Below are positions 1 to 64,000 of a stretch of DNA of 64,000 nucleotides, one piece after another (position 1 is the stretch's first letter; each line of letters starts with the position of its first letter). The position numbers were made by a program, and so were the translations under genes. Source of the stretch: Bryobacterales bacterium (lineage in GTDB: Bacteria; Acidobacteriota; Terriglobia; Bryobacterales; UBA6623); NCBI GenBank assembly GCA_965248205.1, contig CBDFIS010000006.1, positions 3,202,492 to 3,266,491 on the forward strand, read 5' to 3'. The notes under the pieces are model-generated. The model saw nothing but the letters and a program-made list of their open reading frames with translations. It was not told the origin of the DNA and did no database searches.

Positions 1-1998
1 GTGCCGCCCGAATTGACGGGTTGCGTCTTGTTCGTTGTATCCACTTGTCAGGATCACCTTAACGTCTCGACGGAGGCGACTCAGCTCCCGAAACGTTTCT
101 TTCGCATCCATCACTGGCATCGTTAGGTCGAGCACAACAGCAACTATCTCGTCGTGTCGCAACCGGAACACGTTGAGGGCCTCTCGACCGTCCTTCGTGG
201 TCACCACGGTGAAGCCGTGTTTTTCCAGTACTTTCTGGACGAAAGTCCGCACACTCTCTTCGTCGTCAACCGCGAGGATCGTTCCGCTCCCGTGCCATCC
301 CTCCGCAGCCTGTGCCGGCGGCTGCCGATCATCCTCAAGTACGGTCGGTGAGGTAGGGAGCAGCACCCTGAAAATGGTTCCCCGGCCCGGTTGGCTGTCG
401 ATTCTGATCGCTCCCTTGTGACCTCTCACAATCCCAAGCGCCGCGGCCAGGCCCAGGCCGCGGCCGGTGAACTTGGTGGTGAAAAAGGGATCGAAGATTC
501 TCTCCAGCGTCGAACGGTCCATCCCACAACCCGTGTCAGCTACCTCCAAGTAGGTGTAGTCGCCCTCGGGGAGATCCTCATCCAGATACGTCCTAGAGAG
601 ATAGTCGCGATCCGCCGCCATGGCGCCAGTGCGGATGGCAACTGACCCGCTGCGGTCTCCGATCGCCTCCGCGGCGTTGGTTACCAGATTCATCACGACC
701 TGTCGGAGCTGGGTGGCGTCGGCCTCGATGGGAAGAGGCCCTTCGGCAGTATCGTATTTGAGTACGACTTTTTTGGAGATGGAAACCTCTAGCAGATGTG
801 CCATCTCCTCGACGAGTTTGGAAAGGTCGAGTGATTCCACGGCGAAGCGCCCTTTGCCGGAATAGGCCAACATCTGCCTGGTGAGTTGTGCCGCGCGCTC
901 CGCTGCCGTGACCACGTCCTGGACGTAAGGCCTTGCGGGAGATTCAGGCTGCATTTCCAGCAGAGCCAGCTCGGCATTACCCATTACGCTTGTCAACAGA
1001 TTATTGAAGTCGTGAGCGATACCTCCGGCTAACACTGCCAAGCTTTCCAGCTTCTGGGCGTGCTGAATCTTTGCTTCGAGTTTCTGCCGCTCTTCCTCGG
1101 CCCGCTTGCGCTGGGTTATGTCCGTTACGAAAGCAAAATAGCCCTTCGTCTCTCCTTGCTCTCCGACGTGGGGAACGTAGTTCGCGAGCACATGCCGCTC
1201 TTTGCCTCCTAGGAACAGACTCGTTTCGTAGCTCACCGCTTGCCCGGATAGTGCAGCCTCAACATGTCCGCGGATTACCTCGTAAGCGGAGACACCCAGA
1301 ACCTCTTTGATGTGTCGTCCTTTGAGTTCCGTGCGGCTCCGGCCAAACCACGCTTCGTACGTCTTGTTATTGAATTGGTGCCTCTGTTCCGAATCAGCAT
1401 AGGCAATACATACCGGCAAGGCGTCGGTGACGAGACGGAGCTGCTCTTCACTCACTCGCAGCGCCTGCTCACTCCGTCTTCGCTCGGCGACCTCTTTCTC
1501 CAGGGTCGCGTTGGCCTCCGCAAGGGCCATCGTGCGCTCCTTCACCCGTGTTTCTAGCTGAGCATGCGCTCGCGCTAGGGCTTCCTCGGCCCGTTTGCGT
1601 TCGGTAATGTCCTCGAAGATGTACAGCCGTCCGAAGTAGCGATCTGCGACGTCGCGAATCTGTGTCGAAAACCGTCGGACAGTCCTCCCGTCGACGAACT
1701 CCACTTCATCCTCGACGACAGCGCGACTCTCTTCACTCTGCAGCGGCTTGCAGGACTCAACGAATGCTGGGACATCCTTCACCAGCGGAAGGCAGTCAGG
1801 AATGATGTCACCGTTTTTTAGTTCACCGTGGCGCATTGCCTCCTCCAAACTCTCAATGCTCCACATTTCACAAAAAAGGTGGTTGAAGTAGAGAATAGCG
1901 TCGGTCCGGTTGTCGACGACGAAGAGGCCTAGGGGCGAGCTATCTGCCACGGACCGCAGCACAGGTTCGGTCCAGTCCGACGACTTTTGTGCGCTCAT
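1..1998 (-). CDS. PAS-PAS hybrid sensor histidine kinase/response regulator (3' end runs off window)
   Basis: Manual translation from ATG 1998 (GGAG upstream): two PAS-like segments ending DITERKRAE and DITQRKRAE; H-box GGIAHDFNNLL; N-box QVVMNLVTNAAEA; G-boxes DTGCGM and FTTKFTGRGLGL; receiver domain ILAVDDEESVR...VLDLTMP. Not in the ORF track because it lacks a stop inside the window. Confidence 0.92.
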   Translation of the reverse strand, partial: MSAQKSSDWTEPVLRSVADSSPLGLFVVDNRTDAILYFNHLFCEMWSIESLEEAMRHGELKNGDIIPDCLPLVKDVPAFVESCKPLQSEESRAVVEDEVEFVDGRTVRRFSTQIRDVADRYFGRLYIFEDITERKRAEEALARAHAQLETRVKERTMALAEANATLEKEVAERRRSEQALRVSEEQLRLVTDALPVCIAYADSEQRHQFNNKTYEAWFGRSRTELKGRHIKEVLGVSAYEVIRGHVEAALSGQAVSYETSLFLGGKERHVLANYVPHVGEQGETKGYFAFVTDITQRKRAEEERQKLEAKIQHAQKLESLAVLAGGIAHDFNNLLTSVMGNAELALLEMQPESPARPYVQDVVTAAERAAQLTRQMLAYSGKGRFAVESLDLSKLVEEMAHLLEVSISKKVVLKYDTAEGPLPIEADATQLRQVVMNLVTNAAEAIGDRSGSVAIRTGAMAADRDYLSRTYLDEDLPEGDYTYLEVADTGCGMDRSTLERIFDPFFTTKFTGRGLGLAAALGIVRGHKGAIRIDSQPGRGTIFRVLLPTSPTVLEDDRQPPAQAAEGWHGSGTILAVDDEESVRTFVQKVLEKHGFTVVTTKDGREALNVFRLRHDEIVAVVLDLTMPVMDAKETFRELSRLRRDVKVILTSGYNEQDATRQFGRH

Positions 1999-2269
1999 CT
2001 CAGCTGTCGCTCCGCACCGGGAACGGCGAGAACGAAAAACTGGCTAATCTCGTCCGCTTTCGAACCCTATTGTACAGATTGCTCTTGTTTACCGGCTGAC
2101 ATCCCAGGGAATGTAGTGACTCTTCCGTGATTCCTTGCTTTGCGGTGGGGCCGGTGGAGAAAGAGAGTTACTAGGGATTTCGCGATTGTGCCACTGTTAC
2201 ATCGTGGACTGTTACGGCAAGCGAGAGTTGTAATCGTCGCCACTATCGCTGGTCCCAGCTTCGGAATGG

Positions 2270-2441
2270 CCGCCCTCTTGGCGGTCGTAGTTTCGAGTAG
2301 TGGCAGGCAATCTTGCCGGGCACGCAGAGGACAAGCTAAAGAGCTCGATTCTCAACCAAACGATTCTCACCCAAAACGCACGACAAGCTTGAAGCTTGTC
2401 TGCACTCCCCGCCGCGACAAACACGGGTGTTTGTCGCTACC
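2270..2441. repeat. REP-like composite palindromic repeat (GACAAGCT-N-AGCTTGTC plus GACAAACAC-NN-GTGTTTGTC), copy 1
   Basis: Hairpins at 2382-2400 and 2416-2435. The upstream CCGCC..CTTGGCGGTC and GGCAATCTTGCC motifs are also seen at 10760-10805. Confidence 0.8.
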
Positions 2442-2666
2442 GGGCCTGCCCTCCCGTTGGATCTGACCCCACTAGCGAGGCGTCACCGCTGGGTTTCCTT
2501 TCCCGTCAGCTCCTGAACCCTCAACCCGAACTGCTCCGCCTAGGTTCGGCCCTTCTGGAAACCTCCAGCGCCTCGCTCGCTCTTGCCTTAGAATGACCAA
2601 GACAACAGCGGCGGCCGGCGGAGTTGCGACGCGGGCCGACTGGCGGCATACACACGGGGGTGTCCT

Positions 2667-3719
2667 ATGGATCCGATTGGAAATGCGGTGCTTGGTGCGG
2701 TGTTTCTGCTGCTCGGTGCGGCGGGAACCTTCCTGATGTTTCACTTGTGGAAGTACCCATTCGACCACGAAAAACTCAAGAGCGAAGCGCCTCTTTGGCT
2801 GATGTTACTGCATCGAATCATCGGCTATCTCTACGGCGCCATCTATATCTATTTCATGACGCAGATGGTTCCGCGCATGTGGGAGTATCAAATCGAGATT
2901 CCAGCTCGCACGGTGGCGCATTTGACGCTCGGGATGGCGATCGGGGCCATTCTTATCATCAAGATCGCTATCGTTCGCTACTTCAAGCACCTGGAGTCCG
3001 CACTCGTGCCGGCGCTAGGAACAGTCCTCCTCGTTTGCACCGTTCTGCTGCTCGGATTGTCGGCGCCTTTCGCCTTCCATGAGGCCTATTTGCGGAAAAC
3101 CGTCCTCGCCGGGGATTTGTTCGGTGCGGAAAACATAGCTCGTGTCCACGAACACCTAGCAACGGCCGGGCTTGAGGACCAATCGGAGTTGAAGAGTTTT
3201 TCCTCGCCCGAAAGTCTTCAGGCGGGCCGGCTAGTTCTCTCGACGAAATGCATCGAGTGCCACGACCTGCGGACTGTGCTGGCGAGGCCCCGTACACCCG
3301 ACGCCTGGCGGCAAACCGTGCGGCGCATGGCAGAGCGCTCAAGCCTATTCGATCCCATCAGTGAGGATGAGCAGTGGGCGGTCACGTCGTACCTGATTGC
3401 GATATCACCGGACTTGCAGCGCTCTGCTCGCGAGCGGCGGTCTCAGGAACAGGTCAATCAGGCGTCGAAGGCAGCGGCGGAACACCTGGTCGAAGCGACC
3501 GCAGAGGAACCGGCCCCTTTCGATCCCCAACGTGCCCAGCAGCTCTTCCAGGGCCGCTGTTCCTTGTGCCACCCAGTGGAGATGATCGAGGTCGCCCCAC
3601 CACAATCAGCGGACGAGGCTCGCCAACTCGTCGCCCGAATGGTCAACAACGGCATGCCAGGTTCGGAGGAAGAGCTGGCGCAGATCGTGCAATACATCAC
3701 ACACAACTACGTCAGGTAG
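2667..3719 (+). CDS. Membrane-anchored diheme c-type cytochrome with N-terminal multi-TM domain
   Basis: About four hydrophobic helices with His residues (LHRIIG, AHLTLG), then two CxxCH motifs (CIECH, CSLCH), each followed by a W/A..tV.RM-type motif. Confidence 0.8.
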   Translation: MDPIGNAVLGAVFLLLGAAGTFLMFHLWKYPFDHEKLKSEAPLWLMLLHRIIGYLYGAIYIYFMTQMVPRMWEYQIEIPARTVAHLTLGMAIGAILIIKIAIVRYFKHLESALVPALGTVLLVCTVLLLGLSAPFAFHEAYLRKTVLAGDLFGAENIARVHEHLATAGLEDQSELKSFSSPESLQAGRLVLSTKCIECHDLRTVLARPRTPDAWRQTVRRMAERSSLFDPISEDEQWAVTSYLIAISPDLQRSARERRSQEQVNQASKAAAEHLVEATAEEPAPFDPQRAQQLFQGRCSLCHPVEMIEVAPPQSADEARQLVARMVNNGMPGSEEELAQIVQYITHNYVR

Positions 3720-3831
3720 AACCGATGTCGAAGAGAGTGTCCTTGGGAGATCGGCGGAGGCGCCAAAGGCATTCTGGACAAGATCCTCGAATGATGCGAT
3801 GGGACCGGCAATCCCTCGCGACCGGACAATC

Positions 3832-3890
3832 GACAAGCTGAAGCTTGTCCGCACTGCCAGCCAGGACAAACACGAGTGTTTGTCACCACC
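3832..3890. repeat. REP-like double-hairpin repeat, copy 2
   Basis: GACAAGCTGAAGCTTGTC (3832-3849) plus GACAAACACGAGTGTTTGTC (3865-3884) plus ACCACC, between convergent genes. Confidence 0.85.
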
Positions 3891-3908
3891 CATGCGACCA
3901 CCTCGCGG

Positions 3909-5021
3909 CTACGCTGTCTTTGAGCTAGTTCGCTCGGCCATTTCCCGGAGCGAATCCTCAAAGGGCGCTCGCGCCACCCCCAGCTCGGTGATGATGGCCG
4001 TGACGTAGCGGTTCGGGGTGACATCAAACGCGGGGTTCAGTACAGCCGTTTCGACTGGCGCCACGGCTACACCTTGAATGTGCGTAACTTCCAAGGGACT
4101 GCGCTCCTCGATCGGAATCTCCTTACCGGAAGCAGTATCGAGGTCGACCGTAGAGAGGGGAGCGGCTACGTAAAAGGGGACCTTGTTCTCCTTGGCGAGG
4201 ACAGCCAGGCTGTAGGTGCCGATCTTGTTGGCAACATCACCGTTGGCGGCGATGCGGTCAGCGCCCACCACGACGGCGCCCACTCGGCCCGAAGAAAGAA
4301 CATGGCCGGCCATGTTGTCCGTAAGCAGAGTGACCGGGATGCTGTCTTGCTGCAACTCCCATACCGTGAGCCGCGCACCTTGCAGAAACGGTCGCGTCTC
4401 GTTGGCAAACACAGCGACAGAATTGCCCGCTTCCACCGCGGCGCGGATCACCCCCAGCGCCGTCCCGTAGCCCGCGGTCGCCAGGGCACCAGCGTTGCAA
4501 TGCGTCATGACGGTCGCCCCTGCAGGCAGCAGTTTCGCCCCATGGCGACCCATGGCGTGGTTGATTTCGATGTCCTCTCGATGAATCGTGAGAGCCTCTT
4601 CGGTCAGTCCCTCCCGTATGGCTTCAAGGTTGGCTCCGCTCGCTCGCAGCTCACGATAGCGGCGCTTCATGCGATCGATCGCCCAGAAGAGATTGACCGC
4701 CGTGGGACGCGTGGCGGCAAGCGTGGAGCAAATCGTTTCCAGTTCGCGGTCGAGTCGCTCGGCGGTTGCCGCGGCCAACTCAGCCGCGGTCGCATCACTT
4801 TCTCGCCGGTCATCGCTCTCCGGTGAGGCGCCTTTGACACCCAGGGCGACACCCATGGCGGCGGCTACACCGATCGCCGGTGCACCGCGGATGACCATCG
4901 ATCGAATCGCATGGGCGACCTCCTGATACGTCCTACAGGTGACGTATTCTTCCACGCTGGGGAGGCGCGTTTGGTCAATCATGACCACGCCGCCCGGTGT
5001 CCATTCGATCGTCCTGACCAT
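3909..5021 (-). CDS. mtnA: S-methyl-5-thioribose-1-phosphate isomerase
   Basis: Motifs [74 protein letters not shown]. Confidence 0.96.
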
Positions 5022-5145
5022 ATTCGACTCAGCGCCGACAATAAGCCGCCACGGCAGATTCGGGAATCCGAAGCCGCTTCCTACCGAACAGCATCACTTT
5101 TTCTCCTCGCCGGATCGTCATCGGCTCACAACACCGGCAATCGGG

Positions 5146-6009
5146 CTATTGCATGCTCTGAAGCGTATCTCCCCCAACGATCAGCGCCGCGAAAAGTGTG
5201 GCGTTGTAGGCACAATGGACCAGTGTAGAGGGCACTAGCGATCCAGTCCTAGCGCGAAGCAAGCCAAACACGATACCGACATAGAGAAGCAACAGGAGGA
5301 TTTGCCAGTGCCATCCGTACTGCCATCCGTGTAGTGCCGAGAAGATTGCGCTTGTCAGCAGGACGGCGGCAGCCTTGCCCCACGATCTCTCAACCACAGG
5401 GTAGAGAAAGCCGCGAAAGGCCATCTCTTCGACAGGAGGCGCGATCAGAACGCCGAAGACCGCGAGAACAAGAACCGCTTGAGGATCCTTCAGCAGTTGC
5501 TCAATAGGAAGCGGTTCTGTGGGCATGGAAATTACGCTTGCGATTGCGCCCACGGAGAACGCTAAAGCAACGCCCCCCCAACAGTAAAGGACCGTGTCTA
5601 ACCCCGGCCTGCCAAGTCTACGCCAGCCGATTGAACCCCAAAAAGGAAGACGGTACTTGACCGTAATGACCGCGTGCATGAAGCTGAGGAGAATGGCCCA
5701 CCACACAAAGTGGGTGACGACAGCGACCAGAGGGCTGCCAAGGACTCCCCCTAACTCGACTTCTGACCCCGTGACGTACGCAACAGCGTAAAAGCCTGCT
5801 ACCGAAACAACGATCGAGAAGATCAGCGCGGGAACCGACAGCAGCACAAGAAGCAGCACGTCCCAAATAGTCCATCCGCTGGGTAAGGGTTCGGCGCTTG
5901 GCGAGGAGGCATCCGGAAAAGCGGGGCCCGGTATACCGTCCGGGCTCAATGGCTCGATAGCGGGCTGCCCAACTCCACTCGACCGCGGTTCGGGGGATTC
6001 CTCTGACAC
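5146..6009 (-). CDS. CPBP family intramembrane glutamic endopeptidase (Abi/CAAX)
   Basis: Multi-TM protein with PPVEEMAFRG, FSALH and HCAYN motifs. Confidence 0.9.
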   Translation of the reverse strand: MSEESPEPRSSGVGQPAIEPLSPDGIPGPAFPDASSPSAEPLPSGWTIWDVLLLVLLSVPALIFSIVVSVAGFYAVAYVTGSEVELGGVLGSPLVAVVTHFVWWAILLSFMHAVITVKYRLPFWGSIGWRRLGRPGLDTVLYCWGGVALAFSVGAIASVISMPTEPLPIEQLLKDPQAVLVLAVFGVLIAPPVEEMAFRGFLYPVVERSWGKAAAVLLTSAIFSALHGWQYGWHWQILLLLLYVGIVFGLLRARTGSLVPSTLVHCAYNATLFAALIVGGDTLQSMQ

Positions 6010-6091
6010 GACTGGACTTTTATGCTACCAGTACATGACGCATGCTCGTTGCTTCGGAGATCCGCCCGCGGGAAGTTGCCTGCGGAGAAGA

Positions 6092-8926
6092 CTAATTTGC
6101 GCGGGTTCGCTTTCGACCGCGCGGCCGTTTAGGCTTGCCCACAACTTTTGCCAGCGCCCTCCCGGTGTAGCTTTTCCGGCACTTTACAATTTCTTCCGGA
6201 GGGCCGCACGCCACGACCTCGCCTCCTTTTTCGCCCCCCTCAGGGCCGAGGTCGATGACCCAGTCGGCGCACTTGATCACGTCCATGTTGTGTTCGATCA
6301 CGATGACGGTATTCCCCAGCTCTGCCAGCCGGTCGAGCACCTCGAGCAGCTTTCGGATGTCGTCAAAGTGAAGGCCGGTTGTGGGCTCGTCCAGCAGATA
6401 GAGCGTCCGCCCTGTCTGGCGCTTGCTTAGCTCGCGGGAGAGTTTGATACGCTGGGCTTCGCCGCCCGAAAGCGTGGTCGCTGACTGGCCAAGATGTATA
6501 TAGCCGAGTCCGACGTCGGATAGCGTTTGCAGCTTGGTGCGGATCTGAGGAATGTTTTCCGTCACGGGCAACGCATCGTCGACCGTCGACTCCAGCAAGT
6601 CGGCAATAGAGGAGCCTTTGTACTTGACTTCCAGAGTCTCGTAGTTGTAGCGGCGTCCGCGACAGGTGTCGCAGGTGACGTACACGTCGGGAAGGAAGCT
6701 CATTTCGATCCGCCGCTGGCCGTCGCCTCGGCAGGCCTCGCAGCGCCCCCCTTTGACATTGAAACTAAACCGCCCCGGTTTGTAGCCGCGTGCCCGGGAC
6801 TCGGGAAGCATGGCGTAGAGTGCTCGGATAGCCGTGAATACACCGGTGTAGGTGGCGGGATTCGAGCGCGGAGTCCGCCCGATCGGCGACTGATCGATTC
6901 GGACAACCTTATCGATCTCGTCGAGTCCGTCGATGCCTCGATGGCGTCCTGGGTGCCCTCGAGATCGATAGATCTTCCTGGCCAGCACAGGGTGGAGAAT
7001 GTCATTGACCAGCGTCGATTTGCCGCTACCGGACACGCCGGTGACGACAATCAACATCCCGAGCGGAAATTCTACGTCAATGCTCTTCAGGTTGTGATGC
7101 TGAGCGTTGCGAACCGTCAGGAATTTCCCATTTGGTGAACGGCGCCTCGCCGGGGAGGGAACTTGTTTCTTGCCACTCAGGTACTGCCCCGTGAGGGATT
7201 CCGCGCAGCTCCCGATTTCGGCGGGAACGCCGGTTGCAACGACTTGGCCGCCCAGCCTTCCGGCAGCAGGACCCAGATCCACAACGTAGTCCGCCCGCTG
7301 AATCGTTTCGAGATCATGTTCGACAACCAAAATGGTGTTTCCCATGTCTCTCAGTCGGGCCAGCGTGTTAAGCAGACGGTCGTTGTCGCGGGCATGCAAA
7401 CCGATCGACGGCTCATCAAGCACGTAGAGCACGCCACGCAGCTGCGACCCGATTTGAGTAGCCAGCCGAACCCGCTGAGCTTCACCGCCCGACAGTGTTG
7501 CCGCGGATCGATCCAGACTCATGTATTCCAACCCCACGGAAACGAGGAATTGCAGCCTTTTTCGAATCTCGTCTACCAGACGGCCGGCGATCTGCCGCTG
7601 GCGATCATTTAGTTTCAGGCCGTCGACGAAACGCAACGCTCCCTCGATCGGCAATCCAGCGACGCCGGCGACGGAAACACCGCCGACCTTCACGGCGAGG
7701 CTCTCCGGCCGTAAACGCTGACCCCCACATGCCTTGCACGGTACCGGCGAAGTAAACTGATCTAGCCGATGCTGGTGGCGTTCCGACCAATCTTCCCCAT
7801 TCCATTCGTCATTCCAATCGTCGAGCAATACGAGCAACCCGGGAAAATCGGTGGCAGATAGGGCACTGCGGGCACCCTTGCTGGTCCCGAAGAGCATCAC
7901 ATTTTGGTGGCGCTCGGAAAGCTCATCGAACGGTTTCGTAATCCGGATGCGAGCTTTCCTCGCGGCGGACTTCAGATCCCTCTCAATCGCGGGAGAAAGC
8001 AAGCCAGTCGCTATCCCTCCCTCGAGAAGCGGCTTTGATGGGTCAACAACCACCTTCTCCGGGTCAAAGCCCCAAAGACTGCCTAGGCCGGAGCAAGTCC
8101 GACAGGCGCCGTAAGGACTGTTGAAGGAGAACGACCGCGGCTCAAGAGCAGGCACACTGGCGCCGCAGCGAGTGCAAGCCAGCTTTTCGGAATACAGCTG
8201 TTCGTCGCCTCCCGGTTCCGCCACCAGGACCAACCCACCAGCGAGCCGGGTCGCCGTGTTAATGGAGTTGGTCAGTCGTCGCTCCAAGCCCTCGCGCACG
8301 CTGAGGCGGTCGATGACGACCTCGATCGTGTGATTCCGCCGCCGGTTCAAACGAATCTCTTCGTCGAGTTGCAAGACCTCGCCATCGACTCTCGCCCGCA
8401 GAAAGCCCCGTTGGGCGAGTCTCTCGAACTCCTTCTTGAACTCTCCCTTCCGGCCGCGAACGACGGGGGCTAGAATCATCACGCGTTTGCCCAATTGCCG
8501 CTCGATGATTTGGGCTACGATCTGATCACTTGATTGGCGGCTGATTCGGGTACCACAGGTCGGACAATGTGGCGCACCGATCGAGGAATACAGCAGACGG
8601 AGGTAGTCGTAGATCTCCGTGATTGTCCCGACAGTTGACCGCGGGCTGCGGCTGGAAGTCTTCTGTTCGATCGACAGCGCCGGGCTAAGTCCTTCGATCG
8701 AATCGACGTCAGGCCGCTCCATTTGATCGAGAAACTGTCGGGCGTAGGGAGAGAGTGTCTCGACGTAACGCCGCTGTCCCTCGGCGTAGATCGTGTCGAA
8801 CGCCAGCGACGATTTCCCGGAACCGCTTAGGCCCGTGATGACGGAGAAGCTATTGCGGGGAATCTCGAGATGAATGTCCTTGAGGTTGTGCTCGCGGGCT
8901 CCGCGTACGGTGATCCGATCCAGCAT
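6092..8926 (-). CDS. uvrA: Excinuclease ABC subunit A
   Basis: [32 protein letters not shown], two ABC domains with LSGGEAQR, and zinc fingers. Confidence 0.98.
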
Positions 8927-8953
8927 GATTGTGGGAAGGATGAAGAAGGGTGC

Positions 8954-8993
8954 TTCGCTTTTGATTCTAGTGACCAGGCGAAAAACGCGTCAA
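8954..8993 (-). promoter_or_regulatory. Putative sigma70 promoter of uvrA with overlapping candidate LexA box
   Basis: Minus strand TTGACG (8993-8988), N18, TAGAAT (8969-8964). GAATCAAAAGCGAA (GAA-N8-GAA, 11-bp period) overlaps the -10 element. Confidence 0.6.
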
Positions 8994-9125
8994 ATGGCCG
9001 GCTCGGTGATGGGCTTCTCTGCGTGTCTGGGGGTTAAGGATCACAGGCGAGACCGGTGGTGCCGGAGACCTTGACAGGTTTAGCTCTGCTTTCGTACAAA
9101 CTAATCTCCAGGAGCGTACCCGACA

Positions 9126-9557
9126 ATGAAAACCCTGACCGTCTCACTCCTTCTGCTGGCTGTAACCCTGTCGACTGTCGCGGCCGAGAAAAAGATCGTC
9201 CATCCGCCTGAATTCCCCACCGGGAGGCCCTACAGTCCAGGCGTTCAGTTCGGCGACACACTGTACTGTTCCGGACAGACGGGTCCTGACCTCAAAAGCG
9301 GGCAATACCCGGACAAGTTCGAAGACGAGGTTCACAATATCTTCAAGCGCATCAGGATTATCTTGGAGGCTGCCGGCTACGGCTATCCCGACGTCGTCGA
9401 CGTGAAGGTGTTTCTAGCCGATATTTCCCTCTACTCCCGAATGAACGCCGTCTACACTCAGTATTTCAAGAAGGACCGCCCCGCCCGGACGACGGTTGCC
9501 GTTGCTGCTCTCCCAGGTAACGCCAGAATCGAAATCACGGCGGTGGCCCGCAAATGA
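9126..9557 (+). CDS. RidA/YjgF/UK114 family protein with N-terminal signal peptide
   Basis: PYSPGVQFGDTLYCSGQTG, VKVFLADI, MNAVYTQYF, PARTTVAVAALP and IEITAVA motifs; hydrophobic leader. Confidence 0.9.
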   Translation: MKTLTVSLLLLAVTLSTVAAEKKIVHPPEFPTGRPYSPGVQFGDTLYCSGQTGPDLKSGQYPDKFEDEVHNIFKRIRIILEAAGYGYPDVVDVKVFLADISLYSRMNAVYTQYFKKDRPARTTVAVAALPGNARIEITAVARK

Positions 9558-9623
9558 GGATCAAGCGCCGTCACCATCTAGTTGCCAAAGTGCTGAATAC
9601 GATATTACCGGTGATACATCGAC

Positions 9624-10661
9624 ATGAAACAAGGAAGTGCGATTTGTAGAGAGCCTCGGAACATGTGTTTTGTTTGGCCGCATCGCGTGGGCCGCCCGAT
9701 ACGGTTTCGAAATCGGTTTGTGCTGGCGGTTTCCGTTTTCGGCGCTCTCGCCGGCAATAACCTTCCGGCGCAGCAGGAATTCCCACCCGAGATCGCCGCG
9801 GAGTTCGCCAAAACGCCGCCGGAGCTCCCGCCGAACCACAAGGTCGGGATCGACATCGACCGTTTTATCGGCAACTCCTTTCAGTCCGCCGTTCGCAAGT
9901 CTCACGCCACGATCTTTGTCCGTTCGATCCTTACCCCGGGAGACCCCTACCAGCCCGGCGAGCCCGGGGCCGTGCTCGAATACAGGAACGACCTCGCCGA
10001 GGCAACGTTGCTGGGACGTAACCGGACTCCCCTGGTCGAAATGCCCGACCAGATCGTTTTGTTCATCACCGGGGGCGAGGGCCGTCTGGACAATGGCGGG
10101 GAATACTGGGACCTCAAGGAACGAACGGGGGTATTGATCCCACCGGGTGCCAAGCACCGGCTGGCGAGTACCTCGGACGCCCCCTTGCGAATGATCATGG
10201 TCAAGTGGACCCCCGCGGAAGGGGCGTCGCCGGCGAAAACAATCTTGGTTCGCGATCTCGATGTACTGCCTTTCGAAGCTTGCGGCGCCGACCTCTGTCA
10301 CTGGTCCTATATGGGGAAAACCGTATTTTCGGGCGCCGCTCATGGACTTCATCCCAACGAGGGATTCTTCTTTGTCTCCGTCGCACCGATGTCGATGGGC
10401 GGACCCCACGCCCACGTCCCGAGCTGGGAAGAAGTCTGGATCAAGCTCCCTCCCCACGATTCCTACATGATGTTGGGCAGTGAGCTGCGAGAGATGCCGC
10501 CCCATACCGCCTTTCTGGCGCCACCCAACTACAAGACCACGCATTCCGTGATCAATACCAGCAAGGATCAAGTTCAGACCTGGTTGCTGACCGCCAGGTT
10601 CATCATCGAACTGCCCGAGATCACGAAGGATCTCCTGGTGCCGCCAACGCCGCTCGAGTGA
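9624..10661 (+). CDS. Exported bicupin-domain protein (true start possibly downstream)
   Basis: Signal-like segment VLAVSVFGALAG; cupin motifs GEGRLDNG..LIPPGAKHRL and GGPHAHVPSWEEVW..FLAPPNYKTTHSV. Confidence 0.7.
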   Translation: MKQGSAICREPRNMCFVWPHRVGRPIRFRNRFVLAVSVFGALAGNNLPAQQEFPPEIAAEFAKTPPELPPNHKVGIDIDRFIGNSFQSAVRKSHATIFVRSILTPGDPYQPGEPGAVLEYRNDLAEATLLGRNRTPLVEMPDQIVLFITGGEGRLDNGGEYWDLKERTGVLIPPGAKHRLASTSDAPLRMIMVKWTPAEGASPAKTILVRDLDVLPFEACGADLCHWSYMGKTVFSGAAHGLHPNEGFFFVSVAPMSMGGPHAHVPSWEEVWIKLPPHDSYMMLGSELREMPPHTAFLAPPNYKTTHSVINTSKDQVQTWLLTARFIIELPEITKDLLVPPTPLE

Positions 10662-10686
10662 GACGATTGAAGCGGAATTCGGTGAC

Positions 10687-10868
10687 GACAAGCTAAAGCT
10701 TGTCTAAACTTTCAACCAGGACAAACACGAGTGTTTGTCACCACCGAGGCGCCGGTAGTGACCGCCACTCTTGGCGGTCCAGTTTGAGTACTGGCAATCT
10801 TGCCGGTCAGACAAGCCTAGGCTCGTCTGAACCTTTCACCAGGACAAACAGGAGTGTTTGTCGCCACC
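10687..10868. repeat. REP-like double-hairpin repeat, tandem copies 3 and 4
   Basis: GACAAGCTAAAGCTTGTC (10687-10704) with GACAAACACGAGTGTTTGTC (10720-10739); GACAAGCCTAGGCTCGTC (10810-10827) with GACAAACAGGAGTGTTTGTC (10843-10862). Confidence 0.85.
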
Positions 10869-10971
10869 AAAGCGAACAATAGCGCCCATCACTCTGTGGG
10901 GTCCTTCACAACGGAGCGGGGACGACGCTGAACGCGCCTTGGTAGTTCCGCTACCATGGGAGGATCGAGCC

Positions 10972-13900
10972 ATGAAAAAGGTAGTCATTGCTGTCGTTGT
11001 GCTGGTTGGGATCGGCAGTGTGGCGTTGATGTTTGCTCCGCCCTCGGGACCGAAACTGGACCCGGCCCAGGCGGCAGAGCTGCAGCGGCTTCGGAACCTT
11101 GGCAAGGCATTCTACGAAAACCCGGGCACACAGACGCAAGCAGTGGATGAGTTGCGCAAAGCCCTGGAGCTGAACCCTGGTTCCGCGCGGGAGCACTTGA
11201 ATTACGGGCTGTCCCTTTTGCGTGTCGGTAAGCCGGAAGAAGGAATCACGCAGATCGAAAAGGCGCGCGAGATCGACCGGTCAATCCCGCACACGTATTT
11301 CAATCTGGGCATCGAGTTCAAGAGGCTTGGGGAGGCCGACCGGGCCATCCAGGAATTCAGCCAGATGCTGAAGCTCGTTCCCGACGAGCCAAAGTCGCAC
11401 TACAACCTCGGTGTTCTGTATCGGTTGAAGCAGGAGACCGACAAGGCCATCGCGGCGTTTGAGCGGGCGTCGGAGCTCGACCCCAGCCTGGCCGCGCCCA
11501 ATTTCCAGCTCTATAACGTTCTGCGGCGTATCGATACCGAGCGCGCGAAGCAGAAACTCGACCGATTCCGCGAGCTCAAGGATCTGCAGGCAGGGGCCGC
11601 GGTCAGCGAAGACATCAACTGGAGTTTCTACTCCGAGCTGTACGACCCGATTGACCCTGGGCCTCCGGTGGCGGAAGCGGCGAAGACGGAGTTCCAAGCC
11701 GTGGAGTTGGCTTTGGGGCTTGAGGGACTGCCGATAGGATTGACCCTTCTCCAGGCGAACAGCGACAGCACCGTGGATTTGGCCGTGTGGTCTCGCGAAT
11801 CGATCGCGTTCAGCCGCGGTGACGGCTTCACCGCAAAGAAGGAAGTCGGGGGAGGGATTCGGTCTCTTGCGGCCGGCGACTTCAACAACGACGGATTCCA
11901 AGACCTTGGCCTTATCACGCGTGATGGGGTTTACCTGGCCGAAGTCCAGAAAGGTGCGGTTAGCGGCGACCCGCGACTGCTTGCAGAAGGTGATTTTCAA
12001 TCGGCGCTTTGGGTCGACTACGACCACGACTACGATCTTGATTTGCTGGCGGTCGGGGCGCGGCAGGTTTTGCTCCGCAACAACGGCGACGGAACCTTCT
12101 TGGATGTTTCCGACAAGTTCCCGTTTGTGACAGGCTCACGCGGGCTGGCCACGGCGGCGCTCGAGCTGTGGGAGAACAATGGTTTCAACATTGTCGTGGC
12201 CTACACCGACAAGGTCGTAGTGTACGAAGACCGCAAGGTCGGAGAGTTTGCGGCTAAGACAATTCAAGGGGTCAAGCCGGCGGGTGACGGCGTGCGCTTG
12301 GATGTGGTTGACCTCGACAACGATGGGTTCCTCGACATCGCGATGTCTTGGGGAGAAGGGGTTGACAGGCGCACGCGAATCCTTCGAAATCATGACGGGC
12401 ACCTCCGCGCGGGCCCGGGAATGCCCGGCGTGCTGGCGTGGGGAGATTTTCAGAACCGCGGCTGGGTTGATGCAATCACGAGCAATGGCCTGTTGCTCAA
12501 CCGCGGGGGTATGAAGTTCGAAGCGGGCCAAGTGTCGGGACTCCCAGATGGAATCGTTGCCGCCGTAGCCGCGGATTTCAACGGGTCCGGACGCGAGGAC
12601 GTGGTGGCCCTGGTCGACGGCGGTCGCACCTATCAGCTTGCTAACGCTACCGAGACCACAAACAAGCACCTTTCGGTTTACCTGAAAGGTGTCAAGAACA
12701 ACGTTCTCGCCGAAGGAGCGCGCGTGGAAGTAAAGGCCGGGCGACTCTATCGCAAGCAGGTCTATCGGGGCGTAGTCCTCACCTTCGGTCTGGCCGGGGC
12801 CGAGAGTATCGATACGGTTCGCATCACTTGGGCGAACGGGCTGATCCAGAATGAGTCCCGGCAGGCGGTGGGGCAGCACTACGTTTACGAAGAAAAGCCG
12901 CGACTGTCGGGATCGTGTCCCATGATCTTTACCTGGAACGGGCGGGAGTTTGAGTTCATCAGTGAGATTTTGGCGGTGGCGCCGCTGGGGACAAGTTTGG
13001 GCGAAGGCAAGTTCTTCCCGGTTGATCATGACGAGTACGTGTGGATTGATGGCAGTGCTTTGAGACCGCGCGACGGGTTTTACGAAGTTAGGATTACGGA
13101 GGAGTTGCGGGAAGTCGCCTACATCGACCAGCTGAAGCTGCTGGCGGTGGATCACCCGAGCGAGGTGGATATTTTCAGCAGCGAGAAATTCAAGGGGCCG
13201 CCGTTTCCGGAGTTTCGCTTATACGGTGTGGACGAACGCCACTATCCCCAGCGGGCAGTTGATCACCACTCGCACGACGTTCGGGAACGTCTATTGAAGA
13301 GGGACCGTCGGTATCCGGACGATTTCGAGCGTGACTTTGCCGGGCGCGCCGAGCACCATTCGCTGACACTCGATTTCCCTTCTCTTAGGGGGCGAGACGA
13401 CGTTGTACTGTTTCTCCATGGCTGGGTCGATTGGGCGGATGCAAGCATCCTAGTTGCCAGTGGGCAGAGCAAGCTTAGCGCGATGCAGTTGCCCTCCTTA
13501 CAGGTGCGAGACGCTCAGGGTAACTGGGTTACGGTTGTCGCAGACATGGGCCTGCCGGCAGGACGACCACGGACGATCGCCGTGGACTTGCGAGGTAAGT
13601 TCCTCTCGGATTCTAGAGAAGTGCGAATCCTCACAAATATGTGCCTTTATTGGGATGAGGTGTTCGCTGGGGTAGACACGGGATCGCCGGAGACGAGATT
13701 GTCGAGTATCCAACCTCATCAGGCGAACCTGCGGTTTCGAGGATTCTCGGAGCTCAAGCTCCATGCGGAACGCAAACAGCCGGAGCGCTATGACTACGCG
13801 CGGGTACATCTGACGTCGATGTGGAATCCAACGCCGGGGATGTATACACGTTTCGGCGAAGTGAGTGAATTACTTGAGACAATCGACGATCGCTTTGTAG

Positions 13901-14184
13901 TTCTGGGTGCGGGCGACGAGTTGGCGTTGAAGTTCCCGACGGCGGGTCTGCCTGATCTTCCGCCTGGCTGGCGGCGCGATTTCTTGCTCTTCGCCGACGG
14001 CTGGGCGAAGGAGAACGAGGCCAACACAGCCTTCGGCGACAGCGTCGAACCTCTTCCCTTTCACGCCATGACGGGCTACCCTTACGGTCCTTCGGAGCAC
14101 TACCCCGACGAACAAACCCATCGCCGGTATCTGCGAGAATATAACGTAAGAGGGGCGTTGAGGCTGATCCGGCCGTTGAGGTGA
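10972..14184 (+). CDS. TPR + FG-GAP/VCBS beta-propeller + ASPIC/UnbV (CRTAC1-like) protein with large C-terminal extension
   Basis: ATG 10972 after GGAGG; N-terminal anchor; TPRs (HTYFNLG, SHYNLG); DFNNDGFQD, DYDHDYDLD and DLDNDGFLD repeats; GSCPMIFTWNG marks the start of the extra domain. Confidence 0.85.
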   Translation: MKKVVIAVVVLVGIGSVALMFAPPSGPKLDPAQAAELQRLRNLGKAFYENPGTQTQAVDELRKALELNPGSAREHLNYGLSLLRVGKPEEGITQIEKAREIDRSIPHTYFNLGIEFKRLGEADRAIQEFSQMLKLVPDEPKSHYNLGVLYRLKQETDKAIAAFERASELDPSLAAPNFQLYNVLRRIDTERAKQKLDRFRELKDLQAGAAVSEDINWSFYSELYDPIDPGPPVAEAAKTEFQAVELALGLEGLPIGLTLLQANSDSTVDLAVWSRESIAFSRGDGFTAKKEVGGGIRSLAAGDFNNDGFQDLGLITRDGVYLAEVQKGAVSGDPRLLAEGDFQSALWVDYDHDYDLDLLAVGARQVLLRNNGDGTFLDVSDKFPFVTGSRGLATAALELWENNGFNIVVAYTDKVVVYEDRKVGEFAAKTIQGVKPAGDGVRLDVVDLDNDGFLDIAMSWGEGVDRRTRILRNHDGHLRAGPGMPGVLAWGDFQNRGWVDAITSNGLLLNRGGMKFEAGQVSGLPDGIVAAVAADFNGSGREDVVALVDGGRTYQLANATETTNKHLSVYLKGVKNNVLAEGARVEVKAGRLYRKQVYRGVVLTFGLAGAESIDTVRITWANGLIQNESRQAVGQHYVYEEKPRLSGSCPMIFTWNGREFEFISEILAVAPLGTSLGEGKFFPVDHDEYVWIDGSALRPRDGFYEVRITEELREVAYIDQLKLLAVDHPSEVDIFSSEKFKGPPFPEFRLYGVDERHYPQRAVDHHSHDVRERLLKRDRRYPDDFERDFAGRAEHHSLTLDFPSLRGRDDVVLFLHGWVDWADASILVASGQSKLSAMQLPSLQVRDAQGNWVTVVADMGLPAGRPRTIAVDLRGKFLSDSREVRILTNMCLYWDEVFAGVDTGSPETRLSSIQPHQANLRFRGFSELKLHAERKQPERYDYARVHLTSMWNPTPGMYTRFGEVSELLETIDDRFVVLGAGDELALKFPTAGLPDLPPGWRRDFLLFADGWAKENEANTAFGDSVEPLPFHAMTGYPYGPSEHYPDEQTHRRYLREYNVRGALRLIRPLR

Positions 14185-14188
14185 GCTG

Positions 14189-17014
14189 TTGTCAAAGTCC
14201 AAAGTAGTGGCAGCAGGTTTCCTGTTGCTACTGCTCAACACCGGTTGGGTCTGGGGTTTTCCAGAAGCCAGCGTCTTCTATCTCGCCAACGTTCTACTTC
14301 ACATCGTCTTGGGCCTGGGGCTGCTTCTGGCGCTTTGGGTTTGGAGGGTAGACGCCGTCCGCTCGTTTCGAAAGCATGCGCGGGCAGCGACGGCGGTATT
14401 GTCGGTGGCAGGCGGGCTGGGCATTGTCCTGTGCTTTGTCGGCGCGACGCGACCGCATTTGTGGATTGTCGTGGTTCACGGGTCTTTGGGCTTTCTCGGG
14501 GCTGCTTTGGTTTGGGGCTACACGCGGAGCCACCTACCTCGTTTTTCTCGGGCGTTGGGCGTAGCTTTCCTCGTAGCGCTGGCTTTACCGTCGAGTCGCT
14601 GGCTGCAGCTGCGCTGGTTCCCGAGCGCGGATGATCGGATCGTCAACCCTACGACAGCTCCCGTGAGCATGGAATACGAAGGTTCCGGCGCCGGGAGCCC
14701 TTTCTTCCCGTCCTCGGCCCAAAGCAATACCGGAGATCTTATTCCGTCGGACTTCTTCTTGGACTCGAAGGTCTGCGGTGAATGCCACAAGGATATTTAC
14801 GAGCAGTGGAACAGCTCGATGCACCACTTTTCGTCATTCAACAACCAGTTCTATCGCAAGTCAATCGAGTACATGCAGGAAGTGACGGGTGGCGTAGAGG
14901 CTTCGAAGTGGTGCGCCGGCTGCCACGACCACGCCATGTTTTTCAACGGCCAGTTCGAACGCCCGGTCAAAGAACAAATCGATACCACGGAAGCCCTAGC
15001 AGGGTTGGGGTGCATGTCCTGCCATTCGATTACGCATGTCGCCGACACGATGGGCAACGGCGGGTTCACGATCACCTACCCCCCGCTACACGAGATGTCG
15101 AAGAGCGACAACCCTATCGTCAAAATCATTCACGACTACTTTGTGAACACCGCTCCGGCGGCGCATCGACAGGCGTTCATGAAGCCGTTCATGCGGCTCG
15201 ACCAATCCGAGTTTTGCGCGACGTGCCACAAAGTGCATTTGGACGTTCCGGTCAATGACTACCGCTGGTTTCGAGGGTTCAACGAGTACGACAACTGGCA
15301 AGCTAGCGGCGTGTCGGGCCACGGGGCACGTTCGTTCTACTATCCAGAACAGCCGGCCAATTGTGTCGATTGTCACATGCCTCTGGTGGAGTCAAGTGAC
15401 CCCGGGAACGTGGACGGAATGGTCCATTCACATCGTTTTCCGGCAGCGAATACCGCTGTGCCCTACGTGAATCGGGACGAAGAGCAGCTCCGCGTCACCA
15501 GGGAATTCCTGGAAGACGATATCGTTTCGGTCGACATCTTTGCCGTCTCCCCGGTCGAAGAAGGGGCTGACGCGCCGGCCATGAGGCGCCGGGTGGCCGA
15601 CGCTCAGGTGCTTTCCACCGGGTTCGCCGTTGGCGAGGAAGCAGAAGCCGGAAGCGGGACCGTACTCATCCGAGAAGTAGGCAAGATTGCCGCACCGATC
15701 GATAGGGCGTCCCCGAAGGTCGAAGCCGGTGACACGATCAAGGTGGACGTCGTGGTAAGGACTCGGAAAGTAGGGCACTTCTTCCCTGGTGGAACGGTGG
15801 ATTCGTTCGATGTTTGGCTCGAGCTGCAGGCGGTGGATGCGGATGGGCGACAGATTTTCTGGAGCGGCGCGGTCGAAGACGACGGCAAGGGTCCGGTTGA
15901 AAGCGGAGCGCATTTTTATCGTGCGTTCCTACTGGACGAGCATAGTAACCCCATCAATAAGCGCAATGCTTTCCAAGCTCGAAGCGCCCTGTATGTGCGG
16001 CTCATACCGCCTGGTGCCGCCGATGTGGCGCACTTTCGGATGAAGATTCCTGAAAACGCGCGCGGGCCGATCCGTTTGCTGGCCAAGTTGAACTATCGGA
16101 AGTTTTCGCATTACTACACGCAGTTTGCCTACGCGGGCCAGCCGGACCCGACGGATACCGCGAGCTTTAGCAAGGGCTACGACGATCGTCGCTTTACGTT
16201 TTCTCCCGCCGATATTCCGCATAATGTTGCCGGCCAGATCAAAGACCGTATTCCCAACTTGCCGATCGTGGTTTTGGCTCAAACGGAAGCGAAGCTGGAG
16301 ATTAGTCCGGGCGAGACGAATTGGGGCCCGGCCGTGCAGCCGGAAGACGCGAAGCGTTGGAACGACTACGGGATCGGTTTGCTGCTGCAAGGAGATCTGA
16401 AAGGGGCCGAATACGCTTTTCTGCGTGTGACCGAGGCCGATCCTGTCTTCGCCGACGGGTGGTTGAACGTAGCCCGAGCGTTGATCCAGGAAGGCCAAAT
16501 AGACGCGGCGAGGCCCTTCATCGAGAAAGCGTTGGCAGTCAACGATAGCTTAGGGCGCATTCACTTTTTCTATGCCAAGATTCAGAAGTCGGAAGGGGAC
16601 TACGACGGTGCGCTGGCTTCTCTGCGGCGTGCCGAAAGCCAGTACCCACGTGATCGCGTTGTGCTGAACGAAATCGCGAACATACTTTTCCTCAAGCGCC
16701 AGTACGGAGAAGCGATTCAGGTCCTGGACCGCGTTGCCCGAATCGACCCCGAAGATCTCCAGATGCACTATCGCCGAATGCTCTGTTACCGGGGCTTGGG
16801 GGACACGGAAAGCGCGGCGCGGGAAGAGAAGCTGTTCCGGCGCTTCAAGGCCGATGAGTCGGCGCAGACGGTCACCGCGCGCATCCGCAGGCTGAGTCCG
16901 GAAGACAACAACGAGCGCCAATCGATTCACGAGCACGTCTCGGTCGAGTTGCCGGTTCAGGTCGCGGCGAGCCCGACCGGCGCGGCAATGGACGAGCTCG
17001 GGGGCCTTCCGTGA
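14189..17014 (+). CDS. Membrane-bound pentaheme cytochrome c (c554-like) with C-terminal TPRs
   Basis: TTG start; N-terminal TM helices; CxxCH x5 (CGECH, CAGCH, CMSCH, CATCH, CVDCH); TPR repeats from RWNDYGIG onward. Confidence 0.85.
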   Translation: MSKSKVVAAGFLLLLLNTGWVWGFPEASVFYLANVLLHIVLGLGLLLALWVWRVDAVRSFRKHARAATAVLSVAGGLGIVLCFVGATRPHLWIVVVHGSLGFLGAALVWGYTRSHLPRFSRALGVAFLVALALPSSRWLQLRWFPSADDRIVNPTTAPVSMEYEGSGAGSPFFPSSAQSNTGDLIPSDFFLDSKVCGECHKDIYEQWNSSMHHFSSFNNQFYRKSIEYMQEVTGGVEASKWCAGCHDHAMFFNGQFERPVKEQIDTTEALAGLGCMSCHSITHVADTMGNGGFTITYPPLHEMSKSDNPIVKIIHDYFVNTAPAAHRQAFMKPFMRLDQSEFCATCHKVHLDVPVNDYRWFRGFNEYDNWQASGVSGHGARSFYYPEQPANCVDCHMPLVESSDPGNVDGMVHSHRFPAANTAVPYVNRDEEQLRVTREFLEDDIVSVDIFAVSPVEEGADAPAMRRRVADAQVLSTGFAVGEEAEAGSGTVLIREVGKIAAPIDRASPKVEAGDTIKVDVVVRTRKVGHFFPGGTVDSFDVWLELQAVDADGRQIFWSGAVEDDGKGPVESGAHFYRAFLLDEHSNPINKRNAFQARSALYVRLIPPGAADVAHFRMKIPENARGPIRLLAKLNYRKFSHYYTQFAYAGQPDPTDTASFSKGYDDRRFTFSPADIPHNVAGQIKDRIPNLPIVVLAQTEAKLEISPGETNWGPAVQPEDAKRWNDYGIGLLLQGDLKGAEYAFLRVTEADPVFADGWLNVARALIQEGQIDAARPFIEKALAVNDSLGRIHFFYAKIQKSEGDYDGALASLRRAESQYPRDRVVLNEIANILFLKRQYGEAIQVLDRVARIDPEDLQMHYRRMLCYRGLGDTESAAREEKLFRRFKADESAQTVTARIRRLSPEDNNERQSIHEHVSVELPVQVAASPTGAAMDELGGLP

Positions 17015-18831
17015 GGGCCGACGAGCCAAGTGCAGCCGGGCTGACGCATGGCTACCCAGTCCAAACTGTTTCTCCAACGAAGTTTCTTGCGCTGTCGAAC
17101 CGCGAGTGCAAGAGCTTTCACTCTCCCCAGGCGGCAAGCCTGCTGGTGCTCTCGGCAGTAGCCGTGTGCCTGCTCACAGGAGCTTGTGGGCCGAGGGATT
17201 CCCAGGACGGGAACCCCACCCTTGTGACTGCGGCCGCCGACGTGGTTTTCACTGATGTGACTTCGGCTGCCGGCATCGAATTCGTGCACCACAATGGGCG
17301 CTCGGGCAAGAAGTGGCTGCCCGAAACGCTAGGCTCCGGCTGTGCCTTTCTCGATTTCAACAACGACGATTGGCCGGACATTCTGCTCGTCAACAGCAAG
17401 AGTTGGGAATCCGACCCGAAGCAGAAGACCACCATGGCCCTTTATCGCAACAGCGGTAAGGGGACGTTCACCGACGTTACGAAGGAAGCCGGGCTGGCGA
17501 TCGAGATGTACGGCATGGGAGTTGCGGTCGCGGATTACGACAACGACGGGTATCAGGATTTCTACATCACCGCTTTGGACGGCGATCGCCTCTTTCGCAA
17601 CCAAGGCGACGGAACGTTTCGGGACGTCACCGAGCAAGCAGGCATTGACAATGCGAATTTCGGAACAAGCGCGGCCTGGCTTGACTACGACCGCGACGGG
17701 CTCCTTGACGTGTTCGTGGCCAATTACGTCGTATGGAGTCCGCAAAACGATCTGTGGTGCTCGCTCGACGGCGAGACAAAGTCCTACTGCACGCCGGAAT
17801 CCTATAACGGTGTCTCATCGCGCCTGTATCGTAATGTCGGTGGCGGCAAGTTCGAGGATGTCACAACCCCTGCCGGGATTCTCGACGACACCAGCAAGGC
17901 CCTCGGTGTGGCGCTTCTCGATTTCGACAGTGATGGATGGCTCGATATCTTCCAAGCGAACGACACGCAGCCCAACAAGCTCTATCGCAACAATAGAGAC
18001 GGTACGTTTACGGACAAAGGTCTGGCTTCGGGGGTCGCGTTCGCCGAGGATGGCAAGGCACGCGGGGCGATGGGCGTCGATGCCGCCGACTACGACCGCT
18101 CGGGACGCCCGCACCTGCTGATCGGAAACTTCTCGAATGAGATGTTGTCGCTCTACCGCAACGAGGGCAACGGGCTGTTTGTGGATGAAGCTCCTACGAG
18201 CGCAGTCGGTCGCGCCAGCTTGCTGTATCTGACCTTCGGAACATTTTTCTTCGACTACGATCTTGACAGCTACCTGGATATCTTCGCCGCCAACGGACAT
18301 TTGGAGCAGGAGATCAGTCGGGTCCAGCCGAAAGTTCAATACCGGCAAGCGCCCCTGTTGTTTCGGAATACGGGACAAGGGCGGTTTGAGCTTGCCAACG
18401 AGAAGGTTGGAGCGGATTTTGTGCGCCCTGTCGTCGCGCGCGGCGCCGCCTACGGTGACTACGATCGCGATGGGGACCTCGATGTCCTGATTTCGACGAA
18501 CGATGGTCCGGCCTATCTTTTGCGCAACGACGGCGGCAATGCCAATTCATATCTGCGATTGAAGCTAGTAGGCCGCGAGTCGAATCGCAGCGGCATCGGG
18601 ACGGTTGTCAAAGTGCGGAGTTCCTCCGGCGAGCAGTGGCAGATGGTTCGAAGCGGCTCGAGTTATTGCTCCCAAAGCGAGCTGCCCCTCACGTTTGGCT
18701 TGGGAGGTGATCTTGTCGTGGAACAGATCGAGGTCGTCTGGCCTAGCGGCAAGAATCAGAAGTTTGAGAAGATCGAACCGAATCAGTTCTTCGTAGTGTA
18801 CGAGGAGGCCGGGATTCAGAAGGGACCCTGA
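17011..18831 (+). CDS. CRTAC1 family (FG-GAP repeats + ASPIC/UnbV) lipoprotein-like protein
   Basis: FTDVTSAAGI, DFNNDDWPD, DYDNDGYQD and DYDRDGLLD repeats; ESNRSGIG..GSSYCSQSELPLTFGLG UnbV motif; overlaps the upstream stop (GTGA). Confidence 0.88.
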   Translation: MRADEPSAAGLTHGYPVQTVSPTKFLALSNRECKSFHSPQAASLLVLSAVAVCLLTGACGPRDSQDGNPTLVTAAADVVFTDVTSAAGIEFVHHNGRSGKKWLPETLGSGCAFLDFNNDDWPDILLVNSKSWESDPKQKTTMALYRNSGKGTFTDVTKEAGLAIEMYGMGVAVADYDNDGYQDFYITALDGDRLFRNQGDGTFRDVTEQAGIDNANFGTSAAWLDYDRDGLLDVFVANYVVWSPQNDLWCSLDGETKSYCTPESYNGVSSRLYRNVGGGKFEDVTTPAGILDDTSKALGVALLDFDSDGWLDIFQANDTQPNKLYRNNRDGTFTDKGLASGVAFAEDGKARGAMGVDAADYDRSGRPHLLIGNFSNEMLSLYRNEGNGLFVDEAPTSAVGRASLLYLTFGTFFFDYDLDSYLDIFAANGHLEQEISRVQPKVQYRQAPLLFRNTGQGRFELANEKVGADFVRPVVARGAAYGDYDRDGDLDVLISTNDGPAYLLRNDGGNANSYLRLKLVGRESNRSGIGTVVKVRSSSGEQWQMVRSGSSYCSQSELPLTFGLGGDLVVEQIEVVWPSGKNQKFEKIEPNQFFVVYEEAGIQKGP

Positions 18832-19032
18832 GCAGGCTTACCGGGCAATGCCACGGCGCGCGATTCACTGGGAGTCAATAAGGCGTATCGGCCATAACAC
18901 CAGCCGATGGTTTGCTGTTTTGACGCTGTTCTGCGCCACCTTGGTCGCCCAGCAACCCAGTATTCAAAACCCCTACACGTCGGCCGACGATGAAGCGGCC
19001 GGCGCTCGGCTTTTTCGCCCCTTCTGCGCAAT

Positions 19033-20361
19033 CAGTGCTGTCCGGGGAAAGTCGCGCCATCGGACGGTAAGTCTCGACCGTTCAATGTCTTATGGCCTGT
19101 TTTGCCCGGGAACGATTTGAAATCCCGAGGCCGCAAATGGTCGCCTGAACGGAGCATCCGGACGCGGCACAATGAGGGATGAACCTTGGCCGTACGGTTT
19201 TCTCCCAACTGATCGAGCACCTACCGAGCAAAGAGTTTCAGAAATGTGTATCGCGCTACCGCGGCGATTCCTATCTGAAAAGTTTCTCCTGCTGGGATCA
19301 GTTTCTTGCGATGGCATTCGCCCAGCTGACCTATCGGGCAAGCCTCCGCGACATCGAGACGTGCCTGCGTTCGATGCACGGCAAACTCTACCACATGGGA
19401 TTCCGCGGCAGGGTAGCGCGCTCGACACTGGCCGACGCGAACGAGTCGCGCGACTGGCGGATCTACGCGGACTTCGCGCAGGTCTTGATTGGCATGGCAC
19501 GGCCGTTATATGCCCACGACCCGATCGGTGTGGACTTGGACCAGACTCTGTACGCTCTCGACTCGACAACAATCGACCTCTGCCTGTCGCTGTTTCCGTG
19601 GGCGAGATTCCGCAAGCAAAAAGCCGCCGTGAAGATGCACACGCTGCTGGATCTGCACGGCAATATTCCCACGTTCATCCGCATTACTGGAGGCAAAGTG
19701 CACGACATCAACATCCTCGACGAGATCGGCCCGGAGGCCGGCGCGTTCTACGTCATGGATCGGGCCTACGTCGATTTCGAACGCCTCTTCGTGTTCACTC
19801 TCTGCTCGTCGTTCTTCGTCGTGCGAACCAAGAAGAACATCTTGCTCCAACGGCGCTACTCGCATCCCGTCGACAAATCCACGGGCTTGCGCTCGGATCA
19901 GACCGTCATACTGGCTGCCATCGAATCGGCCCAAGCCTATCCCGACCCGTTGCGGAGGGTCAGTTACTTCGACGCCCGGACGAACAAGCGGCTGAAGTTT
20001 CTGACCAACAACTTCGCGCTCCCGGCGCTGACCATCGCCCACATCTACAAGTCGCGTTGGCAGATTGAGTTGTTCTTCAAGTGGATCAAGCAACATCTGC
20101 GAATCAACTCGTTTTACGGCACCAGCGAGAACGCCGTCAAGACGCAGATCTGGATCGCTGTCTCGATTTACGTGCTCATCGCCATCGTCCGGAAACGCCT
20201 CGGGCTGGAAGCGAGTCTTTACCAGATTCTACAGATTCTCAGCGTTACGCAATTCGAAAAAATGCCCCTTTTACAGGCACTCCAGCCATCCGACTCCCCA
20301 AACGAATCCCCCTATGACCCCAACCAATTGATTCTATTCGACTTTTAACCGGACAGCAGTG
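19033..20361 (+). mobile_element. IS4-family insertion sequence, copy 1 (1329 bp)
   Basis: Ends CAGTGCTGTCCGG and CCGGACAGCAGTG (12/13 inverted repeat); 9-bp TSD CTGCGCAAT at 19024-19032 and 20362-20370. Confidence 0.97.
19179..20348 (+). CDS. IS4 family DDE transposase (DUF4372 + DDE_Tnp_1 type)
   Basis: 389 aa; YALDSTTIDL, KMHTLLDL, VMDRAY and IYKSRWQIELFFKWIKQ motifs. Confidence 0.95.
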   Translation: MNLGRTVFSQLIEHLPSKEFQKCVSRYRGDSYLKSFSCWDQFLAMAFAQLTYRASLRDIETCLRSMHGKLYHMGFRGRVARSTLADANESRDWRIYADFAQVLIGMARPLYAHDPIGVDLDQTLYALDSTTIDLCLSLFPWARFRKQKAAVKMHTLLDLHGNIPTFIRITGGKVHDINILDEIGPEAGAFYVMDRAYVDFERLFVFTLCSSFFVVRTKKNILLQRRYSHPVDKSTGLRSDQTVILAAIESAQAYPDPLRRVSYFDARTNKRLKFLTNNFALPALTIAHIYKSRWQIELFFKWIKQHLRINSFYGTSENAVKTQIWIAVSIYVLIAIVRKRLGLEASLYQILQILSVTQFEKMPLLQALQPSDSPNESPYDPNQLILFDF

Positions 20362-21012
20362 CTGCGCAATATGCCATGGCCTGGACGGCAGTGGCGTGCC
20401 TGGAATAGGCCGTCAGATCAAGATCGGATCGTCCGGCCATATTACGGACCTTGAGCTGTACGAAACGATCAGAGACGGAATTCCGGGTACCGGGATGCCA
20501 CCTTTCACGTTTAGCGAAAAGGAACGTTGGCAGGTCGTTGCGTTCGTTCAGTCGCTCCGACGGACTGTTGGAGCCAAGGAAAGCGCGAGCGATGCTGCCG
20601 CGGGCGCGCAGCTTTTCCGGGGTAAGGGCGACTGTTCGCGGTGTCACACTGTCAGCGGTAAAGGCGGGCGTCGCGGTCCTGATCTGAGTCGTATTGGACG
20701 GGACAGATCTCTCGATGAGCTGAGGAGATCTATCCTCAACCCGAACGACAAGGTTTCTCCTGCCTACTGGGAGCTGCGCGCTACCACCAGGGAGGGGATC
20801 ACCGTCGCGGGGCGGCGGTTGAATGAAGACACTTTCTCATTCCAGCTCCTCGATTCGCGGGAGCGCCTTATCTCAGTCATGAAGAGCGACCTCGAAGAAT
20901 ATGAGCTGGACAAAGATTCCGCGATGCCTTCCTTCGAGCAAAAGTTGAGTCAGCGCGAAATTGATGACCTTGTCGCTTACCTCGCCACTCTAAAACCAAA
21001 GGGAACGCGGCC

Positions 21013-22630
21013 ATGAGACCTCTCGGCCGCACCGTCCTTTTTGCGCTGTGGGCGCTTGTGTTGACCGCCCAGGTCAGCTACGAGGATCTTCTCACGGCCG
21101 AAGCCAAACCCGAGAATTGGATGACCTATTCGGGGACCTACAAGAGCCAGCATTACAGCGGGCTGAAGCAGATCACCCGCGAGAACGTTGGTGACCTCGA
21201 ACTGAAGTGGATAGAAGTGGATGTTTCATGCCGGCACGGAAGGCAAGCTACAGGCGACGCCACTGGTTGTTGACGGCATCATGTACTTGACCGAAGGAAA
21301 TAACAATGTCGTCGCGCTCGACGCCAAGACCGGCCGCAGATTCTGGACCTACGTCCACACTTTGCCCAAGAGAGTCAACACAGTCGCCCGCTCGAACCGC
21401 GGGGTAGCCCTCCTCGACGATCGGGTATTCACAGGAACGCTCGATGGCCGGCTGCTGGCGCTCGACGCCAAAACGGGGAACGTTCTCTGGAGCCAACAGG
21501 TCTGTGACAACACAAAAGGCTATACGGTGACCGTGGCTCCCCTAGCGGTCAAGGACAAGATCATCGTCGGAACCGCAGGCGGCGAGTACGGCATTCGCGG
21601 CTACCTTGACGCCTATGACGCGAAGACCGGAGAAAAAGCTTGGCGCTTCTACACCATACCCGGCCCTGGCGAGCCAGGCCACGAGACTTGGGAGAGTGAC
21701 GCTTGGAAGACGGGCGGCGGCTCGGCTTGGGTGACGGGATCGTTTGATCCTGACCTGAACCTTATCTACTGGGGCATTGGGAATCCCAGCCCTGATTGGA
21801 ATGGCGACATACGGCCCGGCGACAATCTCTACACGGGTTCCGTCGTGGCCCTTGACGTTGATAGCGGCAAGCTGAAATGGCACTTTCAGTTCACACCGCA
21901 TGACGTTTGGGACTGGGACTCGGTTCAGATTCCGGTGCTGGTGGACAGAGAGTTTCGCGGGCGGCCGCGCAAGTTGATGCTGTGGGGCAACCGCAATGCT
22001 TTCTTTTACGTGTTGGATCGCGAAACAGGCGAATTCTTGCTGGGAAAACCGTTTGCCAAGCAGACTTGGGCCAAAGGCCTCGACAAAAACGGTCGGCCCA
22101 TCAAACTACCGGGGGTGGAACCGACGAAGGAAGGCGTCAAGGTTTACCCGGCCGCGCAAGGAGCGACCAACTGGTATGCACCCTCCTACAGCCCGAGGAC
22201 CGGTCTCTTCTACTTGTCGGTCTGGGCGGATTACTGGGGCATGTTTTACTTGGGCGAACCGATCTTCACCGCCGGCAACCGATACGATGGCAGCCTCGTG
22301 GAAAGAATCTATCCTAACCACATGGCGGAGGAGGATGCGGGCTACGGGGCCATCCGCGCACTCGATCCCGAGACAGGAGAAAGGAAGTGGGAGTTCAAGA
22401 TGAGGGAGGTCTCCGAATCGGGATTGCTGACGACCGCCGGCGACGTCCTCTTCTCGGGCAGCATCGAGGGTAATCTCGTAGCCCTCGACGTCGAGACCGG
22501 CGAGTTGCTGTGGAGAAAAAACCTCGGCGCTCGAGCGGACAATTCACCTATTACCTACCTTGTCGATGGCGAGCAATACTTGTCCGTGAAGGCGGGCCTT
22601 ACACTTCTTACTTTTGGCCTGAGAGAGTAA
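21013..22630 (+). pseudogene. PQQ-dependent dehydrogenase-like quinoprotein, frameshifted by a 10-nt duplication
   Basis: Split into ORFs 21013-21273 and 21221-22630; GAAGTGGAT-A-GAAGTGGAT at 21204-21222; deleting 10 nt restores LELKWMFHAGTEGKLQATP (535 aa); W-motif repeats, GGEYGIRG and HDVWDWDS. Confidence 0.88.
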
Positions 22631-22722
22631 TACGTCACCCCTCATAGCGCAGTGTGTGCGCACGCGGCTGAAGCTACGAATTGCCGCTCTTTGCGGACCC
22701 GCCACCACACGATCGAGACACG

Positions 22723-23571
22723 ATGAAACTAGCACAGATTCGAGATTCTTCAGGAGCGCTGATGGCCGCCATCGTGGAGGACGGAAGCTATCGGCCGATC
22801 CCGGAGCAGACCGTGGCTTCGTTGATTCAAAAGGCCGAAGAGCAGCGGAAAAGTCTCGGCGAAGTCGCCTCCGAGATGACGGTAGGGGAAACGGTGAGCA
22901 CTCGGCCGGCAATTCCCGTGACTCCGTCGGAAGTTTGGGGTTGCGGCTGTACTTACGCCCCGAGCGCCGAGTTTCGTGACGCGGAACTCGGCACCGGCGA
23001 AGGAATGTACGGCTACGTGCACAACCCGGCCCACCGTCCGGAGATCTTCTTTAAGGGGACCAGCCGCTACTGCGTCGGCCCCGGCGAGGCGATCGGCATT
23101 CGCGCGGACTCTAAGTTCACCGCTCCCGAGCCGGAACTGGCGATTGTGATCAACAGTCGCGGCGACATCGTGGGTTACACGCTGGGCAACGACGTTTCGG
23201 CATGGGACATCGAAAAGGAAAACGCGCTCTACCTGCCGCAGTCAAAGGCCTACGAAGGTTGTTGCTCGCTTGGCCCGGTGATCGTAACCTCGGAAGAAAT
23301 CGAGAATCCATATGATTTGCAGTTGAGCTGTACGATCACTCGCAACGGAGAAACCACGTTCGAGGGATCGGCTTCTACCGCGCTGCTGCGGCGCAAGTTC
23401 GAGGAGTTGTCCGAATACCTGTTACGCAGTAACCCCGTGCCCGCACCCGCGGTTATTCTCACCGGTACCGGAATCATCGTGACGGAGGATGCGGCCCTGC
23501 AGCCGGGCGATGTGGTGACGATCGAAGCCGCCGAGATCGGGAAGTTAGTGAATCCAGCGAAGGTGGTGTAG
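22723..23571 (+). CDS. Fumarylacetoacetate hydrolase family protein (2-keto-3-deoxy sugar acid dehydratase-like)
   Basis: RPEIFFKG, PEPELAIVI, YTLGNDVSAWDIE, LYLPQSKAY, SLGPVI and LTGTG motifs; ATG at 22723. Confidence 0.88.
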   Translation: MKLAQIRDSSGALMAAIVEDGSYRPIPEQTVASLIQKAEEQRKSLGEVASEMTVGETVSTRPAIPVTPSEVWGCGCTYAPSAEFRDAELGTGEGMYGYVHNPAHRPEIFFKGTSRYCVGPGEAIGIRADSKFTAPEPELAIVINSRGDIVGYTLGNDVSAWDIEKENALYLPQSKAYEGCCSLGPVIVTSEEIENPYDLQLSCTITRNGETTFEGSASTALLRRKFEELSEYLLRSNPVPAPAVILTGTGIIVTEDAALQPGDVVTIEAAEIGKLVNPAKVV

Positions 23572-23585
23572 GGGGCTTTAGCAAC

Positions 23586-23801
23586 TCAGCTAGAAACGAC
23601 TTCGATCATTTCTTCTTGAATCCCCGGTGGGATGGGGTCGCCGTGCTCTTCGAGGCTCTTCAGATAGCCGGTGATCGCTTCCTGGATGTTGCGGCGAGCG
23701 TCTTCGCGCGTGGCACCTTGCGAAACGCAACCGGGTAACGACGGGCAGGTCGCGACGAACGGCCCGTCTTCGTCCTGCTCGATCAGCACCCTGTATTTCA
23801 T
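23586..23801 (-). CDS. HicB family antitoxin (short form, no adjacent hicA)
   Basis: MKYRVLIEQDEDGPFVATCPSLPGCVSQGATREDARRNIQEAI..YL is the HicB N-terminal signature. Confidence 0.9.
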   Translation of the reverse strand: MKYRVLIEQDEDGPFVATCPSLPGCVSQGATREDARRNIQEAITGYLKSLEEHGDPIPPGIQEEMIEVVSS

Positions 23802-23919
23802 ACCTGTTTCGATTCTAACACCACTAATCGAACAGACAGACATCGGGGCGGCGCACTCACCTCCTTCATTGACACCCCTCTTGCCCCCGTGATACAACCT
23901 CTACACGTTTGAGGTTGAG

Positions 23920-26900
23920 ATGCCGGGAGACGTCTCTAGAAGAGGCTTCGTCAAGACAAGCGCCGCGCTGGCGACGACGGCGTTCGGGTTCGATCTGCGG
24001 CCCGCTCAGGCCGCCGCCCGCGAGCTGAAGATCGCGCGGACGACCGAGACCCACAGTATTTGCCCTTACTGCGCGGTCGGCTGCAGCGTCGTCATCCACA
24101 CGCTCGGCGACAAGGCGAAAAACGTCAAGCCGACGGTCGTTCACATCGAGGGCGATCCGTCGAGTCCGATCAATCGCGGGACGCTGTGTTCCAAGGGCAT
24201 TTCCCTCAAAGAATTCGTTGTCAATGAGCGGCGGCTGACGCGACCGCTCTATCGCGCGCCGGGCGCGACCGAGTGGAAGGCGATTTCCTGGGACGAGGCC
24301 ATTGGAAAGATGGCCCGACGGATCAAAGACTCGCGCGACCGGGGGTTCGAGGCTCGCGACCCCCAGGGCCGCACGGTCAACCGTCTCGCCAACGTCGCCA
24401 TGATCGGCGGCTGCACCGACACGAACGAGATCAACTATCTGCTCGGCAAGCTGCGCTTCAGCCTGGGCGTATTGGCTTACGAAAACCAGGCCCGTCTTTG
24501 ACACGGTCCCACGGTGGCCAGTCTGGCCGCCACGTTCGGCCGCGGCGCCATGACGAATGGTTGGACCGACGTGGCCAACACGGACGTCGTGTTGGTAATG
24601 GGCGGCAATCCGGCCGAAAACCATCCCGTCGGCTTCCGTTTCGTCATGGAAGCCAAACGCCATCGCAAGGCGAAACTGGTGTGTGTCGATCCGCGCTTCA
24701 ATCGCACAGCGGCGGTTTCCGACAGCTATGTGCAGATTCGCTCCGGCAGCGACATCGCCTTCTTGGGCGGACTGATCCACTACGCCCTGTCCCACGACCA
24801 ATACCACGCCGACTACGTGCGCGAACATACGAACGCAACGTTCCTGGTAGGGGAAGGCTTCGCCTTTGAAGATGGCTATTTCTCCGGATGGGACGCAGCC
24901 AAGAAGCGCTACGACAAGTCCACATGGCGATACGAACTTGACGGGCGCGGCTTCGCCAGAGTGGATCGCACGCTAGAGCATCCGCGCTCCGTTTTCCAAT
25001 TACTCAAGAAGCACTATACGCGTTACACGCCCGACAAAGTGGCCGCCATTTGCGGCTGCTCGGCCGAAGCATTCGAGAAGGCCGCCGAGGTTATCTGTTC
25101 GACGGGACGAGCCGGACGTTCGGGCACCATCCTTTACGCGCTCGGGTGGACGCAGCACAGCCACTCGGTACAGTTGATCCATACCGCGGCGATGCTGCAG
25201 TTGTTGTTGGGCAATGTCGGCATCCCCGGCGGAGGCGTCAACGCCCAGCGCGGCCACTCGAATATTCAAGGCGCTACCGACCTGGGCGCGTGGAACATGC
25301 TTCCCGGCTACCTGAAGCTGCCGAGGGCCGATTGGACCACGCTGGCGGAGTACGTAAGAGCAAACTCGCCAAAGCCTCTGCGTCCGAACTCACTCAACTA
25401 CTGGGAAAACACGTCGAAGTTCATGGTCAGCTTGCTCAAGGCCTACTACGGCGAGAGTGCGAGCCGGAAAAACGATTTCGGGTACGACAATCTGCCCAAA
25501 ATCGCCGAAGGCGACGATCACAGCTGGGGCTTTCTTTTCGACAAGATGTACGCCGACGAAGTGGAAGGGATGCTCTCGTTCGGCATGAACCCGGTCGCGA
25601 ACGGGCCCAACACCGTCAAGATGATCGAGGCGCTCGGGAAATTGAAATGGTTGATCGTCGCCGAGAACTTCGAGACCGAAACCGCGGCCTTTTGGAAAGC
25701 GAAAACACTGGCGAAGGAGTACTATCCCGGAGTCACCGATCCCGCGGACATCCAGACGGAAGTTTTCCTGCTGCCGGCCTCCTGCTTCGCGGAGAAAGAC
25801 GGCACGTTCGTAAATTCCTCGCGCTGGTTGCAGTGGAAATATAAAGCGCTCGACGCCCCCGGTGAAGCGAAAGACGATCAAGAAATCATCGCCCGCCTGT
25901 TTTTGAAGATCCGCGAACTCTATGAGAAAGAAAGCGGCACAGCGCCCGAGCCATTACTGGCGATGGATTGGAGCTACGCGAATCCCGTGGCCCCTTCGCT
26001 GGAAGAAGTCGCAAAGGAAATCAGCGGCCAGGAGATTTCGAGCGGTCACCAGGTACCTGGGTTTGGCGCGCTCAAGGACGACGGCTCGACCTTGTGCGGT
26101 AACTGGCTGTATTCGGGATCAGTCACGGAAGACGGCAACCTGATTGCTCGCCAGGGACAGGAGGACCCGACCGGGCTCGGCCTCTACGCCAACTGGGCGT
26201 GGAGCTGGCCCGCAAATAGACGAGTGCTCTACAATCGCGCCTCCGCGGACGCGAGCGGAAAGCCCTGGGACGAAAGCCGCGCGGCGATCCGTTGGAAAGA
26301 CGGCCGCTGGACGGGCGACGTACCCGACTACAAGGCCGATGCGCCGCCGGACGCCAACGGCGCGTTCATCATGTTGGCGGAAGGCGTGGCGAAGCTCTTT
26401 GCGTCGGATTTCGTGGAAGGGCCGTTCCCCGAGCACTACGAGCCGGCCGAGTCGCCGGTCGAGAACCTGCTGCATCCCGAAGTCGGGAGCAATCCCGCGA
26501 TGAAGGTTTTCTCAAGCGACCTCGACTCGCTCGGCGATGCCGCGAAATATCCCTACGTAGCGATCACCTATCGGCTGACCGAACACTTCCATTACTGGAC
26601 GAAGCACGTCAGCGCAACTTCACAGCTGCAGTCCAACTTCTTCGTCGAACTACCAGCGGAGCTGGCTGACGAAAAGAACATTCGCAGCGGAGACGCGGTG
26701 CGGGTGAGCTCGGCGCGCGGCAGCGTGGAAGGGCCGGCGCTGGTCACAAAGCGGATGAAAGGCCTGCAGGTCGCCGGCAAGACGATTTACCACGTCGGCT
26801 TGCCGATCCATTGGGGTTTCCTGGGACGCGTCAAAGGCCCGTTGATCAACAACCTGACACCGTCGGTGATGGACCCGAATTCAGGTACACCCGAATACAA

Positions 26901-26931
26901 GGGGTTCTTGGTGAACATGGAGAAGGTTTGA
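23920..26931 (+). CDS. fdnG: Formate dehydrogenase-N alpha subunit, selenocysteine-containing (Sec194 at TGA 24499-24501)
   Basis: Tat signal SRRGFVK; CPYCAVGC..C Fe-S motif; ENQARL-TGA-HGPTVASLAATFGRGAMTN matches the FdnG NQARxUHGPTVASL..TFGRGAMTN motif; the two ORF-track pieces are in the same frame (1003 aa in total). Confidence 0.95.
24513..24531 (+). promoter_or_regulatory. Bacterial SECIS element
   Basis: GGUGGCCA-GUC-UGGCCGCC hairpin with GU in the apical region, starting 11 nt after the UGA, the same spacing as in E. coli fdhF/fdnG. Confidence 0.85.
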
Positions 26932-27006
26932 AAATGGGGCTTGGGAAATGGGAACAGTCAGCCAATTTCCTTTTCGCCATTCCCTGCTGAATAGCTAAAC
27001 CCAAGC

Positions 27007-27846
27007 ATGCACACCGTTGCCAAACTGATCGATACGACGACTTGCATTGGCTGCAAAGCCTGCGAGGTCGCCTGCCAGGAGTGGAACGATCAGCAATTCA
27101 CCATCGGCACATTCGACGGTACCTACCAGACGCTACCCGATCTCGAACACAACTTTTGGAACTTGATCAAGTTCAACGAGTTCGAACGCGAAGACGGCGA
27201 ACTCACCTGGAACATGGTCAAGTACCAGTGCATGCACTGCATTGACCCGGGCTGCCTGAAGGCCTGCCCCGCGCCGGGAGCAATCTTTCGACAGGAAGAC
27301 GGCATTGTCGATTTTGACCACGACAAGTGCATCGGCTGCGGTTATTGCATTACCGGATGTCCTTTCGACGTGCCGCGGCTGAGCCCCAAGACGAAAAAGG
27401 TCTACAAGTGTTCGCTTTGTTCGGACCGTACAGCCGTCGGGCTCGAACCGGCGTGCATCAAGGCCTGTCCGACAAACTGCCTGAGCTTCGGTACACGCGA
27501 AGACTTGATCCAGATCGCAAACGCTCGGGTGACCGAATTGCGGGACGACGGGCACGTCCAAGCCGGTGTCTACAACCCGGAAGGCGTCGGCGGGACGCAC
27601 GTGCTCTACGTCTTGCGAGACTCCTCGGATCCGGAAAGTTACGGGCTTCCCAAGGACCCCAAGATCCCTTGGACCGTGGCGCTATGGAAGGGTCCGCTCA
27701 AATGGCTTGGCAACTTAGTTCTTGTCGGTGGGATTTTGGGAACGTTCTTCCACTACTTGCGGTATGGGCCGCGGACTTATGAGGATGCCGGGCCAAGCGC
27801 CGAGATCCAGCCCATCGAACCTGACCCTGACGATGTCAAAGTCTAG
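27007..27846 (+). CDS. fdnH: Formate dehydrogenase iron-sulfur (beta) subunit
   Basis: CIGCKACEVACQEWN, CMHCIDPGCLKACP, CIGCGYCITGCPF, KCSLC..R..EPACIKACP; C-terminal TM helix. Confidence 0.95.
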   Translation: MHTVAKLIDTTTCIGCKACEVACQEWNDQQFTIGTFDGTYQTLPDLEHNFWNLIKFNEFEREDGELTWNMVKYQCMHCIDPGCLKACPAPGAIFRQEDGIVDFDHDKCIGCGYCITGCPFDVPRLSPKTKKVYKCSLCSDRTAVGLEPACIKACPTNCLSFGTREDLIQIANARVTELRDDGHVQAGVYNPEGVGGTHVLYVLRDSSDPESYGLPKDPKIPWTVALWKGPLKWLGNLVLVGGILGTFFHYLRYGPRTYEDAGPSAEIQPIEPDPDDVKV

Positions 27847-28456
27847 CGAGAGAAGAGTTGAGCGATTCTCGTTCAACGAACGGGCTATCCACTGGATGGC
27901 AGCGATCAGTTTTCTCTACGCTGCGCTCACAGGGCTGGCGCTCTGGACTCCGCACCTGTTCTGGCTGGCAGGAGTATTCGGTGGAGGCGAAACGGTTCGT
28001 TGGGGACACCCTTGGGGCGGAGTGATCTTTGCCGTCGTCCTGGGTTTCATGTTCCGTAACTGGGCGCGCCAGATGCGACTTGATTCCGACGATAGGGTCT
28101 GGCTGCGGAATGCTCACAAGTACGCCGTACACGACGACAAGGGACTGCCCGAGGCCGGACGCTTCAATGCCGGCCAGAAAATGCTTTTCTGGGTGCAAAC
28201 CGGATGCACGCTTCTGCTATTCGCCAGCGGTATCGTGCTGTGGTTTCCCGAAGCAATGCCCCGATCCTTACGCCTGGCCGCAATCCTGATCCATCCCGCT
28301 GTCGCCGTCACTTCGATTGGCGGAATCATCGTCCATATCTACATGGGCACCGCAGCGGTTCCTGAAGCCTTCCGAGGGATGATCCAAGGATGGGTGAAGC
28401 CGGGCTGGGCTGCTTCCCACCACCCCAAGTGGTACCGGGAGATCTCGAAGAGATAG
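27833..28456 (+). CDS. fdnI: Formate dehydrogenase cytochrome b556 (gamma) subunit
   Basis: ERAIHW, WGHPWGG, GRFNAGQK, IHPA, VHIYMG, FRGMIQGWV..WAASHHPKWY; ATG 27833 overlaps the fdnH end. Confidence 0.93.
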   Translation: MSKSSERRVERFSFNERAIHWMAAISFLYAALTGLALWTPHLFWLAGVFGGGETVRWGHPWGGVIFAVVLGFMFRNWARQMRLDSDDRVWLRNAHKYAVHDDKGLPEAGRFNAGQKMLFWVQTGCTLLLFASGIVLWFPEAMPRSLRLAAILIHPAVAVTSIGGIIVHIYMGTAAVPEAFRGMIQGWVKPGWAASHHPKWYREISKR

Positions 28457-28479
28457 CGTTAGGGCTACTGCGAACAGGA

Positions 28480-28785
28480 TCAGCTAGCAGCTTTCTTTAA
28501 TGCTTTGCGGGTCGCCGCCCGCTTCTTGGTTTGCGTGCGTTGCCGTGGGTTCACCTGAGCTGCATCCACTGTCAGGTTGCTCTCATTTTCGAACCGCTGA
28601 ATACCAATATCTAGGACCGGCACGATAGCAGCCGGACTTAAGTCTCCCGATTGCTCTCCGATGTTGGCGCCTTTGATACCAAACCTTATGTAGATACCCC
28701 AAATACCTTCATGGATGCCCTGCTTTTTCACAAGGGCCTCAGTCACTTCTCCGTAACTGAAAGTAATCTGCTTCGTTTCAGCCAT
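28480..28785 (-). CDS. Hypothetical protein (101 aa), third gene of the toxin/HTH module
   Basis: MAETKQITFSYGEVTEALVKKQGIHEGIWGIYIRFG...; its ATG overlaps the HTH gene stop (ATGGCTGA). Confidence 0.75.
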   Translation of the reverse strand: MAETKQITFSYGEVTEALVKKQGIHEGIWGIYIRFGIKGANIGEQSGDLSPAAIVPVLDIGIQRFENESNLTVDAAQVNPRQRTQTKKRAATRKALKKAAS

Positions 28786-29269
28786 AGATGGACCCCGCGG
28801 AACTTCCGACGTTGGAAGCGTGGTCGTCAAAGAAGCGAGCACCTGAAAGATTCTCCCCTGTGTTGAAGTTTTCCCGGTTGTCTGGCGACGGAAGAATAAT
28901 GGTGTACGAAGTACCATCATTCAACGAGAAAAAGTCGGCAGGCTTTCCAGCACGCTCCCAGCAAGAAAGAAAGATCTCAGAGTTGACAGGACCGTTATGG
29001 TTATCAGGGTCACCGTCATCATAGGCAACAACCGATACTTTCTTGCCCAGCGCACGAGCGTAGCGGACAATGTTCTTGAGGGTGACATTCCCAGGGTTGC
29101 TCAAAACCTGTGAAACCCGCCCTCTGGAAACGCCCAGCTTTTCGGCAAGAGCTGCCTGAGTGGTTTCGCCTGAATCTATCAATTTCTCAATTTGCGCAAC
29201 GAAATCCCAGCCAATCTTATACAGAAAATCCTCGACGCTCCGTTCAGTCCAATGCTTTAGTTCACCCAC
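28778..29269 (-). CDS. XRE/Cro-C1 HTH protein, putative antitoxin with C-terminal extension
   Basis: TTQAALAEKLGVSRGRVSQVLSNPGNVTLKNIVRYARALG HTH; its start overlaps the toxin stop by 13 nt. Confidence 0.85.
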   Translation of the reverse strand: MGELKHWTERSVEDFLYKIGWDFVAQIEKLIDSGETTQAALAEKLGVSRGRVSQVLSNPGNVTLKNIVRYARALGKKVSVVAYDDGDPDNHNGPVNSEIFLSCWERAGKPADFFSLNDGTSYTIILPSPDNRENFNTGENLSGARFFDDHASNVGSSAGSIYG

Positions 29270-29457
29270 TGTTGGCTACCTCCGCTATCTGGAAACGCTA
29301 TTGTGATAGCGTCACGCACCGAACTATCAACGCGCAAACCGTTGACCGCATCCAACTCGGTTATATCTGTCGCTTCCTGACTTTTCTTGGCGTGTGAGAC
29401 GAGAACACATAGCTGAAATCTCCTATTGGCGTTTGGTGTAGGGTGACAAAGAAAACC

Positions 29458-30786
29458 CAGTGCTGTCCGGGGAAAGTCGCGCCATCGGACGGTAAGTCTC
29501 GACCGTTCAATGTCTTATGGCCTGTTTTGCCCGGGAACGATTTGAAATCCCGAGGCCGCAAATGGTCGCCTGAACGGAGCATCCGGACGCGGCACAATGA
29601 GGGATGAACCTTGGCCGTACGGTTTTCTCCCAACTGATCGAGCACCTACCGAGCAAAGAGTTTCAGAAATGTGTATCGCGCTACCGCGGCGATTCCTATC
29701 TGAAAAGTTTCTCCTGCTGGGATCAGTTTCTTGCGATGGCATTCGCCCAGCTGACCTATCGGGCAAGCCTCCGCGACATCGAGACGTGCCTGCGTTCGAT
29801 GCACGGCAAACTCTACCACATGGGATTCCGCGGCAGGGTAGCGCGCTCGACACTGGCCGACGCGAACGAGTCGCGCGACTGGCGGATCTACGCGGACTTC
29901 GCGCAGGTCTTGATTGGCATGGCACGGCCGTTATATGCCCACGACCCGATCGGTGTGGACTTGGACCAGACTCTGTACGCTCTCGACTCGACAACAATCG
30001 ACCTCTGCCTGTCGCTGTTTCCGTGGGCGAGATTCCGCAAGCAAAAAGCCGCCGTGAAGATGCACACGCTGCTGGATCTGCACGGCAATATTCCCACGTT
30101 CATCCGCATTACTGGAGGCAAAGTGCACGACATCAACATCCTCGACGAGATCGGCCCGGAGGCCGGCGCGTTCTACGTCATGGATCGGGCCTACGTCGAT
30201 TTCGAACGCCTCTTCGTGTTCACTCTCTGCTCGTCGTTCTTCGTCGTGCGAACCAAGAAGAACATCTTGCTCCAACGGCGCTACTCGCATCCCGTCGACA
30301 AATCCACGGGCTTGCGCTCGGATCAGACCGTCATACTGGCTGCCATCGAATCGGCCCAAGCCTATCCCGACCCGTTGCGGAGGGTCAGTTACTTCGACGC
30401 CCGGACGAACAAGCGGCTGAAGTTTCTGACCAACAACTTCGCGCTCCCGGCGCTGACCATCGCCCACATCTACAAGTCGCGTTGGCAGATTGAGTTGTTC
30501 TTCAAGTGGATCAAGCAACATCTGCGAATCAACTCGTTTTACGGCACCAGCGAGAACGCCGTCAAGACGCAGATCTGGATCGCTGTCTCGATTTACGTGC
30601 TCATCGCCATCGTCCGGAAACGCCTCGGGCTGGAAGCGAGTCTTTACCAGATTCTACAGATTCTCAGCGTTACGCAATTCGAAAAAATGCCCCTTTTACA
30701 GGCACTCCAGCCATCCGACTCCCCAAACGAATCCCCCTATGACCCCAACCAATTGATTCTATTCGACTTTTAACCGGACAGCAGTG
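29458..30786 (+). mobile_element. IS4-family insertion sequence, copy 2 (1329 bp)
   Basis: Same ends as copy 1; 9-bp TSD AAGAAAACC at 29449-29457 and 30787-30795. Confidence 0.97.
29604..30773 (+). CDS. IS4 family DDE transposase
   Basis: Translation identical to 19179-20348. Confidence 0.95.
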   Translation: MNLGRTVFSQLIEHLPSKEFQKCVSRYRGDSYLKSFSCWDQFLAMAFAQLTYRASLRDIETCLRSMHGKLYHMGFRGRVARSTLADANESRDWRIYADFAQVLIGMARPLYAHDPIGVDLDQTLYALDSTTIDLCLSLFPWARFRKQKAAVKMHTLLDLHGNIPTFIRITGGKVHDINILDEIGPEAGAFYVMDRAYVDFERLFVFTLCSSFFVVRTKKNILLQRRYSHPVDKSTGLRSDQTVILAAIESAQAYPDPLRRVSYFDARTNKRLKFLTNNFALPALTIAHIYKSRWQIELFFKWIKQHLRINSFYGTSENAVKTQIWIAVSIYVLIAIVRKRLGLEASLYQILQILSVTQFEKMPLLQALQPSDSPNESPYDPNQLILFDF

Positions 30787-31220
30787 AAGAAAACCATATA
30801 ACCGATGGTGTTGGCGCCGTACCTTCCACTTGAACACGAAGCACTCCCTATAGCCTTCCTGATTGAAGCCATGGAACCATTTGGCATGTTTGCCACCCTC
30901 AATCCAATTCTCAAATCGACTCCTAAGTTCCCGCTCCTTCTTATCGTCCAGGCCTGCGAATACTACAGCCGCGTCGATCCCGCTGTCTTCCCGGCAGCAC
31001 AAAAAGACGACGCCTCGTCGATCTGACATCTTCAGCAGCCCTATGCGCTTGACGACGTATGTTTTGCTGGGCATTGCTGGAGACCAAACCGCAGAAGTTT
31101 AGGCATACGTATACCCGGCTGCCTCTAAGTTTACACATATCTAAACAATTCTGCAAGCAGTTTGTTGTCCCGGCTGCCCCGGTCCTAGCTGCTGAGGGTT
31201 CCTAGAACTCTGCCGCCAAC

Positions 31221-31760
31221 CTAAACCGTCAAGCCGGCGCTCCCCGACGCCTGGCCATTGGCTTGGACGTTGAACAGCCGGTTCCGCACGGCCCGCGCGC
31301 GGTTGCTACTCTCCCCGGCAGCGCCGGCGGCGAGCGTCACAACGCCCGTGACGACGGAGCTCGGTGTGACGCTGCTTCCGTCGGAGCGGCCCGTCAATGC
31401 TACACCGGCGGACAACTGGGCCTCGGCCTGAGCGCCGCCGTGGGCGAATGCCTTGAGGTCCACATCCCCACCAAGAGGCAGAGGCTCGGTCAGGGTCGAA
31501 GTCGCCGAGCTCGTCCCCCCGGCAAGGCCGATAAGCAAGTGACCCGCCGGGGGGTTGTTTCGCAGATCGAGCGCAACACCCAGAACCGACGGACCGGCAG
31601 CCGCGCCGTCGCCCTGACCGACGAGAGTGAGATTCAAGGCGATGCCGGCCGCACCCGTCGCGGCGGCGTCCGCCTGACCGCTAAGAGCCAGGCTGAGTTG
31701 CGCGGCTCCGGTGCCCGTGGCCGCGCCATCGCCTTGGCCAACTAGATCAACCAGCGGCAC
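31221..31760 (-). CDS. Gly/Ala-rich putative phage structural protein
   Basis: Repeated L.GQ.DGAA.G motifs; starts 1 nt after the stop of the upstream tail-like gene. Confidence 0.55.
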   Translation of the reverse strand: MPLVDLVGQGDGAATGTGAAQLSLALSGQADAAATGAAGIALNLTLVGQGDGAAAGPSVLGVALDLRNNPPAGHLLIGLAGGTSSATSTLTEPLPLGGDVDLKAFAHGGAQAEAQLSAGVALTGRSDGSSVTPSSVVTGVVTLAAGAAGESSNRARAVRNRLFNVQANGQASGSAGLTV

Positions 31761-31761
31761 G

Positions 31762-32175
31762 TTAGTCCTCGGTCACTTTGAGGCCGTTGACGGCAAACTT
31801 GGGTTGATCGTCGAGACCTACGGTCTTGGAAGGCGTAACGTCTCCCCAATAGAGCATATTGCCGGCCGTGGCGGCGTCGAACATCGCCCAGCCGACGATC
31901 GTGCCCCAGGCGGCGGTCGCCACCGGGAAAGTAACGACGGCCCCATTTTTCTTCTCCGTTGGATTGGTGCCGCTCGCCGCCGGAAAGTTCGTTGCGTCGT
32001 TGGTGATCCCTTGGCGGGCGTATGCGCCTCCTGACGGCTCAGTGATTCCACCGGTGTCGGTCGGTGTAGTTGTTGAGAGCGCTAAGTAAACGCTCACTGG
32101 CCGGACAAAGTCGGGGCCACCTAAGACATGGTCAAGTATCTGTGCTTCTAGGTAATCGGATTTTCCACCTGGCAT
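31762..32175 (-). CDS. Phage tail fibre-like protein (SDYLE..LD....YLAL.T..P..G..E..GG.YARQ family)
   Basis: MPGGKSDYLEAQILDHVLGG..VYLALSTTTPTDTGG..EPSGGAYARQ..VTFP.AT.AWGTI..A.FDAATAGNML.WG; GGAGG upstream of ATG 32175. Confidence 0.8.
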   Translation of the reverse strand: MPGGKSDYLEAQILDHVLGGPDFVRPVSVYLALSTTTPTDTGGITEPSGGAYARQGITNDATNFPAASGTNPTEKKNGAVVTFPVATAAWGTIVGWAMFDAATAGNMLYWGDVTPSKTVGLDDQPKFAVNGLKVTED

Positions 32176-32685
32176 ATCTCCTCCATTGCCTTCAGATGTT
32201 GTTGTAGGGCTATCTCCCGGTGCCACCGGGTACTGCTACCTCTCGCGCGCGCGAATCGGGAGTCTCAAACGTCGTAGGCTCCCCGCCGCCGCACACGGCA
32301 AACAAGTGGGGATAGCAGTGACTGTCGATTCCAGGGTAACGGTCGTCTTGTGATGTGACCGCCGGCCCGGAGACTAAGTGCTTGATAAGGTGCGGGATAA
32401 ATTCTTGGAACCGACGTGACCGAATGGACGCGCTGCGGCACTGGTCGCGAGACGGACCCGGCCGTTGAGGAAGCGAAGAGGCGTCCAGCAGGCAAAGTCG
32501 GCATGACGTGAGGCGACTCGGCGGAGTCTCAGATTTCAGAAACGCTAGATAGGTACAGCCGTACTCCCGCGCGCACAAAAAACGTACGCCTGCAAGCCGA
32601 ATACTCATCGATCGGCGCGAGCGCGGGAGTTCCCGCGGAGTCCTTCGAGTTATCATCTTGGCGTGGGCGTTCTCCCACCACGCCA

Positions 32686-33471
32686 GTGGTTCCTCGAGAT
32701 TTCGAAAAACTAAGCATCAAGCGGGTTCAGCGCGCGAGGGTTTTGTCCGAGCGCCATCCCGCTTCTCAAGACGCACTCCTCTTCTACAGCGAGATCTGCG
32801 GTTTTCAGCAAACTCTTGCACGGACCCTAGAAACGAGCGCTAGGGCATCGACCTCGGCGGGTACGTCTCAGAGGCCATGTCTTGACTTCGGGGCCGTTGT
32901 CTCGTTCCGCCAACCGTTGGTCGACCTGGTGCTTGCCAAAGCCCCCGATCCTCTTCAACGGTTAGCCGAAGATCTGGACGATGCATCCTGTCGAGCAGCG
33001 CTCGAAGCCTACCTCTGCCAGCGCGACACGATATCCCCTCGCAGCTTTTTCGCTCGGGTTTTGCTGCAACCGGCTGTTGCGGTTTCGCATAGGGATCCCC
33101 CTAGTGAGGCCCTCCAACTCTGCCCCCACTGCGGTCATCCTCCCCAGGTAGGCTGCCTGCGGCCGCAAGGTGACGGTACCTCTCTGTCACTTGTGTGCTC
33201 GCTGTGCCTGACCGAGTGGCCCTTCGCGCGCGGGCGTTGTCCAGCCTGTGGGTTAGCGGACGAGAAGAAGCTCGTCTACTATTCGGCCCCTGAACTCGAA
33301 CACCTACAGGTGCAGGTTTGCGAGTCCTGCCGACAGTACCTGCACCAGGTCAACTTCGCGAAGGACCCGCAGGCCGTCCCCGATGTGGACGAAGTTGCCG
33401 CCTTGCCGCTTGACGTTTGGGCGGCCAAGCAGAGTTTCCGAAAACTGCACCTGAACTTGGTGGGGATGTGA
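32686..33471 (+). CDS. fdhE: Formate dehydrogenase accessory protein FdhE
   Basis: CPHCG, LVCSLCLTEW..R.RCPACG, VCESCRQYL and DEVAALPLD motifs. Confidence 0.92.
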   Translation: MVPRDFEKLSIKRVQRARVLSERHPASQDALLFYSEICGFQQTLARTLETSARASTSAGTSQRPCLDFGAVVSFRQPLVDLVLAKAPDPLQRLAEDLDDASCRAALEAYLCQRDTISPRSFFARVLLQPAVAVSHRDPPSEALQLCPHCGHPPQVGCLRPQGDGTSLSLVCSLCLTEWPFARGRCPACGLADEKKLVYYSAPELEHLQVQVCESCRQYLHQVNFAKDPQAVPDVDEVAALPLDVWAAKQSFRKLHLNLVGM

Positions 33472-33517
33472 GGACTAAGAGCCTGGTCCTTTGGTGAGCC
33501 ACTGGGTCTATGAGCCC

Positions 33518-34078
33518 TCAACTACGGCCCAGGTAGCTTCCATCGGCGGTGTTGACGCGGATCTTTTCACCCTCTTTGATGAATGGTGGAACCTGGACCA
33601 CCAGGCCGGTTTCGGTTTTGGCAGGTTTGGTGACGTTGGTGACGGTTGCTCCCTTGATCGCGGGGGTGGTCTCGACGACGGTCATCTCGATCGCGGCCGG
33701 CAGGTCGATGTTGAACGGACGCCCCTCATAAAACTGGAGGTTGAGCGTCGCGTTCGGAATCAGATAAGACACCCGCTCTCCCAGATCGTCGTTGCTGAGG
33801 TGAATCTGCTCGTAGGTCTCCGTGTTCATGAAGTAGTGGAGGCCGCCATCTTCATAGAGGTATTCCATCTCCTGCTCGTCGAGGGACACTCTTTCAACGA
33901 CATCCTCTGAGGAGAACTTATGCTCGATCATGGCGCCGCTCGACTGGTTCCGCATCTTGGTTTGGACGAAGCCGCGCTTGTTCCCCGGCGTTCGATGCGA
34001 CACGCTGAAGACCGAAAATAAGTTCCCGCTGAACTTGATCAACATTCCTGGGCGGAGTTGTGTGGCTTGAACATCCAA
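33518..34078 (-). CDS. efp: Elongation factor P
   Basis: LRPGMLI, HRTPGNKRG, FMNTETYEQ, KPAKTETG..VQVPPFIKEGE.I.VNT..GSY. Confidence 0.96.
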   Translation of the reverse strand: MDVQATQLRPGMLIKFSGNLFSVFSVSHRTPGNKRGFVQTKMRNQSSGAMIEHKFSSEDVVERVSLDEQEMEYLYEDGGLHYFMNTETYEQIHLSNDDLGERVSYLIPNATLNLQFYEGRPFNIDLPAAIEMTVVETTPAIKGATVTNVTKPAKTETGLVVQVPPFIKEGEKIRVNTADGSYLGRS

Positions 34079-34408
34079 AGCGAACCTTCCTTAGGCGATA
34101 TGGATTCGTGTGGTGGCCTGCGTGACGGGCGTTGGGTCAATAGCGAGGCACCCCCGCCGTCGGCCGGATAGGCTCTTACAAGCTTTCGCCAGGCGCTGCT
34201 AGATCTCATTATATCAATAGCTTGGGGGCATTTCTTAACGAAGCCTCTCTGAGGCTGGGGTAGCCGTGTATGTTCCTCCGTCGTGTAGGCATCGTTCGAT
34301 CGTAGTGTTGCCCAAACAGCGAAACCTGGCCCGGCACGATCCGCGCTAAGGTCTTCGTTCGATTCCGCGACGATCGTTTTCGTCCTATCATAAGGCGGGG
34401 AGACTGGC

Positions 34409-35476
34409 ATGAAAAGGATTCCATATTTGTTGCTCTTGGCAACCGCGGTACTATCGCTACCGTTGTACGGCGCAGATCCGAACCTTGTTGGTTTGGCGCG
34501 CGCTGACGTCAACTTGATGGTTGGGATTCAGTTTTCCGAAATGGCGAATTCGCGCCTGGTCCAGTCCGCTCTTGATGCAACGAAGAACTCGAGCCAGGAA
34601 GTCGGTGCGCTCTTCGAACTGATGGGCGCGAATCCGTTCCAGTATCTGGACGAGGTCCTGATTACAGGGAGGCTCGACTCGGGCAGCGCTAACAGCGAAC
34701 CGAAAAATGTGGTGATCCTTGCCCGCGGGAACTTCGAGGACGGGGTGTTTGCCGACATGCTCTGTGGCACTGCCTGCAACGGTGAACCCTACGGAGGCCA
34801 TCAGATCTTTCCGGCCAAGGGGTCGGGCGAACCTCGTCACTTTGTCGCATTGGATAGCCGATACGGTGCGCTGGGTGAGCTGGCTGGCGTCCGCGAAGTA
34901 GTCGATCGCTACTCGACGCAAACGAGGTCCGTCTTCGCGGATTCCCTTCGCCAGTCAGTAGAACGTTTGAGCGACCATCACATTTGGATTAGCGCCCAAG
35001 GTCCCTTCAACCTGCCGACGGGCGGCGACACGGCAGGTACGCCGGACATCGCTTCCAACCTGGCTTCTAAGGTCGACGCCTTTGGTCTGGGTGTGTCGCT
35101 AGGAAGCGACGTTCGGTTGGCGTTGGAAGTGGCGTCACCAACGGAAGCGGACGCGAAGCAGCTTTTCGACACGGCCCAGGGCTTCCTCGCACTAGTCAAA
35201 GCAGGTGAGCAGAAACCCGAAACCACGGAGTTGTTGAACAACCTCACATTCGTCCACGACGGACGGGTCCTCGAAGCAAGTTTGCGGATCCCTGAGAGTG
35301 AGGTTCTCAAACAGATTCAACAACAGGCCGCGCAGCGTCGCCAACAGGCTGCCGCTCCTCAGCAGCCACCACGTCCAGTCCGTCCGACCCGCCCACCCAG
35401 GCGTGAGGGCGGCATCCGCATTTACGGCCTAGAACGGGACCCGGTCGAGTTTCCCTCCACTACTCCCGCGCAGTAG
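34409..35476 (+). CDS. Exported hypothetical protein with Gln/Pro-rich C-terminal tail
   Basis: 355-aa ORF with signal peptide and upstream GGGAG; no recognisable family motif. Confidence 0.7.
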   Translation: MKRIPYLLLLATAVLSLPLYGADPNLVGLARADVNLMVGIQFSEMANSRLVQSALDATKNSSQEVGALFELMGANPFQYLDEVLITGRLDSGSANSEPKNVVILARGNFEDGVFADMLCGTACNGEPYGGHQIFPAKGSGEPRHFVALDSRYGALGELAGVREVVDRYSTQTRSVFADSLRQSVERLSDHHIWISAQGPFNLPTGGDTAGTPDIASNLASKVDAFGLGVSLGSDVRLALEVASPTEADAKQLFDTAQGFLALVKAGEQKPETTELLNNLTFVHDGRVLEASLRIPESEVLKQIQQQAAQRRQQAAAPQQPPRPVRPTRPPRREGGIRIYGLERDPVEFPSTTPAQ

Positions 35477-35534
35477 CCGGCAGCCGCCCGCGACCGCTCC
35501 AGACGGCCCGTTCCACGGATATCCATCCCAGCGT

Positions 35535-35732
35535 TAGAACCGCTGTGGCGCGAATGGCGCACCTACGAACGTTATCGAACGCCTGTTCGTCGATGTCCCG
35601 CGACGGACCCGGCCGGTGGTCTGCTTTGTGAAAAGCGTAGACCCTACTATCTACTCGATCTTCCACCGCTTCAACCTGGAGTAGAAGAATCGTACCCTTC
35701 AAGTTCTTACGCAAGCTGCTTGACATCAGCCC
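35535..35732 (+). pseudogene. IS256-family transposase 3' remnant with right end
   Basis: Degenerate frame PLWREWRT/TNVIERLFVDVPRRTRPVVCFV-KSVDPTIYSIFHRFNLE*KNRTLQVLTQAA*, then a TTACGCAAGCTGCTTGACATCAG end-like sequence. Confidence 0.75.
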
Positions 35733-37460
35733 ACATTCGATATAGTTGTAGTACTTTTTCCTATCTGATACACTCGAAACTGGATTGAAGTACTAGTATT
35801 ATCCGGTGAAAACGTGTCCAGGTCCTGGCGACTAGCCGGGCCCGGGAATGCCTCTGCCGGTCATTGACCGTGGGCGTCCAGAGCTTCTCCGCAGTCGATG
35901 CTAGCCGGAAGTTGGGAATCGAATGGCTTCACGACTTCTGGAATTCCGCAGCTACCTGGTACTGTTTGTCGTCTTTTCGTATCTGCTCTCGGTAATCCTG
36001 CTTCCCGCGGCACCTGACCGGCAACTGGGTGCGGCGGCTCTTTTCGTGCTCGCCTGTCTATTTGCGGGCACGCGGCTTCGTGTGCATCGATTCCGGGGGG
36101 AGCTACCGACATCTGATCTGTTTGTCGTTGGAGTCTTGGTTGCGGTCTCTCCTCTGCCAGCCGCACTGTTGTCCGCCGCTGCCACGGCGATCCGGTGGAG
36201 CTTCGAGCGCAGAGTTCGTCTGCAGCCGGTTCAGTACGCGGTACGGGTCCTGTTCGCCGCTATGGCGGGGCTTTGGACTTCCCTAGTCTATAGCTCGATC
36301 GCGTCCTCCGAGGTGGCCGAATGGGTCCCGCTTGGTGGTGCGGCGATCCTATACCTCCTGATAAGTGCTTGGGCGGAATCAACGGTCAACCGTCTGGCGT
36401 ATTGGCACCGGTTGGTAGGCCGTAACCTGCCACCGGCAGTGGGGATGTCATTGTTGTTCGCGCCCGCTGCCGCGTGTTTAGGGATGGCGTCGGCGCACAG
36501 CCAGGAAGCCGTGTTGTGGACTGTGCTCGCCATAGCCACGCTTTTCTACGTGTTTGTCGAGTGGCTGCTGGGCCCGCTGTACGAAGATTTATCCCGGCAG
36601 TCTGAGACCGACCGCATCTATTCCCGCTCCGTCGAAGCTCTGGCGCTGGCGGTAGACGCCAAGGATAGTGTCAGTAGCGGCCACCTCAAGCGGGTTCAGA
36701 TTTACAGTACTGAGATCGCCAAGGCTTTGAACTGCTCGGAATATGAGATCCGCACGCTTGAGTTCGGCGCGCTCCTTCACGATATCGGCAAGATTGCGGT
36801 TCCCGAAAACGTTCTCACAAAGCCGGGCCGGCTTTCGCCCGAAGAGTTCAGCAGGATCGCCAGTCACGCTCAGATCGGTGCGGAGATACTCTCGGCCGTT
36901 GACTTCCCGTTTCCCGTAGCGGAACTAGTGCTTTCCCACCATGAGAACTGGGATGGCACCGGCTACCCGCGCAAACTGAAGGGCGACGAAATCCCGCTGA
37001 CCGCGCGCATCCTGACGGTCGTCGATGTCTTTGACGCGTTGACCACTGACCGGCCCTACCGGCCGGCCATGACGGTGGAAAAGGCGGTAGAGCTCATCCG
37101 GTCACGCCGCGGCAGCGCCTATGATCCCAAGGTGACCGACACCCTGATCGAACTACTCCCCCGTCTGGAAAAACAAATCCAGCGTGACCCCAGCACGAAC
37201 CGTCGCAACTCGTCAGGCCGCTTCTCCATCAAGAGTCCTCGTTCGGTCCGCGCAGATCAAACATCGCTAACCCCCGAAGAGCGAATCGAGAGTCTGAAGC
37301 AAAGCCGTGAAGTGGCCAAGCGGGAGTCAGAACCGGACAACTTTTCGCATTGGTCTCGGCTGCTTACGACCTTGGGATCCAGCTTCTCCGTCAAGGAGAT
37401 TCTCGAGTTCGTCATTCCCAACTTGGCGAGGCAGCTGCCTTTTGACGAATGTGTCGTATT

Positions 37461-38789
37461 CAGTGCTGTCCGGGGAAAGTCGCGCCATCGGACGGTAAGT
37501 CTCGACCGTTCAATGTCTTATGGCCTGTTTTGCCCGGGAACGATTTGAAATCCCGAGGCCGCAAATGGTCGCCTGAACGGAGCATCCGGACGCGGCACAA
37601 TGAGGGATGAACCTTGGCCGTACGGTTTTCTCCCAACTGATCGAGCACCTACCGAGCAAAGAGTTTCAGAAATGTGTATCGCGCTACCGCGGCGATTCCT
37701 ATCTGAAAAGTTTCTCCTGCTGGGATCAGTTTCTTGCGATGGCATTCGCCCAGCTGACCTATCGGGCAAGCCTCCGCGACATCGAGACGTGCCTGCGTTC
37801 GATGCACGGCAAACTCTACCACATGGGATTCCGCGGCAGGGTAGCGCGCTCGACACTGGCCGACGCGAACGAGTCGCGCGACTGGCGGATCTACGCGGAC
37901 TTCGCGCAGGTCTTGATTGGCATGGCACGGCCGTTATATGCCCACGACCCGATCGGTGTGGACTTGGACCAGACTCTGTACGCTCTCGACTCGACAACAA
38001 TCGACCTCTGCCTGTCGCTGTTTCCGTGGGCGAGATTCCGCAAGCAAAAAGCCGCCGTGAAGATGCACACGCTGCTGGATCTGCACGGCAATATTCCCAC
38101 GTTCATCCGCATTACTGGAGGCAAAGTGCACGACATCAACATCCTCGACGAGATCGGCCCGGAGGCCGGCGCGTTCTACGTCATGGATCGGGCCTACGTC
38201 GATTTCGAACGCCTCTTCGTGTTCACTCTCTGCTCGTCGTTCTTCGTCGTGCGAACCAAGAAGAACATCTTGCTCCAACGGCGCTACTCGCATCCCGTCG
38301 ACAAATCCACGGGCTTGCGCTCGGATCAGACCGTCATACTGGCTGCCATCGAATCGGCCCAAGCCTATCCCGACCCGTTGCGGAGGGTCAGTTACTTCGA
38401 CGCCCGGACGAACAAGCGGCTGAAGTTTCTGACCAACAACTTCGCGCTCCCGGCGCTGACCATCGCCCACATCTACAAGTCGCGTTGGCAGATTGAGTTG
38501 TTCTTCAAGTGGATCAAGCAACATCTGCGAATCAACTCGTTTTACGGCACCAGCGAGAACGCCGTCAAGACGCAGATCTGGATCGCTGTCTCGATTTACG
38601 TGCTCATCGCCATCGTCCGGAAACGCCTCGGGCTGGAAGCGAGTCTTTACCAGATTCTACAGATTCTCAGCGTTACGCAATTCGAAAAAATGCCCCTTTT
38701 ACAGGCACTCCAGCCATCCGACTCCCCAAACGAATCCCCCTATGACCCCAACCAATTGATTCTATTCGACTTTTAACCGGACAGCAGTG
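37461..38789 (+). mobile_element. IS4-family insertion sequence, copy 3 (1329 bp)
   Basis: Same ends; 9-bp TSD TGTCGTATT at 37452-37460 and 38790-38798. Confidence 0.97.
37607..38776 (+). CDS. IS4 family DDE transposase
   Basis: Translation identical to the other two copies. Confidence 0.95.
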   Translation: MNLGRTVFSQLIEHLPSKEFQKCVSRYRGDSYLKSFSCWDQFLAMAFAQLTYRASLRDIETCLRSMHGKLYHMGFRGRVARSTLADANESRDWRIYADFAQVLIGMARPLYAHDPIGVDLDQTLYALDSTTIDLCLSLFPWARFRKQKAAVKMHTLLDLHGNIPTFIRITGGKVHDINILDEIGPEAGAFYVMDRAYVDFERLFVFTLCSSFFVVRTKKNILLQRRYSHPVDKSTGLRSDQTVILAAIESAQAYPDPLRRVSYFDARTNKRLKFLTNNFALPALTIAHIYKSRWQIELFFKWIKQHLRINSFYGTSENAVKTQIWIAVSIYVLIAIVRKRLGLEASLYQILQILSVTQFEKMPLLQALQPSDSPNESPYDPNQLILFDF

Positions 38790-39896
38790 TGTCGTATTCA
38801 TGAAGGACGGGCGTGAGCTGAGACCGGCGTACTGCACGGGGCCGAAGGCAGACTTGATCAGCCAACTAAGTATGCCGGTTGACAATAGCCCTACCGGCTG
38901 GGTAGCCGGCCACGGCCAAACCTTGGTGAACGGCAATCCGGTGGGCGAAGCTTCCGAGCTGGGGCTGATGGCGTGGATGCAGGGGCTCAAGGCCGCTCTC
39001 GTGACTCCACTGTGGGTCGATGACGAACTCGTGGGCACGTTTAACCTCTACTCAAATACGCGAGCCGCCTACTCCGGAGACGATGCCGCGCTAATCGAAA
39101 CCCTGACGCGGCCGCTCGGCTCCCTACTCGAACAGGCAGCTCTTTACCAGACGAGTGGGATCGGCAACGATTTGCTGACCGGGCTGCCGACGGCCAGAGC
39201 AACTCTCAAGTACTTGAGATCCGAAGTTCAACTCGCGCGTAAAGAACGAAGGACGACTTCGATTGTCTATTTCGACGTCGACCGTTTTCGGGTCATCAAC
39301 GCCCGTTTCGGGCACGCCGCCGGCGATCAACTACTCCAGTCACTCTCCCACATTCTCGAAGGGTCCCTGCGAGACCTCGACTTTCTTGGGCGTCTGGGAG
39401 ACGACCGGTTCTTGGCTGTTTTCGGGGGAATCGGTCCCAAGGAACTCAGGGCGTTGATAACGAGACTCGACGGGCACCTCAAAGACAGCCTCACCTTGCG
39501 TGTCGGCGATGCGGAAAGGCTTATCGGTGTGAGCATGGGCACAGCTGTTTTCCCCAGCGAAGCGGCTTCGGCTGAGCAACTCCTGGTGCTAAGCAGTCAA
39601 CGCTCGTACCTCAGGAAAACTGGGAGGGATTCCACTTCCGGAGCTGCCCCCGAGAATTCGCCGGCTCCTGTAATTCCCATCCGAGCAAGCTAGTCCCGAC
39701 CGCCCGTCATCGCGCCTGCTGTTTGTTCCCGGCCCCTCCTGGGCGGCTCTTCACGATCTGTAATAATTAGCTAGGCGAACTCCGCCGCGCCCGGCGCGTC
39801 AGTTCGTCACGGGACCCCAAACGTCCTCTTCGGGGCAAACAACCCTTAGGTATCTAGTCCCGAGCCCCTGAATACTCTCTGCTCAAGGAGCCACGC

Positions 39897-41261
39897 ATGA
39901 GTTCTTCCAGCCGCCGCCATTTTCTCAGGACGTCAGCTGGCCTGACAGCCGGCGCGGGAGCTGCCCTGGCCGCCGCAAAACCGTCAACCGCAGCAACCGC
40001 CGCTTCCGCGAAGCGTGTCGTCGGCGCCAATGACCGCATCCGAGTGGGCCTCATCGGCTGCGGAGGAATGGGGCGGACGGATCTCGAGGATTGTCTGAAG
40101 ATCGAGGGCACCGAGTGCGTCGCCCTCTGCGACGTTGACCCATCTCACATCGCAGGGGCCCAGGAAAAGGTTCTTGATCCCGTCTCTCAGAAAGCCGAGC
40201 TCCGCACTCAGGACTTCCGCCATGTCTTGGACCGCAAAGATATCGATGCCGTTATCGTCGCCACACCCGATCACTGGCACGCGATTCCCACCATCATGGC
40301 GTGCCAGGCCGGCAAAGACGTTTACGTCGAGAAACCACTCGCACTGACCATTGCCGAAGGTCGAGTGATGGTGGAAGCGGCGCGAAAACACAACCGCGTG
40401 GTTCAAATGGGAACGCAGCAACGCAGCGCGCCCCACTACCGGGATGCAGTCGACTTCGTCAAGAGTGGCAAGCTCGGGAAGATCCGCCTTGTTCGCACCT
40501 GGGCGTATCTCGATTGGAAGGGAGAATTGCCCAAACTGGCCGACTCTCAGCCGCCGGCCGGCGTCGACTACGACATGTGGCTCGGACCTGCCCCGAAACG
40601 GCCGTTCAACGAAAACCGCTTTCACTTCTCGTTTCGCTGGTATTGGGACTACTCCGGTGGACTGATGACCGACTGGGGTGCTCACATGATCGACATAGCC
40701 AACTGGGCGATGGGCATCAAAGCCCCGAGTTCAGCGATGTCGGTCGGCGGGAAGTACGGCTACCCTCACGATGGCATGCAAACGCCGGACACGCAGCAAG
40801 TCTTCTGGGATTTTCCCGACTTCAGCATGATCTGGGAGCACGCCCTCGGCGTCGGGCGCGGGCCCGAGGTTCGAGAACACGGTGTCCAGTTTCACGGCAA
40901 CGACGGTGTGCTCGTTATTGACCGTGCCGGCTGGCAAGTGTACCCGGAAACGGACAAGATCGACAAAGACATTCGCGAATACAAGTCGCCGGGGCTGCCC
41001 CGCCAGAGTGTCTCGAAGAAGGAAGACTACCATCTTTTGCACGTCGAAAATTTTATCGATTGCATGCGTTCCCGGGAGCGTCCGAGATCGGACGTCGAGA
41101 TCGGACACGACTCCATGATCGCCTGTCATCTCGGCAACATCGCCTTCCGCCTGGGTCGCCGCGTCGATTGGGATGTCGAGAAGGAACGAGTCATCGGCGA
41201 CTCCGAAGCCCAAAAGTACGTCAAGAAGAAGTACCGCTCGCCCTGGAAGCTGAAAGCGTGA
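39897..41261 (+). CDS. Tat-exported Gfo/Idh/MocA family oxidoreductase
   Basis: SRRHFL Tat motif; GLIGCGGMG, ATPDHWH, KDVYVEKP, QMGTQQRS, YDMWLGPAP and DWGAHMID. Confidence 0.93.
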   Translation: MSSSSRRHFLRTSAGLTAGAGAALAAAKPSTAATAASAKRVVGANDRIRVGLIGCGGMGRTDLEDCLKIEGTECVALCDVDPSHIAGAQEKVLDPVSQKAELRTQDFRHVLDRKDIDAVIVATPDHWHAIPTIMACQAGKDVYVEKPLALTIAEGRVMVEAARKHNRVVQMGTQQRSAPHYRDAVDFVKSGKLGKIRLVRTWAYLDWKGELPKLADSQPPAGVDYDMWLGPAPKRPFNENRFHFSFRWYWDYSGGLMTDWGAHMIDIANWAMGIKAPSSAMSVGGKYGYPHDGMQTPDTQQVFWDFPDFSMIWEHALGVGRGPEVREHGVQFHGNDGVLVIDRAGWQVYPETDKIDKDIREYKSPGLPRQSVSKKEDYHLLHVENFIDCMRSRERPRSDVEIGHDSMIACHLGNIAFRLGRRVDWDVEKERVIGDSEAQKYVKKKYRSPWKLKA

Positions 41262-41397
41262 ATCCGGTCCATCCGACGCCGCTCGGCAAGTCGTTTTCCC
41301 CTCATGGTCGCGACCGACACCCGGTAGGACCGGCACTCTGCCGGTTAAAGGCCACATATTCCGGGCACGGTAGGACGGCACTCCTGCCGGTCAAGGG
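41244..41397. repeat. ~107-bp repeat with GTAG-type REP (GTAGGACCGGCACTC(C)TGCCGGT), copy 1, plus an extra REP
   Basis: 41244-41350 is a diverged direct repeat of 43212-43319. Confidence 0.8.
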
Positions 41398-41655
41398 AAC
41401 GGACTAGCGCGCTTTTCTCACCACATGGCTAGCCGCGCTGTTAGTGCCGCGGGCGCACCGTTGCAGTAATACTGACGCACCGTTGCAGTGGAGCGGCGCA
41501 AGCACCGCGTATTCTAGCACTTAGACGCACGAAATGGGTCGCGTGTCACTGGCACACACGGCCCTAGAATGTTTTAGGCTGGAGGGCGCGGAGCCGTCAT
41601 GCAGCCCCTCTCAGCCTCCCACAGCTTCGGGCTGGACTCGACCACCGAAATACGG

Positions 41656-41890
41656 CTCGAAAAGCACCCCGGCAAGACACTCATTGGCAGGATTGAAAAG
41701 GGCTTTGACTTCTTGGGCTACCACTTCAGCCCGCGGGGGGGCTGACGCCCGGCCCGGCAGACGATGGTAAACTTTCTAGAGCGTGCTATCCGGCTTTATG
41801 AGCAAGAGCCGGGCGAGAACTTGGTAACCGCCCGGCTTGGAGCGTACGTTCGGCGGTGGGAGGGTTGGGCGCGTGCGGGCCTAGCTGGCC
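41656..41890 (+). pseudogene. C-terminal fragment of a group II intron-like reverse transcriptase
   Basis: LEKHPGKTLIGRIEKGFDFLGYHF (RT domain 7), in-frame TGA at 41743, then MVNFLERAIRLYEQ..RLGAYVRRW.GW. Confidence 0.8.
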
Positions 41891-41934
41891 GATGGTATCG
41901 TATGTGCCTGTACGATCGCTTCGCCGGTGGGCAC

Positions 41935-42354
41935 CTACGGCAACGCGTCCCTGCATTCGGAACGTATTAAGCTCGCCCAGGCCGCCTGCTCCTTCCGTGA
42001 CAGGTTATTGATTACTGCATTCCCGCAGCCTGAAGCCGCGCCTGATGTGAGGATTACACATTTTAAATTCAGACTTTGGGGTTGGGATTTGGACTCCTGA
42101 AAATCGGCTTGGAGTGTTAGGGTTGCGGCTGGGCCAGTTTTTTGAATCGTGCATTCAAACTGGTTCGCCGGAACGAATCTGGTGACCGAAACCGCCGTTA
42201 CGGGCCCTAATGCATCGAAACACGTCCTCTTAGCAGCCAATTCCTCCACGCACTCACATAGGGTACCGGCGTAAATGGGCCCTTGGGCTACAGTCAAGCC
42301 CAGGACACCGGCCATGATCAATAAGAACCTGGTGGCATACGTTCGTGGGTTCAT
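41935..42354 (-). CDS. Small secreted Cys-rich hypothetical protein
   Basis: 139 aa with signal-like N-terminus and 7 Cys; AT-richer codon usage. Confidence 0.6.
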   Translation of the reverse strand: MNPRTYATRFLLIMAGVLGLTVAQGPIYAGTLCECVEELAAKRTCFDALGPVTAVSVTRFVPANQFECTIQKTGPAATLTLQADFQESKSQPQSLNLKCVILTSGAASGCGNAVINNLSRKEQAAWASLIRSECRDALP

Positions 42355-42642
42355 CAGTACATTCGCATTTCGTAAGATTCGTACCGCGTCTAAGTGCTAG
42401 AATGCACTGCGCTTGGCTCGCTCCACTGCAACGCTGCGTCACTCCACTGCAACGGTGCGCCAGTATTACTGCAACGGTGCGCCCGCAGCACTAGCTGTTC
42501 GAGATGTAGGGGCGCGATTGATCGCGCCCGCTTGCCTCACAAACTGTAAGCCGGACGATGTACACAAACTGTTTGCCGCGAGCCATGGCCGGCGGGCCGT
42601 CGGCCCCAATCGCTGCCCCAGCTGGTGAGGAAAGCGAGCTAG

Positions 42643-42832
42643 CCCGCATTTCTCACGACAAAATTGTAGGGGCGGGCCGCTGCGCCCGCCCAGAGAAAGG
42701 TTCTCACGGGGTTGGGTTGGGTGATCACATGGGACGGAGTGTGCATCTCACGAATGGGCGGACACGGCGGTCCGCCCCTACGAACAAAGCCTGTTCAACG
42801 CCGGTCGTCCGAACGCTCGTGAGAAAAGCGAG
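42643..42832. repeat. MITE/REPIN with CTAG flanks and two inverted GTAG REPs
   Basis: CTAG-CCCGCATTTCTCACGA...TCGTGAGAAAAGCGAG-CTAG; internal GTAGGGGCGGGC..GCCCGCCC and GGGCGGAC..GTCCGCCCCTAC. Confidence 0.75.
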
Positions 42833-42899
42833 CTAGCAGCGCAGGCCAAGGCCCAAGATGTTCGAGCACTGCACGTGGGCTTCGATCCCTCGCTTGCTC

Positions 42900-43215
42900 T
42901 CAGCGGGCCCTGGTCTCTTCCACGAGATCCGACAAATCCATGCGATAGACGGCCGGCTTACCTTCTCTGTCGGTGACGAAGTATACCCACCGGCTGTCGG
43001 GGGAAAACACCGGTTCGGGCCAAGCGGCGAAAGGGTCGAGACGTCGCCTGCCGGCGATCGGATAGGGTTTCGCGGTACTAAGGTGTACGGGCGATCGTGA
43101 CTTCCCGCTTGAGCAGCGGAAAAAGCAAATAAATATTCCGCCCGGCAGCTCGGCGACTCGCGCCCACGAAGACAGAGCCGTCCGCGTTGGGCGACATCCA
43201 GGCGAACTGGGTGGA
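42900..43215 (-). pseudogene. 3' remnant of an oligogalacturonate lyase-like beta-propeller gene (frameshifted)
   Basis: STQFAWMSPNADGSVFVGAS..NIYLL..KREVTIA, frameshift, then PEPVFSPDSRWVYFVTDREGKPAVYRMDLSDLVE. Confidence 0.7.
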
Positions 43216-43319
43216 ACCTGAAAGCGTAAATCCGATCCATCCGACACCGCTCAGCAAGTTGGTTTCCCCGCACGGTCGCGACCGACACCCGGCAGGACCG
43301 GCACTCCTGCCGGTCAAAG
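43212..43319. repeat. ~107-bp REP-bearing repeat, copy 2
   Basis: Diverged direct repeat of 41244-41350; lies at the truncation point of the lyase remnant. Confidence 0.8.
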
Positions 43320-43348
43320 CTGCCTACTTTTCCCGGCTGCGCGATGAC

Positions 43349-44236
43349 TCACCGACGGCGCTCTCGAAATAGCAGATATTCCCGTAGGGCCAAGTCCAAT
43401 GGCTTCGAGGTATCCATCAGCCGATAGTCGGCTCCCAGGCTTCGTGTCTCCGTGCTCATTCTTTGGGTGTGAGCTTTCATACGACGCCGGTATTCACTAG
43501 CGTATTCCTGGGCGACTTCCATCCGTTCGCCGGTTTCCATGTCCTCGAGCAACGCGGCCTGCTCCAGTTGCGGCTCGATTTCCGCCGGGTCGAGAACTTG
43601 GAAGAACGCCAGGTCCTGGCCTTGGTGGACAAGGGGACGGACGCCGCGAACGATCGTTTCCGGATCGGCGTAGAAGTCCGAGATCACCGCGACGAGTCCT
43701 CGCCGGCTCAAGAATTGCCGAAAGTGCTCGAACGCCAGCTGAAGGTTCGTACCGGTAGAGGGCTCAGCGTGCTCGAGAGCGTGAAGCAAAGCCTGCAAGT
43801 GGCCGGGTCGGGTCGAAGGCCTTCGGAAGTCGCGTATCTTCTCGTCGAAGACGATCAGGCCTACGGCATCGTTCTGGCCCAGCGAAAGATAGGCCAGTGA
43901 AGCGGCTAGAAAGCGAGCGTATTCGATCTTGCTAACGCCAGTTGATCGATATCCCATGGAAGCGCTGGCGTCGAACACGATCATCAATTGTGTATTGGTC
44001 TCGCCCAGATAGCGCTTGACGTACGTGCGGTCCGTGCGAGAAAACACATTCCAGTCAATGAAGCGCGGATCGTCGCCCGGAACGTAGGGACGGTATTCAG
44101 CGAATTCGAGGCTAAAGCCGAAGAACGGGGAACGGTGCAGCCCGGTCAGAAATCCATCCACCACCGTTTTCGCGACCAGTTCAATATTCGCGAGCCGCGA
44201 GAGAACCGTCGGGTCGAGCAATTGCTGAAGGGCCAT
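43349..44236 (-). CDS. DUF58 (VWA-like) MoxR partner protein
   Basis: GLHRSPFFGFSLEFAEYRPYVPGDDPRFIDWN, DASASM and ISDF. Confidence 0.93.
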   Translation of the reverse strand: MALQQLLDPTVLSRLANIELVAKTVVDGFLTGLHRSPFFGFSLEFAEYRPYVPGDDPRFIDWNVFSRTDRTYVKRYLGETNTQLMIVFDASASMGYRSTGVSKIEYARFLAASLAYLSLGQNDAVGLIVFDEKIRDFRRPSTRPGHLQALLHALEHAEPSTGTNLQLAFEHFRQFLSRRGLVAVISDFYADPETIVRGVRPLVHQGQDLAFFQVLDPAEIEPQLEQAALLEDMETGERMEVAQEYASEYRRRMKAHTQRMSTETRSLGADYRLMDTSKPLDLALREYLLFRERRR

Positions 44237-44296
44237 GAGTGAAAAGTTGCACGGAACGGGAAAACAACGGCGCTTTCGGGGATCGCAGCGCCCCGG

Positions 44297-45322
44297 CTAA
44301 TCCCCAGGGGTAGGGACATCCTTCAACATCTGCTTCAAGATGTCGTCCACGTCCACCCCGTCCGATTCGGCATGAAAATTCGTCAGCACCCGGTGCCGCA
44401 TCACCGGCAAAGTCAGCGCTTGGATGTCGCCATAGGTCACGTGGTAGCGGCCTTCCATCAAGGCTCGCGCTTTGGCCGCCATGACTAGGAACTGGGTGGC
44501 GCGCACGCTGCAGCCGTAGTTCACGTATTTCCTAACGATCTCAGGGGCGGCGGGATCTTTCGGGCGCGTCGCGCGCACTAGGTCGACCGCATAGCGGGCG
44601 GTATTGTCAGAGACGGGAACCTGTCGCACGAGCCGCTGATACTGGAGGATCTCTTCGGCCGAGGTACAGACGTCGACATCCGGTAGCGGTCGGGTCGTGT
44701 TGCGGCTGACGACGTCGATTTCTTGATCCGTGTCCAGGTAATCGAGAATAACTTTGAAAAGGAAGCGGTCCAACTGTGCTTCCGGCAAGGTGTAGGTGCC
44801 TTCCAACTCGATCGGGTTCTGAGTTGCCAACACAAAGAAGGGCGGTTCCAACTGGTAGGTGACGCCACGAACGGTCACGCTCAGCTCTTGCATGGCTTCC
44901 AGCAGAGCGGCTTGGGTCTTCGGAGGCGTGCGGTTCACTTCGTCCGCCAACAAAACGTTGGTAAAGATGGGACCCTCGACGAAGGTCCATTTGCGGTGTC
45001 CTGTAGTGACGTCTTCTTCGATGATGTCGGTGCCGGTGATGTCGGTGGGCATCAAGTCCGGCGTAAACTGGATTCGCTTGAACTTGAGCCCGAGACTGGT
45101 GGCGAGCGTCCGCACCAACAGCGTCTTAGCCGTTCCAGGCATGCCGGTGATCAGGCAATGGCCTCCGACCAGCAGCGTCACCAGCAGGTGCTCGACCACG
45201 TCGTCTTGCCCGACGATGATCCTTGCCACCTGCTCCCGGATGCGGGACTGAGTCTCACGGAACGAGCCCACCAGCTCGCGATAGTCTGAAGTTTCAAGGT
45301 TTGTAATTGTGGGCAAACTCAT
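44297..45322 (-). CDS. MoxR family AAA+ ATPase
   Basis: GMPGTAKT, RIQFTPDLMPTDITG, LLADEVNRTPPKTQAALLEAMQE, ATQNPIELEGTYTLPEAQLDRF. Confidence 0.96.
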   Translation of the reverse strand: MSLPTITNLETSDYRELVGSFRETQSRIREQVARIIVGQDDVVEHLLVTLLVGGHCLITGMPGTAKTLLVRTLATSLGLKFKRIQFTPDLMPTDITGTDIIEEDVTTGHRKWTFVEGPIFTNVLLADEVNRTPPKTQAALLEAMQELSVTVRGVTYQLEPPFFVLATQNPIELEGTYTLPEAQLDRFLFKVILDYLDTDQEIDVVSRNTTRPLPDVDVCTSAEEILQYQRLVRQVPVSDNTARYAVDLVRATRPKDPAAPEIVRKYVNYGCSVRATQFLVMAAKARALMEGRYHVTYGDIQALTLPVMRHRVLTNFHAESDGVDVDDILKQMLKDVPTPGD

Positions 45323-45348
45323 AGTTAGTTAGTTGGTGTAGGAGTGCG

Positions 45349-47724
45349 TCAGCGGATGATCTCGAGTAGCAGTTTCTGGGCGGGCCGGTAACTGGGGGCG
45401 GCTTCCAGAGCCATGAGGACTTGTTCCCGAGTCCTTGCGGGGTCCTCCATCTTATGATACGTGCGAGCCAGGTTGAAGTGTGCGCCCGCCAGATCAACAG
45501 GCGTCAGCGCCAATTGCGTTTTGAACTCACGAAGCGCCTCGTCCAGGCGGCCGGCTTCCAGCAACCACTCTCCCAGAGGTCCATGCAGCTCTTCGTCCCC
45601 GGGAGCAATGTAGAGCAAGCCTTCGAGCGCTTCAACCGCTTCGGCTCGGCGCCCCAATTCATCCAGTAATTTGGCTAGCTTTTTAATCGTCGTGGGGCTG
45701 CGCCCGCCCCGCTGTTGGTAGCTCCGGAGTTGGTCGGCCGCGGCCTCTTTGTCGTCGTCGGCCAGGTAGGCCTCCGCCAAAAGCGTGTACGAGTTGCCGG
45801 ACTCAACATATTCCGGGTAGATTGCCTGCGCCTCCGTGGCAGGTGCGATCACCTCCGGCCAGTTCTTCTCCCGTGCGGCAGCGATCGCTTGCTTCGTTAG
45901 CTTCCGCCACTCTGGGAATTGTTTGACCAGTTCGCCGGTGCGCTCCTCCACGAATTCGCCGAAGAGGTCGTCGAACTCGGTGCTCGAAATGTCCAGCACG
46001 GCCCGGATGTTGTCAGTTGTCGATTTCCCTTCGCCAAACCCTGTCAACAAGTCGTGGAGCTTCGAGAAGCCCCACCGCTGGGCAATGAACGTACAAACCA
46101 GACCCGCCTGGTAATAGGAGATCGGAATTTGCTTGGGGTTTTCGGGCCGGATGAATCCACGGTCCAGCTCCGCGATGGGCAAGAACGCATCGTCCTCGAT
46201 GGCCTTGATCACGTCCGGCGAGATGCGATCTCCCCAAGCCGGGTCAGCGACCCACTCCTCGTATACGGAGATTCCCTCGCTGAACCATCTCGGAACAAGG
46301 TGATCCGTCGCCTCCAAGGTGACTACGTGCGCCATCTCGTGCCACAGAGTGGTACCCCAATGGAAGCTTCCGGGACGTCTTCCGGAAGGGCTATCCATAG
46401 CGACGACATAACCGAACGTTACACCGAGCAGACCAACGCCCGGCAACCCCACCGTTCTCACGGCAAAATCTTCGTGGTCGGGATACAGCTCGACTTGCAC
46501 CGGTCGCTGCGGCTTGAAGCGATACTTCGCGGCGAAAGTGCGCAAGCTGCGCTCAGCCAGCTCGAGGACGTAGGGGAGCAACGCGGCGGCTTCCTTCTTA
46601 TGGAGCTTGGCGACAATCCGGGGGCGATCGAGTGATCGCTCGATCTCTTCCGGACTGCCCAAGACGATATCGTCCAGGTTGGAGTACGACCGAAATTCGT
46701 CTAGGCTGTCGAGCAGACGTAATGTGTTAACCGTCTTCGCGCTGAACGGGTCGGCTTGGTACGCGGCTTCTAGGTGGCGCCGGGCCACCTCGATCTCACC
46801 CGCGCGCATCAGGTTGATGGCAAGGTCGGCGTGCGCCGACCACAGTCGCGGATCGATTTCGATCGCCTTCTCGTAGAGCGAAGTGGCTTGGCGGTAACGT
46901 CTGTTGATGACGAAGAAATGAGCGGCGTCCGAATAGATTTGGCCGTATGTGGGGTTGTAAGCCAAAGCGCGCTGAACCCATTCACTGTCGCTCTCCCCTC
47001 GCAGCATGTCGATCGAGGCCTTGAGCGAGTAGATATCGAGCGGCGATTGACTCGCCTCTTCGGCTTTATCGAGAGCCTTGTCGAGATTCTCCTCCGCTTC
47101 CGCAAGCTTCCCCTCCTCCATCGCCATCCTGGCGAGCAGCAGGTAGGCTTCGACGAGGTCTGGATCGGCATCGAGGACTTCCTTGGCCATCTTCTCTGCC
47201 GCTCCCTCAAAGCGATTAGACAAAACCAGCGCCTTAGCCAACTTGGCGGCCGCGTGGGTCTCGTCGATCTTGAGAGCTTCGTCAAAAAGCTTCGCCGCTT
47301 CCGAGGGGTTGTGCGTGGCGAGGAACAAATAGCCCCACCTAACCCGGGCGTCCGGGTCTTCGGGCCGGGCTTTGACCAACGCCCGAAAGTGATCGTTGGC
47401 CGACTTAAAGCTCCTCACAGCCCAGTAGACTTCCGCCTGCGTGGCCGGATCTGAACTGGAATTCAGCAGCTCGAAGTAACAGCGGCGTGCCTGGCTCCGC
47501 TGTCCGCGGTCCATGAGCTCATCGCAAGGTCTAAGCTCGGCGTTGCGTCTGCCATGCCCCGGCCCTCGCTGGGAGAAAGCCAATGCGGGCGCGATGAGCG
47601 ACACCACAATCATTGAAGCCGCCAACGTGATAGCCTTCCCGGCACGACGAGGTGCCGCCTGCTCGTTCCGCCGGCGGCTGCTTCCTTTATGTTGTGGACT
47701 AGCGGTTCTCAATAGCTTCCTCAA
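45349..47724 (-). CDS. TPR protein with peptidase MA-like zincin domain
   Basis: Multiple TPRs flanking LWHEMAH (HExxH) and RWFSEGISVYEE. Confidence 0.85.
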   Translation of the reverse strand: MRKLLRTASPQHKGSSRRRNEQAAPRRAGKAITLAASMIVVSLIAPALAFSQRGPGHGRRNAELRPCDELMDRGQRSQARRCYFELLNSSSDPATQAEVYWAVRSFKSANDHFRALVKARPEDPDARVRWGYLFLATHNPSEAAKLFDEALKIDETHAAAKLAKALVLSNRFEGAAEKMAKEVLDADPDLVEAYLLLARMAMEEGKLAEAEENLDKALDKAEEASQSPLDIYSLKASIDMLRGESDSEWVQRALAYNPTYGQIYSDAAHFFVINRRYRQATSLYEKAIEIDPRLWSAHADLAINLMRAGEIEVARRHLEAAYQADPFSAKTVNTLRLLDSLDEFRSYSNLDDIVLGSPEEIERSLDRPRIVAKLHKKEAAALLPYVLELAERSLRTFAAKYRFKPQRPVQVELYPDHEDFAVRTVGLPGVGLLGVTFGYVVAMDSPSGRRPGSFHWGTTLWHEMAHVVTLEATDHLVPRWFSEGISVYEEWVADPAWGDRISPDVIKAIEDDAFLPIAELDRGFIRPENPKQIPISYYQAGLVCTFIAQRWGFSKLHDLLTGFGEGKSTTDNIRAVLDISSTEFDDLFGEFVEERTGELVKQFPEWRKLTKQAIAAAREKNWPEVIAPATEAQAIYPEYVESGNSYTLLAEAYLADDDKEAAADQLRSYQQRGGRSPTTIKKLAKLLDELGRRAEAVEALEGLLYIAPGDEELHGPLGEWLLEAGRLDEALREFKTQLALTPVDLAGAHFNLARTYHKMEDPARTREQVLMALEAAPSYRPAQKLLLEIIR

Positions 47725-48613
47725 TGGCGTTTTGCGTTTGCGCCAATCCGACGAACAGCTTTTCTAGAGTGCCGTAGTACTCCTCCTCCGGCATGCTGTC
47801 CTTATTCGCTTTTATTTCGCTGATTCTCCGCTCGATCTTCTCGCGGGCGGCAAACAAGGTACGCAGTGCCGGATCGTCAGCCGCCTGCCGCGCTTTTCCT
47901 AGCCTGGCTACGGTGAAGCTCCCCGCCGCATCGCCTTGCAGCCGTGGGTGTTCGGTGGCGAGCTGTTTGCTCTTCTTGTAGTAGTCCTTCACTTTTCGCT
48001 GCGTGTACTGGAAAGCTTCCAACGCCGTAATCACTTCGTTCTTGTCACTGTCGGCCGCCGGGTCGCCGAGAGCCTCGACCCAGAATCCCGCGAATACCGT
48101 CGAGTTTCGCTCCCGGCCACTTTTCGTTGCCGAAATGACGACGCGACCCTCGCCTTTGAGTGTTTCCAAGGCTCCCCCCGCCGCGCTCGTCGTGATAACG
48201 ACCAATTGGCGTTGAGCCGGCGTCGCGTCAAGCAACCGGCGCAGCTCGCTCGCGCTCAAGTCCGGCCCGGGAAGGTTGAACTTGTAGTCCCGTCCATCGT
48301 AGCTCCCGTGCCCTATGAGAAAGACCGCCAGGGAGTCGCTGGACCCGGATTCCCCGCTCAGTTTGTCGAACACGTCACTGACCGCCTGGCGAGTCGCACT
48401 CCGACCGAAAATCGCGTGGACAAGCGACGCGTCACCAGCAGTTGACTGACAGAGTTCCTCCAACTCGCGGACGTACCCGGCAAAACTCTCTTCGTACCCG
48501 GCCTCGCCTCCCAAGCCCCCGACAACCAAAAAATGCGTACCCCCGGTGTCAGTCTTGGGGAAGGCCGTTGCCAGACAGGCCAAGCAGGCCAGCACGACCC
48601 CTACCTTTCTCAT
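47699..48613 (-). CDS. Exported hypothetical protein, possible caspase/C13-like fold
   Basis: ATG 48613 overlaps the upstream stop (ATGA); signal peptide; FLVVGGLGGE, VFLIGHGS and VVITTSAAG motifs. Confidence 0.7.
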   Translation of the reverse strand: MRKVGVVLACLACLATAFPKTDTGGTHFLVVGGLGGEAGYEESFAGYVRELEELCQSTAGDASLVHAIFGRSATRQAVSDVFDKLSGESGSSDSLAVFLIGHGSYDGRDYKFNLPGPDLSASELRRLLDATPAQRQLVVITTSAAGGALETLKGEGRVVISATKSGRERNSTVFAGFWVEALGDPAADSDKNEVITALEAFQYTQRKVKDYYKKSKQLATEHPRLQGDAAGSFTVARLGKARQAADDPALRTLFAAREKIERRISEIKANKDSMPEEEYYGTLEKLFVGLAQTQNAIEEAIENR

Positions 48614-50859
48614 ACGAAGCCCCACCTTCGTCTTAGGAGCCACTCGGCCGCTCGCAGCGACAGCAGTATGATGAACAACACCGGCATATCCCACAAATCC
48701 ATTATCTCGCGAGAGGTGATGCCCGCCCGCGAGAAACGAATTTCATCCGGGAGGCCCGAGACCTGATCGAGTGTCCAGTAGCGCCCGCCCGTTTGTTCGG
48801 CCAGCTTTTCGAGGAGTTCGCGGTTCTGTTCGGGACGGAAGTTCTCCGCGACACCGTCTTCGCGGCGAAAATGCCGCGTGTCGGAACCGAGAGTCGTGTC
48901 GCCGAGGTGTGCGGCGGCCTCCACTCTGTACGATCCCGGTGAGGCCACAGTCAAATCTGCCTCGTAGATGCCCTCCTCGTCCGGGGAGGGATGCAGCTCC
49001 AGACTCAACGGGTCACCCAACTCGGGTGTCAGCGTGGCGGTAACGGTCGCGCTGTTCGTCGGTTGATGCGCTTTGGTCCGGACTTCAGCCCGTAGTTTCA
49101 CCTGAGCGTTATCGGCGTAAAGCGTCCGGTCTGTTGTCAGCGAGACCGGCCCCGGCGTCCCGGCGACAAGGCTGCGCAGCAGCTGCCGCCAAAAAGTGTG
49201 ATGGCGGGAGTCGTCATGCGGGAGTCTCATCTTCCAAAGCCAAGTTCCTCCCGAAGCTAGAACCATCGACTTGCCCCGCCCGTAGTTTTGAAGCACTAGG
49301 AACGGCATGGATCGTTCCGCCGCCACCAGGTTGAGCAGCGGCACGGCGCCTGGCTTCAAATCTCCCACGCGTTGATAGTCAGCGACCGGAGGAAGATCGC
49401 GCCACAGCCGAAGGTTTTCCGCGGGATCGTCATGTAAGCGGCAGATCAAAGAGTCACGCCCCTGCGTCGTCGGCTCGACTTGGGCCCTCTCGCGAGTGAA
49501 GGTTTCCGTCGACCCTTCGGGCAGCCTGACCGGCAGCACGTCAGCCACCTTCGAAGCACCCCACCCGCCGTCACCGAGCCCTCGCCGTCCGCCGAGCATC
49601 AGTAGCTTGCCGCCACGCCGATTGACGAACTCCTTGATCGCCTCTTGCTGGGCCGGCGTGAAGAAGGCCGCCTCGATACTGCCGATGACGAGCCCGTGAT
49701 AGGAAAACAGGTCTTCCGCTCGAGAGGGGAACCCCTTCGCAAGCTCGTCGTCGGTGTCTACTCCCTGCCGATAGAACTTGTTCGGGGAGGTGCGGAGCAT
49801 CGTTACTAACTGGACGTTGGCGTCATCGCGGATCGCCCGGCGGAGAAACTTGTACTCCCAGCGCGGCTCCCCTTCGACGTAGAGAATCTTGCGACGCGCC
49901 CGCGGCACCTCGATCACGCGGCTCAACGCGTTGTTCCCGGCGAGTGTTTCCCCCGGAAGCGGCTCGAGCTGGAACGTTAAGTTTCGGATCCCGGCTTCGC
50001 CCGCGTCGAAATCGACCGATTCGGTGTGGACGGTTTGCCCTCTTGGAAGCGTGATCTGTTTCGAGGCCAGCACGCGGGAACCGTCGCGAACGCTGAGCCG
50101 GGTTGTTTGATCCCCGTCTCCACTGTGGCGAATCCCCACCTGGGCAGCGAGTCGAGAGTGCGGCAGCGCGCGCGGCGACACGCTGACGTCGGCGAGCTCG
50201 ATGTCGCCGGGAATCTGGGTCCTCCCGATGCCCACCGTGTGGACCGGAACGTTTCGCCTCCGAATCTCGGCCACGGCGCGGCGGTCAAAGTTCCCTGAAT
50301 TGTCTGAGCCGTCGGTGAAGATGATGACGGCTCCCAGGGGTAGGGCCGCGGACTCCCGCAGCACGCTCGCTACGGCTTGGCCGATGCGGCTGCTGTTGCC
50401 CTCCGCGGCGACCGTTTCGACGGATTCCAGTCGCTCCAGCTGCCCCGCGAACCCATAGAGGCGGACCTGGAACTTTTTCTGGATCTCCTCGATCAAGCCC
50501 GAGCCTAGGGCGGCTGTCGCTTTCTCCAACCGGGTCTGTTCCTCCTCGGCCAACCCCATGCTTCGGGATGTGTCGAGCAACACAGCAACTAGGTTCTGAT
50601 CCGCCCGCAGCGATTCAATGCTGCAGGCGGGTTGCCACAGCATGATCAGCACCAGGGCGACTGTGCCGAGCTGCAGCGACCAAAAGGCTACGGGCTGGCG
50701 TCCTTGAAGCCGACCACGGTTGCGGTGCAGATACCAGCCCAAGCCTCCCCCGGCCAGCAGCACAAGTGCTACCAGGAGCCACACCGGCCATCCGCTGGCG
50801 AATACAAACTCGCCCTTCCGGAAAACCGTCGGAGAGTACTTGAAAAGGAATTCGAACAC
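48610..50859 (-). CDS. Membrane-anchored VWA + glutamine-amidotransferase-like domain protein
   Basis: N- and C-terminal TM helices; MIDAS-like LLDTSRSM and IFTDGSDN; ILYVEGEPRWEYKFLRRA GATase1-like domain. Confidence 0.85.
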   Translation of the reverse strand: MFEFLFKYSPTVFRKGEFVFASGWPVWLLVALVLLAGGGLGWYLHRNRGRLQGRQPVAFWSLQLGTVALVLIMLWQPACSIESLRADQNLVAVLLDTSRSMGLAEEEQTRLEKATAALGSGLIEEIQKKFQVRLYGFAGQLERLESVETVAAEGNSSRIGQAVASVLRESAALPLGAVIIFTDGSDNSGNFDRRAVAEIRRRNVPVHTVGIGRTQIPGDIELADVSVSPRALPHSRLAAQVGIRHSGDGDQTTRLSVRDGSRVLASKQITLPRGQTVHTESVDFDAGEAGIRNLTFQLEPLPGETLAGNNALSRVIEVPRARRKILYVEGEPRWEYKFLRRAIRDDANVQLVTMLRTSPNKFYRQGVDTDDELAKGFPSRAEDLFSYHGLVIGSIEAAFFTPAQQEAIKEFVNRRGGKLLMLGGRRGLGDGGWGASKVADVLPVRLPEGSTETFTRERAQVEPTTQGRDSLICRLHDDPAENLRLWRDLPPVADYQRVGDLKPGAVPLLNLVAAERSMPFLVLQNYGRGKSMVLASGGTWLWKMRLPHDDSRHHTFWRQLLRSLVAGTPGPVSLTTDRTLYADNAQVKLRAEVRTKAHQPTNSATVTATLTPELGDPLSLELHPSPDEEGIYEADLTVASPGSYRVEAAAHLGDTTLGSDTRHFRREDGVAENFRPEQNRELLEKLAEQTGGRYWTLDQVSGLPDEIRFSRAGITSREIMDLWDMPVLFIILLSLRAAEWLLRRRWGFV

Positions 50860-50925
50860 AACCAGCTACCTGGGAGCCTAGCAGCGTGTGGCGAAAGCGG
50901 TGCAGGAGCGAAAAATGGGGACTGG

Positions 50926-51074
50926 AGGGTGTGAAATAATCACCGATACCGAAGGCGTGCGCGATCAATCACGCCCCTACACCTGGCCAAGAGTTTTCCT
51001 TTCAGTCAAGTAGGGGCGCAATTCATTGCGCCCAAGTGTTGGATGGTTTGGCTGAGGTGATCTTTTCACACCCT
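50926..51074. repeat. MITE with AGGGTGTGAAA...TTTCACACCCT ends and two outward-facing GTAG REPs, copy 1
   Basis: Internal ATCACGCCCCTAC-ACCTG.CCAA..TTTCAGTCAA-GTAGGGGCGCAATTCATTGCGCCC is shared with 60066-60199. Confidence 0.8.
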
Positions 51075-51473
51075 GCTATACGCGATTTTTCGCGACGACG
51101 ATCCAAGTAGAACGATTCTTTCGGTGTTGAGCCAATTTCTCAGCCTTCACCCAAAGACTATCACACGCTCTTCGACGACCTTGTGTTTTCGCCCACCGTT
51201 CTGAGACGAACCGACTCTCATGATGGGTTGCCGAATGTTGACCCGCCGCAAGCCTGAGACGGACCACCACCGATTAGAAAGGTCCTACTGGTTTGACGTT
51301 TTCGCCGGCCAGACATGGAGAAGAATATCGAAGATTCAGCCATTCATCACACCAGATTCTAGTTAGCTAGCCGCCGTTGAACGAAGGTGGTTGGGGACGA
51401 CCGGTCCCGACATGGGTGGGGGCCAGCCGTCAGCCCAGCGGCCGCTTGACGACTGACGCTTCCGTAAAGCCAC

Positions 51474-51502
51474 TTGACAATTGGCGAATAAAAGGCGAAA
51501 AT
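51474..51502 (+). promoter_or_regulatory. Putative sigma70 promoter with candidate LexA box in the spacer
   Basis: TTGACA (51474-51479), N17, GAAAAT (51497-51502); CGAA-TAAAAGG-CGAA direct repeat at 51485-51499. Confidence 0.6.
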
Positions 51503-51508
51503 AGAGGC

Positions 51509-52504
51509 TTGCTTTTTCCGGATCCAGGTCAGCCGAAGCTCGTCGGGATAGCCCGCTTGGCGGCGGCCAGTCGTCACTTGGCGAAGAAGTCCCGTGTCGA
51601 GTACCGTGAGCTTCCGAGTTGGTCGATTTTGAATCGCTGCACAAGCCCGCGAATGCCGTTTCGCTGGACGATCAATCCCTACCGAGGTTGTGAGTTCGGC
51701 TGCAAGTATTGCTACGCCCGCTACACGCACGAGTTCATGGGGCTCGGCGACGGGCGGCTCTTTGAGCAGAGAATCTACTCCAAAGCCAACGCGGCCCAGA
51801 TCTTGCGGGAAGAGATGCGGCGTCGTCCGCGTGGAGCGATCGCTATTGGCACGAGCACCGACCCCTACCAGCCGGCCGAGCGCCGCTTCAAGACAACCCG
51901 AGCGATTCTTGAGGTTTTCGCGGAGCTGAGCGGCGTCTCGCTGTCGATCACCACGAAATCGAACTTGATTGTTCGTGACCTTGATGTACTCGATCGTGTT
52001 CGCCGCAGAAACGTTCTGCACGTGAACATCACGGTGACCACGACCAACGCTCGGGTCGCTCGTAAACTCGAGCCACTGGCTCCCCGCCCGGATTTGCGGT
52101 TCGAGGCAGTGAGTCAGCTAGCCGGGGCGGGCCTTTCCGTTGGCGTCTTCGCGAACCCGGTCATGCCGCTGTTGACAGACAGCAAAACCAACCTGGCGGC
52201 AGTAGCGAACGCAGCGTCACAAGCTGGAGCAGCCTATTTTGGAGGAGGAACCCTATTTCTTATGCCATCAGCCCAACAGCAGTTTTTTCCATTTCTCGAG
52301 AAGGAATTCCCGTCCCTGCTTCCTCGCTACCGCGAGCACTTCGGTAAACAGCCGTACCTGCGCGGGGACTACGCCGCCCGGATTCGGGATCGCATCGCCG
52401 AAATCCGGGCCAAGTTCGGCCTGGCTGCGGCACCCGAGCCCTACGAACCCGTAGACGCCGAACCGGAAAGACAACTACCGCTGTTTCCGGTCTCGCCGAG
52501 CTGA
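51509..52504 (+). CDS. Radical SAM protein, Rv2578c/PA0069 (SplB-like) DNA-repair-associated family
   Basis: TINPYRGCEFGCKYCYAR (CxxxCxxC), IGTSTDPYQPAE and ITTKS; in-frame TTG at 51509 chosen because the promoter lies inside the longer ORF (51377). Confidence 0.88.
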   Translation: MLFPDPGQPKLVGIARLAAASRHLAKKSRVEYRELPSWSILNRCTSPRMPFRWTINPYRGCEFGCKYCYARYTHEFMGLGDGRLFEQRIYSKANAAQILREEMRRRPRGAIAIGTSTDPYQPAERRFKTTRAILEVFAELSGVSLSITTKSNLIVRDLDVLDRVRRRNVLHVNITVTTTNARVARKLEPLAPRPDLRFEAVSQLAGAGLSVGVFANPVMPLLTDSKTNLAAVANAASQAGAAYFGGGTLFLMPSAQQQFFPFLEKEFPSLLPRYREHFGKQPYLRGDYAARIRDRIAEIRAKFGLAAAPEPYEPVDAEPERQLPLFPVSPS

Positions 52505-52579
52505 GAGACGGTTGGTTCAGCCCGGCCGGAACGATTGCCGGCCGGTACTCGATTCCAGGACCGCCAAGAGTGGCGGTCA

Positions 52580-54031
52580 CTACTTGCGCCAGAACGCTGG
52601 GGTGAAGATAACAAGAACGGTGTAGAATTCCAGCCGGCCGGCGATCATGCACCCGGCGAGAACCCATTTGGCCAACAGCGGCAGATGTCCGTAGTTGTCC
52701 GCGGGGCCCACGCCGCCCAGACCTGGGCCGATGTTAAACATCGAAGCCGCCACGGCGGCAATCGACGTAAAAACGTCAACACCCATCGCCGCCAGCAATA
52801 CGCAAGAGACGAAGTTCACGACGAAGGCGAGATAGATCAGGTTGAGAAGACTCTGAATCGTTGACTCACGAATCACTTGACTACCCAGCCGTACGGCGAA
52901 AACACCGTGCCGCTCGACCATCCGTTTGAACTCGCGGTCCACTACGCGCGCCAGCAATAGGATGCGCGAGGTCTTTAGACCTCCGGTGGTGGACCCCGTG
53001 CAGCCGCCGATGAACATGAGCGCCAGAAGCAGCAATTGCGGGAGCGGATGCCAAACTTCGAAATTGTCGGTCACAAGACCCGTCCCCGTTAGAATGGCAC
53101 TTACCTGAAACCAGGCACGCCGGAAAGCCAGTGACGGGCTGTAGCTGCTATCGATGACTAGCGTGATGAAGATGACGGCCGTCGCCGCGGCGACCAGCAG
53201 AAGGTAGTATCGGACCTCGACATCCGAGAAGAAGCTGCGAGGCCGCCTTTCTACCCACAGCCGGTAATGCTGCACGAAGCTGATCCCGCCCAGTAGCATG
53301 AACCCGATGACGATGTACTCGATCAGGGGACTTTCAAACGCGCCAATGCTGGCCGTGCGGGTAGAAAACCCGCCAGTGGCAACCGAGGAAAACGTGTGAC
53401 AGATCGCGTCGAAACTATTCATGCCGGCCCATAGCAGGGCGACAAACTCGGCTACGGTCAAGGCGGCGTAGATCTTCCATAACGACAGGGCCGTTTCGGT
53501 AATCCGCGGTTGCAGCTTTTCTGACTTCGCCCCCGAGAACTCGGCACGGTAAAGTTGCATGCCGCCGTGACCCACCAACGGTAAAACGGCAATTCCCAAC
53601 AACACGATGCCCATGCCGCCGAGCCAGTGGGAGAAGCAGCGCCACAACTGCAAGGGGTTGGGCAAGACCTCGACCTTGTCCAATACAGTGGCGCCGGTCG
53701 TTGTAAACCCGGAGGTTGCCTCAAAGAAGGCGTCAGTGAAGGTCGGGAAGACGGGAGAGAAATAGAAAGGAAGGCAGCCGAAAAACGCGACACTCACCCA
53801 AACGGCAACGACCATTAGCAAACCTTCGCGCTGAGTTAGGTCGCGAGCAGGCCGCGACCCCAAGCCCCATAGGAGGCCGCCGCTGACAGCGGTAATCCCA
53901 ATAGCCGGCCCGAACAATTCAAGATTGGGATCCCCGATCGCCAGGCCGTAGGCGAGGGGCACCAGCATCGTGCAGGCCAGAGCTAACAGAAACTGTCCCA
54001 AGATGTAGGAGATCGCGCGAAAGCGAATCAC
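52580..54031 (-). CDS. trkH: Trk potassium uptake membrane subunit
   Basis: FEATSGFTTTGAT, WLGGMGI, TGGFS, IGGCTGSTTGGLK, NIGPGLG and GRLEFYTV. Confidence 0.95.
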   Translation of the reverse strand: MIRFRAISYILGQFLLALACTMLVPLAYGLAIGDPNLELFGPAIGITAVSGGLLWGLGSRPARDLTQREGLLMVVAVWVSVAFFGCLPFYFSPVFPTFTDAFFEATSGFTTTGATVLDKVEVLPNPLQLWRCFSHWLGGMGIVLLGIAVLPLVGHGGMQLYRAEFSGAKSEKLQPRITETALSLWKIYAALTVAEFVALLWAGMNSFDAICHTFSSVATGGFSTRTASIGAFESPLIEYIVIGFMLLGGISFVQHYRLWVERRPRSFFSDVEVRYYLLLVAAATAVIFITLVIDSSYSPSLAFRRAWFQVSAILTGTGLVTDNFEVWHPLPQLLLLALMFIGGCTGSTTGGLKTSRILLLARVVDREFKRMVERHGVFAVRLGSQVIRESTIQSLLNLIYLAFVVNFVSCVLLAAMGVDVFTSIAAVAASMFNIGPGLGGVGPADNYGHLPLLAKWVLAGCMIAGRLEFYTVLVIFTPAFWRK

Positions 54032-55404
54032 ACGTATTCCTTCTTGGGCTCAACGAGAAAGGCCGACTCCAGTTTCGGCACGACACTTTCGAGGGTGAAG
54101 AAGATGACGCGATCGCCCGCTCGAATCGAGGCATTCCCGCGAGGGACGATGACCTCGCCGTCAGGTCGGGCGATTGCACCGACGATCGCCTCGCGAGGGA
54201 AGCGGAGATCACAGAGTTTCGGGCCCACGTATTTGGATCCTTCGGCCGCAATCAGCTCGATGGCTTCCGCCTCTTCCACGCCAAAGGTCGTCACGGACAG
54301 CACGTGCCCCTTGCGCACAAACTGCAGGATGCGATCAACCGTCGCCAGCCGAGGGCTAACCGAGGTGTTGATGCCCAGGCGCTGCACCATCGGCAAGTAA
54401 TTCAGGCGGTTGATGAGGGCCACAACCTTTTTGGCTCCCAGGCGACGGGCAAGAAGGGAAGCGATAATGTTGTCCTCATCGTCGTTCGTTAGTGCCAGGA
54501 ACGCATCGACTCCTTCGACGTTTTCCTCTTCGAGAGTTGCCTGATCGGTTCCATCGCCGTGCACGACGATCGTCTTGCTGAGGATGCCGGAAATCTTTTC
54601 GCAACGGCGGATGTCTCGCTCGATCAGCCTGACGTTGACACCCTGTTTTTCAAGGGTCTCCGCTACCCAGATGCCGACCTGTTTGCCGCCGATGATCATC
54701 ACGCGATCGAAAGGCTCCTCGACGGTGAGACCCATGAAGCGCATCGTTTCATTGAGATTCGCGGCCGTCGCGACGATGTAGATGTGATCTCCCGGGCGAA
54801 GGACTTCCGCGCCGTGGGGAATGATGACCTGTTGACCCCGAAAGATCATCGCGATCAGGGAGTCCCTGGGCGGGCCCGCGCGGTCCAGCTCCTCGAGGGT
54901 CTTACCGGCTACCCAACTATCGTCCTCCACGTTCATGCCGAACAGTTTCACCTCCCCGCCGGCGAAGTCAAGGATGTCCGAAACGCCGGGAACGCGCACT
55001 ACGCGCATGATGCGCTCGGTGATGTCGGTCTCGGGGTGGATGATGAGGTCGATGTCCAAGCCGGCTTGGGCGGTGACGCGGCGCCAGTGCTCGACTTCGT
55101 GGGTGCGAACTCGCGCTACCTTCACTCTGACGCTGGATTCCGCCTGGGCGACTAGGCAGGCTAGGACGTTGATTTCGTCCGAACTCGTGACGGCGATCAG
55201 CATCTCCGCGCTGCCGAGGCCTGCTTGTCGCAAGGTGAGCACGCTGGCGCCGCTCCCTTGCACCACTTTTGCGTCGAGCGCCTCTTCGAGTTCGCTACAG
55301 CGCTCTTCGTCCTTTTCGACGATGACGACTTCGTTGCCTTCTCGAGTCAGCCGGCCAGCGATGAGTGCGCCGACTTGGCCTCCGCCTGCGATCAGAATGC
55401 GCAT
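54028..55404 (-). CDS. trkA: Trk potassium uptake NAD-binding subunit
   Basis: Two RCK units (IAGGGQVG, IIGGKQVG), DEINVLAC and LTNDDEDNI. Confidence 0.95.
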   Translation of the reverse strand: MRILIAGGGQVGALIAGRLTREGNEVVIVEKDEERCSELEEALDAKVVQGSGASVLTLRQAGLGSAEMLIAVTSSDEINVLACLVAQAESSVRVKVARVRTHEVEHWRRVTAQAGLDIDLIIHPETDITERIMRVVRVPGVSDILDFAGGEVKLFGMNVEDDSWVAGKTLEELDRAGPPRDSLIAMIFRGQQVIIPHGAEVLRPGDHIYIVATAANLNETMRFMGLTVEEPFDRVMIIGGKQVGIWVAETLEKQGVNVRLIERDIRRCEKISGILSKTIVVHGDGTDQATLEEENVEGVDAFLALTNDDEDNIIASLLARRLGAKKVVALINRLNYLPMVQRLGINTSVSPRLATVDRILQFVRKGHVLSVTTFGVEEAEAIELIAAEGSKYVGPKLCDLRFPREAIVGAIARPDGEVIVPRGNASIRAGDRVIFFTLESVVPKLESAFLVEPKKEYV

Positions 55405-55587
55405 CAGATGCGGACCTCGGGTGGATTCTGTTGGCTCTGGAAACGAGCGAGAAGCCCTCGTCTTTTCTGCGAACGGTGGGAACCTATTGGCGGGTCTTTT
55501 TGGGTCGGCGTCACAACCTAACCTGAGACTAACATACGCCGCTGAGGAGTTCTCGAACGCGGTGGACGCGGTGTCTGGGCTGGCTTT

Positions 55588-56865
55588 CTAGATCAACTTA
55601 CTTTCGCACCGTAGCGCCGTTGACAGCAACAGATCCTCTTGGTTCGTACCGGCGGCGAGTTGCATCCCGAGCGGCAGGCCGGACTGACCGCGGCCGAACG
55701 GGAGCGACAGAGCGGGAACGCCGAGGGCAGTGAAGGGCAAGTTACAGGAGGGGTCGCCGGTCGAAGACAGTCCTTTAGGGGCGGGACCCGGCGCAGCGGG
55801 CGTTACCCAGACAGGATAGTTCCGGCAAAGTGCGGCGAAATCAACGCGAGCCTTAACTAGCACCTCGAGTGACGATTCGTATTCGCTGCGCCTCGTCTCG
55901 CGGCCTTCGAGGATCAACTCGAAGAGCTTGGCGCCGATTTCCCGCCCGTGCTGTTCGAATGGCTGGCGATGCACTTCGGCGGCTTCAAATCTCATTATGC
56001 ACTTCGTCGCCCGCGGCAGCTCGCTGAAGCTTTCAGGCAAAGAAACAGGGGCAACGACAAACCCGGCCATACGGAGGCGCTCCAAAGCTTGCCTGAAAGC
56101 AGTTTGCATTTCGGGCTCTAGATCTGTGTCAATCGGCCAAGGTGGAGCTGCTAGCCGATCTATGGGTTCTTTCACCTCGGAAGCGCCACGCGTAGCGCGC
56201 CACAAGAACGCCATATCGTCAACCGTCGGGGTGAACAACCCCATCTGGTCAAGAGTGGGGGCGAAGGGCATGACACCTTCTGTCGGCAGTTGCCCAAAGG
56301 AAGGCTTGAAGCCCACAACTCCACAAAACGATGCCGGGCGAATGACCGACCCTTGTGTTTGGCTCCCCAAGGCAAACGGAATCATTCTGTCGGCCACCGC
56401 CGCCGCCGAGCCGCTCGACGAACCGCCCGGAGTGTGGTTTGCATTGTGGGGATTCCTGGTCGGCCCGGGGTCAAAGAAAGCAAACGCCGTGGTATGCGTC
56501 TTGCCTAGAACGATGGCTCCTGCTTCGCGAAGGCGAGCCACGAGGGCCGCGTCTTTGGCCGGGACCCGCCCCCGGTAGAGCGGCGAGCCCCATTCGGTCG
56601 CCAGGCCGGCAGTGTCAAAAATGTCCTTGACACCGAAAGGGATGCCGTGTAGGTCGCCGCGGGGTGGGCCCGTCTTTAGTTCGTCAGTTAGGCGGCTTGC
56701 TTCGCGGCGGGCGCGGTCGGTGTCGAGGCAGACCCACGCTTCGGTGACTTCATCCCGTTCTTCGATGCGCTCCAGACAGCTTTCGACAAGTTCGCTTGGC
56801 GTAGTCTGACCGCCGCGAACCTGACGGCTAAGCTCCCGCAGTGGGGCCAGGGTTCGAGCGCCCAT
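55588..56865 (-). CDS. Amidase signature family protein
   Basis: GVKDIFD, TPGGSSSGSAAAVA and GSQTQGSVIRPASFCG. Confidence 0.93.
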   Translation of the reverse strand: MGARTLAPLRELSRQVRGGQTTPSELVESCLERIEERDEVTEAWVCLDTDRARREASRLTDELKTGPPRGDLHGIPFGVKDIFDTAGLATEWGSPLYRGRVPAKDAALVARLREAGAIVLGKTHTTAFAFFDPGPTRNPHNANHTPGGSSSGSAAAVADRMIPFALGSQTQGSVIRPASFCGVVGFKPSFGQLPTEGVMPFAPTLDQMGLFTPTVDDMAFLWRATRGASEVKEPIDRLAAPPWPIDTDLEPEMQTAFRQALERLRMAGFVVAPVSLPESFSELPRATKCIMRFEAAEVHRQPFEQHGREIGAKLFELILEGRETRRSEYESSLEVLVKARVDFAALCRNYPVWVTPAAPGPAPKGLSSTGDPSCNLPFTALGVPALSLPFGRGQSGLPLGMQLAAGTNQEDLLLSTALRCESKLI

Positions 56866-56920
56866 CTCAGCGACTCATTGTAGGAAACAGACCAACCCGC
56901 CGCAGTCCCCTTTTACGCCA

Positions 56921-57955
56921 TCATGGGACTAGAGTCTCTGCGGCCGCTCCGGTGGCAGTTCGCCGCGAAACCCGCTGGTTGCGGGCCCCACTTTCCAGCT
57001 CTTCGATTGCTGATCGAATCTTACCCCTAAGGGCGGAATCGGGATGGCGCGCCAGGAACTCGCGCAGCTCAGCGATAGCTTCCTCCGATCTGCCCTGGAT
57101 CTCGTATGTCTGGGCCAACACGAGCTGAGGATTCGTAAAGTGCGAGGGGTCGAGGCGCTTCGCCTTCAACAGGTACGGCTCAGCCTCCTCGTACTTACGA
57201 TGAAAGAAGTAGTTGACGCCGACTTGCGCGTTCGCCAGGGCGTCGTCCGGGCGCATCTCGGCGGCCGCTGTATTATAGGGGAGGGCTTCGCTATAGCGCC
57301 CTAACGCCAGCAGCGTACCACCGAGGTTAACGGTAGGAGCGTAGGCCCCGGGGTCCTCTCCCACGGCTTTGCGAAAGTACTCCTCGGCCTTTTCTAACCG
57401 CTGTTCCCGATAGGCGATCTTGCCTAGAAAATTCCAAGCGACGACGAACTGGGGGAAAATCTCGACTGCCTTTTCCAAGTGCGCGATGGCTGCGTCGGTA
57501 TTGTTTTTTGAAAGCTGGCGGCGTGCCTTGCGCAGCTCAATCCAGGCCTTCGAAGAGATGCTCAATTGCTTCGCGGAAACAAGCGTGCGCATCCGCAGCA
57601 TGCGCTCGCGCCCCTGCTCCGAGCGAGGGAAGGGCACAGTGACGTCGATACGGCCTTGCTCATCAGCGAAGCTGCCCGTGACCTCGATGGTGCGGCGCGT
57701 CTCGCCCCAATAGGGATGGAAAAGCGTGACGGAATAAGTCCCTGGTTTCAGCTTCCTAAACTTGAACCGGCCCTTGTAATTGCTGAGAGCGCGATCGGCG
57801 AACAAACCGTCGTGGGAAGTCAGGAAGACGAATGTTCGCATGGGCGGAAAGATCTGTCCTCGCAGCTTGAACGCACCCTCCTTGGCTACTCCGGAGATGC
57901 CAAGTGACAGGGCGAGCAGAGTTACCTGTAGCCAGGATCGAGCCACTGTTGGCAT
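56921..57955 (-). CDS. Exported carboxypeptidase-regulatory-like domain + TPR protein
   Basis: Signal peptide; GRFKFRKLKPGTYSVT beta-sandwich; several TPRs. Confidence 0.8.
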   Translation of the reverse strand: MPTVARSWLQVTLLALSLGISGVAKEGAFKLRGQIFPPMRTFVFLTSHDGLFADRALSNYKGRFKFRKLKPGTYSVTLFHPYWGETRRTIEVTGSFADEQGRIDVTVPFPRSEQGRERMLRMRTLVSAKQLSISSKAWIELRKARRQLSKNNTDAAIAHLEKAVEIFPQFVVAWNFLGKIAYREQRLEKAEEYFRKAVGEDPGAYAPTVNLGGTLLALGRYSEALPYNTAAAEMRPDDALANAQVGVNYFFHRKYEEAEPYLLKAKRLDPSHFTNPQLVLAQTYEIQGRSEEAIAELREFLARHPDSALRGKIRSAIEELESGARNQRVSRRTATGAAAETLVP

Positions 57956-58070
57956 TGTAGCGCTCCCCCAACGGGCCGGGTTGCCGCGCCCTATATTCCT
58001 TCGGCGCTCTCGTGTTCTTCGTTACTCTCGACCTGGCCGACTACGCAGTGATGAGCCTGTTGGGCGAGGG

Positions 58071-58661
58071 CTATTTTCTGCAGTTGAACACGTGCGCGGG
58101 GGGAAGGTTTCGCCAGATTGTACGCGATTGGACAGTTTGAAAATACTGGCGCAGCAGATCGCCTACGTCGTAAAAGCGCAGACGTCTTTCGTGTAGGTGC
58201 ATCCGATGGACGTATTGAAACTGAGTGAAGACGCTTCGCTCGCTGAGAAAAGGCATCAGCCCGCCGAGGATTGCGTGCTGTTGTGAGTCGGGCATGAAAC
58301 CGAGTCCCAGCGAAGAGACAACGGCATCAACGCGTTGCCAACCGCGGGCCTGCAACACTTCGGCTGCTGCCTCGGCTCCGGCGTTAACGATTTCGAGGCG
58401 GGGGTCCTCCAAATTCTGATTGAGGTACTCGACAAAGCGTGGGCTGACTTCAAAGGCCAACACTTGCGCGTCCTGTGGCACCAGCTCAAGCAGCTCACGG
58501 GTCATCACGCCCGTGCCGGGACCGAGCTCTATAACGAATTTCGCGTCGCGTAGAGGAAGCGGCTCAACCATCGCCTGCGCCAGCATTCGGGAGCTGGGAA
58601 CGACCGCCGCCGTCGACTGAAAGTCAGCGAGAACTTGCGTGGCAAAGGTGGTGAGGCTCAA
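58071..58661 (-). CDS. SAM-dependent phospholipid N-methyltransferase-like protein (PmtA type)
   Basis: TAAVVPSSRMLAQAM, VIELGPGTGVMT, VVSSLGL, FTQFQY and WRNLPPAHV; TTG start at 58661 assumed. Confidence 0.85.
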   Translation of the reverse strand: MSLTTFATQVLADFQSTAAVVPSSRMLAQAMVEPLPLRDAKFVIELGPGTGVMTRELLELVPQDAQVLAFEVSPRFVEYLNQNLEDPRLEIVNAGAEAAAEVLQARGWQRVDAVVSSLGLGFMPDSQQHAILGGLMPFLSERSVFTQFQYVHRMHLHERRLRFYDVGDLLRQYFQTVQSRTIWRNLPPAHVFNCRK

Positions 58662-58789
58662 ACTGATTCCCCGGTAGGACGAGGCGCACGCTAAACGGGA
58701 AGGACGCTGAATTGAAAGACGATCATAACACACGAGAGGCTGCCGGCCCTTGCGGGAGAGGCACCTGGAGGGGGTAAGCAAGTTGTCGG

Positions 58790-60055
58790 CTAGTCTCGCT
58801 CCAAGTCACCCGTTATCAGACGAGCGGGGCGTTTCAACGTGAAGTAGGACCACGCCCAGTTCAACATCACGGCAAGGCGGCTACGAAAACCGATCAGGTA
58901 GAGAATATGCACCAACAGCCAGACCACCCATGCCAAGAAGCCGGAGATCCGCAACCAACCGAGATCGGCCACGGCGGCTTTCCTCCCAATGGTGGCCAAG
59001 TTGCCCTTGTCCGTGTAGTGGAAGGGATCACTGCTCCGGCCCGCGACAGCTTTCGAAATGTTCTTCGCGGCATGCTTTCCCTGCTGCATCGCTACAGGCG
59101 CGATTCCCGGCAACGGCGCTCCCGTCTGATGAAGGAAGGCGGCAAGGTCCCCGATGACGAACGCCTCCTTATAGCCGGGCACGCTTAGATCAGGCTCGAC
59201 GAGCACCCGCTCGACACGGTCTAAGGGGACACCCAGCGAGCGGCCGAGTGAGGACGATTCGACACCGGCGGCCCACAAGGTCGTTGCCGCGGGAACTATT
59301 TCGTCTCCCAGTTGTACCTCGTCATCACTGATACGGCTGACCGCTGAACCCTTCATCACTTCGACTCCAAGCGTCCGGAGCGAAGCCTCAGCTCGGTCGG
59401 AGAGTTTTTCGGGAAAACCGGAAAGGATACGGGGGCCAGCCTCTACCAAGACGACACGTGTCGTCCTAGGATCGATGGAGCGAAAGTCCCCGACCATTAC
59501 GTGGCAGGCAATCTCGGCGATAGCTCCGGCCAACTCGACACCGGTAGGGCCGCCTCCGATGACGACGAAGGTAAGAAGGCGGCGTCGCTCGGCCTGGTCC
59601 GTCTCCCTCTCGGCGCGTTCAAACGCCAGCAGGATACGCCGGCGAATCTCCAAAGCGTCCTCGAGGCTCTTGAGGCCAGGCGCCCGCCGGCTCCAATCGT
59701 CGTGCCCGAAGTAGGCGTACCGCGAGCCCGTTGCCAGGATCAAGTAGTCATAGTCCAGCGCCCCGCTCCGCAATTCCACCTTGCGGCCCGCCAGATCGAT
59801 CGCAACAGCTTCGTCCAGCAGGACACGCGTGTTTCGGTGCTTTCGAAGTACCGATCGAATCGGGTAGGCAATGTCGCCCGGCGAGAGGGCCGCGGTGGCG
59901 ACCTGATAAAGCAACGGCTGAAACAGGTGATGATTGCGGCGGTCCACCACTGTAACGCGGACTCCTCCTCGCCGCAGTGCCTTGGCCGCATACAGTCCGC
60001 CGAACCCAGCCCCGACAATCACGACGTGGGGTTTGCGATCATGGGTGGCGGACAT
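58790..60055 (-). CDS. ndh: Type II NADH:quinone oxidoreductase
   Basis: IVGAGFGG, HLFQPLLYQVAT, VIGGGPTGVELAG, WAAGV, FVIGD, APVAMQQG and KGNLATIGR. Confidence 0.92.
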   Translation of the reverse strand: MSATHDRKPHVVIVGAGFGGLYAAKALRRGGVRVTVVDRRNHHLFQPLLYQVATAALSPGDIAYPIRSVLRKHRNTRVLLDEAVAIDLAGRKVELRSGALDYDYLILATGSRYAYFGHDDWSRRAPGLKSLEDALEIRRRILLAFERAERETDQAERRRLLTFVVIGGGPTGVELAGAIAEIACHVMVGDFRSIDPRTTRVVLVEAGPRILSGFPEKLSDRAEASLRTLGVEVMKGSAVSRISDDEVQLGDEIVPAATTLWAAGVESSSLGRSLGVPLDRVERVLVEPDLSVPGYKEAFVIGDLAAFLHQTGAPLPGIAPVAMQQGKHAAKNISKAVAGRSSDPFHYTDKGNLATIGRKAAVADLGWLRISGFLAWVVWLLVHILYLIGFRSRLAVMLNWAWSYFTLKRPARLITGDLERD

Positions 60056-60065
60056 GGGAGGCTAG

Positions 60066-60199
60066 GGGGTGTGAAGAAATCGGTGGTGCCGAAGGGCGTG
60101 ATAAATCACGCCCCTACACCTGACCAAAGGTTTCTTTCAGTCAAGTAGGGGCGCAATTCATTGCGCCCGCCTTCGCTACGACTGATTTTTTCACACCCT
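60066..60199. repeat. MITE with GGGTGTGAA...TTCACACCC ends and REP doublet, copy 2
   Basis: GGGCGTGATAAATCACGCCCCTAC...GTAGGGGCGCAATTCATTGCGCCC. Confidence 0.8.
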
Positions 60200-60267
60200 C
60201 CTGTTCTTAGAAGAGCCTGGGAGCGGCTCTCGAAATCGGCTCCGGTAATCATCGGTCCTGGTAATCA

Positions 60268-60828
60268 ATGATACTCACGGACGAGGATCGCGAGAAACTC
60301 AAGTCGCTGCTGAAAACCCACTCTGTGATGAAAGGCGACTTCGTGCTGGCTTCCGGCAAACGAAGCAACCTCTACGTCGATGCCAAGTTGACGACACTGC
60401 GGGCCGACGCTCTGCCGCTGGTGGGTCGGGCGCTGCTGGCCAAGATCAAAGAACGAGACTGGAATCCCTACGCGGTGGGCGGACTGACGATGGGCGCCGA
60501 TCCGTTGGTCACGGCGGTTTCCCGTGAAGGCCTTGAATATGGATTCGTGATCCACTCTTTCTTAGTTCGCAAAGAGCCCAAAAAACACGGCCGCCAGCGA
60601 TTTCTCGAAGGCCTGGCGGATACGGACGGCTACCAAGTCGTCATCGTCGAGGACGTTTGCACCACCGGCGGCTCGGCAATTAAAGCCATCGAGCGCTCCC
60701 GTGACACCGGGCTGGACGTCATCGGCGCTATTTCCCTTGTGGATCGCGAGCAAGGCGGCCGCGAAGCGATCGAGGGCGAGCACGGGTGCCCGTTCGATCG
60801 CGTGTTTACGATGAAGGAATTGTTATAG
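60268..60828 (+). CDS. pyrE: Orotate phosphoribosyltransferase
   Basis: GDFVLASGKRSNLYVDAK, GGLTMGADP, VRKEPKKHG and VIVEDVCTTGGSA. Confidence 0.95.
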   Translation: MILTDEDREKLKSLLKTHSVMKGDFVLASGKRSNLYVDAKLTTLRADALPLVGRALLAKIKERDWNPYAVGGLTMGADPLVTAVSREGLEYGFVIHSFLVRKEPKKHGRQRFLEGLADTDGYQVVIVEDVCTTGGSAIKAIERSRDTGLDVIGAISLVDREQGGREAIEGEHGCPFDRVFTMKELL

Positions 60829-61384
60829 GCCGGAGCGAGTATAGAAGCCATAACCGAGAGCCTCTTGCCTGACGTTCCCGAGCGTCGCCTGTTCGCCTGC
60901 CCTCCCGCCAAACATCGACGAGGTACACCCACCAGGGCGATGGTTCAACATCCAGAACCATGGTCAGAATCTCTCCGTTCGCGACTAGTGACCCGTCCAA
61001 TCCGCTGGAAAAGCCACGTCTACCCCGACACCGTAGTTCGATACGCGGAACACAGTTGCCGACGCCGGGGCGGCCCGCGAGGGGCGCCCCGGGTACGGCT
61101 TGATGAGGTGCGGCTCCTCTGGTATCGCGCGGAGCCGCCAAAACGGTTTGGGATCGATCCCGTTGTTCTGTGTAACGCGGTCGGGTGATCGGCTCACCGA
61201 CGGAGGCCATGGGGAGGACTTACATCCCGGTCGGGGGTGCGCCGGTCTGTCGCTCCCTGAAGGCCGGCGCTCTTACGGGCCCAGAGTAACATCGCACGGG
61301 GAGGGTAGATGAGTGAAGGCAAGGCGATCTAGTTGATGGTGTGCGAGTTAGAAATTTCGAAATGCGGTGACGAGGTTTCGGGAG

Positions 61385-61604
61385 GGGAATCGGCCGTTGG
61401 CACGGCCGATTCTTTTGCCCCACCCCAACCCCCGCTCGGCCGCCACGGGCGGGCCGAGCGCCGAAAGGAACGGACCAGGATGCGACCAGCCGGGGCTGAC
61501 GCCCCGGGCCAGCGTTAATGGAATGTTGCCAGCCGTTGTGTAGTGCAGGCCCGGAAAGATGCCCGCTGCCCATGGTGTTAACTGAGGCTGTCCCGGTTTC
61601 CCCC
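61385..61604. repeat. Hairpin-rich ~220-bp repeat unit 'B', isolated copy
   Basis: Matches 62795-63020; contains ATCGGCCGT-TGGC-ACGGCCGAT and CCGGGGC-TGAC-GCCCCGG hairpins. Confidence 0.8.
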
Positions 61605-62606
61605 ATCGTTCCTTCCCCTTTCAGGGCTCGACTCTGTTCAATTCCTCCTAGGGTTCCGCCGTTCCGGCTCCACCCTAGGCTAGATTCCGGCGCCGCTTCG
61701 CGGCTCAAACGTCGTGAGAGCCGCCTGGCGGCGGCTGGGACAAACAGGTGTGTTCGTCCCTACCGGGAGCGGTCGAGCGCCAACGGCCAAGGGATCCTCG
61801 CTGAGGGGAAGGATGCTAGGCGAAGATAGATGAGTTGTACGCGGTCCCCGCTCGTCGAGAAGAGCACGTGTGTCCAAGTGTCTTGGGCGATGACCGATTC
61901 CGTATTGACTCTGGCCATGAATCAGAATATCCCCCTTCGCTATCTTGCCCGCGGCGCTCAGAACCAACCGTAACCCATTGATTGCAATTGGCTTGCGCGA
62001 GATTGGGTTTGTTTCGTATTTCTCCCTCTGTGCCTCAGTGTGAATGCCGGCCTCTGCGGTCTCCCTCACCATCGCCGGTGGGTCAAGTACCCTCGTCGGA
62101 CGGTGAACGATTGGCCTCGAGTCGGGCCGGAACCACTGCCCACGCGCCGGGCCCGCGCCCTGACGGGCACGGCTCTTTCCGGTGCTCGACGCCGGCCTCT
62201 TCACGATTCTTACCCCATGCAACCGGCTGAAAACAGCCGCGGCGCCGGACAAAGACAGCGCAGGCGCGCTCGGCGTCCCGCCAAGAATCATATATGCCTC
62301 CGAGACCAATTTGACCCCGTATTCGGCCAGAAAAAGCCGCCGGGCGGCGTCAAAAGATGGCCTAGGAGTGGGCTAGCGGGCGATTTTCGTCACCTGGCGA
62401 TGGGTTGGCAGGCGAGGGGAGCGGCGATGGGAGCGTCCCAGCTAATGGTTAAGTCTGCTGAATTGTGAGACATAGAAGCGTTCGCAGCCGCCCAGGCAAG
62501 AGCCAGTGGCAGAAAGTGGCGGAAATACGAGGGTCATCCCTCCGAGATTCCGCTTTCTGGGCCCCGTACCAGAATAGGGGACCGATTGGGGGTTAGAAGG
62601 GCCCCA

Positions 62607-63216
62607 GGGGCCTAAGTCGTTGAGGCGGCGAGGAGAAAAAATGTGAAAAGTCTGTGACCGGGTTTTGAGGGGGTGCTGGAAAGTGTCCTTTCGACCTGAT
62701 CTACCGTGCCAAAACCATGTTGTAGCGCAGTCCTAGCGAAAGGAAACGCCACCAAGCGAATGGTGGGAGAGTGGGGCGACTGGCCAGAAAGAGTGGGATC
62801 GGCCGTTGGGACGGCTGATTTTCTGTCCGACCCCAAGCCCCCCTCGGCCGCCCCGCCCGGCCAAGCGCCGAAAGGAACGACCAGTGTTGGTGGGCGACCA
62901 GCCGGGGCTGACGCCCCGGGCCAGCATTAATGGAAGGTTGCCAGCGGGGTGTAGTGCGGGCTCGGAAGGATGCCCGCGGCCCATGGTGTTGATATAAGTG
63001 AGGCTGTCCCGGTCTCCCCCGGGGGCCTAAGTCGTTGAGACGGTGGGGAGAAAAAATATGAAGAGTCTGTGACAGGGTTGTGCGGGAGTGGTGGAAAGCA
63101 TCCTCGAGGCCGGATTTTCCGCGCCAAAATCGTGTCCTAGCGTAGGGAAAACACCGCCTAGCGGATGGTGTTAGGTGTGCGGGAGAGTGGCCAGGAGGGG
63201 GATCGGCCGTTGGCAC
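62607..63216. repeat. Tandem A-B-A-B(partial) diverged repeat, ~415-bp period
   Basis: GGGGCCTAAGTCGTTGAG.CGG.G.GGAGAAAAAAT.TGAA.AGTCTGTGAC at 62607 and 63022; GATCGGCCGTTGG at 62797 and 63201. Confidence 0.8.
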
Positions 63217-63388
63217 TTCAAAAAACTCAGCGCCGCCCTCCCCACTGCCTTGCTTTATGCTTCCCCTTGAACCTTTTGCCCCTCCTGTTTCCGCCTCGAA
63301 CTTGCTTTCAAAACGCCAAAGTCAAGGCGTCGACACGAGTGTCGACGCCCGGGCGCAATTCATTACGCCTGCGGATAGGGTCTGCAGC

Positions 63389-63660
63389 TTAGTTTTCCAC
63401 AGATCCGCCAGGGAGCAGTTGTCCGCTGTAGTTCTTGGTCAGGTAGGTTATGGTTTTCTTGTGCACTTCGAGTCCGATATTCCGATATAGTGAAGTCCGT
63501 TCATGAGCGCGATCTCCCTGGTTGGTTTCCGAGCCGGCCCCACGGCCGGGCTCAGCATGATGCCGATCGAGGATGGCTGTTGCCTTGCTAGTGCTGCTGG
63601 GAATTATCACTTCAATGAGTTAGCTCCTCTGGCCTGCATTTGCACTTAAGGTCTCACATG
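63389..63660 (-). mobile_element. IS110-family remnant: noncoding left end plus first ~35 codons of the recombinase
   Basis: ATG 63504 after AGGGAG; MNGLHYIG, an 8-bp duplication TCCGATAT (63473-63488), then LEVHKKTITY, matching the yiGlDvHKkt N-terminal motif of IS110 recombinases. Confidence 0.7.
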
Positions 63661-64000
63661 GCCCCCTGGTTGAGCGGTTTATTCAAGAGAGAGCCTTCCC
63701 AAAAACCACTGCGAGGGACTCCCCAAGTCCGTCGCGAAAAGGCGTACTCGGCCGACACCGGTTACGTTTATCAGTATTTCTACGAAGGCTACCGCGACGC
63801 TGAACGCACGGGAAATCCCGGTCGAGAGTACGTCTTCGAGGTCAGTTCGGACCGTGCATCCCGATTCCCGGTGACCGTCTTTCTGAGTCGAACTGCCATT
63901 GAGGCCTGGCAGCGAGCGCACGGGTCCGAGCTCTCGCCCACCGAACAATACGCGGTTGTCAAGATGAGTCTGTTTCAGACGTTCGACGAGAGGACAGACT
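63658..64000 (+). CDS. Conserved hypothetical protein (runs off window; start 63658 ATG or 63670 TTG)
   Basis: Open frame ..VRREKAYSADTGYVYQYFYEGYR..EYVFEVSSDR..FPVTVFL..ELSPTEQYAVVKMSLFQTFDER with protein-like composition. Confidence 0.75.
   Translation, partial: MAPWLSGLFKREPSQKPLRGTPQVRREKAYSADTGYVYQYFYEGYRDAERTGNPGREYVFEVSSDRASRFPVTVFLSRTAIEAWQRAHGSELSPTEQYAVVKMSLFQTFDERTD

Follow-up and report, generated by a model that had tools for sequence, protein, structure and literature searches.

The window, by which we mean the whole 64-kb stretch of DNA analysed here, contains a toxin / XRE-HTH antitoxin / third gene locus that is best read as a tripartite module like the toxin-antitoxin-chaperone (TAC) systems, with an accessory protein other than SecB in third position and with its toxin inactivated in this genome. 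The family to which this third gene (gene 3) belongs is unnamed and undescribed. On balance we think it probable that the locus is a type II toxin-antitoxin (TA) operon of the HigBA kind that regulates itself and was acquired by horizontal transfer, and in which an obligate, undescribed gene 3 product replaces SecB. TACs have so far been defined by SecB-like chaperones and are the model for a third protein that makes a TA pair a phage sensor, and here an unannotated family of ~970 clusters (50% identity), spread over many soil and sediment phyla, fills the architectural slot of SecB.

Gene order, operator and interruption of the toxin gene

The locus consists of toxin, XRE-HTH antitoxin and gene 3, all on the minus strand and with the toxin gene split by an insertion sequence (IS) (Table 1). 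A three-gene module with two overlaps had been proposed by the sequence-only reading, and on rechecking, coordinates and overlaps were all correct, with the toxin stop and antitoxin start overlapping by 13 nt and the antitoxin stop and gene 3 start by 8 nt (ATGGCTGA). The toxin length that it gave was likewise right, since deletion of the IS plus one copy of the duplicated target restores a single frame of 159 codons that ends at 29257. Coupling in this order is also conserved: among the 54 metagenomic toxin homologues counted, being those with at least 850 nt of downstream sequence, the antitoxin follows the toxin in 54/54 and gene 3 comes next in 43/54, and the co-oriented trio is found in 22–23 genome loci.

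Table 1. Features of the toxin-antitoxin-gene 3 locus (positions in the window).
Feature	Position	Strand	Details
Probable promoter/operator	31098..31145	-	two TTTAG-N6-CTAAA-type palindromes
Toxin gene, 5' part	30787..31074	-	codons 1-96; ATG at 31074
IS4-family element	29458..30786	+	1,329 bp, inside toxin gene
IS4 transposase gene	29604-30773	+	389 aa
Toxin gene, 3' part	29257..29457	-	codons 94-159 + stop
XRE-HTH antitoxin	28778..29269	-	163 aa; GTG start 29269, end 28778
Gene 3	28480..28785	-	101 aa; ATG start 28785, end 28480

The IS4 family is characterised by a DDE transposase, terminal inverted repeats and a target duplication of 9–12 bp, and the inserted element has all of these. Its transposase scored 248.6 bits against the NF033592 IS4 model (cut-off 115) and also matched DUF4372 and DDE_Tnp_1, its 13-nt terminal inverted repeats are CAGTGCTGTCCGG and CACTGCTGTCCGG, and the 9-bp duplicated target AAGAAAACC stands on either side of it, at 29449-29457 and 30787-30795. 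Three 100% identical copies of the IS are present in the window, each with its own 9-bp duplication, and the element is active. Insertion took place after codon 93 of the toxin frame, within strand beta-3, and codons 94–96 of the 5' part correspond to the right-hand one of the two target copies. The rest of beta-3, beta-4 and the C-terminal helices are encoded by the 3' part, and the unrepaired frame reads into the IS to give a 134-aa fusion ORF (30670-31074). The insertion is independently proven because a Bryobacterales MAG (L001) has an intact toxin gene at the empty site; this genome is collinear with the window on both sides at 83–91% DNA identity, and the two alignment blocks join exactly at the duplicated 8–9 nt. 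With its gene split inside beta-3 the toxin is therefore dead here, leaving an intact antitoxin and gene 3, and the window copy is at best a remnant of these two genes.

Comparison of loci revealed an operator motif of the TTTAG-N6-CTAAA type, with 24 such palindromes in the 2,340 nt that precede the toxin genes, at 15 of 18 related loci, against a single one in 114 kb elsewhere in these loci. In the window, O1 (31130-31145) has one mismatch and is the sole site with no more than one in the entire 64 kb, O2 (31098-31113) has two mismatches, and a TTGCAG -35-like hexamer lies immediately upstream of O1. A sigma-70 consensus scan returned nothing in this region. The HTH antitoxin would be the protein that binds these palindromes.

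The GC content of the module, 0.51 compared with 0.59 for the 64-kb window, is counted as a sign of foreign origin. An earlier view of the module as prophage-borne and adjoined by phage tail genes is not supported. The presumed tail genes are one Gp80-like fibre gene (PF23140) and one G/A-rich ORF, situated in an island of 4.2 kb that has fdnI and fdhE on its two sides and no flanking tRNA gene. There is no prophage at the locus, and gene 3 was found on 1 of 2.9 million viral contigs.

The toxin and the antitoxin

The RelE fold has four antiparallel strands with flanking helices, and in Gp49-like members a long C-terminal helix. The model of the repaired toxin (pLDDT 89.9) shows this arrangement in the order alpha1-alpha2-beta1-4-alpha3 (H35-40, H44-58, E67-69, E78-85, E88-97, E108-118, H125-147). 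Using Foldseek, the best PDB match was 7awk, M. tuberculosis HigB1 (probability 0.99, E 0.031, TM 0.43/0.53, the 0.53 being on target), the fold of which has been described (PMC9098466), and the archaeal RelE 1wmi was also among the matches (E 0.47). Support for a RelE fold is moderate because one significant-looking match carries it. At the sequence level, a Pfam scan of 41 toxin-family members at E<=10 detected no Gp49, RelE, HigB or ParE, the toxin had no match in Pfam, NCBIfam, PADLOC or PHROGs, and a PDB sequence-profile search with the toxin alignment gave nothing meaningful. Likewise, hhalign of the toxin family against gp49-like toxins returned a probability of 0.5%, which is a weak negative given the thin profile (2–3 sequences). 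The description of this protein as a RelE/HigB-like toxin thus stands on the structural side, where HigB1 is the best match, but finds no backing from Pfam or hhalign, and the weak, fold-level match (E = 0.03) suggests that it may belong to the RelE superfamily.

Compared with Gp49-like HigB and RelE-ParE toxins (PF05973), the toxin-first order with an XRE antitoxin is shared, as is the predicted alpha1-alpha2-beta1-4 order followed by a long C-terminal helix, whereas the toxin here adds an N-terminal beta-hairpin of ~30 aa and has no Pfam, NCBIfam or profile-profile match. Alignment of the toxin family showed R106, F107, C110, K118 and D124 to be invariant or near-invariant, and the basic residues K82, R91, R106 and K118, each invariant or nearly so across the family, may be equivalent to the catalytic residues K58/R68/R77/K95 of HigB1 (PMC9098466).

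The antitoxin gene encodes a Cro/C1-type HTH protein downstream of the toxin, as expected of a HigA/XRE antitoxin, with the HTH at residues 30–78 (HTH_3, 37.2 bits; cut-off 23). Its score against the TIGR02607 HigA equivalog, 22.6 bits, falls under the cut-off of 47.7, and we therefore class it as XRE-type and not as a named HigA equivalog. Nearly all of 377 homologues are 150–210 aa long, and a conservation profile showed the protein to be conserved up to ~residue 117, with a variable tail from 118 to 163. A C-terminal tail of ~70 aa had been anticipated and a variable extension is indeed present, but it measures ~46–49 aa here and has a family median of ~64 aa.

Gene 3 and the antitoxins that it follows

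Gene 3 has 456 homologues in 90%-identity clusters and, at E<=1e-3, a family of 974 clusters at 50% identity, and its genome loci lie in Acidobacteriota, Chloroflexota, Nitrospirota, Verrucomicrobiota, Tectomicrobia and others. Whether gene 3 is tied to TA pairs was one of the points on which the sequence-only reading depended, and in all 64 of 64 genome loci it directly follows an antitoxin gene, starting -37 to +35 nt from the antitoxin stop and with the identical 8-nt overlap in 16/56 loci. At least five antitoxin families are involved. HicB (PF05534) is the partner in 35/64 loci, with a HicA-like gene upstream in nearly all, and the XRE type of the window in 22–23/64; the remainder include Gp49 (PF05973) with XRE at two loci, DUF4258 with an MqsA-like protein at one, and an HI1420-type antitoxin at one. 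The pairs are thus of the HigBA/HicAB/MqsRA kind, by the HigB1 fold match and HTH_3 in the window and by HicAB, Gp49/XRE and MqsA-like pairs at sister loci. The antitoxins of the 35 HicAB type II loci clear the Pfam HicB cut-offs, although the window's own pair is of another kind, and unlike ordinary HicAB these HicB proteins come with an added tail (median ~64 aa) and a third gene. The surroundings of gene 3 loci are variable and rich in transposase or integrase genes, and a distant gene 3 homologue adjoins a phage Mu-F-like head gene.

Gene 3 could in principle be a passenger that hitch-hikes on TA cassettes, as addiction modules stabilise their neighbours, and its lack of a recognisable function and of any tail motif that co-varies with it would fit. 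We regard this as highly improbable, as at essentially every locus the start codon overlaps the preceding stop or is a few nt away from it, gene 3 keeps its place and direction behind antitoxins of five unrelated families, it is retained in 43 of the 54 toxin loci with another small protein in 7 more, and it is under strong purifying selection.

The partner antitoxins all extend 42–110 aa past their family domain, with a median of ~64 aa in both main classes (HicB and XRE) and 87–110 aa in the HI1420-type and MqsA-like proteins, and from their sequences these extensions are candidate ChADs, the C-terminal extensions of TAC antitoxins. They decay to noise even at 50–70% identity of the N-terminal domain, their hydrophobic clustering is no greater than in shuffles, and they contain no conserved docking motif, local alignments of HicB-type with XRE-type tails scoring the same as shuffles. 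The lone strong match between classes, of L013 with XRE tails, was rejected as a transfer of a tail-plus-gene 3 cassette because both proteins are distant relatives over their full length (26% identity throughout).

The gene 3 product has an acidic core of ~80 aa, formed of one helix, one long beta-hairpin and one short strand (model pLDDT 79.6; median net charge of the core -3), followed by a basic, K/R-rich C-terminal tail with a net charge of +9 in the window copy. Such a tail is widespread in the family, but some members, the L145 copy and P0116, have a very short one or none. It matched nothing in Pfam, NCBIfam, PADLOC or PHROGs, and PADLOC gave no meaningful match for any of the three proteins. 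Foldseek likewise found no resemblance to a known fold or chaperone (best E 1.2 in PDB and 0.18 in BFVD), and PDB sequence-profile searches with the gene 3 and DUF3467-type alignments produced nothing meaningful. The suspicion, first raised by eye, that the third protein is not SecB was borne out by three methods: PF02556 was not detected with Pfam at E<=1, no SecB occurs among 118 Foldseek PDB matches, and hhalign returned a probability of 0.15%, the last a weak negative given the thin SecB profile (2–3 sequences). We found no paper that deals with the gene 3 family or with what DUF3467 does.

Core identity is 51% whether HicB-linked copies are compared with XRE-linked ones or with each other, and conservation of this kind across partner families suggests an unvarying binding partner. 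An alternative to an antitoxin chaperone is a nucleic-acid- or ribosome-binding accessory, whose conserved core would bind a cellular target that is itself conserved. Such a protein could serve as a co-repressor, as a modulator that binds RNA, or as a factor that adjusts how readily the toxin reaches its RNA target. The common basic tail and the strong conservation of the core regardless of partner TA family are consistent with such a role, and the linked toxins (HicA, Gp49/HigB, DUF4258 and the family in the window) are all known or predicted RNases. Nonetheless we consider it unlikely, as the two members named above have little or no basic tail, the core is acidic and has no significant match to a known DNA- or RNA-binding fold, the antitoxins already possess HTH or RHH DNA-binding domains, and the long C-terminal extension on every partner antitoxin would be left unexplained. 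If gene 3 does act in a way other than by stabilising antitoxins, it would add a new level of control to type II TA systems.

Where gene 3 is missing behind the toxin-XRE pair its place can be taken by another protein, as 7 of the 11 toxin loci without gene 3 (7/54 overall) have a DUF3467 protein (PF11950) in third position. DUF3467 occupies the same slot behind the same pair and is of similar small size, but differs from gene 3 in the predicted order of secondary structure, and with an hhalign probability of 0.2% and no Pfam match there is no detectable relationship between them. Alignment of DUF3467 with SecB using hhalign was also negative, although weakly so with a SecB profile of 2–3 sequences. 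When antitoxin tails of gene 3 and DUF3467 loci were compared, divergence to noise was seen even inside the gene 3 class. A candidate HicB-gene 3 fusion (P0187) was discarded, its contig being long-read and frameshifted.

Likeness to TAC systems and the proposed role of gene 3

The operon order of toxin, antitoxin and third gene is that of the TACs M. tuberculosis HigB1-HigA1-SecB(TA) (Rv1955-1957), E. coli HigBAC and CmdTAC, and the analogy already drawn from this order is strengthened by the occurrence of gene 3 with HicAB, Gp49/XRE, MqsA-like and HI1420-type pairs. The toxin model here is structurally closest to HigB1, both systems have an XRE-HTH antitoxin with a sequence-variable C-terminal extension, in both the third gene is a module common to HigA/XRE, HicB(RHH) and MqsA-like antitoxins, and both show toxin-less derivatives and signs of horizontal transfer. 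Indeed, the antitoxin families reported for SecB-type TACs span the same range, and the ChAD extensions there are sequence-variable too (PMC5105189, PMC3581621). However, no SecB homologue (PF02556) forms the third protein here. Gene 3 encodes ~80–100 aa built of a helix and a long beta-hairpin, compared with ~155–180 aa for SecB, its C-terminal tail is basic whereas the SecB C-terminus is acidic, and it is far more conserved across partners than the SecB-TA proteins, which share 14–19% identity between systems.

Under the HigBA-kind reading that we favour, the 159-aa toxin would be a ribosome-dependent mRNA endonuclease of RelE/Gp49 fold, which the XRE-HTH protein would neutralise, in addition to repressing the operon at the two operators. 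The fast-evolving, low-charge tail would leave the antitoxin unstable or unable to fold alone, and translational coupling would keep synthesis of gene 3 matched to that of the antitoxin. Gene 3, probably as an oligomer built through its beta-hairpins, would then bind the tail and keep the antitoxin active, and titration of gene 3 or displacement of the tail, as brought about by phage structural proteins in known TACs, would free the toxin. Should gene 3 prove to stabilise tailed antitoxins in this way, 'chaperone addiction' would have evolved more than once and with unrelated folds, and many TA pairs at present counted as two-gene systems would in fact have three components. Several observations weigh against this model: gene 3 resembles no chaperone fold, SecB-TA chaperones diverge with their ChAD partner but gene 3 does not, the tails have neither a conserved docking motif nor excess hydrophobic clustering, and the basic tail of gene 3 is also compatible with nucleic-acid binding.

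In HigBAC and CmdTAC the third protein is the sensing point for phage structural proteins (10.1101/2024.02.24.581848; PMC11618068), and by this precedent gene 3 might be the sensor or trigger of a defence system, releasing or activating the toxin on binding a phage or mobile-element protein, with stabilisation of the antitoxin secondary or absent. The transposase- or integrase-rich surroundings, the homologue beside the Mu-F-like head gene and the single copy on a viral contig agree with this. We nevertheless hold it to be quite unlikely, as toxin and gene 3 match no PADLOC model, enrichment of defence genes was demonstrated for none of the neighbourhoods, and proteins in an arms race with phage are seldom so strongly conserved. 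A broader proposal, conceivable although rather doubtful, is that gene 3 represents a new class of TA accessory with a mechanism unlike that of SecB, in which an invariant surface would read a conserved cellular or phage component and not the tail, coupling at least five RNase TA families to one signal as a portable sensor cassette, with DUF3467 as a second, independent cassette. Whether gene 3 stabilises antitoxins or acts otherwise, two families of unknown function gain a testable function and a defined operator motif becomes available.

The toxin family has so far been found in environmental genomes only (46 clusters by word search and 162 metagenome loci), and one variant of the toxin-antitoxin-gene 3 trio is present on 108 contigs.

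Operon anatomy and the interrupted toxin gene

The toxin, XRE-HTH antitoxin and gene 3 (101 aa, of unnamed family) are encoded in this order on the reverse strand, and the coordinates given for the three genes in the sequence-only reading proved exact, with both overlaps recovered. Their GC content is 0.51, compared with 0.59 for the window. The toxin gene is split by an IS4-family element flanked by a 9-bp direct duplication, and the transposase of this element scores above the NCBIfam IS4 cut-off (248.6 bits versus 115) and also passes Pfam DDE_Tnp_1 and DUF4372. Removal of the element and one copy of the duplication restores a single 159-codon frame. We compared this region with the syntenic locus of a Bryobacterales MAG (L001), which is collinear with the window at 83–91% DNA identity in the order fdnI, gene 3, antitoxin, toxin, two small genes and fdhE. 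There the toxin gene is unbroken and the two alignment blocks to the window join exactly at the duplicated nucleotides, which proves the insertion real and recent. Because the window contains further identical copies of the element, each with its own 9-bp duplication (CTGCGCAAT, AAGAAAACC and TGTCGTATT across the three), the element is active in this genome, and this points to a recent transposition burst.

In the predicted structure the insertion point falls inside strand β3, so that strand β4 and the C-terminal helices are cut off from the first 93 residues. The severed part carries R106, F107, C110, K118 and D124, all invariant or near-invariant in the family. Judging from the gene as it stands, the toxin of the source genome must be inactive through this recent insertion.

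Features of the operon and its surroundings in the window
Feature	Position	Strand	Remarks
IS4-family element, copy	19033-20361		100% identical
fdnGHI	24514-28456
Island, 4.2 kb	28457-32685		TA operon and two phage-type genes
Gene 3, 101 aa	28785-28480	-	ATG; 8-nt overlap with antitoxin stop, ATGGCTGA
XRE-HTH antitoxin gene, 163 aa	29269-28778	-	GTG; 13-nt overlap with toxin stop
Toxin gene	31074-29257	-	ATG; 159 codons once element and one duplicate copy are removed
IS4-family element, 1,329 bp	29458-30786		After toxin codon 93; 13-nt terminal inverted repeats; duplication AAGAAAACC
Transposase gene, 389 aa	29604-30773	+
Palindrome O2	31098-31113		2 mismatches
Palindrome O1	31130-31145		1 mismatch; sole such site in 64 kb
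Gp80-like podophage fibre protein, 154 aa	within 31221-32226	-	PF23140 (podophage GP4 fibre I family), PHROG 240
G/A-rich repetitive ORF, 179 aa	within 31221-32226	-	No family match
fdhE	32686-33471
IS4-family element, copy	37461-38789		100% identical

Predicted toxin fold, antitoxin and probable operator

The toxin went unrecognised by every HMM library searched (Pfam, NCBIfam, PADLOC and PHROGs), RelE, Gp49, HigB and ParE models matched 0 of 41 family members even at E ≤ 10, and comparisons of the toxin profile with PDB sequences and with three gp49-like toxins were negative. Homologues fell into 46 clusters in a word search and occupy at least 162 metagenome loci, with annotation absent in all. 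An AlphaFold model for which 41 sequences were used reached high confidence (pLDDT 89.9, pTM 0.86). It starts with a β-hairpin, continues with two helices and four strands and ends in a helical segment, an element order also described for Gp49-like toxins, among them Mycobacterium tuberculosis HigB(TAC) (PMC9098466). Using Foldseek, the best PDB match was M. tuberculosis HigB1/Rv1955 (7awk; E 0.031, probability 0.99, TM 0.53 on target, 118 columns), with archaeal RelE further down the list. This moderate structural match supports a RelE/HigB fold, so that the earlier assignment stands by predicted fold but not by sequence, and we infer that the near-invariant K118, at the end of β4, is the counterpart of the HigB1 catalytic K95.

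The antitoxin contains a Cro/C1-type HTH at residues 30–78 (HTH_3, 37.2 bits), and its homologues form 377 clusters, nearly all of 150–210 aa, in which column conservation is high to around residue 117 and then drops to 0.2–0.27. Upstream of the toxin genes at related loci the palindrome TTTAG-N6-CTAAA is sharply enriched, with 24 occurrences in 2,340 nt (15 of 18 loci) against one in the remaining 114 kb of those loci. It is mostly doubled, with a spacing of ~33 nt between the copies and a TTGAC-like hexamer ahead of them, and this arrangement is the layout that would be expected for an autoregulated TA operon, with the antitoxin presumably binding the palindromes.

Gene 3, its partners and the comparison with TAC systems

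Scanning one genome per species we found 64 gene 3 loci, in Acidobacteriota, Chloroflexota, Nitrospirota, Verrucomicrobiota, Tectomicrobia, Methylomirabilota, Deinococcota and other phyla. Wherever the locus is not truncated at a contig edge, gene 3 immediately follows an antitoxin gene on the same strand, starting at -37 to +35 nt from its stop, with the 8-nt overlap in 16 of 56. The partner is HicB at 35 loci (PF05534, HicB_lk above cut-off), with a HicA-like gene upstream in nearly all, and the toxin-XRE pair of the window at 22–23, while Gp49 (PF05973, 53.9 bits) with XRE occurs at two, and DUF4258 with an MqsA-like zinc-ribbon HTH protein and a HI1420-type antidote at one each. All partner antitoxins run 42–110 aa past their own family domain. 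Counting from the toxin side, among metagenomic homologues that have 850 nt or more of downstream sequence (n=54), an XRE antitoxin follows in 54/54 and gene 3 comes next in 43/54. This conserved trio, and the presence of gene 3 behind further antitoxin families, supports and considerably extends the proposal of an undescribed tripartite TA module, and our literature search turned up no paper on the gene 3 family.

Seven of the 11 loci without gene 3 carry a DUF3467 (PF11950) protein of ~107–118 aa in third position behind the same toxin-XRE pair (L066, L104, L106, L119, L121, L122 and L130). No relationship to gene 3 or to SecB was found by hhalign, nor a function of DUF3467 in the literature, and DUF3467 may represent another family of TA accessory proteins, unrelated to the first.

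Gene 3 had zero matches in Pfam, NCBIfam, PADLOC and PHROGs. Its homologues, nearly all stand-alone and 80–120 aa long, form 456 clusters at 90% identity, and a profile search gave 974 clusters (50% identity) at E ≤ 1e-3 and 446 at E ≤ 1e-10. The core of ~80 residues is strongly conserved (12 invariant columns in 36 diverse members) and acidic, usually followed by a K/R-rich tail. The model (pLDDT 79.6) consists of one helix, a long β-hairpin and a short strand. Foldseek against PDB and BFVD returned nothing significant, with SecB absent, and hhalign against SecB gave a probability of 0.15%, in agreement with the earlier view that the third protein is not SecB.

TAC systems comprise HigBA, HicAB(RHH) and MqsRA pairs, as well as 'HTH-like' and 'MqsA-like' antitoxins, in each case together with a SecB-like chaperone, which binds the antitoxin at a C-terminal chaperone-addiction (ChAD) extension of variable sequence; some derivatives ('AC') have lost the toxin, and TAC loci appear horizontally acquired (PMC5105189, PMC3581621). 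Gene 3 modules share their architecture, partner spectrum and tailed antitoxins, and the class found in the window also has a predicted HigB1-like toxin fold. However, gene 3 is not a homologue of SecB, the one defining molecular feature of a TAC, and we therefore file the module, by analogy, as probably working like a TAC without being a member.

When HicB-linked copies of gene 3 are compared with XRE-linked ones, core identity is 51%, which equals the figure within the HicB class, and 16 of 57 copies have their nearest neighbour in the opposite class, whereas identity among the SecB-TA proteins from different TACs is only 14–19% (PMC5105189). The antitoxin tails of the two classes cannot be aligned, and XRE-class tails are already at noise level where the N-terminal domains are 50–70% identical. 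The tails are somewhat polar-enriched and charge-poor with ~30% hydrophobic residues, and we looked for unusual clustering of the latter but did not find it. Cross-class conservation of gene 3, unalignable tails and the composition of the tails, with no hydrophobic clustering, weaken a simple chaperone reading: either gene 3, like SecB, binds unfolded, low-charge polypeptide independently of sequence, or its conserved surface has a target other than the tail. Rival readings are that gene 3 is a nucleic-acid- or ribosome-binding accessory, or a sensor subunit.

The public call for the window copy (P0047, 83 aa) uses an internal GTG start that is 18 codons too late by family alignment, omitting 18 family-conserved N-terminal residues (F9, E13, E16, L18). 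A candidate HicB-gene 3 fusion (P0187, 229 aa; L146 247-1344, order HicA/HicB/gene 3) was rejected, as its HicB part is itself frameshifted on a long-read contig, and an assembly error or gene decay probably accounts for it. P0267 (123 aa; L149 424-795, on an 854-nt contig) joins the first ~44 XRE antitoxin residues directly to a gene 3 core, which suggests that it derives from the operon by deletion.

Genomic setting and phage link

The island separates fdnGHI from fdhE, and since the same arrangement is present in L001 it is older than the split of the two genomes. The two phage-type genes, with the TA operon on one side and fdhE on the other, are orphans without a prophage and occupy the same place in L001. 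The sequence-only reading had placed the module beside phage tail genes and likened it to prophage-borne TAC systems; the tail genes are the Gp80-like fibre gene and the G/A-rich ORF, and the prophage claim is not supported, as the locus has neither a prophage nor a flanking tRNA gene. Transposases or integrases adjoin many gene 3 loci, the gp49-like/XRE/gene 3 trio occurs on 1 of 2.9 million viral contigs (L145), and no PADLOC model covers either the toxin or gene 3. The phage link of the family is weak. The chaperone-antitoxin contact is where E. coli HigBAC and CmdTAC sense structural proteins of phages (10.1101/2024.02.24.581848; PMC11618068). For the gene 3 module an anti-phage role is a hypothesis, and the evidence here does not support the defence claim.

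P0315 (L147 2501-2809), a distant homologue of gene 3 that is extended by 20 aa at its N terminus, lies 3′ of a Mu-F-like head morphogenesis gene that apparently contains an intein, with no recognisable toxin or antitoxin found around it, and may represent a phage-borne version of the family.
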